DNA of 64,000 nucleotides from Schmidtea polychroa (GCA_044892525.1 CM097885.1:11038001-11102000), one strand, 5' to 3'. Counted from the first letter of the stretch, positions 1-64,000 are shown. Notes: generated by a model from the letters alone, not told the origin. Translations and numbers: made by a program.

Positions 1-770
1 TACTGATGTATCCGTTGCACTTTTTTCATTTGAAAAACTTTAAAATGGTTAAGCGACTACAAAAATACTGGATTCGAACAGTAATTCTGGATTCGAGCAA
101 CTACACTTGCAGAAGATTTGGAAATATCTACAGAATTTCGAAATAAAAGGCTTCGGATAAGAAAGAAACATTTCAATTATGAATGCGATGATGAAACTAT
201 TGTAGATTTGATAAACCCATACAAGATATCCTTTTATAACTTTGTTTTAGGTAAAGCAACAGAATCACTAAAAGATCGTTTTGAACAATCAAAAACTCAT
301 AATGACTTATTTAGGTTTCTGGGCAAATTTCAAAATATGGAAAAAGAAGCACTTCAGAAATATGCAGCTAAATTAGAAATTTCTCAAACAGATTCTAGGT
401 TTACAGAAAATAATGCACCAATAGTGAAGGAAGCTGATATAGATGGAAATTTGTTGGTTGAAGAAATGGAAGCTTTAAAACCTATCCTTCTGTCAGAAAT
501 CTTTGAAAATTCACTTATAATGTTCAAATTTCTACCAGAAAATGACAGAGCAACGACATTTCAAAACTTCTTTATTGCTTTCTGAATATATTTAACGATT
601 CGAGTAAGCGTTGCTTATGTCTAAACCTAATAAAAAATGAGATCGACAATGACTCAGGATAGATTAAATAGTTGAGCAATTATGCCGATTGAAAATAAAG
701 AAGCAAGGAAATTGGATTTTCAAACTATGTTAGAAGAATTTACAGAAAATAAAACTTTGAAATGTGTAAA
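1..770 (+). mobile_element. hAT transposase C-terminal remnant (degraded)
   Basis: ORF 118-585 is followed by a broken hAT dimerisation-domain tail (IYLTIRVSVA...RSTMTQDRLNS*AIMPIENKEARKLDF) with stops and frameshifts. Confidence 0.75.
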
Positions 771-865
771 TTAATATATTCATATTTATTGATGTCAATT
801 TATATTCAATAAAATGTAATTGTTTTTTTATTTTGTGCATTTTTTATTTTTTAATGTATCTAGAA

Positions 866-1114
866 CAGGGGTGGGGAACCTGCGGCCTCCGGAGCCTTAT
901 CAAAATAAATCTAAATTTATATAAAAACCATGAATTTTGAGGATTTACAAATAAAAATGCTTGTAACTACTGAATTGTATATATACCGTACTGTACAAGC
1001 ATCCCGCTGAGTACAAAGAACGAAATATAAACGAAATACTTTTTGACTGCGGCCTCATTTGAAGGCGACAAATTTCAATGTGGCCTAAGGAAATAAAAAG
1101 GTTCCCCACCCCTG
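866..1114. mobile_element. hAT (Charlie/Buster-like) MITE
   Basis: 16-bp TIR CAGGGGTGGGGAACCT / AGGTTCCCCACCCCTG; perfect 8-bp TSD ATCTAGAA (858-865, 1115-1122). Confidence 0.92.
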
Positions 1115-1171
1115 ATCTAGAAGTTTGCCTATCTTATGATCCATGATATTTGATATGTATATATAATATAA

Positions 1172-2053
<882 letters not shown>

Positions 2054-2414
2054 GATAAAATCTAGCTTGATGGCTGTTGATGGCAGAATACATTAAATGC
2101 CTCCCCCTCCAGATCCGTAAAGATAACTACACCAGTTCTAATATTGACTTACTTGATGAAATTATGGGGTTAGTTGATTTTTGCAATGAATTTTTGTAGA
2201 AATTATGAAATATTTCCAAATCAAACAAATTTCCAAACAGTTTACTTTGAGTTCATCATATTTATTGTTTATGTCGGATAAAATTTTCCGAATTAATTAT
2301 ATTTCAAAAACTGAATAAAATTATTTTCAAATAAATAAAAATTAAACAGAAATTTTTAATGAGATTTTTGTATTTATTCAATTTTATTATTTAACTCCTT
2401 GATACGCAAAGTTG

Positions 2415-3120
2415 AAATCATCAGTTATAACTTTTTCTCACCCGTTGTCGTCTTTCTGTGATAATACTGCTCCAATCGTGTCAAAACTCGCATCAGTATC
2501 CAGTATGAATTCTCTTTCGAAATCTGGAAACCCTAGAATAGGTGAGGACACTAAAGCATTTTTCATATTTTCGAATGCGATGTTGCATCCGTCAGGTCAA
2601 ATTAATTTTTTGTTGTTTAACCCGCATATCTCTTCTAAACCTCTTGCCTTTTTTGCGTATTCCTTTATAAATCTTCTGTAATAATTGCATATTCCTAGGA
2701 AGCTTCTCAAATTCTTAACACATTTTGGCTTTTCAAATGATTTATTCGCGTTTAGCTTTATTGGGTCCGTCTGCATTCCATCTTTGTTGATTATATGACC
2801 TAAAAATTTGACGTCCTCTTTAAGGATATGGCACTTTTCAAGGTTTATCCTAAGACCCGCCTTTCCAATTTTGTCCAGTACTTCATTTAAAACTTCGTTG
2901 TGGTAATTGATCGTTTCTGTAAATATCAAAATATCGTCTAGATATACTGCTGCATATCTCATACTCATTAATACTTTTCCCATCAGTTCCCGAAACGTAC
3001 CTGGTGCCGCTGCTATTGCAAATGGCATTCTGTTAAAACAGTATTGCCTTGACTTGGTTGAAAACGCCATTTTTAGATTTGATTCGTCTTCTAGTTCTAC
3101 TTGATAATATGCATTTCCAA
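2415..3120 (-). mobile_element. Gypsy/Ty3 pol fragment (RT and RNase H start)
   Basis: GNAYYQ..., FNRMPF, YLDD catalytic motif, VKFLGH, LRSFLGICNYYRRFI, then PILGFPDFEREFILDTDAS...IGAVLSQ after an in-frame stop. Confidence 0.92.
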
Positions 3121-5208
3121 TTAAAATAATAAAAAAAAACTTAGTTAATTTCTTCCAATTTATTTATACAATCAGCTTCAACCAAATGTTTTCGTTCTGG
3201 GATTTGAGATTTGAGATTTTTTTCCTATTTATTTGTATAGTTAACCTCAACCAAAAGTTTTCGTTCTGCGACTCGAGGTTTGAGATTTAATGGGATTTAT
3301 CCTAATTGTATTAGTTGTATAACATTTTTTGTGATTGATTTTTTATTTGTGTTCAATATTTGTATAACGATAATTTACCATAGTAAATTATCGCTATATA
3401 GTTTCTTTTAATCTTTCTAAAACGCGATACGCGCCAAATGAAATAACCAAACGTTACAAAACCTTGTTAAAAAAAATAAAATATAATTATACATTACACA
3501 CTCAATTCTCTTTTTATGCGGTTTTTATGCGATTTTGAAATAATGCGGTGCAACAAAAATTTTTTTTAAATAACCAATTTTCTTTGAATAAACACATCTA
3601 AAATGTTTAAAAAAATCAATAAATTTATATTAAATAAACACTCAAACTTACCTGTGTGTTGATTTTTAGCGCTGCAATGAATAAACGCATTTAATATCAA
3701 AAGTGAGAAAGTGGTAGAAAAAATAAACTGACACCCATAGTAAAAAATGCATGCAAAATTTCGATATGTAGTAATAAATGATGAATGTGTCGTTGTAATG
3801 AATAAACGCAATATAATAAATCATTTACAAAAATTTTTAGAGAAATTTGGAGGATAAGATTTTTGACGAAAATTCCGAAAACTCAACATAATTTCGTAAG
3901 ATATATTTTAAATTTTTAACAAATTTAATTGTTCTTTAGTATTTCACACTGTCCTATTTAGATATATTTACATCTATTTAGTTATATGTAACAAAGCCAC
4001 TCCTTAATTTCAATTAAACAAATTAATTTTAAAAATAAAATAAATTAATTACATATATCTATGAATGGTACTTGTGTAAGTGAATTCCAGAGTTATATAG
4101 ATAAATATCTATGTAAAAAAAATTTTTGTGGAAAAGTTGGTGATTTTTGGAATTTGATTAGTTTGCTTGCAACAAATTGATTTACTTTTATTTTGTGTTA
4201 TCTTTTAATTTTATTTTGATTTCAAAAACTTATTAAAAAATAATTAAATTAAAATTTAATTGCAATTAAGGGGATTATTGTTATATATAGCCATTTTTGA
4301 TGCATTTTAAGAAATTATTTTGGTTTTATAAGATTTTTTGAACGCATTTACATTTTGCATATAAATATGTCTTTTTTATGCGATTTTTTTATGTGGGAAT
4401 TTCCATGGAAAGTATATTTTGGTTATTGTTTCGTGGAGTGGAATGTTTGCGATTAAAGGGCCCACCTAATTTATATTATGATTGAAGTAATTTGACCGAC
4501 ACTTATGCATAGGGTTGTAATATTTCCTTTTTAGGATTTCATTATTTTTTCATTTTGCTTTAAATTATTTATCAATGCTCTTTCGTATTTAGCACATTTT
4601 TTCGGAACTGCTTTTTATTAAATAAAACTTGGGAATAGGAAGTGCCGGAAATTCGTGTTAAATATGAAGTCAAAATCGAAATCGAAAATAAAAATATTCT
4701 AAATAAATTTAAAAAATGCAAGATGAAAAAAAAAGAAAAATGATTCTGTTGTTGTATTCAATAAAATTCCAATTGTGCCATCGATGGACAAAATGTGATC
4801 AAAATTGTCATTTGTTTTATTATTAATTGTACATTTTTATTGGCTGGATTTCTGAACGCTTAGTGTGTGCGTGCGTGAGTGCGCTTTGTAGCTTTAATTT
4901 TATTGGATTACATAAATATCATTTCTAGAGAGTAATTGAAAGCAATTTTAATAAACTTATTTATTTTATAATAAATTTTCCTAAACTTAAAGTGAATTCA
5001 GTGAATTTCTGAAAAAAATAAACCACTAAATCAATATTGCACTCGAGGTTATGAAATGGAATCGAAATCACTTGAAATTAGTTTTCATCAAACTATTCAA
5101 TTAAACAAACAATTCATCTCAAATTCCAATATTCCGATGGAAAAATTAAATAAAGATTTGATCGAATCACAGCTATATGATTTGGAAATAATAAAATTTA
5201 TTAATTAA

Positions 5209-5209
5209 A

Positions 5210-5284
<75 letters not shown>

Positions 5285-5303
5285 CATAATAATAATGATG
5301 ATA
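5209..5303. repeat. (AAT)n microsatellite
   Basis: Read directly from the sequence. Confidence 0.9.
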
Positions 5304-5334
5304 GTATAAAATGATGATTGCTTGGTAGCAGCAT

Positions 5335-6683
5335 TTATAATTTAAAACAATAAAATGATAATTTAAGCCTTTTGCTGCAAATAATGTATTTAATGAAAGA
5401 ATTTTCGACTATACGATAGTCCTTGTCAATCTCCTGGAATTTAGCAATGTTCTTCTTCAAAATACCCTTCAATCTTTCTTTTATTTCCTTTCTCTTAATT
5501 CTCATTGGTTGTAAATATAATGAATTGTTTTACTAAAAACTTTTAAAATTTTTTTATAATTTTTACATTTAAAATTTCAAAATGACACAAACTAAAATTT
5601 TTAAATTTTTTACAGCTTCTATAATTAGCTTCTAGAAGCCTAATAAAATATTTGAAAATATTTTAAATAAAGCCTCCAATAACTACTTATATATGCTATT
5701 TAAATATTTCAATAAATGTGTCAATTTTGATTTTCAAACCCTATTTTTTAAAATTTTTTTCTATATTATTCTAATTATTACTTTTTAATTTATTCTTATT
5801 TTTTTAATTTCTTTGTATATTGTCAGTTATTCTCAAAGTCAATGACAACAGATCAAATTCATGATTTCATTGATTTCTTCTTTAGTGTTGATCTTTGGCT
5901 GTCTGTTTATTATGAGAATTGCTTCTTTGATTCTGACATTTTTCTTTTGGATGTTTCCATTAGCTATGATTTCTATTGAAATATTTTTTCTTTCCTCTGT
6001 TGGCTGACACTGCCGGAGATGTCTGCCCAACGAGGATGTTCCACCAGGATCTAGATGTTCTTTAACTCTTTGGTGCAATGTCCTGAGGGTACTTTCAATG
6101 TAGATTTCATTGCATACATTGCACGTGATGCAATAGACGATGTTTTTTCTAAAGCACATATCTTTCGGTGTCTGGCAGTTTTTCATTGTGCAATTGTTTT
6201 CTCTATTTATGTTGCCTGCCAGAGCCCTTCTCAATGTCCAAGATTTATGTGCTATCCGAATTGGAAGACCGGTACGTTTAAGTTCTTTCAGGATCTTGAA
6301 GTCGAGTATGTCACTGATGAATGGGATATTCAGATAGAAATATTTCTGATTCTTTTGTGTTAATTCCCTAGATCTTCTTGGGGTAGAATTCAATTTTTCA
6401 ATGTCCTCACCTTGGTATCCGTTTCGGTGTAGGATTTTATTGAAATTTGATTGCTCTTTAAAGTTTTCGTTTTTCTCCGTGCATCGATTGGCTATTCTTC
6501 GTTTCTCGTTTCTTATGACATGTACTTTCTGTAAGTATGGAAGCGCTGATCTTTGGTGCATAAATATTTCTTTGCGAGCTGGTTTTCTGTAGAACCCGTA
6601 TGTTGGAGTATTTTCTTCTATTTTGATTCTCAAATCCAATAAATTGAGGGATCCATCTTCTTCCGGAAATTCGATTTCGAACT
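5335..6683 (-). mobile_element. 5'-truncated Penelope-like retroelement (RT thumb plus GIY-YIG endonuclease)
   Basis: FEIEFPEEDGSLNLLDLRI...YRKP (RT C-terminus). ORF 5839-6639 has a GIY-YIG-like motif NIVYCITCNVCNEIYIE(S)T.RTL..R.KEH and KEA.LI...PKIN. Confidence 0.88.
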
Positions 6684-6690
6684 TAATATC

Positions 6691-6705
6691 TTGATGATAA
6701 TAATG

Positions 6706-6792
<87 letters not shown>

Positions 6793-6797
6793 TTAAT

Positions 6798-6837
<40 letters not shown>

Positions 6838-6849
6838 GTAATAATAATA

Positions 6850-6939
<90 letters not shown>
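6691..6939. repeat. (AAT)n microsatellite
   Basis: Read directly from the sequence; it explains the poly-Leu and poly-Ile ORFs. Confidence 0.97.
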
Positions 6940-6940
<1 letters not shown>

Positions 6941-8144
6941 CAGCATTAAATGAAATAATTATTTTCCAACTACTCTCTAAAAAACAATTAATTGAATGGA
7001 TTTAGTTGTGAATATTTTTAATTATAAATTACGCAGAGAGATTGTGAAATTAATTCGAATTTTTATCATCATAGATTAATATAATAATTTATAAATAATT
7101 TTTCAGGAAAGTTAATTTTAAATAAAAATTATATTTAAAACTGATTAATTGATAAGGAGTGAATTTTTCATATTAATTATCTTTTAAATGCGGTTTATAT
7201 TTTTAAAATTCGTGCCTTGTTGTTGGCATAAAATCGTTGTTGAATTTATGAAATTATTTAATTTATCTACATAATTTTATCAGATGGATTTAATTTTAAA
7301 ATATTTTTCATTATAATTTTGTCAGAAATATTCTCAATAAATTTCATTCATGTGACCTTGAAATGGAATAGCGTTCATTTTGAATTTGATGTTGTTCTAT
7401 TTTTATTTGATCATGTTCATTTTTATTAAAATTGTTTAGTATTTTGTGTAAGTTAGTATCACTGTATGACTCCTTGATGTCCCTTTATTAAGCAAATCGA
7501 ACACCCCAACACAATAATATTTATTCGAAATTACCACAATTACACTTTTTATCTAGTACACACTTTAATAAAAAAAATTCAGTTTACACTATTTTAAGTA
7601 ACTCTTTTTGTTCTGCACACTTTTCAATTTCCACTTCAGTCTGGCACAGCGATAAATCTTCCAATGGGAGATCTCCCTTTCTAGTACGCTAATACTCAAA
7701 TTGATTTGGTTAGTCCTAAGTTATAAATTCGCTTTCTATTCCTTTTTAATTTATTGAGCTTTTTTCTTTGACCAACTGGCAAAAGATTAAAAGACAATTA
7801 TTCAAGCTTCAATCAAAATTTAAATTAAATGCAGGGGGCTGATTTGCGAAAAACCAAAATAAGCAGTTTCTTAGATTTCCGGAAATTTCTTCCCATAAAA
7901 AGATGTCGATTAGTTAAGATTTTATTTGGTAAAATGACAAGACTTAGCTCCAAACATAGCAATTTGGCGGAAGATTAGAGGTCTACATATGAAACAAAAG
8001 TACTAATCCGTGTCACTGATTCATGGATACGTAGTAAAGTTTGGCAGCGCCATCGTAGTGCTACTAGAAACTGATGTAGTTTATTTAAGGTGGGTTGACA
8101 GTCACCTATGTTATTTTCTCTTTAAGTTTTATAACCAAAATAAC

Positions 8145-8810
8145 CAGGGACGAAGCCAGGTTTTCAGCTTGGGAGGGGCCAAAATCATTAATTATTGCAA
8201 TTCACCAAGCAATGTTAAAAGTTTATAAGTTTATTCAAAATGATTAAGTTGCAAGCTTCGATAATTTCATTTTGAATTGTAGGACTAGTATATGTTGCAT
8301 TTTCCCCACAATATGATAAGTGTTCCAATAGTTTTGTATCCCCTGCGTCAATTCGCAATTTTAGTAATTCTCGAAAATTTCCTTGGACAATTTGGTGTTC
8401 ATCAATATTTTTAACATCAATTTGGCCGATGTCATGATTACCGCAAAGAGTCAAGCCATTACGGCCACAAAATAATATTTTTTTTATTATCGGTATTAAA
8501 TTTTTTTTATCTGTTTTCAATTGCTTGTTGTTTTCTGCCTTTTTTGATGCAGTTGGTCAATCGACATAACTCCATTGTTATTTATTTTAGTTAAATTTTC
8601 GTAATGAAATATTGAAAATTTATGATACTCTGAGAAACCATGCTCGCTACAGTTATCAAGTGCTTTTTTCCAGTTGTTAAAAGGTTTTGTACATAGTTGT
8701 CCAGTAGCTTGTGAGTTTGAGTGACCAACTTCGTCTCAGAGTCATTCATTTTTTTCAACGCAATGATCCTCTTCTTTTCATTATGATCTATTTATACCAG
8801 TCGATTCCAG
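8145..8810 (-). mobile_element. hAT transposase N-terminal remnant (THAP12/ZMYM1-like, DUF4371 region)
   Basis: ORF 8215-8520: ILFCGRNGLTL...GNFRELL...LLEHL...NATYTSPTIQNEII. A GC-rich hAT-like terminus CAGGGACGAAGCCAGG lies at 8145. Confidence 0.8.
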
Positions 8811-10024
8811 AAAATGAAATTTAATTTCCAATTGACAAAGAAAAAACTCGAAATTTCCAATCACAATCGATATTATTAATTCAAATTCCATATAAATTCG
8901 ATTGCAAAAAAACAAAGCGAAAATTCGAATATCCACGAATTGAAACAAACTCAAAGTTCATCTACAAAATTCAAAATTCAATAGTTAAAAGAACAAGAAT
9001 TCGAACATAGACGCGAAGAACCTACATAGGCACGAAAGAATTATCAATTAAAAACACCGACAGGGAAAGGAGCACTTTATTATGATAGTTTACTATACTA
9101 AGTTAATTATTGTTTTCTTATTAATTTATGTTTAGAAGATGTGAAGAGCCCGACTGCGTCTCCTGTAAAAATATGTGGCTGGACAGTCGAAATGCCTGTA
9201 TATATTGCGTATTACAACTTGAGTAATAATGTTTTCAAAGATTATGATAAAAATAACAAGGAAATGCAATTAATAAATAATGTTACTAAACTCTTTTTAA
9301 GAAACAAAAAGAAAAACCTTAATTAATTGTGCTCGGTTAGGATTTCACTGAAAGGGTAACTTTCATTTGTAGTTAATCTGTAATTAATAGTTCTTTGACT
9401 GGATTTTAATCAGTAGTTAATAACTCTAATTGATTTTTTTCGAATTTTTAAAATTTTTTTCAATTTGTGTTTTTACACTATACTATAACTTTATTATTTA
9501 ATGAGTACTATATTATTCTCTTTTTTACTAAAATAATTCAAATCAACTTTTTTTATTCAAAAATTTATTTTATAAATCATCTAGCACTTAAATAATTATT
9601 GATCTGAACTAAAATAATATTGAACCTGAACTAAAATTATTCTTGATTGAAGCTCAAATGGCAAGAGCATGATGTTAGAAGATGGAAAATTTTAAAACTT
9701 AAACATTACATAATAGGGACAAATAAATATAGAGTAAATATACATGTGTACAAAAATCAATAAAATCTAAGTGATTAATGGGATAAACATTATTATATTG
9801 TGATAATAACTCATTTGATTATTAACAATTTGGATGTAATTAGTCAATTTATTTATTTATGTTATTAAGCTGTAAATATATATTTTATTTTTATTGATTT
9901 ATTAGTTTATTATAATATACATGAACTTTATATTTTATAATAAATAACGGATTGAAAACGATGATATTTATGTATGTGTTGTTTAATATTATTTATTTTT
10001 GTTATTATTGTTTATTATTTGTTG

Positions 10025-10042
10025 TTTGTTATTATTATTGTT

Positions 10043-10116
<74 letters not shown>
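10025..10116. repeat. (TAT)n microsatellite
   Basis: Read directly from the sequence. Confidence 0.9.
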
Positions 10117-10117
<1 letters not shown>

Positions 10118-10275
10118 TTACTGATTTTACAAAGACTTTAAGGAGTTTACAAGAAGTTTCCGGTTTTCTGCTGTGCATTTATTAATTAAAATATTTCATT
10201 TTTTCAGACTTGAAAATAGACCCTATTTTTGACTGGGTGCCCCGCAGTTGCGGGCCGATAGTTACGCTACTGCCT

Positions 10276-10432
10276 CTGACAGAGCTCGAGGATTTTCTGC
10301 TCGGTATACAAGCATCGGTTTTAGTTTTAAATCTCCTGCTGCATTACCACCGAATAATAGTTTAAGACGATCTTTTGAGATTTTATATCCCGGGCATAAC
10401 TTCTCATTCACTGCAATAAAAGAGCGTGTTGG
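10276..10432 (-). mobile_element. Tigger/pogo DDE transposase fragment
   Basis: The minus strand translates to [51 protein letters not shown], the characteristic Tigger/CENP-B DDE segment. Confidence 0.85.
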
Positions 10433-11199
10433 TAAAAGAATTGAATTTTATCTGATTCTTATATATTAATTATATAGTTGGTTATTTTTCTCTAGTGTAG
10501 AACAAGGGTCCTGTAGATCTGAATTCTATCCTGTAATATTGCATATATTAATTGTGTACATTTTTCATTACTAATAATTATATTGACTTTTCCAGTATAA
10601 CGCAGTCTCATCTACATTGAATATTCGTCTTTGTAACCACCTTTTTCTATAATTCTGGACAATTCTTCTGGATAGAATTTTAAAGCCGCCTCTTTATCTG
10701 CACTTGCAGATTCCCCAACAATACGTACGTTGTGAATTTCAAAACCGTACTATGCGAGGTATTCCTGTATTGTTAACTTTATATTTTTAATTTGTAATTG
10801 TGATAATTTAATAAATTTATTGAACCAGTGTTTGTGTTCTTATTTATATAGGAACCATCAAGGTGAGATTTGAGAACCTCAACAATAATGTCATTTTTGT
10901 ATAATTCAGAGTTTTCGCGGCATCTCTTTAAATAATATGTTATTTCCTTCTCTCTTATAACTTCGAAGCGGCTTCTGTATTTTTAAATATGAAAAAGTAA
11001 CAACTATTTACTCTTGTCATTTTGTTTTACAGTTAGGGTGGCTTTACTGTTTACTATAAATAAGCTGTGTTCTATTTAAAAAAACAAATAAATTAAAAAT
11101 CATTTCATTGATTTAACTTGTTTTTTAACATTACTATTTTACAATTTTGTTAGATACCGTACTAAAATGTCGATAAAAGACGAAGAAAACGACATCAAT

Positions 11200-13130
11200 T
11201 TCTATGATTATATTAATTATGAAGGTGGAGACGAGGATAACGACAATAAAAATGATAACAGCGAAAACGAGCGTGATAATGGAGAATACGACGAAGCCGA
11301 AGATGACGAAGAAGAACAACCTAATAAAAGAAGTTGAGGCGAAAGCCTACAATACGACTTAACCGAAATTTATGATACAAAGCAGGAAGCGATTGAGTCA
11401 CTGAAAATTCACGAGAGCTTAAAACAATTTAAGTGGTCAAAGCGAAATACAAATGTATCTGCAAATTCTGTTAGCCTTAACTACATATGTACAACAGTTC
11501 GTGGTGCCAAATGCTCAGCCAGAATAAGCATCATTATACCAAGCGTCAACAAGCAGATTGAAGTACGCCTTTGTGATAAGCACGAAAATACAACGACGCT
11601 CAAAGAGAAAGGCATACCAGAAGCAACCAAACTAACAATTAAAGAAAATTTAAACACGCGTGTAGCTCGCACAGCAACTGTGATCGTGCGCGTTTTGCTA
11701 GAAAGAAACATTCTACAGCCTACAATAAGTCAAATCAATAACTTCCTTTCTGGTTACCGAAAAAAAGTTATTCAAGGAACAAATTCTATGAAATCTTTTA
11801 ATTTGGCTTCATTGCAACAATTGTGCATCGATAACAAATTATCGCAAATGGACGATGAGTTCTGCTATGACTATGACATTGATTACAGTTTTGAAACTAA
11901 AAAATCTACAGATCGCGTGTTCTGGTCGTTGAAACTTCTTATCAGCTTGACGCAGTACAACAAAAATCATGTCCATTGCGATGCAACCTACAAACTTAAC
12001 TGGAATGGCTATCCAATTAGGCACAACGGATGCAGCCAAAGCATTCCATCCGTAAGGGTTGGCTTTATGCAAATTTGAATAAGATGAAGACTACGCCTTT
12101 GCATTTAATGCTTTCAAAAAAGCAGTCAAAGAATTCGATGTTGCCGATTTTAAACCGAAATACTTAGTGGCAGACGCAACGCAGGTTATTTCAAATGGCT
12201 TTGAATTAGCATTCGGTTTTAAACCGGCGAGGATCATAATGTGGTACCATATGAAAACAAAGGTGGAAGAGGCGTTGTTCAAAGTAAAGAAAACTAATCG
12301 CGATCATTTGTTGAATGAAATCGTTATTATGCAGAAATTTATGCAGAAATTTATGCAGAAAGATGTATTTGAACACACATATTTCATTTGGCGGTGCAAG
12401 TGGCTAAACAGAAAAAATCATTTAGTAACTTTGTTCCTGAGTTATTTCGACGAATGTTTGATTAAACAGAATCCAGGATGGTATCATGATTTTGTGACAT
12501 ATGAAGAAGAGCGAATTCCAGCCACTAATAATGCAGTAGAATCAACGAATAAAATTATTAAGACACATTCGACTTTCCAAAGCCAGATGCCGATGGAAGA
12601 TCTTTGCCACTGTGCCATGCATGATATCATCAAAAACTGGTGACAGGACCGCAGTCCTGGAACAGATGAGCAACCAAATGCCAATTTCAAAGTTTTCCAA
12701 CTTGTTCCGCCTTTCGCTTTAAAAGACTACGATGCAGCATTTGAGTGGCTTGAAAAAGATAAAAGGCTCTTGCTAGTTTAGCCAAATTTTTACATACCAG
12801 CTAAACAATCTAAAAAGATAATAAAGAAAGATGTTGAAGCGTTTAAGGATGCTCGTGACAAAAGCATTTAGAAGACCTTTAACGTTTTAGTTAAGCAAAT
12901 CAACAGCCTTTATGAAATTAAAATCAACAAAACGCAATGAAGATTGCCGCGATGCAGTTGCGATTGGAACAGCAAAAATTACATCTGCAAACATGTCATT
13001 GGAGTAAGCTCAAAATTGAAAATTACCAGATTCCCATCGCCTTTGTTAACAAACCATTAGTCGAGGAAGACCCACTTTGGCAGCAGCAGCACTAGTGTTA
13101 AATCCTACTGGATTTAAAAAAGCTTAAAAT
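11200..13130 (+). mobile_element. MULE (Mutator) transposase pseudogene with SWIM zinc finger
   Basis: HCDATYKLNWNGYP, YLVADA, IMWYHM, TNNAVESTNKIIK and SWIM-type CSCDWNSKNYICKH (about 12953-12994), with frameshifts and stops. Confidence 0.88.
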
Positions 13131-16100
13131 CTTGTTTAACATGTTAAATTAATAACGAATTGTCTTCGTATATAATACAACATTCTTTTTGTATTTTTTT
13201 ATTTTATTAAATTAATTTAGTGCTTATAAAAGATTTTTATAGTGTAACAATGTTATTTAATGTGCATAGAGTGTGTTTAAATATTATAGTGCAACTTGTG
13301 ATTAATTATAGTGCCGAATGTATTTGCTGCCCATTAAATAAATAAACAACACTTCATTTTAACAACAAAATTAATTAATGATTTATTTTAACTCCAACAC
13401 AAATTCTTACTATTGATTTCAAAGTTTTTGTTTTTTTCTCCCGTAAGCTTCTGAATCTGTTTAATTGTCTTATATGAATTTCTTGAAATCTTCGATTTGT
13501 TTACATATTCTTCGATAACTTCTATTCTATTCGTGCCTTTTTTCGTACTACTAGTTTTGTTTCTCTTCCTTTTTCGTAAGCCTCTGATTAAATATTCATT
13601 GATTCTCTTTTTCTTTTTCAGTTTCCTTAGAATTTATCGCTTTTTCTTTTTGTCGAGAGTTTTTGAGTGAGTCTATTTTGGTTTTGTTTACAGCTTTAGT
13701 AACTTTTTTGTAGAGTTTTTGATAATTTAATTTTAGTAGTTGGTTGCGTTGAGTTGCGTTTTTGATAATTTTGTTGTTCGTAGATTTCTTGTTTACAGTT
13801 GATTCTTTTGAGTTTTTTATGCGGGTTTATATATCATTTTAAACCAGAGTAGGAATCCATCCTAACGAGGTTTTTGTGCATTTTCTTGCAGGTGCTCAGT
13901 GCATCATTCTGACCACCCGATCAATAACTGGCCACTCTCAATGCTGTTGATTCAGCACCTACACATTTTAGAGTTGAAAATTTTACAATTGTTATATTCA
14001 AATTTGGACGTTAAAATATAAATTTATAATTTTATTTCAATTTGGTTCGTCCTCTCCTTTGGGTGTCACTTGCCATTCTCATCCATTTCTTTCCGTTTGT
14101 TTCCCTTTCTGGGCACTTATCTTTATCATTCTCTAGTATTTTTCTGATTTAATTTTTTTCTAATTTTGATACAATTTTCTTTCACAGATTTTCTTTGCTT
14201 ACCCATTTGTCTTATCTTGTTTCTCCATCTCAAATATGATTTTTTGAGTGTTATTCTGGTTTAGTTTTACCATTATGTTATTTTGTATTTTTATCACTGT
14301 TTTTTGTTTTAATTAACTAGTTTTTTATGCTGGTTTTCTTATATTTAAAATTTACTTCTCGTTTTGTTCTGTTAACTCTTTTCTGATTGTATTTTTCCTT
14401 TTTTTTCTTTCTTTCTCGTTTTGTTTCATTTTGATTTATTTTTTCTTGTCTTTTCTCATTGTTTTTCGTTATTTGAATTTTCTGCTATTTTCTCGAATTC
14501 TTTTACCGTTATAGCGAAACAATGGTATTTTCCCTGGTTATTGCCCAACAAACTCTATCCAAATAATATGCGTAAGGGCCCCGAAATACCCAAATTCAAC
14601 ATATAATTAATGTATAAAATAATAATTAAAATAATAGTTATCATATTTTATTAGTTAGATATCTAAATTTGTTTTAATAATTCGGTTTACGCGTTTTTGT
14701 GAAAAATTGAAAAACTTGTTATATAATAAATTTATGTCAGATTTGAAGATGGATTTAAAATTGGATTTAACTGGCGACCACGCCGAAAATCAGAACATCA
14801 ACGAGATTTCGAAACCGACAAAATCGCTAATATTCGTTGATTCTACTACCGAAATCATGACAAGACATGCTCACACTGAACATCAGACGATATGGTGGAG
14901 GAGGTTTAAAAAAAGCCGAAGAATGGATCAGGGATATAGAAGAATGGCTACTGACAAATGGACAGCGATTGACAAGCACTTTCGATGTGTTATTGGTGGC
15001 AAAAGCAAAGACATTGTGGTGAAAGGTCAGAGAAACAGAAACAACAGATTTGAAAGTCAAAGCTTGGCTCCTACATACGTTCACAATTACAAAATCAATA
15101 ACTGACAAAATCAGAGATTTGGCAGCTATAGAACAGGAAGATCATGAACGCTTTGAAGCTTTTCAGATACGGCTAAGGAAAGCTTTGGCCGAAGTTGTAA
15201 ATTCAGGACGATCAGAAAAAGATATTGTTCAAGATCTCATCGCAAATAAAGCACGCGATGAGAGACTGCGGGAGATACTATTGACGAAACCAAATACAAA
15301 AATTGAAGAAATAAGATCATTGACAAAATTATTTGAAAGTAACAAAAATGGAAACAATAAAATGGAATTTATTAAAGCAATCGGTCAAAGAACATACACT
15401 AGCGTGACTGAGGGAGGGCAGATGAGAATTCAAAAAAATACCCAAGATACCATGCCTACATCACCACAAAGAAGACTATCAGAAGCGATATTAAGTCACC
15501 ACAGATCGAGAAGAGACGAACATCATATATGCGGACAATACAATACGAAGGAAATAACCATGGTCGTCGAGAACAATATCCAAGAGAACAATTCTTGAGA
15601 AATGCAAGAATCCCGAATAGCTCAGAAAGGAAGCTGCCAACAACGAAAGTAGAGGACTATCACAAGCATTGGTTCCAAAATTAACGGTAGGTGATTGTTT
15701 TTCCTGATGCGAAATGGGAAACAGAAGGTATGAGTGTCCACTAGGAAATAAATGTCTGATATGTGGCAATTGTTTTTCGTTACGGAAAGAGGTTCCACGC
15801 CGATATCAAAGAATAGCGTGCATAGAAGAAGAAGATTCAAAATCTGAAGAAGAGATTACACCTAGAACTGCCAGGATTTCAGAACTGCTCACAGCGACAT
15901 GGAAGATAGATACAATGTCCCTGAGAAATATACTCTACTGAGAGAAGACGAAAAAAACATCAGCGACTCCATGGGTTTCATTTCGTCGGTGAAGTCAAGA
16001 AAATAAATTGTGAAAGAAGAAATGAACGACGAAGAGAGGAGGCAGAAGAATAGATGTACTAGACGGAAGAAATTGGAGTAAAATAATGTTGAATAATGCT

Positions 16101-16681
16101 GAAGCAGAGATGTTATGGAACAGTCATCAGTAACAGTCATGTGCAAGAATTTGTGAGAGAAAATAGGCAAACAGGAACTTCAACGTAGTATGATATTATT
16201 ATGCGGAGTTTTTTTAACTGGAGGTGAAGAAGCAATGTCATACATGACTATGCCGGCCACATGCAACCAGAATATCAAGATAATCACAGTAGTAGTGGTA
16301 AAAGAGATCAAACCCGAATTCATAGGAAGCATTGATACAATGAAAGAGTTTGGAGTAAAGTTAATGAAAATCAATAATATAGAAACGTCATTGATAAACA
16401 AAATCTACACTTATGAAAAAAGAATAAATAAAGCACTAGTGGCGATGGCGGGTGAGAATAGTAAAGATATTGAATTTTATGGCGGAATCTTTATGCATCG
16501 AAATTTGATCTGGGATTTACAAACTTAGTTCGACATGAGATGCGGATAACAGGAGCCCCAATAATGCAACATCCTCGACGTCAACCAATGTACATGGAGA
16601 AAAGCATTGAAGAGCTGATAAAAGAGTTCATGAAAGTAAATGTTATTCGGTGTTGCAAGAGTCCTCGGAATGCTCCATTAG

Positions 16682-17530
16682 TGTTTTCGTCTAAGACAAA
16701 TCAGAAGAATTTCTTTGTAATTAATCGCATCACACGCTTTATTTATGCAAAACCATTGTTTGTTAAACCATTTAACGTGTCCAATAACTTGAGATTGAGC
16801 CATGATTGAATTGGAAACATTGGATAATTGTTCAACACTTTTGCTAATAAACATTTGAGTTGTGTTGATCTTTTTAAGAGCTCGATTAGCAAGTTTATCT
16901 TTTTATCGCTAATGTCATAAATGGTTTCAGATAATTTACGAATATCTTTAAATTTTTGGGGAAATTCCATAAACATATCTTGGAGTTCCTCTTCTGTCAT
17001 TTCATGATTTACAGAAATTAAATCTTTGATTTCCAATCGTTTTGATAAACTTTGAAAAATTGAATTAATGTCAATTAGAAATTTTGAAATATAAACGAAT
17101 TCATAAAAATATCGATTATCTATGACATCTACATTACTTCCAATAATAATTTGCAACGATCTTGTTGAGCCACGATTACATGGACAAGTTTCACTGCTGA
17201 AAAGACATCTCTTCGCTATATTGCTCATTGAAATACGACATATCAAACATTCATTATCATCCATATTTCAAATTTCACTTTTAACATACCAATCAATTGA
17301 TTCAACCAAACAAAGACTATTTCTAGAAATACAATCAATTCCTAGAATTCAAATCAAAATCTACAAATTAATATAAAAAAAACTAATTAATAAAAATTGC
17401 GACATACCTATTGCTCGCGTCTGTGTGCGCACATCTATATTACCATAATTCTGCACATAGACGCGAGAACAATCAACCAACAAACTGCCAGTCAGAGGTA
17501 AATGTCCTTCCCCTCTGACTTGTCGAAACA
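16682..17530. mobile_element. 849-bp TG...CA insertion with imperfect TIRs and 5-bp TSD, carrying an ORF
   Basis: It splits the Gypsy RT between ...NAPLV and LVILGKK. TSD ATTAG at 16677-16681 and 17531-17535. Ends are TGTTTTCG(TCTAA)GACAAATCAGA and TCTGACTTGTCGAAACA. Confidence 0.85.
16743..17264 (-). CDS. Hypothetical 173-aa cargo protein with a Cys-rich N-terminus
   Basis: Uninterrupted ATG-to-stop ORF filling most of the insertion (MDDNECLICRIS...CPC...); no family recognised. Confidence 0.5.
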   Translation of the reverse strand: MDDNECLICRISMSNIAKRCLFSSETCPCNRGSTRSLQIIIGSNVDVIDNRYFYEFVYISKFLIDINSIFQSLSKRLEIKDLISVNHEMTEEELQDMFMEFPQKFKDIRKLSETIYDISDKKINLLIELLKRSTQLKCLLAKVLNNYPMFPIQSWLNLKLLDTLNGLTNNGFA

Positions 17531-19772
17531 ATTAGTGATACTAGGGAAGAAAAATGGATCTATCAGGATGTGTGTAGATTATCGTGGATTAAATTCCATA
17601 ACAGAAAAAGAGTCATTTCCAATGCCTAATACCAAATTCTTACTAGACTGTCTCACTAATGCAAAAATATTTTCGTCAATCAATTTAGGTCAGGCGTATT
17701 ATCAAGTGAAATTGACTCCAGAAATTCAAGAAATGGCTGCATTCAGTACAAGAGAAGGACAATTTTGCTTCAATAGACTACCGTTTGGCTTAGCAACAGC
17801 CCCTATGACATTCCAGAGATTGATGCACACAGTGCTGGAAGAAATGCTTTTCAGTCGGGTAGTAGTTTATCTATAAAACAATATATGGGCCGGTTTAGCA
17901 AACAGATTTTTTTAACTGCAATCACAAAGCAAAACGAAGAGACAATTTTCAAAACGATACTTAATAGTTGGATCTATCGATTCGGAAAATCGAAGAGCAT
18001 TTTAACAGATACAGGCCGCTATTTTGAAGGGAATTTCCTTAAACAAAAGCTACAGAAACTTGGAATTAAACAGGAATTCAGCTCACCTTACCTGCATCAA
18101 TCAAATGGTTTAGTCGAACTAGCCATACGAACGATAAGAGATTTTTACCACAACATTGGCAGGTGGATGTGAAGAGAGAAACTGACACGAACTTCTACCT
18201 AGAATAGAGTTCACTACAAATAGCAGTCGACAAAGTGCTACAGGTTTATCACCATTTGAGATAATTTATGGACGGAGTGTTAACCTACACTCTAACCTGA
18301 AATAAGCCGAGATATCAAGAAGCGAAAGAATTGAAGACGTGAGATTTAACTCTAGTAAAACCGCAGACACTATGAGAGCTATGGATAAGACAAAGAGGGG
18401 CACTCGTGTTTTCAAGGTGGGAGAGAGGTACTCGTACGTAAAGAGACGCAGAACAGGCACAAGGATAGTATGCAATACAATGACCCATATAAAATTGTCA
18501 GATTTCTATCACCTCATCGAGTCGAACTACATTCACAAGAAAGAGTGACAGAAAGATGAATCGAGTGGCTGAAGAAGTGGAAAGTCTTAAGAAGGGAAAA
18601 GTTAGATAATTGAGTTTACGCGTTTTTGTGAAAAATTAAAAAACTTTTTATATAATAAATTTATGTCAGATTTGAAGATGGGTTTAAAGGTAATTATTAC
18701 TGGCATTTATATAATTGACTGTGGACACTTATAAAAAAAGAAATTTATAACGAAAAACAAGTCTTTAATAAATTAATTAGATATAACTATAATAAACTAT
18801 TAAATTTTTATATTTTATACAGGTCCAGTTCAAGCACTTTTCTTTTACTTTTACTGTAAATTAAAAAATAAATTTTCAAAATTATAATAAAATCGTTTTT
18901 AAAATTTTAAGTTTCACTATGGTAATAAATTGTCAAATGCGCAATTATTGAACTGATAATTTCACTTTAAACAAAAAATTTGTTTAAATATTCACATTTC
19001 TTTTGAAATAATTTGTTATTTAATATTCAATGTCATATAGACAATTTGACATGTTATAAAATTTTAAATTTATTCAGATTAATTATTTAATATTTAGATA
19101 TTACGAGGTTATTTTTAAAGAATATTTTAGTGTATTAAGTATTTCATTATTTATTATTTAGAATACTTGGAGTCAAAATTATAATAACAATAACAGGAGT
19201 AATTTTAACTATTTAAAAAAATGTAAATTAAATTTTAATGTTAGGCTTAGATCGTAATTTACCTTTAATTATAATTAATATAATAGAATTAACTAATGTA
19301 TATATTTTAAAATTTTATGTAGATTGATTATTATAATATATCAAACCAAAGATACTAACACTTATAACGATACACAAATAAATATATATAATTATAAATT
19401 AAATTATCTTATTATTTTAATATTTTATTTCTTTTATTATTTTATTTATTGAATTAATTTCTTTATTTTAGCTTATCTGTTTTTTAACCCCCTCCAAATA
19501 CTTAACTGTTACTATATTGAATATATATCTCCTAATAAGTACCATAAAGCGCTGATTTACATTAAATATCTGACAGAAGTATGAAACAAAATCATTAGAA
19601 ATTTACAATTTATTAATAAAACCATTATATCAATTATTAATTGATTTATTAAATTAATATTATTATTAATATGTATTGATTTTTGAATATATTTTATAGT
19701 AATAAAATAATAATTGATGTTTTTATTATTTGATAAAAGGGATGTTTCATAGGGTGTTTTTAACTGCTTATG

Positions 19773-20035
19773 CAGGTTGGGGTGAAAAGATCTGACACGT
19801 TTTAAATTTAAATAAAACCGAATTAAAATAAATAAATATTTGATGTAAAGTTGTACAAATGTACTTATAATAAAATTGTGTTGCGTGTAGGGACGGGATC
19901 GTGTCTAAGGAGCTTTTCTAGGTAAGCTCAAATGACATCACATGTACATTTGGGAAATAATAATTCTTTTATTTATTTGCTTTAATTTGGTTTTATTAAA
20001 ATTTCAAATGTGCCAGATCTTTTTGCCAAACCCTG
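19773..20035. mobile_element. MITE with about 60-bp imperfect TIRs (Tc1/mariner-like CAGG termini)
   Basis: Left end CAGGTTGGGGTGAAAAGATCTGACACGTTTTAAATTT... matches the reverse complement of the right end CAGGGTTTGGCAAAAAGATCTGGCACATTTGAAATTT... Confidence 0.75.
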
Positions 20036-20306
20036 AACAATTAGGATTTTTATCTATTCGTTTTTTATTGTAAAGTTAAAAATTAACTGATTTCCTAGAA
20101 AATGAAGTTTACGTAATCGTTCAATCATTTCGATTCAATCACTCGTTTGTGTTTGATTAGGCAATTACTTAATCATTGGAGATGTGTGTGGGATAATTTC
20201 GTTATATAAACCGTCAGCAAATTATATTATTTGCCATATTTCCAGGGTTACCATATACAAAAAATACCAATACCAACTATGCCAACTCTGTATCGACATT
20301 TTACAA

Positions 20307-20556
20307 CAGTGGTGGCCAACCCAAATCAATCGAAGGGCCAAATTTTCGGAAAAATACTATCACGGGCCACAATAAATTCATTTAAATAAATATAACTCGT
20401 TTTTTACGATTCAAGTAAACTTAGAATCAATTTTTTAAATTAAAAACATGCTTAATTCGAATATGAATTCTAAAAAAGGCAATTATTGATTTGATCGCTA
20501 AAATTGTGTCCTGGCCACATCAAAACGCTTCGCGGGCCACCGGTTGGCCATGGCTG
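20307..20556. mobile_element. hAT MITE
   Basis: TIR CAGTGGTGGCCAACC / GGTTGGCCATGGCTG; 8-bp TSD TTTTACAA on both sides. Confidence 0.9.
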
Positions 20557-22474
20557 TTTTACAACAATACAATAGGAGTTTCGGGTAATGTCATTTATTT
20601 AATCACTCCTTTCAGATTGTAAGCGAGAATAAAGCTGGGAAAATTTATTTTAATCGGTTTGTCGAATCGTAACACAGGGAAATTAATATTTTACTGATAA
20701 TAATTTTATTTTCTAAAGTTACCGAGAAATTGTAAAAAATATAGAAATTTTGTCTTCTTATTGTTCGAATTGTATTAAATTTTGTATTATTATTATAATA
20801 TATTTGGAATATTTTCATGATTCCTGATGATATGTTTTACGTCGCTTTATAAATTTCAATAAATCGGTGGGTTTTTTGGTCTTTGTGGATGTTAAACAAT
20901 GTTTTTATCTTATTATTGTCTATCTGTCAAAACCATTTTCAAAGTCATCATTAGTTTCACTATAGGATCAGCCGATATTGATGACCATTTGTTCGAACGT
21001 CAAAGATTACGAAGTCCGAAAATCCGATCCAAAATAAGTATAAATAGACGCAATAATCCTAGCGAGTACCACAGTTTCAAAATTTGGTTTAACTGGGTGA
21101 CTATTGACGAAATCTCTAGGTTAAGGTGTGTATACCATTACGCTGAATCATTCGTGCACGTAATTTCCATGAATTTTTGAAGTTACTAGTTTCAGTAACT
21201 ATAATTATTTGACAAATTTAATAAATTGATGATTTAAAACAAAACGAATTTAAATTTTATTTATTAATGTAATTTCGAATGGAAATTAATATAATAATAT
21301 TTTATTAATTATTATTATAAATTTTTTCCTATCCATCATGGGGAATAAATTATGACACTTTCGTATGTTATGGCAAGCATAACTGTTTGCTCTTTTTCTT
21401 TATTATTCCCTGTAAACGATGGATTTTATCAAAAAATGATCAAATTTTGAGAATTTTATTTATATGTGTTTTATTATTTTTCTAATTGTCTTAATTGATG
21501 TGTTGGGGATTATAAAATAATTAAATGTAAAATTAAATTATATTTGTAATTAACGAAATAATAGAAGTATAAAATTGGTCAGGGATGGAATTGAAAACGC
21601 GAAGAAATAAGATTGGTAGAAAGGCTTGAGAAGGTACATCAGTATATGGGAAAACACAAAAATGTGAATTGTGAAAATCGTTAAAAGATTCATAAATTTG
21701 AATTAAAGTCTGGAAAATTGGTCATTGGGGAACAGGTAGCAAGGAATGACATGATGAGAACGGAATTTTCATAAAGTGCTAGGAAGAGTGCAAAAAGGCG
21801 CGTAAAAGATGAAAAACAAGAAAATGAAATTAATTAATAAGTTAGTAAACAAAAAGAACTATTCTGTAATAATTTTTTTCTCTCAGATTTTGAAATCATA
21901 TTGGCAGTTATCTGTGTACGTACAGTAAAAAAATGAAAATCTGAGGAAAAGTGAAAATTACACCAAAAATAAGGCTTTCTATAGTTAAATTAAATTTTAT
22001 CTTAAGAAAACATTTTTTTTGCCATACGTAAAAGTGCAAAATAACCTTTTTATCGTTTGGTGTAGTATAGTGTTGTTTGGAGGTCCCTTAAATTAAGAGG
22101 CCCATGTCAAAAGACCCTCCTAAGCCCCCCCCCTCTTCTGGGGCCTGGTCAATGATTAGTGGTCATGTCTATTTTTGTTATAAGTAATCCTACTTAAGAC
22201 TGGTGTCTGAGTATGTTTAGGATTGAGACGAATCAACGATATCTGTGGTCAACTATGTATCCGGCACGATCAAGAATTCAAAATCTGTGGAAACACTAAT
22301 AGAAAGTAAGTCATGTTATGTCCAACTTACAATGTCGTCTAAGTTGAAGAGAAATAGGAGAACATTAGGATTATAATATATACTTTCAAATCTCAAATTA
22401 GTGGCTACCGGATGACGTTGCCAAAAAGCTCAATGTGCGTGTAAAATGTGGACAAACCAACTGGTTTGTGTATA

Positions 22475-22710
22475 TGTCGTAGGCAAATGGTAATTTTAGG
22501 AAAATAACATTTGGCTAGGCAAATGCCTGGTCAAATAGATTTAGCTATTATTTCATTCCTATTGCTTGGGGGTGTGTGGTGTTGAATGTACGTGTACCCT
22601 TGTGACCCTAACCCCTAGGGGGGACAAATTATGGAAATGTAATAATAGATAAAGCTGGCATTTTGCCTAGCCAAATGTTATTTTCCTAAAATTACCATTT
22701 GTCTACGACA
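22475..22710. mobile_element. MITE with about 50-bp TIRs and TGT...ACA termini (Ginger-like?)
   Basis: TGTCGTAGGCAAATGGTAATTTTAGGAAAATAACATTTGGCTAGGCAAA and its near-perfect inverse; flanked by TATA on both sides. Confidence 0.8.
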
Positions 22711-23299
22711 TATATATCATAATATATATTTACATATTGTACCTCATAACAATTGTTATTTGAAAGTCATCCTTCTATTCAATGTATTTGAGACATAAAG
22801 CAACACAATATCATTACTTGAAATGAAAGAGATTACTAATTCCAAGTCAACTAACAGAAATAGTTGGTAATAATAAAAATCCGAAAAGCCACTTATTATT
22901 GATCCCTACCAATATTCGGAGTTCTATCTAATGAATCTAAATAAACTTACAAAGATGAAAATAATTTCAAATTACATTTACAATTTCCGACACCAATTTT
23001 ATTTTAATTTTGACAAATCAAACTTCACTAAAATAGATGTTAAAAATTCGTTGACTGTGATTGGTCAAAATAATCATCACATAATGAAATCCAGTATCGC
23101 AATAAAAACAATCCTAACAAACATATAACATGATAATATTTTCATTATGTATTAATTTCAGACCATCGACGAAATGAACGAAAAATGAAAATTTAATTTT
23201 TAAAGATAAATATAAAATATCTTTATCGAGAAGTCATATTATATACTCTTGAAACAAAGAACACCAGATTGAATATCGACATTAATCACATTAAACTGT

Positions 23300-23960
23300 T
23301 TATATAAATAAAAATAAATATAAATAATAAATATATAGGAATATAATAAATAAAAAAATAAATATATAAATAATAAATAAAAAAATAAATATAAATAAAT
23401 ACATGAATATAAATAAATAGAAATAATAAATATATACGAATAAAATAAATAAAAATAAATACATATAAATATTAATAATAAATAAAAATAAATAGAAATA
23501 ATAATAATAAATATATATGAATATAATAAATAAAAAAATATATAAATAATAAATAAAAATGAATAAATATAAATAAATTATAAATACAAATAAATACATA
23601 TAAATATAATAAATAAATAAAAATAAATAAATATAAATAATAAATATATAGGAATATAATAAATAAAAAAATAAATATATAAATAATAAATATATACGAA
23701 TAAAATAAATAAAAATAAATACATATAAATATTAATAATAAATAAAAATAAATAGAAATAATAATAATAAATATATACGAATATAATAAATAAAAATAAA
23801 TACATATAAATATTAATAATAAATAAAAATAAATATATATATAAATAATAATTAAAAATAAAAACATATAAATATTAATAAATAAAAATAAATATATAAA
23901 ATACATGAATATAAATAAATAAAAATAGATAAATATAAATAAATAAATAGAAATATGAAT
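23300..23960. repeat. A-rich, almost G/C-free degenerate minisatellite
   Basis: Recurring units such as AAATATATA(G/C)GAATATAATAAATAAAAA and AAATACATATAAATATTAATAATAAAT. Confidence 0.85.
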
Positions 23961-24325
23961 ACATTTTTTAGCCAGTTCAATTAAAATTGTGACGCCAGGA
24001 AAAAAAGAACAAAGTGAAAGAAAATCATGAAACCGCAAATGAAATATTATTTATACATCGAACAAATCCAAAGCTAAATAATAATAATAAATAACTATTA
24101 AGATTCTTATCATTATTATTATTATTATTATTGTGATTATTATTTCCATGTAACTGAAGTATATAGCTTACAATACCTACATATACAATATTGCATATCA
24201 CAAGATTTCGGTCTTGGATCGCCCATTTAACGCTGATTCTGCTGATATTATAGGATAAAGGCCAAAAAAAATTAATCAGACAAACCAAATACAAATAAAA
24301 TAGATATTTTTTAGCATCTTAAAAT

Positions 24326-24769
24326 TCAATTTTTCTCTGAATTGTCTAACAAATTAATAGGATTGTTATTTGTTTCTTTGACAAATGAATCTTCAATAAA
24401 CTGTTGTCTCACATCGCTACTGTTTGGGAAATTCGACTTTTTATCACCTTCTTTGTTGATATTGACGAGCTTATTTTTCATCAAATGATTGTAATGATTA
24501 CTTCCGGATCCAGCTACTGGGCTAGAAGAAGATCCAGACGATGAATTATACGGATAGTCTTTATCTTGTTGTCTGTTGAGATCTGAAAATGAACACCGTT
24601 TATTGCCGATGAGAATAGAGATAATATGTAGACTTTTTTCCATTACACTATTTAACAACTTCAATCCTTTCAATAATCTCGATTGTGATTGGCAACTAGG
24701 TAAGAGAATGTAGACGAAATTATGAAAAATGAAATGATCTCGAAGAGACTCTTCATTTAGACAAGTCAA
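24326..24769 (-). other. Unassigned 147-codon open frame (possible terminal exon or decayed gene)
   Basis: Stop-free in AT-rich DNA with a Ser/Asn-rich C-terminus; no recognisable domain and no ATG start. Confidence 0.25.
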
Positions 24770-25439
24770 TAAAGAGAAACGAAAGAAATATACATGGGGT
24801 TTACAAATCTTTCTTAAAAGAACTTAGTGATTACTGATTTCGGAATGTGTGTAATAACTCTTATAAAAAGTTTGTGAGAGTTTAAAGACAGAAACCTATA
24901 TACATAAGGCAGATGAAATCTCTTTCTAAGAGAACGGCAAAATAGGAAAATAATCAAGACCCGATTGTCCACTTGCAGAGGAATGGGTAAGACAGTCGGG
25001 AGTCTGGATGGCTTTATAGGAAAAGTAGAAATAATTTGAGAAGAACACAAAACTTACACTCTTTGGAGTAGCATTATTAGAGTAACAATAGTCATAGTAA
25101 TGTTTAATATCTAGGAGGGGGAAATTAAGATTCCATAATATTTCTTTATTGAATTTTTAGCAATATTTGATAGAACAAAAAACCAAATATTTCAAAAAAA
25201 TATGATAAGACTTTCATAAATATTTGAGAAACGAACTTTGCATGATAACTAAAAATCAATATTTAAAGTGGAGAATAATTCTCAAAGTTTAATACAATTA
25301 TTCATTCAAGTAGATCAATGGATAATGCGGATTTTATAAAAAGAAACTCCATAGCTAAGAACTATTTCTACATTATAAAATTCGTGTCAATTATGGTATG
25401 TGACAGTTAGCCAATTAAAATTTATTTTAATAGAAAAAT

Positions 25440-26820
25440 GAAACAAGAACAAGAGTAAGCTCCGGGTTAAACAAATATTTTGACTCCTCAAAAAATACAA
25501 GTACGATTTTAGAAGTAAAACAATTGAATGTTTTATTTTTATATTGATGATTTTTATTTAATTTATTTTTGAATTTAATTCTATCTTCATTCTGTCATAT
25601 TATAGATATATAAATTATATATAGTAATTACATTTTAGATCAGGGCTGTCCAACCTCGGGAAACCAGAGGGCCCGCAATGCAAAAAAAACTATTCGGGGG
25701 CCGCACACAATGCAAAGAATTTTTATCTAAAATAAATGGCTAAGGATAGCAAAACGCCTGCCTGTACGGAAAATTTTGGACTCAACACCTTCAGTTGTTA
25801 CTAATGTATACTCTGGTGCTTGTTTTGAATTCATTGGATATTTCTGTCTACACACCAAAATTAAAAAATGATATTATGTTAATAATTAATTGTACTAATG
25901 TTTAAGAAATATTATATGGTAAATATTTGATATTAGATATAGATATTGTCAAGAAATGAAAAATGTTATATTTCAATGAGAAATTTTCGGTAGCTTTGCA
26001 TCGTTTACCAGTGTATCGATATCAATTTCAATGTTTGTGGTTGCCAAACGCAGTAAATTTGATAGCGATTTATCAGTCATGGAACTTCTATGCTTTGATT
26101 TAATAAACTTCATAGTGGAAAAAGTACTCTCACAAAGATAAGTACGCCACGTGAAGTCTTCATTTGGAAGAAAAAAGTTTCATAACATTGTATTATATTT
26201 TAATATGAATATAAGTTTTTCGTAGCAATAAAAGTATTTACATAAATAAGATGGTATCAAATTATAGAGAAGTTCGCGGGCCGCGGTTTGGACAGGTCTG
26301 TTTTAGATAATAAAATGCGTTCCTTGCTTTTAGATTTGCTAACATTGATTCAACAGCCAAAGGCCCGAAATCAATGAATCTCCATTATAGGATCCCTTTC
26401 TCATTAGGTTTTGATTAATTTCTCCGTTTCTGACATTGTTAAAAAATTACCCGTAGTAAATTAAACCCGGTTTCATCCAAAGAAAAAACAAATTAAGGAA
26501 GTTGATAATCATTTCTCTTCCATAGTATTCTCTAAAGTCTAACAGCCTTGGAGTGATGTTATTTTTCGATATATAAGTTTGATTTATTACGATTTAACTT
26601 AAAGAAATAAATTCTACAATTCCTTTTTGATTTAACACGTTATCAGATGAAACTATCGCGGATATTTGCCTTTTAATTTCAAATTTCAAGACATCCTACA
26701 TTTTTCTAATGATATCTTAGTTTGATAACCCATTTCCAATCTTTCACGAGAAATAAAATTTATATGTGAAATATCAAAATTAGATTTTCCATTTGGTTTC
26801 CTATTTTTTTAACCATGCCC
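25440..26820 (-). mobile_element. Heavily degraded IS630/Tc1-like transposase remnant, interrupted by a hAT derivative
   Basis: Minus-strand FFSLDETGFNL (about 26458-26490) and GSYN; multiple stops. Confidence 0.4.
25641..26300 (-). mobile_element. hAT (Buster/Charlie) deletion derivative
   Basis: TIR CAGGGCTGTCCAACC / GGTTTGGACAGGTCTG; 8-bp TSD TTTTAGAT. Internal minus-strand TYLCESTFSTMKFIKSKHRSSMTD dimerisation tail. Confidence 0.92.
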
Positions 26821-28181
26821 AATGAAATTACCTTTCATTTTCTTTGATTAATATTACTATTCATACCATGTGGTGGTTATTATATTTTATGTTTGGGTTA
26901 GTAATTCTTGCTATATAATTCAATTAATAATTGAAAAATTCCATGTATTTTAAATTTTAAATAAGTGAGAAAATGTTCCATTTTTAAGGCATAGAAACTA
27001 ACATATTAGAAATAATTGTATATATGATACTGTTGCCGCTACGGCTGTTTTTCAGTGTAATAATAACTCGTAGGTGTAGATGATCATTATATGTGTGTGT
27101 GTTGATGTGTGGTTAATACATGGGTTGACGTAATCAAAAATGACTAGTTATAGGATGATCACGAAGACAAGGCTCAATTATGATACCACAGGTCAAAGGT
27201 CAATTATTATACTAGAGGTAAATTTTTACAGAAGGTCGAGTATTACATGAGATCAATAATTATACCATAACATACAATAATTAGCCAATTTTATATAATT
27301 ATATAATGCCCTACCCCCAGTAGCCCTCTATAAACATTACAATATACTGTATGTATTTGAAATATTTGGCTTAGTTTATACTTTTCAATAAAAAGGTTCT
27401 TTTATCTATTTTAAAAGTTGATCGAGAATACGAATGAATTTGATAAAATGCTTTGGAATTACCTGCGAGGAAACATTTCACGATATTTAAATATTGATAA
27501 CTTTTATAAACAATTTTGTTAAATTGATTCACCGAAAAATTCATGTATTAAAATTATAAAATGTTCCGAAAGGGGCGATATAAACTTTTAAAAATTCCAA
27601 GTAATTTTGGCTCAAATTTTTACCTTTATTTATTCTCCTATTTGGATTTATAATTTTATTGGATAATTACGTATTTTTTAAAATTCAATTAAATTTTTAA
27701 TTATTGCATATTAAAATGTTTCTAAATCTAGTAGATACATAATATAACAGACCTAGTAAATCATATATTGCCTAATGTAAAAAAAATGTAATTGCTTGTT
27801 TATGATAAAATATACAGTGCACCCACTCGAAGGATAAAATTTATAAAGTTATCACATAAAATTTTAATTGCTTCTATTACAATTATCAACTTTATAAGCC
27901 ACAGTAATTAAAAACGAGAAATGCTATCAAAAACCGCCATCTCGACATTAGATAAAATTATTAAGTTCAAAATAACATTTCAATCTTATTTCTACAATAA
28001 TCTTAAATTAAGGACTAAGCAAAAATAGAAACAATAAAGAAACAAACTATTAAATAACAATGGAATTTTTTTATATAAATAACAGGCAGCAATCGTCAAA
28101 GGTAATGATTTGCATTTCGGTCATCCTAGTGATTACATAATTATATGTGAAAAATTTATTAGTCCTAATACAATGATTTAA

Positions 28182-29829
28182 GGGGAAATTGAAGCGTAAA
28201 AAATGAAAAATTTTCAATAATATAATTATTACATTTTTTCAAAGGTAGATCACATGGATCATTGTGTTAAGATTGTAGTGTTGAGCGAAGGTGGTTACAT
28301 GCATCCCTTATCTTACGCAGGATTCATGCACTAAATTACAAAAATGTGCGCGATCATGGGCCTGTCTCCACCATCATCCAGATCCAGCAAAATCATTGAG
28401 AGAGTATTGATTCCAGCAATAAAGTAGTTATTTTGATGACATGATCAAGTCCTATGAACTGGATATTAATGAGACTGGCGGGGACAAGCAAATAGCCATG
28501 TCATTTGATGGAAGCTGGTAGAAAAGATGTCAAACGTCCGAAAATGACCTGGCGTTATGTATTTGCTTATATACTGGTAAAATCAATTGCATCATATTTA
28601 AGAGGAATTATGAAGGAAAGAGTGGTGGTATGGAAGTTGAAGGCGTGAAAGGGATCATGCAGCGTTCTATACAGGCAATATATGGTGTGCAATACACAAA
28701 ATATTTGGGTGACGGAGATTCTAAAGCTTCTATGGCCATATTTCCCAGTAAAGAGAAGCTTGAATGTATTGGCCATGTTCAAAAAAGAATGGAAGGGAAA
28801 CTGAGGCACCTGAAGGCCAGTATGCAAGATAAGAAATTGTCCGATGGAAAGTCGTTCCCCGGAAACGGTCGCCTAACAGACAGAATCTACATAGTGTGGA
28901 GAATATGCCGAATCAAGTACTGACTATCTATTTCCATACATTTTCCAGTGATGGATATCCTTCTCATAAACTGTGTCCATTCGGCTAGGACTCCTGGTGC
29001 AAGCCAAAAGAGACATAGAATCACCAGAAAGTCATTTCACCCACATACAGCGAACTGAGTTCCAAGGACCTTCTCTACAGAGCCTGTATGGAGGAACTCA
29101 GAACCAAAACGAAAACATTGATAGCATAGTGTAGACTTTCTAACGTAAAACAACTTTGCATGCTTTGCCACGCTCCAAATGAAAATATATGTTATCATGC
29201 AACTGCGCGTTTCATGGATATATCAAAGAACTTACCAAAATTAGATTACGTTAGGTTGGATACTGCCCGCGTCGACAAGTCAATGCTAATCTACCAAAAA
29301 CTCATGCATGGCAAAAGGAAGGCAACAGAATCTGTTGGTGATAATTGTGGTGGATTTTGAAAAGTGTGCTGTTTCTCAAAATTATAGTTTTACTAACAAT
29401 TATTGTATTCCGCGAATTAGTCAGGAATTGTGTATTACTCTAATAAATCATAAGTATGTTTTATAAGAACTTTTTTTCCAATTTCACCACTGATTTTTTC
29501 CATTGTATTTATTAAAAAGAGCTTGAAGAATATAAGTAAGTTGTTCTAAATCAAAGTTTTATGTAGAACAATGTGAATCTAATAGTTTTTGCATAACATA
29601 AACAATTTTCATAGAAAATTATGCGTTATGAATAAGTAAAACAGTTGATAAAACAAATGATAAAGCAATTTCTGTGAACTGTGAACACAAATATATAGGT
29701 TTGCGTGATACAGGGTGGCCTGATGTATACCTAGGCAAAATTTCGCATCGATTAGTCACTCCGTTGGTCTCCTCTAAATCAAAAAAAATGTGAAAATTTC
29801 CATAGAATACTATGGGCCCTTATCTTCCT
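28182..29829 (+). mobile_element. Kolobok/Mutator-like DDE transposase pseudogene
   Basis: SFDGSW*KR, SGGMEVEG, YTKYLGDGDSK, KLECIGHVQKRM, DGKS..G.GRLTD. Candidate TTAA flanks at 28178-28181 and 29830-29833; boundaries are tentative. Confidence 0.78.
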
Positions 29830-32211
29830 TTAAAAACTCAAAATACATATGGATAATGAATTTTGAATATTACTTTTTGGGTTAAATGACTTTACTACCA
29901 GTCTCACAAACAATACGTCCCCAGTAGTTTTAGAAAGCCTTCGATAAAGTTTTATCGTTTTAAATTCGTGACGCCGTTTGCCTATAATCTAATCTCGTAA
30001 ATCGGGGTGCTGTCACATACACTAGAGAGACCTCTCGTTATCTCTCTAAGCGAGTTGAGTGGAAACAGTAATATTATTAAGCATAATAATCATTTTGCAT
30101 TATCAACTGTTATCTATGAGTTTATAAATCTGAGTCTAGGACATTCCCCCACATTATCGTTTACTCACATGACCCCGACATATTATTATTAGTATTATAT
30201 ATAATTTTATTATGTATAGTCAGAGTTTATCTGACAAGATATTTTGTCCCCCTATGGGTTATGGTCGCAAGGGTAAACAGGACAACGAAACACATTAATA
30301 CATTTATTATTATTTTCAAAGTATTATAAATTTAGTATAAAGATAATGGCGGACGACTGGGGGAGATGTCCTGATACCTCTAAATTTATTGGAAACATGT
30401 TATTTATAAGACTGATGATAAAATCATTCAACCCAAAATCCATTATTCTAATCCAGTATTTTGAGTTTAATTTTATTCGGATTAATAAGATTTCGTTGGA
30501 TTCTGCATATATAATTAGGTAATTACTGATAAACCTATAAGTATAAACGTTTCGGCACTGCATTTTCAAGTGAAGTATCAACAAACATCGATATATTACT
30601 GATTTATAGTCTTCAAACTCTATTTTTAATAAATTCAATGGAAAAAATAATCAGTGGTGAAATTGGAAATAAGTTTTATTGATACTGCTTAGTGCATGAC
30701 GATTATATCATAGCTGTCAAAATATATTTTTAAAAATTATGTTATTTTTATTTAAATAAAGAAATAATTTTAACGATTTATAGAAATATTCGTTTCAGTG
30801 TTATAGCAACAAGTGTAATCATTGCAAAATGAAATGTTTAAGTAAAATTTATATAGAGCTTGTTATATTTGAACTAATAACAAACGATATTTATCAATAC
30901 TACTGACACATAGCAAGGGGCCAGCACCAATAAAATTCATAGCCGAATTGTTTACGTACAACTTGCAAGAACTAACGTGAAAATAGCGTTCATAATTATT
31001 GAAGAACTGGTTTAGAACGTGTCAAAAATTGTCTTAAATTTATACAATTCTGTTTATGACCGATTTATTATGTAATATAGAAACGAAAATAAATAATATA
31101 AAAATATAAGAAACATTAACGACAATAATGAAAAACACACTAATTTCATTGAAAGATAGTTATAAATATTAATATTGCAGGTCAGATCTATTTATTGGAC
31201 ACATGCGAAACATATGTATAATGTTCGTACAACTATAACTGCATATGGGGGATAATTCATCAATGATACACTCAATGGTATATTGTATTACAATATCAAG
31301 TATTCATACCTCTATCAACAATTCTAAAATGAAGAGTCCTATGTGTTTCAACTATCTAGGTTTCATCGAAATGAGTTTACAAAATAGAAAAGAATCTATA
31401 AAAAGAGTAGCACATACCTTTTTTAAGTGATATGAAAATAAGTTTGTTGCAAAGGACAATATAGATTTTATTATTGAACTATTCTGGACATTACACGTAT
31501 TTTAAAATATTTACTGTATTTTAGATGTGTTCATCTTTAGGGAACTATTTCTTATCAACTGAAAATTGATCAATATTTTTCGGTAAAGTACTTTCCTAGC
31601 AAGTAGTGAAATTCCTTTGCACAATTCTTTCAAAGTTGAATAAAGTTACAATACATAGTATTTTTGAAACAAAAGAAACTCATTTTCGTATTCTACTATT
31701 TTTTGTTGTCAACTAATTTTAGTATTCGTAGCATTAGTTTCATTGCACAGTAGAATAAAAATAATTTTATAATAACTCATAGATCGACTCCAACACGGAA
31801 TTTAATTGATCTTTAAAAAATGATTTCGTGGGGGAGTTATAAAAAGGTTTTCCTAAAACAGTCATAGCCAAATTTAATGTCGAATAAACAAGGAAATTTT
31901 AAAAATCGAAAATAAAATCTAGTTTATTTAAATTTGATACAGTCGTAATATTATTTGGCCACATATCAAGTGAAGAGAAAAGGATCATTAAATTAGTCAT
32001 TTGAGTGAACAGAAGGACCCTTTTGACATGGAAATTTTTTCAGTTAATAAATACTGAGTAATAATAATAATGCACACACTAAAACATATATTTAATTAAT
32101 TAATCAAATTTAGTTGCCTTTCTTACAATTACTACACAAATATTCGTATCAAAGTAAACTCGGAATAAATTATGAATCATTGGAAAACTAAAAAATATTA
32201 TGGAGTTTTTA

Positions 32212-32214
<3 letters not shown>

Positions 32215-32300
<86 letters not shown>
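32215..32300. repeat. (TA)n microsatellite
   Basis: Read directly from the sequence. Confidence 0.95.
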
Positions 32301-32303
<3 letters not shown>

Positions 32304-33778
32304 AAAAATCACTATTAATGAAGGAGGATTAATTATGCGAAAATAAAACGAAGGAAAAAATGACAAGCTAATTTTGGATTAGTTAGAATTAAATGTATAA
32401 ACATTAACATCAATAATTAGGTTATTTAAAAAGATGGGAAGAATTGAAATCAAGAATACGAGACAACCAAGAGCACCACTATTAACGGAATAGGCAAAAA
32501 GTTATATAAGATATACATCGAAATAAAGATAAAAAAGACAAGGATACATGTAGTGATGGAGACGATGGCGTATTTAACAGATGGTGACGGTGGAGAATGC
32601 CTACTAAAAATCTGTAGAAATTTTAAGCAACCAATGTGAAAAGTTTCATTTGGATGAGCGGCAACACTAATGTAAAGTACTACATTTCATTTCTATGTAC
32701 GGATTGGATTGTCTTAAAATAAGTCAATATATTTATTTTCCTAAAATTAGTCAATACATTTAAATATAAATTAATGCTAAAATCCTATTGAATTGGATAA
32801 AGATCATTAATAAAATTAAGTATCTGTGCATTTTTCAGAGTTTTCTCAATTACATTAATTTTAAATTATTTATTATTTGTGGTTATTTCAAAATATTAAA
32901 GTAGGAAAATTGTATAAGTAATATATAATTATTTGATCATTTTCTTTTTTAATATATTTTTAATATACTAAATCAGTTAATAGTTTTTAAAAATATATAC
33001 GGCGAGGCCCAGAAAATAAAGGGCCGGCTGCGGGTTTTGCGGGGCTTCGGGAAAATATTATATCCCAAAAAGGAATAAATGATACTTGAAGATAATTTTA
33101 TCAATTAATTTAAAGAAATATTTATTTCAATATATATTCAATAATATACATACATAAACATAATATTTTTTATTCTTATTTCGTACAAACTTTTTTACGT
33201 TGCATTTGGTGTCAAAAACTTGCCCAAGCTTATAATAATTGTTAGAAACATGAAAGTTCGGGGAATCTGGAAAAAACCCCGAAGTCCCGACCTCTGAGAC
33301 GGCTCTGAATAAATAGGATATTGAAAATAACTTCCTATGGAAAAAAGTGGGATACTTTACTGACTATTGCCGACCGAGCCCTATTCCCCAAATCCACCAG
33401 TGGATATAGACAGAGACAAAGATTGATATAGAAATAGACAGAAAGAGAGAGATATAAATGAAGAGGCAGTGATCGAGACAAGGGCAAATAGAGAAATATA
33501 TTAATTATATGTTTAAATATTTGACAATAAGAAGATTAACTTTATATATTAATCCCTATTTAATTTGTTTAGTTCCACATAATACCTACAAATTGTCGAT
33601 GGCAAAAATTAGAAATATAGACAAACTTCAAAGGGTAGAGTTAATCTTAGTTTTTAAATGAAATTATGCGATTTTGCCGCGTATAACAGAAGGATTAGAT
33701 TATCTGTACATAGTTTAATGGTAAATAATTCTATATAGCAAATTAAATATACGAAAAGCAATTAGAATTAAAAGAATC

Positions 33779-47514
<13,736 letters not shown>

Positions 47515-48185
47515 TTATCGATTTGTTCTACATACTGATTATAAGTTGAGAGATAAAAATACTCTCTAGTCAAACTAATGAAATAATTTGCTTCAATGAA
47601 ATAAATAGCCAATGGGAGAAACCTCTAAAACAACAGACAATGGAATGGAATTGGCTACTCAAAAATCAATATAATACACATATGCAGATTCTATTTTTCA
47701 TTTTGTTCATCATTTACTTTATTATTATTTGTCAATTCTGACCGATAAATTAGTAATTTTAATACAATATATCAATGTCAACAGTTTTAGAACTTTATTA
47801 ATCGAATATCTCTAGAAATAAATCAAAATCACTGCAAATGCGACAATTTATTGAATAATTTTATCGACATAAAATGTTATTATAATTAAATTCCAAAATT
47901 TGTCTATGTTTATTATTGGTTCTTTAATCAAAATTGACAAAAGTAATAAAATTGTTTTGAACATATAATTGATATAATAAACATAACAGAATCTATTAGA
48001 AATATTGAAAAAGAAACATCAAATAGTTTGAGAAAGAAGTGTAGAGTTGTAGATAGCGATGAAATGGTAACACCAAAACAATCCATCACCATCCGGATTA
48101 AATGTAATACAATATTTGCATTTAGATACGCCTGTCATTCTATCATCTATATGATATTTTATTATGGAAATTGGATGTGATCTGG

Positions 48186-48216
<31 letters not shown>

Positions 48217-51200
48217 CAATTTATAATGTCGTCAACATTCTGATTGCACTGTCTCCCTTATAAGACATATAATATCATCAATTAAAAATAGAAGTATTAA
48301 TAGTATTTGGTAAATGTTTCAAAGGTGGTTAAATATTTAGTAAAGGATAAAAATGAAATCCAAACAAAAGAAAATATTTCACCAGTAATTTTTATAATAA
48401 CAATTTATAATTGAAGTTTATTTACAATTTAATTGTAAGGTGCCTTACAAAGTTCCCAATTAATCAAAATTTAATATGTATGTCTTTGAATAGGTACAAA
48501 TATCTCTCAAGTACCTGTAACTGAATGGTAAATGGTTTCAACTGCAAAATTCTTAACAGCATAATAAAATATCATATTAGCCTCAGTTCCATACGCATGA
48601 TTGTGGAGATCTTAGTCAAAGAAGATGTTTGCGTAGTATGGGTAGTGTTTTTCAAATTATTTTTGTTTTCAACCCCAGACTTTAATTAATTTTCATTCTT
48701 ACATTTAGTGCATGTAATACTTTATACTTGAAATTCAAATTTTATAAATTGCTTTGTAATTTTTATTATCAATCATATTATTTATATAGAAAAATGCTGT
48801 GTTTATTCCTTCCTGGTAGCATTTCAAATATTAAATAGAAGAAACGAGATGATATTGAAATCAATAATGAATGAAAAAGATATGAAATTACAAAAATATT
48901 GCCGAAGAGAAACTTGATTGGGAATTTGTATTTTAAAACAGAATATTAAGTTATAATGGTTGATTTTATCTTTAATCTTTTGAATAAAATGTAAAAAATT
49001 CTGTTTCATTTAATTTTAGCTATTTTGTTTAATTCTTATGATTGTCTCAGATTTTGAGTAATTTACAAAATGTAACTCCTTGAAGTCAGAAATAAAGAAT
49101 TTTTGCAATTTGGTGTAGCACAACAAACACATGGTGAATGACAAATAACTGAATCAGTAGATATGATCTACCAATTCTGCACTCATGATGTGAAATTGAT
49201 GAAACGTCGTGATTTTATTGTTTTTTCTATCAGTTTCAATCGTTATCAACTATCACAAAAATCTAGTAAAATTATTGTGCCGCATTTTTACTAAAATAAA
49301 ATTGTTTTTAAATTACACTTGTCATTTTAAAATGGTAAATTATCTAAAGTTACTAATGATACTTTATGATTGCAAATGTTAATATTAATCATAATCTAGA
49401 GTTTATGGTTGGAAATATGAAATACGGCGCCTTTTCAACTGCACGCGGGGAAGCCGTCTTTCAACAATCATACTTGCTATTTAATAACGAAATTCGCCAT
49501 GAACAATAACAAATTCTAGAAAATAGTATTGAAAGCGTGATAATTTAACTGTTTTGTGTATAATTTTCTAAATATTTTAACGTGTTAAATTTACGATTTT
49601 TTTTGAATTTAGCAAATACTAATTCTATCCACATGGCTAGCATATTTGTCAAAAAATCGATTAATATTAAATAAAATATTGGAATTAATAAATATTTATA
49701 TATATAAATGTTGGAATGATTTGAATGATTTCGTCGAAAAATCGTAAAATCATAAAAATTAATTAAATATTTTAATATTGTATTTTATCCAAAATTCAAA
49801 AACAGCGATTTAAATTCATTATGAAATTTTTGTCCTGTACGTTTAAAATGTATTCAATTTATTATTCTTATTATTTTCTCTATCAGAGACTAACACATCT
49901 AATATGTAATGTCAATTGTTTAATGTCAAACAAATATTTAGTGTGTTTAAAAATTGGAAATATTTAACTTTAGATATCTAATAAATATTCTCAAAAATTA
50001 ACTTATTTGGAAAATCAAAAAGGATTTGTCCTAGTGACTAATATGTCACTCAATAAAATGTAAAAAGTACAAACGCCAATGTGGCCAAATTGTAATATCA
50101 CTCATAGGCAAAACCCTTAAAGTTATCTTTAAAAAATGATAACTTCTAGAAATTCCCAGGAACAAAAATTTCAAGTTTATCTCTCGCATCTGGAATCTAT
50201 ATTTTAAAGGCTAATAATTGATTACATTTCCACAATATTTTTTTTAAAAAAGTTATAAAATATGAGAAAAATTCCATTGTTTTTTTTTGTACAATATACC
50301 TAAACATGAATAGGGATTGTATTATACAAATGCATTATTTCCTCTTCAAGGCCGAAAAGAATGATAGGCTCAATAAAAATATTATAATAAAAAATTAGAA
50401 ACCCTGTATCAATTCTTCACTATCATTACAAAAAATAACGGAACATTACAAAATATTTTTAGCGAGTAAAGTGAAAAATAAATAAAGGGTTCAATATTTC
50501 GTGTGAGTTATTCTTTTGCTTAGCGCAGCCTTTCAGAATAATTTGCTTTTTTCAATAAATTTCAAATATAGAGCTTTGAAATACGTGTTACTTGTTCAAA
50601 ACAAAATAAAACTTAACTAATAAGTGGAAAAGTTATTTTAATTTTAAAATAAAAATATGTATGTGTAAAAAGTTAAACGCTTTGAGAATTTGTGCTCGCT
50701 GTGAGTGCATGTTTCGGTGATAGCTTCCTACAACTCAGATACAAAATTAGATGATTTTTTTAATATTAATACAACATTTAAATTTGCTCAAATGAATAGA
50801 TCAGTAATAATAACAGTTTTGTTCTATACGCGTAAAACAGAAATGGAACAATAAAAGAACAATATATCATGAAAGACACGAAAAATAATATCATTAATTT
50901 ATAATGAAAATATATTATTATAAAGAAACTTTAGCAATAATTGTAAAACCAATATTTTCTACCTCGGCAACTTAAATTAAACTATCTGAAATTTGGGTTA
51001 GTAGACCTTTCGGAATTATAAAAACTAAAAAGCTGGTATATTAAAATTTGAAAAATTTATTCGAAATGTTGTAAGGAATTGACAAATATGTATCAGGCCT
51101 TCTTTAGTATTAAAAAAAATTTACTCTCAAATATATAAACTGAAAAGAACAAGAAACTGATACAATTTCTCATAAAGTAAAAACGCTGAAACTTGCAGGT

Positions 51201-51654
51201 AAAACAATATTATAAATTAATTTTTTAACATGGAACATCACTAATTAAGGTTTTAGTACTTCTAAGTAAAATATTGTACAGAAATTTACATGTAATATTA
51301 ATGTTATTAGGATCAATACCAATTTGAGATCTTCATTTCACTTATTTACCTTATGGACTGTTTATACTAAAGGTAAAAAATCATTAAAAATTACAGAGAA
51401 TTGTTATGATTATTGGATTACATTGATATGATCCTGTTTAATTTTTGTTTTTGAATATGGATTCCTACAGTGATCAACTAGTAATATCATTTAATAAAAA
51501 TTATACATCAACTATAATCCAAAGGTAATACGTGGTGTGATGAGATCAAATTTTAATTCAAAAATTAATTAGAATTCAGAAATATTTTGATTGTTATACA
51601 GAAAATCATTTAAAATAGTGACGATTTTGGTCTTTAAGAATTTGACTGATTTTA

Positions 51655-52400
51655 TAATTTATTATTAAGTGTAATGTGATTCAAGTATTTAAGCAAAGCC
51701 TTTCATAGTAAATTTCACTTTTTAAATCACTATTTCATTGTTAAATATATTTTTAATTTGTAACATATCTAAAAAGTTATTTTTCATATTACATAGCATT
51801 AAAAATACATTTTTTCAATTTATATGGACATTTTTCTTGGTATCTTGACTATTAACCACATTTATCGTAGACATAATATTTATATTGAAATGCGAAGAAA
51901 TAGTATCTACGTAAACATTAGAGATCAACAACAAAAGAAAATATTACACATAACTTAATCATAAACAAACACTTTTTCAATGGAAAGCGCAACATTATTA
52001 ATTATAGTTTAATATACATGACCATCATTAAACATTAATTTATTCAAAACGAATAGTGTTGAAACCCTAAAAATAAAACAAAGCTTTTCTTCGTTAAGGT
52101 TATCTAAATTATAAAGATGAGAATATTAATAAATATTCTGTCAAAGACAGTCGTGAAAACTTTAATAATTTATTATTAATTGTAATATGTGATTTAAGCA
52201 TTTAAGCAAAGCTTTTATTAGCCTTTCATAGTAAAATTTCACTTTTTAAATCACTTTCAAGGTTAAACATATTATTAATTTTAAAATAATATATATCTAA
52301 AAATTTATTTTTCATATTACAAAGCATCAAAAATACATTTTTTCAATTTAAATGGGTATTTTTCTTAGTATTTTGACAATTAACCACATTTATCGTAACA
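51655..52400 (+). repeat. Diverged direct duplication of about 220 bp (about 51655-51870 and 52165-52400)
   Basis: Shared blocks TTTAAGCAAAGC, GCCTTTCATAGTAAA, TTTCACTTTTTAAATCACT, AAAATACATTTTTTCAATTTA, TTAACCACATTTATCGTA. Confidence 0.85.
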
Positions 52401-52840
52401 CAATAATTAATTACAAACAACTGCTTATAATTGAATCAAATTAATATAGTTAACACTTTCTTTAGCGGTAGGATCATTTTTAATATAGTTAAAACTACAA
52501 ATTGATGAATTTATTTCTACAACTCTTATGTTTCTTAGGCATATTTCTTATTATAAAAATAATCTGTTGTTATTTTTATTTATGGTAAAGTAATTGTAAA
52601 AAATTGTAATGGTAAAGTAAGAGTAATTAAAGAATTCTAAAAAATCAAGACTTATTTTCGTATGAAATATTCAAACAGAAATTTAGTATCATCATAATCC
52701 TAATATAGTTATTTTTAATTTGTAATTATAATTTTTCACAATTTCCTTTATTTTCATTTGTTTTTTAGTGAAAAAGATGAATGATTTTTATGATTATACT
52801 TTTTTAATAAATGCATTAATAATTTGTACAATAGCTTTAA

Positions 52841-53055
52841 CCCTTTGAACACTAAGGCGTTCATTGTATTAGCACTATATCTCTGAGCTCCTGAGCAATT
52901 TTTGACCAAAAAATAATATTTGACTTAAAATGCAATTTCGATCAAAAATCGATTGTCAGTATGAAAAATATTTTTAGTTCATTTCAATTTCAAACAAGCT
53001 GTTAGGGCATATGTCTTGGCAGAGCAGGCCGGTAAACCGGTTAGGGTTCAAAGGA
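52841..53055. mobile_element. piggyBac-type MITE
   Basis: TTAA|CCCTTTGAACACTAA ... TTAGGGTTCAAAGGA|TTAA. Confidence 0.82.
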
Positions 53056-56000
53056 TTAATATGCAAAAATAGTTTTATTTTAAATTTTCTAAAACTATTT
53101 TTTAAATTAATTAACCCTCTTATGCGTCACCAATAAATTTTCAGGAGGTCACGAAGACATTACTTTTTACAAAGAAAATCATAAATAAATTTATATAAAT
53201 TATCATATCTCCACACATTGATGAACTTGTGAAAAAGAAACGATTTCAGTCATTTCATTAAATTGGTTATAGGAGATATGTATTGAGAATTGTACAGTAT
53301 AACTGGCATGTGGGTTTGGAAATGGTCTAATTTCGGTCAATTTATTCTTAGCGAAATTTATTTCAATTCTATGTAATGGTAAACTAAAAATAATTTAATA
53401 TATCATTTCACAGTATAATCTACCTAACTATTAAAATTGTCGCACACAAACTCTCGAAAATATACTTGAACAATGGAATTACCGGATACAAGTCGGTTCC
53501 AGATAATGAGCCTGTAATCCACTGTCGTGCCCTATTTTTTAAATTAATTTTTTTTTCGGTTTGAATGGGTCGCAAAAACCTTAGGAAAGAAATTAACTGA
53601 GTTTTCGTGAGGTAAAGTTGAGAACCGTTGCGATAGATCAATTTTTTTCTTATTAACATAAAATTTTGCCACTATTTAAAAAGACAGTGCCAAAAATGAG
53701 TTAATAAGAAAAACATTGGTCTAAAATTTGTGTGGGTTTTTAAGCAACACAGAATTCTGCAATTCATTTAAAATTCAAAACATAAGTAATAACTAATTTA
53801 TTCTATTAAAAAAATATATTCTGAACTAGATCGAATTTAAAACTTGAAAAAAATGTAATTTTGATATATTTATGCAATTTTCTTTTAATATATTGAAAGT
53901 TAATAAATACTCTCATCGAAAGAATTCAAATTTAACATAGAAGTAATTAATAAAAATTCACTTAATTTAATCATTGTTTTAGAGAAATTTACAAAAATAA
54001 AAATAATTAAGTACTTATTAAACATGAAATAATGTAAATTTTTTAAAATATAAAACGTAATAAAAATATATATATTCATAAATCAAATTTTAATAACTAA
54101 TAAGTTATGCAAAAACCATTGTAAATTTTTAACAAAAAAATATTCATTTAAGCATCATTCAAGAATTCTAATTAATATATAATACTTTTGTCGATAATTA
54201 TATCATTCAAAAATGAAATTATTAAAACTTATAATTATATTTGCATTATAATCAAATAAAGCTTAAAATACATAATTAAAATAAGAACTTAGAACTTTGT
54301 AAAGATAATGTGGCTTTAAAATTTATTTCATATAATGATCAATAAACGAACAACTAACATAGTAATTTTATTTGTTGCTTTTTTCTCTTTCTTATGTTTC
54401 TTTTTTGTTTGGACAATAAGCACTAAAATAGATGTTTGATATGATTACTATAAATAAAATCCTTACTCTTACGATTTAATTTACTCATTACTATCAAGTA
54501 TCAACAAAACAAATTAATTTATTAATTTAAAATAAATACATTGTTTGAAACAGTAAAACAAAGTTTTTTATTACATTAAATTCAAATTTTTAATTAAACA
54601 TCGATATCAAACAAAAATTGTGATTGCATATAATTTTCAATTGTAAATTTTTAAAATTAATTTAAACATATTTATTTTTTAAAGTAATCATGATGCTAAA
54701 TAGATTTATTAGCCAAATATTATAATTATTTGATAGTGACTTAATAAATAATTTTTATATTGAAATTATATTCATATACTTCCTAAATGCTTGAAATTAT
54801 TTTCCAATTTTCAAAAATCAGAAATATAACGTGCTTATTGAAGTAATTTGAAATCTTCCCATGTGAGTCACCATTAGACAACATATTTATTGATACAAGT
54901 TTTTTGATACTAATTTTATGATACAAGATTTTTGATACAAGTTTTAAATTCTAAAATTGTTAAATTTTCGGACAGAACTTAGAAAAATTTTAAATAGTAT
55001 ACTGAAAAAATATTCAACATAAATTTATTTTCATTTTTCTTTATATTAAACTTTAAACATCCATTGTTTATATTCAAAGCAATCAGCAGGTTTAGGTAGT
55101 TTCTGAATGTAGCCTCTTTTCATTGACTACTTAGGAACTACACGATTTAGTTACCGGAGTACTTTAGGTCACAGTGGTATTTCTTAATCCACCAGACATT
55201 TTGGGACATAGCAAAGGTCAAATATATAGTCCCAGTGGAATCAAGAAAGAAGGTCAGAATGTTAGAGTTTTATGTGCAAGTGTAGGCACAAAATCCATGT
55301 TATATGCGTATACATTCGATGATATTGATATTTCGAATGTCTGCCGAAGTGTGCAGTTAATTAGTGGGATATTGTAGGGAGGCGACAAGAATGATGAATA
55401 TTACGATGTCATAGGCACGCTACCATAGAGAGTTAGATATTTCTGCAGCCAATCAATTACCAAAGAAAAGACATATGAAGTTAATATGTTGATACTTCAT
55501 TATCTGAGTCACAGTGCTCAGTGTATACATCACTTAACCAGTGAATTAATGCCCTCACTTTCTTGCAATCCATAGCTGTATCATAACATTTTTCTTTGAA
55601 GTTATGATGTTTTCTTTACATATGAATCAATGTAGTACTTGTTCATTTTAAAAGAAATTTTACAGTCTATCGATGAAAATTGTGTTTCCGATTTACTTAA
55701 CGGATGTTATAAAACTATGACCTTGGGCAAAAGTTCAATGTCCTACCGTTATTTATCACTTAACTCTACAAATCGCTGTCAATGAAATATGGGCGTCCCA
55801 AACCATTCTATTTTTCGATTAATTTAAACACATTTTAATAGACGCGTTCAAACAATGTGGGAAAAACCCAAGACAAAAAAATTAATAAAAAAATTTAATT
55901 TAAATAGGCTTCCTGTTTGTTTTTAAGGTAAAACACTGTTTTTTATTTATTTCACTCAAATATTGATTTATAAATAAATTGATTAATAATGAAAATAATA

Positions 56001-56149
56001 AAGGAACTTATCCACAAATTGTAAAGCTTAATAATTATCAATAAACCCTTTATTTTCTTATTTACTGATTGATTATTTTTATATTCAAAGTATCTTCATT
56101 TTCGACTATAGATCAATATTTTTTTCATTTTTTTTGCATTTTTTGAAGT

Positions 56150-56734
56150 GTTTTTCGAACAATATTATTTTACTTGAGAAAATAACGATGAAATGTTTGT
56201 CAGTTTTGATAAAAGAGAATGGAGCTAAATGCAGCACAGACAAAATCCCGAAGAGTTTTTTAAGAAAATTATTTCTCAAAGTGAGAAATTGGCAGAACAA
56301 TAATACATCCAGTTGACAATTCCCAGACAATTTAAGAGGCAAACACATCGTTCAAATAATGGTAGTTCAACTGTTGAAGAATACTTTCGAAGATTTGTCT
56401 TTATACCATACTTTGATTCAATCATCTCATCGCTGGAGATTAGATTCAATGACAATAACAAAATCAATTTTAGTCTATTTTCACTTCACCCAGTGGAAAA
56501 GTTGAAACTTTCAAATAATAAATTCAAAACTTACACAGAAAACATCATAATGGAGAATCAAATTGAAAACTTTGATGCTGAGAGAAGCATTTTGTTTGAG
56601 ATGCGGTCAAATAAAAATTCGGATTTTGAAATCAAAAGTCCCAATGGAATGATGGATATATTTCAATTAACAGACCTTTTTCCAGCTATTAGGAAATCAG
56701 TTCTTATTGCTTTAACTTTACCAGTGTCTAATTG
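56150..56734 (+). mobile_element. hAT transposase C-terminal remnant, cut by the Polinton insertion
   Basis: IPRQFKRQTHRSN...EEYFRRFVFIPYFDSIISSLEIRF...LFPAIRKSVLIALTLPVSN. It stops abruptly before the expected ERSFS motif. Confidence 0.85.
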
Positions 56735-56770
56735 AGTAGGGTAACATGTGGACCCGGGAACAAAGACATG

Positions 56771-56897
56771 TGACGTCATATATGACGCAATATATACGTA
56801 TTACGTCATAACACCCGTGGTAGGGATATTTTTTAGGTCAAATTTAAGGGTCAACTTATGGTCATGGTAAGGTCACAGTAAGGTCAATCTGGGGTCA
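56771..56897 (+). promoter_or_regulatory. CRE/ATF-like sites and a phased RGGTCA half-site array in the Polinton terminus
   Basis: TGACGTCA at 56771, TGACGCAA at 56783, TTACGTCA at 56801; (A/G/T)GGTCA at 56835, 56848, 56859, 56870, 56881, 56892. Confidence 0.55.
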
Positions 56898-57096
56898 AAT
56901 ATTTAAAATATTTTAAATTTGAATTCCCAAATTATTTTACCATCGATATAAACCATATAACTACTATTACGCTCACGGTAGTACTTTGAGTTTATCCGAC
57001 AAGATATTCTGTCCCCCATAAGGGTACTGCTCACACTCAACAGCTCACAAGGGTATCAATAGAAATATTGTAGCAAAAACTCATATAGTCTATCAA

Positions 57097-57137
57097 CCAA
57101 TCAGAATCATAAGGCACACAATTCTGTAGTATAAATA
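57097..57137 (+). promoter_or_regulatory. CCAAT and TATA box upstream of the Bcl-2-like gene
   Basis: CCAAT at 57097-57101, TATAAATA at 57130-57137, ATG at 57166. AATAAA lies at 57719, after the stop. Confidence 0.55.
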
Positions 57138-57165
57138 AAACATTATATTTTAAATTACTGTAAAA

Positions 57166-57693
57166 ATGTCAAAACCTAATTTCATTGGCAACTTCCTAAA
57201 AGAGATCGTCAGCAAAAACATTACGGAAAGCCTCAGTTTCCTAATCAATCGGACTGAACAAATTATTAAAGGTAACCATATCGACTGCCAGAACATGATG
57301 GATATGGAATGCCTTGAAACAAAGAAGTTTTATTTTAATCGAATCTTCAATTGCCTATTCGACGAAGAAATGAAGTGGACCCGAATAATTGTAGGATTCA
57401 CTTATATGAAAATTATCATCGAAAAAAGTTTATGGGACTCAGAACATTACTACAAGTGGTCTCAAGAAGTAATTTATTTTATAATCTATATTTTAATAAT
57501 ATTCATTTTTTAGATAATCAAATCCAAATTTACTCCGTGGATAGAAGCCAATGGCGGATGGGGTTTATTAAATCAACTCGCCCGAAATGCCAAGGAAATC
57601 GACGAGCACAAAATAAAGTTTAAAAACTATATTAAACTTGCAACAGGTGTTGCTATCTTGTATATTATTTGTCGATTTTTGAATAAAAATTAA
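57166..57693 (+). CDS. Bcl-2 family protein, 160 aa, two exons (57166-57468, 57514-57693)
   Basis: 45-nt GT-AG intron, phase 0. BH1-like LFDEEMKWTRIIVGFTY, BH2 FTPWIEANGGWG, and a C-terminal hydrophobic anchor LATGVAILYIICRFLNKN. Confidence 0.87.
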
Positions 57694-57752
57694 TTTTGTT
57701 ACTTTGTTTTATTTCTAAAATAAATTGACAAGAAATAATTAACTAAAATTTA

Positions 57753-58114
57753 TTAATTAACATATTCGCAATCGTCATCTCCACATTTCATAACATTTTC
57801 GATGACATGATCTATACAATCATTTGTAATATTTTCCAGATCTTTAGCTTCATCTACAGGTTCATCAATTTCTTGGGTGTCATCAGTTTCTTGACTATAA
57901 TCGGTTTCTTCAACTTCCTGATCATCAAATCCTGAATCTTGACTCTCAACTACCCAGCCTATATTTAATGCATTTATATTTAATGCATAATATGTCCTCT
58001 ATTTTTACACCAGCTATTTCTGATAATTTTTCTAATAATAAAAGTTTATTACAAATTCTAAATATTAAATAATTCGATAATTAACTAATCATATTAACCT
58101 TTTTCTGTAGTCAT
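57753..58114 (-). CDS. Putative small acidic protein, about 80 aa, three exons (58114-58099, 58031-58011, 57958-57753)
   Basis: Phase-compatible GT-AG introns of 67 and 52 nt give MTTEKEKLSEIAGWVVESQDSGFDDQEVEETD...CEYVN*. Confidence 0.45.
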
Positions 58115-58133
58115 TATTATTAACACTTTAAAT

Positions 58134-58709
58134 CTATTGTTTAAATTCAAGATAACGAATAATAATTTTATTTTCATCCACAGAGCCACGGGGATCAGTT
58201 TTGAATAATAACAGTTTGTCCATTTCAATACCATAAGATAATGCCATCATTGAACAACCTAATGGTCGCATCTCAGTTGATTGGGTAGAAAGCTGCTTAA
58301 TATCCGCAATAGAACGACATATTATGTCACAAGGCATTTCATATCCATGTTTATATCTAAATCGAGCTGCTTCCATTTGTGCACGACATACTTGATATCC
58401 ATAATCAGGGATCATACCAGTCATGACACCTCCAGGACTTTCAGTAATATTAAACAACCTTGTAGAAGAACTCTTCTCAATCATTTTATCTGGAACCTTT
58501 CTTTGTGTAGCTACTACATCACAATTATTGCATCGAATACCAACGAAAATCCATCCACCAAATAAATTTAATATTAGTTGGCCAAAAACACCATTAACGT
58601 TATCAGGATCTCTTGGGATCATAAAAAAGGAACCATCAGTTTCATTGGTAGTATTTCCAATTTCCATTGAGTTATCAGATTCATACATTTCTTCATTAAA
58701 AGCAGCCAT
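58134..58709 (-). CDS. Chimeric ORF: 50-aa acidic N-terminus fused in frame to an intronless proteasome alpha-6 (PSMA6-like) fragment
   Basis: aa 51-175 match PSMA6: VGIR..DVVATQRKVPDK, LFNITE..G.VMTGM..D...QV.RA..EAA.F.YK.GYEMP.D, IADI.Q..TQ..EMRPLGCSM, KTDP.G. Confidence 0.85.
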   Translation of the reverse strand: MAAFNEEMYESDNSMEIGNTTNETDGSFFMIPRDPDNVNGVFGQLILNLFGGWIFVGIRCNNCDVVATQRKVPDKMIEKSSSTRLFNITESPGGVMTGMIPDYGYQVCRAQMEAARFRYKHGYEMPCDIICRSIADIKQLSTQSTEMRPLGCSMMALSYGIEMDKLLLFKTDPRGSVDENKIIIRYLEFKQ

Positions 58710-58827
58710 ATTTTATCATCATTAGACTCCAGCAAAAAACCAAAAACAACTCATAATTCTATTCAAATCGATAACAACTCTAAAATTACAAAATCACAAA
58801 AACTCTAATCAAAAATTTTCCTACCTC

Positions 58828-58980
58828 TTGCTCGCGTCTGTGTGCGCACACAATTCCAACCAACAAAGCAAAAAGCGCACACAAACGCGACACACCAAAA
58901 ACCCAACCCAAAAAATGACATTGCTCGCGCCTGCGTGCGCACACAAACCCATCACACAATACAACGCGCACACAGACGCA
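58828..58980 (-). promoter_or_regulatory. Repeated GC-rich motif TTGCTCGCGTCTGTGTGCGCACA (candidate element promoter)
   Basis: Copies at 58828-58850 and 58921-58943 (2 mismatches); identical copy at 17411-17433. Confidence 0.5.
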
Positions 58981-59120
58981 CATTGAGCTCATAATTTACC
59001 ATCTATAATGTATATTTGTTTATAGAATGTCTTTGTTTTGCACTGATGGTGCATTTTCATTGTTAAATAAATGAAAAAACAAATACGAGTAAATACATTT
59101 ATTAAATACATCAACATTTA

Positions 59121-59549
59121 TTATAATAGGTGTAAAAGTCTAGCAGACATAATTTTCCAAATTGGAGAATACACATCATTATTATCAACTTTATATCCTT
59201 GGATTGCAATGGTTATATACCAATTTTCTTTTACTTTGAAGCCGATTTCATCAAAGGAATCATATAATCTTGCATATCGGTTGTTAAACCATGCATGTTG
59301 TTTACATGATAGATTCGTATTCAACCGTTTGAAAACATCATCAATAGATTTAACATCTATCATTGAAAGTGTGCCGGATAAGAATTGAAATTTAGTCGGA
59401 ATTAGCTTGATCGGTGTCACCAATTTCATATTGATTTCTTCTTTAAAAAAATGCATTTTATATTTGTGGAACATTTGAACAGGTTGTACAAATTCTGCAA
59501 CAACAACAACCTTTGGTTTTTCAGTGCTTGATATTTTCTTGATCATCAT
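59121..59549 (-). CDS. Hypothetical 142-aa Polinton protein (possibly OB-fold/SSB-like)
   Basis: Intact ORF with a beta-rich C-terminus WYITIAIQGYKVDNNDVYSPIWKIMSARL; the fold is a guess. Confidence 0.45.
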   Translation of the reverse strand: MMIKKISSTEKPKVVVVAEFVQPVQMFHKYKMHFFKEEINMKLVTPIKLIPTKFQFLSGTLSMIDVKSIDDVFKRLNTNLSCKQHAWFNNRYARLYDSFDEIGFKVKENWYITIAIQGYKVDNNDVYSPIWKIMSARLLHLL

Positions 59550-59594
59550 GAGTTATGATTAAGTTAATAAATTTGTAAATTACTAAAATCAAAT

Positions 59595-59966
59595 TTGTTC
59601 AAAACAAAATTCAACAATATTTATTGGCATAAGGGCGCCGACGAAGAACATGGATTGACGCAATCAAGTTTCTGTCAGTTGAAAAACATGAAAATAGTCA
59701 AGGGATTTGATAAAAACTGGTCAAGTCGTTTGAAGAAAGATGATGTCATCATTATCGATGATTTGTATCAAGAAGGCAATAAAGAAAAGGATTTTAATAA
59801 TTTATTCACAAAAATCAGCAGACATGTTGGTGTAACAGTTATTTTCATAACACAAAATCTATTTCATCAAGGTGGTGCACATCCAACACGTAATTTAAAT
59901 GTACAATATTTAGTTATTTTCAAGAATCTTAGAGATGCAACTGTCATTGATTTTCTTGGACGACAA

Positions 59967-59968
<2 letters not shown>
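59595..59968 (+). pseudogene. Polinton A32/FtsK-like packaging ATPase fragment
   Basis: Walker B VIIIDDL, LFTKISRH, VIFITQNLF, RNLNVQYLVIFKN.RD. Walker A is missing and the C-terminus is replaced by (TA)n. Confidence 0.9.

Positions 59969-60041
<73 letters not shown>
59969..60041. repeat. (TA)n microsatellite at a deletion junction
   Basis: Read directly from the sequence. Confidence 0.95.
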
Positions 60042-60044
<3 letters not shown>

Positions 60045-60119
60045 AACAAGGGGAATTTCGGTGCATTGATACCTTTAGCAATATCATTGTTAGGTGGAAT
60101 AATAGGAAGTCGATCATAA
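60042..60119 (+). pseudogene. C-terminal remnant of an adenovirus pX-like amphipathic core peptide
   Basis: KGNFGALIPLAISLLGGIIGSRS* resembles the adenoviral pX GGFLPALIPIIAAAIG motif and sits just before the integrase. Confidence 0.6.
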
Positions 60120-60159
60120 ACAATGGGTGTTAAATTTAATATTAAATCTTCTTGTTGTA

Positions 60160-60733
<574 letters not shown>

Positions 60734-63326
60734 CAGTGGCGGATTTAGCTATAGGCGTTGGGGGGCGAGTCGCCCCTCCACGCCCCTATTGAATCCTAAT
60801 TGGCACCCCCCAAAGATAATTTTTATGAATGTGTACAAGCATTAAGATTAATCCGATCACTGACACTGACAATTTAATATATCTTTGATTTGGAAGAGCT
60901 AAATGGATTGAAATGTATTCTAATATCACTGCAGCATACAGCTGCTCAGAGTCACCGTTTATAGATTTTTATTATTATTGATAGTACCTATTACTCTGCT
61001 ATGTTGTTAAACATAGTTGATGCTGCACAGCAGCAGGTATATTCTTCAGTAGTGCAGATTACTGCTTACTCAGCAGTGCTGAGACTGCCACTAACCAGAC
61101 GGCCTGGCCTTTCTCTTATTACAGTTATGTCTGTGTACAAAGTTCAACTGGATTTAAGCCACTCCAACTGTTATTCTGCATCATATTAATAATATTACAT
61201 GGCTCCAGTGAAGAGCGACTGTTTGAAGTTTTTAAACTTGTATAGTGTTTTTACATAAATCTAACCATAATAATTATTGTCAAATTGGACTTTTTTTGAC
61301 AAATAAATTATTGCGTTACTATTGAAATATTAAAATAATATTCAATATTGAATTAAAATAAAATTTAAATTAGAGCCATGGCTGAGTCAGCTGGTGACAC
61401 TAATAAAAGGAAAGCAGTTACCAAATTAAGTGGATCATCTAAGCGTAAATTCACAAAGGAAGCCATTCTCAAGGAAGATGCTAGCAAATATATTAAGTTA
61501 ACATCATTCTAAACTGCCAGTAGTTCAATCAACTGAAGTTTCTGCTAAAAATGAGCAGGTATTTGATGATCAACACCCATCTACGCATTCGAGTTCCTGT
61601 GCTGAGCCTGCTGAGACAGAAACATCATCTGAAGTTCTTGTTGAAGATGAGTAAGTACTATCTGTAGTTGATGAACAACACCCAGCAATACATTCATGTG
61701 CAGAGAATACTGAGACGGTAACATTACATGCTTAGGGCTTGAAACATAATCACGGTGATTCAGAATTTGATACAGTGGAAAAACAACTTGCTTCAGATAT
61801 TTTACAAGAACCACTTCTTCCTCAATCCGACTTTCCTACAGATTCAGGACTCTACATTAATACGAGCATAAGCTCGAAACTGATACGAAAATTGTTTGAA
61901 ATCGGACCATGTCAACCTGGACTCAATGAACCATTTCAATTTCCGACAGATTAATTGGGGCGCAAATTCAAATTTCTTGGTACACAAAATGTTTTGGAAA
62001 AGGTAGTATGAAGGAGAAAAGAAATTGGCTTGAATATTCACCAACAAATCAAAAAATGCATTGCCAAGCTTACTGGTTATTCGCTGATTGTAAAACTGAA
62101 AATTATAGCAAGAAATGGTCCGACCCAAAATTTGGAGTTTATGACTGGAAAAAAGGCATGGAAAAGATCGCTAAACATGAAACTTCCAATCAACATCAAA
62201 GTGCAATATGTCAATATTTGCTGGCTAAATATCGCATTTCAAATGATAAAACTGTGATATCTGGTTTGATCTGTCAGGAGCGTTATCAAGTGGAAAAAAA
62301 TAGAGAAGTTTTGAAACGAATGGTAGATGCAACGTTGTTTTTAGAAAAACTAGGTTTGCCATTTAGAGGACACAAGGAACATTCTGGCTCTGACAGGTGT
62401 AGTAATACTAGAAATTTTCGTAAATTGCTATTTTTATTGGCTAAATATGATTCCACTTTGGATAATCATCTAAAGTTTGAAAGGAAAAATGAACTTTATT
62501 TATGAACTTTATTTATGACCTAATTCAATCACTTGCTTCAGAATTATCCGCAAATATTGATAATGAAGTTAGGTCTGCACAATTCCTTTCTCTAATTGTT
62601 GATTCAACAATTGATATCTTCAGAGTTGATCAGATGTCAGTTTCTTTAAGATTAGTGTTAAAATCAGGACAAGTTGTTGAACGATTTATAGGCTTCTACA
62701 TATTGGAAAACAGTAATGCTGCAGCATTTTCTGATATATTATTAACGGAGTTACAAAAGCAAAACAGTGACATTACACTTTGTAGAGGACAGGCATATGA
62801 TGGTGCCTCTGTGATGTCTGGGATTAAAAATGGTCTTCAAACTAAGATAAAGACACTTTCACCAAATGCCATCTTTGTTCACTGTTGTTCTCATGCATTG
62901 AATTTGGTGACTTTTGAAGCAATGTCTCTTAACAGTGATGTTCAGTTGTTTTTTGGTACAACAGAAAAGTTGTATACTTTCCTTACATCAAGTCTACCAC
63001 GACTACATATCCTCGAAGAACATCAGAAGTCTCGATATGAATCGACAGTAGATACTCTAAAACGACTTTCTGATACAAGATGGGCAAGCCGAAAGCATGC
63101 AGTTGATGCAGTTGTTGGATCATTCGCCGCTATTATATCTACTCTAGAAGATATAAATTTTGGGGAATCAAAAGAATACAAAGGAAGTGTCAGAGCAGAA
63201 GCTATGGGACTATTTATTTTAATAACAAAATATTCTTTTGTTTTTCTGATGCTATTTCTACAAAAGCTGTTAGATAATATCTTTGTGTTATCAAACTATT
63301 TGCAACGAAAGGACATTGATATTGCG
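60734..63326 (+). mobile_element. hAT element (ZMYM1-like transposase, frameshifted); right end lost
   Basis: Left terminus CAGTGGCGGATTT. TTF-like zinc-finger remnant RNWLEYS...KHETSNQH, LGLPFRGH, DSTID..RVDQMS, CRGQAYDGASVMSG, FVHCCSHALNL, LKRLSDTRW. Confidence 0.92.
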
Positions 63327-63943
63327 TTTCCAAATTTGTATAGCAGTAAATCTCCTTGTATCCACGTAAGTGACATCTCTGGCATTGAATAGTTGAACAT
63401 TCTCGCCGTACGTGGCCTTCAACTTCGCGTGCAAAACACGTCATTTTTCATTTGGCATTCTCGATTAATATGACCAGTTTTCTTGCATGTCAAGTAATGT
63501 TGTAGTTAATATTACTTGCATCCTAATTGTTGTTTTTGTCGCCCCAAAAAACCTTTGACAATCCCTGATAAAATTTTCTAGATCATCGCCTTTGTGAAAT
63601 TTCTCAGGTAATAGTCTGCTTATCAATAAATCAGTGGTCGTGGTCGCCATGTTAGACGCAATTAAATTCAAATCTTCTTCAAGCATTTATTTTTTATAAC
63701 AACTTCAAAACTGTCTCGTTTACTAGCGTATTTAAACCCCGAGGTGTGATAATTATAATTATTAATGTAATTACTGGTCATACATTTAATTTATTTAATT
63801 TAATATAATTTAATATAATATGATATAATTTATTATAGAATTTAAATATAAAAATTTAATAGAAATAATTATTTCTACTAACTGATCTCACTTCTACCAT
63901 TTAACCATAATAATCTTATATAGGAGTTTACTAACTCCTTACA
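63327..63943 (-). mobile_element. Truncated Gypsy element: 5' LTR (63943-63650), PBS and deleted gag
   Basis: On the minus strand TGTAAG...TAACA is followed by PBS TGGCGACCACG. Gag PEKFHKGDDLENFIRDCQRFF and two degenerate CCHC knuckles (CF..EVEGH.RREC; CQRCHLRGY...C). Confidence 0.82.
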
Positions 63944-63944
63944 C

Positions 63945-64000
63945 ACCCCATCCGCCATTGGCTTCTATCCACGGAGTAAATTTGGATTTGATTATCTAAA
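63945..64000 (-). repeat. Exact 56-bp inverted copy of the Bcl-2-like intron end/exon 2 (57509-57564), running off the window
   Basis: The reverse complement TTTAGATAATCAAATCCAAATTTACTCCGTGGATAGAAGCCAATGGCGGATGGGGT is identical to 57509-57564. Confidence 0.95.

Follow-up and report, generated by a model that had tools for sequence, protein, structure and literature searches.

The stretch at positions 57166..57693 of the window, by which we mean the whole 64,000 nucleotides of Schmidtea polychroa DNA that were analysed, is best explained as a whole as a terminal accessory gene of a multi-copy Polinton family, and this gene probably encodes a tail-anchored Bcl-2 protein. The window belongs to an AT-rich assembly of 781 Mb. 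Our reading of the sequence predicted a 160-aa protein from two exons and one intron, with the following features.

CCAAT at 57097-57101 and TATAAATA at 57130-57137, plus strand: promoter motifs, the latter 36 nt upstream of the ATG.
57166-57468, plus strand: exon 1, with the ATG at 57166; 101 codons, encoding N-terminal helices and a BH1-like MKWTRIIVGF.
57469-57513, plus strand: intron of 45 nt, GT..AG, running from GTAATT to TTTTAG.
57514-57693, plus strand: exon 2, 59 codons and the stop codon TAA, encoding the BH2 motif PWIEANGGWG, a linker and the C-terminal hydrophobic anchor LATGVAILYIICRFL.
57682-57687 and 57701, plus strand: AATAAA, which overlaps the final codons, and the site (after 57701) where poly(A) is added.

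An earlier sequence-only reading had claimed this spliced structure, with its 45-nt GT-AG intron and 160-aa product, and its coordinates were borne out by the sequence. The length of the intron keeps the frame and its last codon is TAG, which is why the ORF listing splits the gene. Short spliceosomal introns of this kind conceal accessory genes of such elements from ORF-based annotation. The BH1-like KWTR, the BH2 PWIEANGGWG and the tail anchor claimed in that reading are all present in the spliced protein, where the spacing from KWTR to PWI is 39 residues. Among 15-mers, the C-terminal LATGVAILYIICRFL is the most hydrophobic (mean Kyte-Doolittle value 2.07); it is flanked by K and NKN, so that only the three residues NKN precede the stop. 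An alignment of 12 sequences showed that the promoter motifs are kept between subfamilies. The poly(A) addition site is 8 nt past the stop codon and 14 nt downstream of the hexamer at 57682-57687, and a second hexamer is found further downstream at 57719. Therefore, of the signals proposed earlier, the upstream CCAAT and TATA stood, but a downstream AATAAA did not stand as the signal used, since the tail follows the 57682 hexamer and not that at 57719.

The 45-nt insert is a genuine spliceosomal intron, for which we found four independent lines of evidence. The length of the intron varied across copies (44, 45, 46 or 48 nt), with the exons constant at 303 and 180 nt. All five copies examined in a young subfamily of the element had a 44-nt intron together with identical and intact exons; an intron of this length would shift the frame if retained, which supports the intron as real. 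Three short ENA proteins from public assemblies (P0004-P0006) showed 69-73% identity over exactly exon 1 and diverged completely directly after the final SQE/SLE of this exon. The splice junction was gaplessly collinear with the uninterrupted paralogue L045, in which the end of exon 1 lies opposite E128 and the start of exon 2 opposite L129, and the intron-encoded residues formed an insert missing from all uninterrupted homologues in our alignment (A1).

The evidence for splicing and for polyadenylation consists of one contig each, from runs whose RNA nature is guessed. One contig of run X6 joined 57468 to 57514, skipping 45 nt with GT..AG ends. Its shorter side had 50 letters and its depth was 7.3, and it derives from a related copy because its identity to the window was no more than about 85%. 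The splice sites predicted in the sequence-only reading, and the spliced transcript across 57468/57514 that it had named as a check, were thus found as the exact joint, in a relative of the window copy. One contig of run X5 ended at 57701 and continued with 21 untemplated A. Splicing and polyadenylation occur in at least one relative copy. The joint of 57468 to 57514 was absent from the 6,784 contigs (828 and 5,956) of the deep, DNA-like runs X1 and X2, which behave like genomic DNA, as indicated by their many different flanks at 56735.

By its sequence, the window gene is identified as a putative Bcl-2-family member. Its read-through translation (TAG as X) matched the Pfam Bcl-2 profile PF00452 with an E value of 6.7e-7 over profile positions 6-100 of 100, at 30.2 bits against a curated gathering cut-off of 31.4 bits. 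In the genome-wide scan with PF00452, the window copy, read through the intron, scored 30.5 bits, about 1 bit under the cut-off; the 15 intron-encoded residues lower this score. Sister copies, likewise read through, scored 33.4-34.5 bits and were above the cut-off, and exon 1 alone matched with an E value of 0.0015. A phmmer search against the PDB gave BFL-1/A1 first (E 0.0014) and Bcl-xL next (E 0.013), covering query residues 24-132, and nearly all of the 60 PDB chains listed were Bcl-2-family proteins. In the alignment to BFL-1, MKWTRIIVGF lies opposite INWGRIVTIF, with the W and R kept and G replaced by T, and in BH2 WIEANGGW lies opposite WIRQNGGW. The Gly of NWGR is important for mammalian Bcl-2 function. 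The nearest Atlas features of exon 1 were Bcl-2 clusters (0.92), with 18 of 30 matches in that set, and the own family of E1B-19K appeared only as a distant neighbour cluster.

The AlphaFold (AF2) model of the read-through protein was all-helical and of low confidence (pLDDT 57.4, pTM 0.35). The top PDB matches of this model in Foldseek were all Bcl-xL, Bax or schistosome Bcl-2, and they were weak, with E values of 0.02-0.13 and TM of at most 0.39. The proteins matched were thus of the kind claimed, but the matches were weak (E of 0.02 or above), and the read-through model has too low a quality for a groove to be examined. The claim itself held up on the PF00452 match, the sister copies above the cut-off and the alignment of BH1 and BH2 with BFL-1.

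The element that carries the gene in the window spans 56735 to about 64773, partly beyond the window, and is a dead 8-kb remnant. The following parts of it were recognised.

56735..57701, plus strand: left terminal inverted repeat (TIR) of the subfamily, from the terminus 5'-AGTAGGG to the poly(A) site, with the whole Bcl-2 transcription unit inside.
59572-59971, plus strand: remnant of a packaging ATPase gene, 5' part, with 91% nucleotide identity to the ATPase gene of a young 16.6-kb relative and a weak Pox_A32 match (E 0.031).
59969-60041: (AT)n tract between the ATPase and integrase remnants, where about 630 bp are missing.
60034-60733, plus strand: remnant of an integrase gene, with about 81% nucleotide identity to the integrase gene of the 16.6-kb element and a weak rve match (E 0.021).
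63945..64000, minus strand: inner end of the right TIR, which continues to window-equivalent 64773, beyond the window.

The terminus lies at 56735, which places the ATG 431 bp inside it and agrees with the claimed start about 430 bp inside the element. The surviving pairing of the two arms runs from 56735-57564 against window-equivalent 64773-63945, with 98.3% identity over 830 nt; inside the window, 57509-57564 is perfectly complementary to 63945-64000 (56 nt, 100%). The right TIR holds a second Bcl-2 copy (L005), truncated after GGWG. The flanks of the element, TAATTG and AACTTG, match at four of six positions. By comparison with the 16.6-kb element, the window element is without PolB, capsid and protease. 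It keeps the region of two small ORFs found there, broken by a copy-specific 865-bp insertion at 58138-59002, and unrelated transposon material follows the integrase remnant, including a DUF4371 domain at 62493-63389. A proteasome ORF adjoining the gene was considered as Polinton cargo and rejected, as it lies within the 865-bp insertion, which is unique to the window copy.

Out of 4,782 first-look candidates, a DNA search with 56700-57800 yielded at least 50 matches in the genome. Most of them start at query positions 33-38, which correspond to 56732-56737 of the window, and several are paired in inverted orientation at distances of 8-12 kb. Copies of a diverged class, with 84-88% identity to the window from 57084 on, belong to the young element of 16.6 kb. 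This element is present at least twice, with 98.8% identity over 16.7 kb. It has TIRs of 657 bp with 98.3% identity and the termini 5'-AGTAGG..CCTACT-3', and both copies (2/2) are flanked by 6-bp target-site duplications (TSDs), CTTGCA and GAAGCC. A target-site duplication of 6 bp is a hallmark of Polintons. Its gene order is Bcl-2, two small minus-strand ORFs, TBP, ATPase, integrase, ORFs of 362 aa and 122 aa, an ORF of 427 aa, and protease, and the following products were assigned.

TBP homologue: PF00352, E 6e-15.
ATPase: Pox_A32, 30.4 bits against a cut-off of 22.8.
Integrase: ORF of 417 aa; rve with E 1.6e-5 and 25.5 bits, under the cut-off of 32.6; chromodomain with E 3.8e-4.
Major capsid protein: ORF of 427 aa with 171 homologues; double jelly roll model, pLDDT 85.8.
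Adenain-type protease: Peptidase_C5, 26.8 bits against a cut-off of 21.3.
PolB-like ORF: 1102 aa, near the right TIR, carrying the motifs KLLNNSLYG and DTD.

The capsid model matched the major capsid proteins of iridovirus, PBCV-1, Sputnik and mavirus in Foldseek, with E values of 1.7e-16 to 1e-12 and TM of 0.5-0.63. We take the KLLNNSLYG and DTD of the 1102-aa ORF to be PolB-type motifs; this ORF had no sequence match in Pfam or the PDB, and a weak match to DNA_pol_B (E 0.006) was obtained with a deletion derivative. The 362-aa ORF and the small minus-strand ORFs beside the gene received no name from Pfam, PHROGs or PDB sequence searches, and no minor capsid protein was identified in the 16.6-kb element. 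The TIRs, the TSDs, the ATPase, the protease and the double-jelly-roll capsid fold of this element indicate that the family is a bona fide virus-like Polinton/Maverick. The gene is thus multi-copy and lies inside TIRs with 6-bp TSDs, beside capsid, ATPase, integrase and protease genes, and its claimed carriage by a Polinton was supported.

The position of the gene relative to the TIR differs between subfamilies. The TIR of the young subfamily stops about 160 bp short of the promoter of the gene (L030:763 vs 920), and Bcl-2 is the first gene inside the left TIR, with one copy per element. In the window subfamily the gene was found in both arms of all four paired elements, whose inverted repeats measure 830, 969, 1135 and 3221 nt, the last of these belonging to a derivative. 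In many copies the similarity to the window stops at 57696-57701, which is the poly(A) site. The presence of the gene in both arms and this stop point indicate that the terminal repeat of the window subfamily grew over the whole transcription unit. With the whole gene inside a TIR of about 1 kb, elements of this subfamily have two gene copies each. This means that terminal repeats can grow over a host-interaction gene, doubling its dose.

Comparison of the window copy with the young subfamily gave a dN of 0.087 and a dS of 0.92, that is, a dN/dS of 0.09, and the same was obtained from two other intact copies. Inside the window subfamily, dN/dS was 0.7-1.4 (0.74-1.36). Both exons and the splice sites are intact in only four of 21 copies of this subfamily (the window copy, L006, L002 and L003), the other 17 being broken, and five of eight sampled copies in the 84-88% class are intact. 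These values indicate that purifying selection on the gene is strong as long as the element lineages are active, and that inserted copies decay neutrally. The dN/dS of 0.09 between lineages, the value of about 1 within the subfamily and the 4/21 intact copies indicate that the gene serves the element and not the host. The sequence-only reading had stated that the gene stays intact while neighbouring core genes are broken. This is true of the window copy only, given the four intact copies of 21 and a dN/dS of 0.7-1.4, and the truncated second copy of the window element, together with the decay of the subfamily, argues against any special preservation of inserted copies. The window's own gene copy may be silent, since 17 of 21 subfamily copies are broken and its element lacks PolB, capsid and protease.

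Silent sites showed an odd pattern. Among the 15 pairs of six lineage representatives, third codon positions were 58-87% identical. For the same pairs, the non-coding identity was 84-95% in the 82-nt promoter stretch, 82-95% in the intron and 77-93% in the 107 nt past the stop. Third positions were less conserved than the promoter stretch in all 15 pairs, and less conserved than the intron in 14 of them. The better-conserved non-coding parts are exactly those missing from the mature mRNA. The cause may be dense regulatory constraint, or silent sites may change faster in the part that is expressed.

Relatives of the gene were few. A phmmer search of 1.84 billion representatives gave only two matches at an E value of 0.001 or below, P0005 and P0007. 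A word-indexed search gave the three short ENA exon-1 proteins and, with a profile added, only planarian Bok-1 and Bok-2, via the host rows of the profile. The nearest relatives found are L045 (G000:C1:268544203-268544481), with 25% identity in alignment A1, and P0007, a 166-aa relative of L045 with 34% identity to the Polinton gene (E 3.3e-5). Both share with the Polinton gene the odd BH1 type [KR]W[ST][RQ], a similar size and a tail anchor. Unlike the Polinton gene, L045 was seen as one locus and has an intron that splits BH2 and begins with GTGAGT immediately behind the GGW codon. A scan of viral contigs with exon 1 found no relatives. The same scan with P0007 found one viral contig of 129.6 kb, with 31% identity. 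Two metagenome loci from the exon 1 scan (L049 and L050) were rejected as bacterial chance matches, with a peptidase S41, an Nqr operon and an ExbB-like gene.

The host loci L043 and L044 show 91-92% identity to proteins named Bok-1 and Bok-2 of Schmidtea mediterranea, and the Polinton gene is only 11-12% identical to them, vs 25% to L045 (alignment A1). The BH2-splitting intron is kept in five host-like Bcl-2 loci: its GT lies directly after the GGW codon in L042, L045 and L048, and two codons after GGW in the Bok genes L043 and L044. The Polinton gene is without this intron. Its own intron lies 12 codons upstream of that position and eight codons before PWIEANGGW, at a place unused by the sampled host-like Bcl-2 genes. 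The gene may go back to an ancient capture of a flatworm host paralogue, perhaps via a processed transcript, with the intron gained later.

The genome-wide PF00452 scan gave 909 first-look candidates, vs a handful of host-like loci, so that copies on elements make up most of a Bcl-2 gene count in genomes of this kind. The type read through one TAG, with frames of 170-180 aa, accounted for 26 of the 150 scored matches. Dozens of open frames of 1,000-3,090 aa were also present in the genome, with a weak PF00452 match at about 29 bits. The candidates for separate recruits of Bcl-2 are the Polinton gene, a multi-copy intronless gene of 152 aa and these open frames of giant retroelement size. That several kinds of mobile element recruited Bcl-2 separately in this flatworm lineage, with the silent-site signature left by a small-RNA arms race or by non-coding constraint, is a tentative idea which we consider rather improbable; if true, hundreds of element-borne death regulators stand beside a handful of host genes.

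Under the proposed mechanism, a CCAAT/TATA promoter of the gene itself, about 430 bp in from the end of the element, would drive transcription, the host spliceosome would excise the intron of 44-48 nt, and the transcript would be polyadenylated 8 nt past the stop codon. The product would be a 160-aa tail-anchored Bcl-2-family protein that anchors in the mitochondrial outer membrane or the ER, and its BH1/BH2 groove would hold host Bak/Bok-type or BH3-only proteins, so that the cell would be kept alive during element replication and integration. Its membrane location, binding partners and pro-survival direction are predicted. Adenoviruses (E1B-19K), herpesviruses and poxviruses encode viral Bcl-2 proteins that block host cell death, and we consider it more probable than not that the Polinton protein acts as a viral pro-survival Bcl-2.

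The same layout of several BH motifs and a tail anchor is also that of the effector proteins, and the protein might instead be a pro-death, pore-forming Bcl-2 of the Bak/Bax/Bok-like kind, which would kill or permeabilise the cell, for example for particle release. The profile search with alignment A1 did find planarian Bok-1 and Bok-2, though via the host rows, and Bax chains were among the weak Foldseek matches. But the proteins matched best by sequence, BFL-1/A1 and Bcl-xL, are pro-survival, and the Bok genes are not the closest relatives, with 11-12% identity to L043/L044 against 25% to L045. The segment opposite NELDR/VQLES of Bok reads INRTEQ and, judged by eye, has no Gly-Asp BH3-like core, and all viral Bcl-2 homologues known to us are pro-survival. 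We therefore regard a pro-death role as unlikely. Hardly more probable is a Bcl-2 fold with a non-apoptotic job, such as blocking innate immune signalling or autophagy like the poxviral Bcl-2-like proteins. The divergent BH1 (KWTR) and the isolation of the family, with two matches at an E value of 0.001 or below in 1.84 billion representatives, are in its favour, and one of the neighbouring Atlas clusters contains both Bcl-2 and Poxv_Bcl-2-like families, which is a lead only. Against this, BH2 is canonical and the protein has kept its tail anchor and, in BH1, the W and R, as is typical of groove-using, membrane-anchored regulators.

The degraded window element, its broken neighbours and the decay of most copies could also be read as a host gene, a functionless passenger or a pseudogene near transposon debris. 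However, at least 50 copies share one element terminus as their starting point, the gene is contained in TIRs with TSDs, and the BH2 intron of the host-like genes is missing. The dN/dS of 0.09 between element lineages at a dS of 0.92, and the five of five young copies that are identical and intact, also speak against it. This explanation is highly improbable: the number of copies, their location in the TIR and the signal of selection already refute it. A tail-anchored, pro-survival Bcl-2 protein of the Polinton remains the reading that we favour. On this reading, the family offers a documented Polinton that would act like a virus managing host death, with gene structure, transcript ends, selection and full element context, in a host group whose stem-cell and cell-death biology is intensively studied.

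The Bcl-2 proteins of adenovirus (E1B-19K), herpesviruses and poxviruses are likewise virus-carried proteins of the Bcl-2 fold that are expected to block death during replication, and poxviral host-interaction genes likewise lie in the terminal repeat region. Whereas E1B-19K has its own family, the Polinton gene is still recognised by the cellular Pfam Bcl-2 profile and has a near-canonical BH2. Human BFL-1/A1 and Bcl-xL align with it over BH1 and BH2 in a weak match (E 0.0014-0.013); the Polinton protein differs from them by the G to T change in BH1, the lack of a recognisable BH4 and its length of only 160 aa.

Our search of full-text literature on Polinton and Bcl-2 found no description of this gene, and literature on Maverick in planarians or Schmidtea gave general repeat censuses only. 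The accessible text of Starrett et al. 2021 (PMC8502044) reports homologues of Bcl2 and IAP in adintoviruses, and its Supplementary Fig S2 labels Bcl2 genes, which in the rows examined stand at one end of the map, either first or last. According to the available part of Buck et al. 2024, anti-apoptotic homologues occur in most mammal-associated adintoviruses. The novelty that the sequence-only reading gave to a Polinton-borne Bcl-2 was therefore overstated, since adintovirus Bcl2 is in print (Starrett et al. 2021, PMC8502044), and the kind of feature is already known. As far as the available parts of that paper go, the adintoviruses, whose genomes have PolB, integrase, hexon/penton, an FtsK-type ATPase and adenain, carry an accessory Bcl-2 gene at the genome end, like the present elements. 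This likeness is one of gene order against the maps in those parts, and relatedness to the Bcl2 genes published there is claimed at the family level only. Unlike the adintoviruses described there, the present elements are endogenous in a flatworm genome, in dozens of copies with TSDs, and their Bcl-2 gene has an intron and in one subfamily lies within the TIR.

The accessible text of Arkhipova and Yushenova 2019 (PMC6431247), which cites Grohme et al. 2018, reports that the giant Burro elements, Gypsy retrotransposons of planarians, contain BCL2-like and BIR motifs. The giant PF00452 open frames of the genome studied here may be Burro-like. On the same portion of that source, Burro shares with the present family a Bcl-2 domain on a mobile element in planarian genomes; in Burro the domain lies within a retroelement polyprotein, whereas here it forms a free-standing, tail-anchored protein of 160 aa of a DNA element. 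The present case adds to this a new host group, an intron, a duplicated arrangement embedded in the TIR, and evidence on transcript and selection.

Our comparison of window 57084-57800 with the five other lineage representatives of the Polinton Bcl-2 gene (L030, L032, L033, L034 and L018) showed that, between element lineages, the third codon positions of the exons are less conserved than the promoter, the intron and the 3′ flank. Further upstream, two short sites were identified, both no more than 75 bp from the element terminus; these sites may serve the terminal region as promoter or replication elements.

Window 56771-56778: perfect CRE-like palindrome, TGACGTCA
Window 56801-56808: near copy of this palindrome, TTACGTCA

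Contig depth in the DNA-like runs peaked at window 56987-57027, at 10- to 100-fold over the adjacent bins, which suggests that this short stretch of the terminal region also belongs to a far more abundant repeat.

Downstream of the Bcl-2 gene, an ORF strongly matching the Proteasome subunit profile was found.

Window 58134-58712 (-): proteasome-matching ORF (PF00227, E 1.2e-25, profile positions 4-133 of 189)

This ORF falls within an 865-bp segment (58138-59002) that is private to the window copy of the Polinton element; in every other copy the segment is absent and 58137 is joined straight to 59003. The probable source of the ORF is a host proteasome gene, a truncated copy of which was inserted into the element. 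Beside the ORF, at window 58828-58974, there is a GC-rich 54-nt direct repeat.

The Polinton family also encodes a TATA-binding-protein homologue, which has the small ORFs on one side and the ATPase gene on the other, as seen in the young-subfamily locus L030 and in L024.

L030:3449-3910 (-): TATA-binding-protein homologue (PF00352, E 6e-15)
L024:5474-5905 (-): TATA-binding-protein homologue (PF00352, E 2.5e-11)

A near-palindromic element of the same subfamily as the window element (L022 and L023 together, G000:C1:203691000-203702500) has an inverted repeat of 3,221 nt with 98.0% identity, both arms of which hold the Bcl-2 gene, the small ORFs and a PolB fragment.

Further coding segments were detected in the window.

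Window 2600-3163 (-): coding segment
Window 17502-18169 (+): coding segment
Window 28522-28920 (+): coding segment
Window 33782-36653 (-): coding segment
Window 61930-63389 (+): coding segment

The Polinton remnant itself includes a DUF4371 transposase-like domain, and elsewhere in the window there are retroelement reverse-transcriptase and integrase fragments, a Mutator-like transposase fragment and exons of a protein-kinase gene.

Our genome-wide scan with PF00452, the Pfam Bcl-2 profile, gave 909 first-look candidates, including a multi-copy class of 152-aa intronless Bcl-2-like genes and, on contig 4, a cluster of seven strong intronless copies (68-bit). In a separate scan of viral contigs with P0007, a 129.6-kb contig, L051, was found to encode a Bcl-2-like stretch.

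G000:C1:6418985-6419263 (L047): example PF00452 locus
G000:C1:15405873-15406136 (L046): example PF00452 locus
G000:C4:89.9-90.8 Mb (L041): example PF00452 locus
L051 (IMGVR_UViG_2974554825_000001:1-11457), match 3206-3457: Bcl-2-like stretch, 31% identity to P0007, a 166-aa Bcl-2-like relative of the in-genome paralogue L045

The genome-wide PF00452 scan returned dozens of open frames of 1,000-3,090 aa with a weak Bcl-2 match (~29 bits), and these may be giant retroelements like Burro, the giant Gypsy retrotransposons of planarians.
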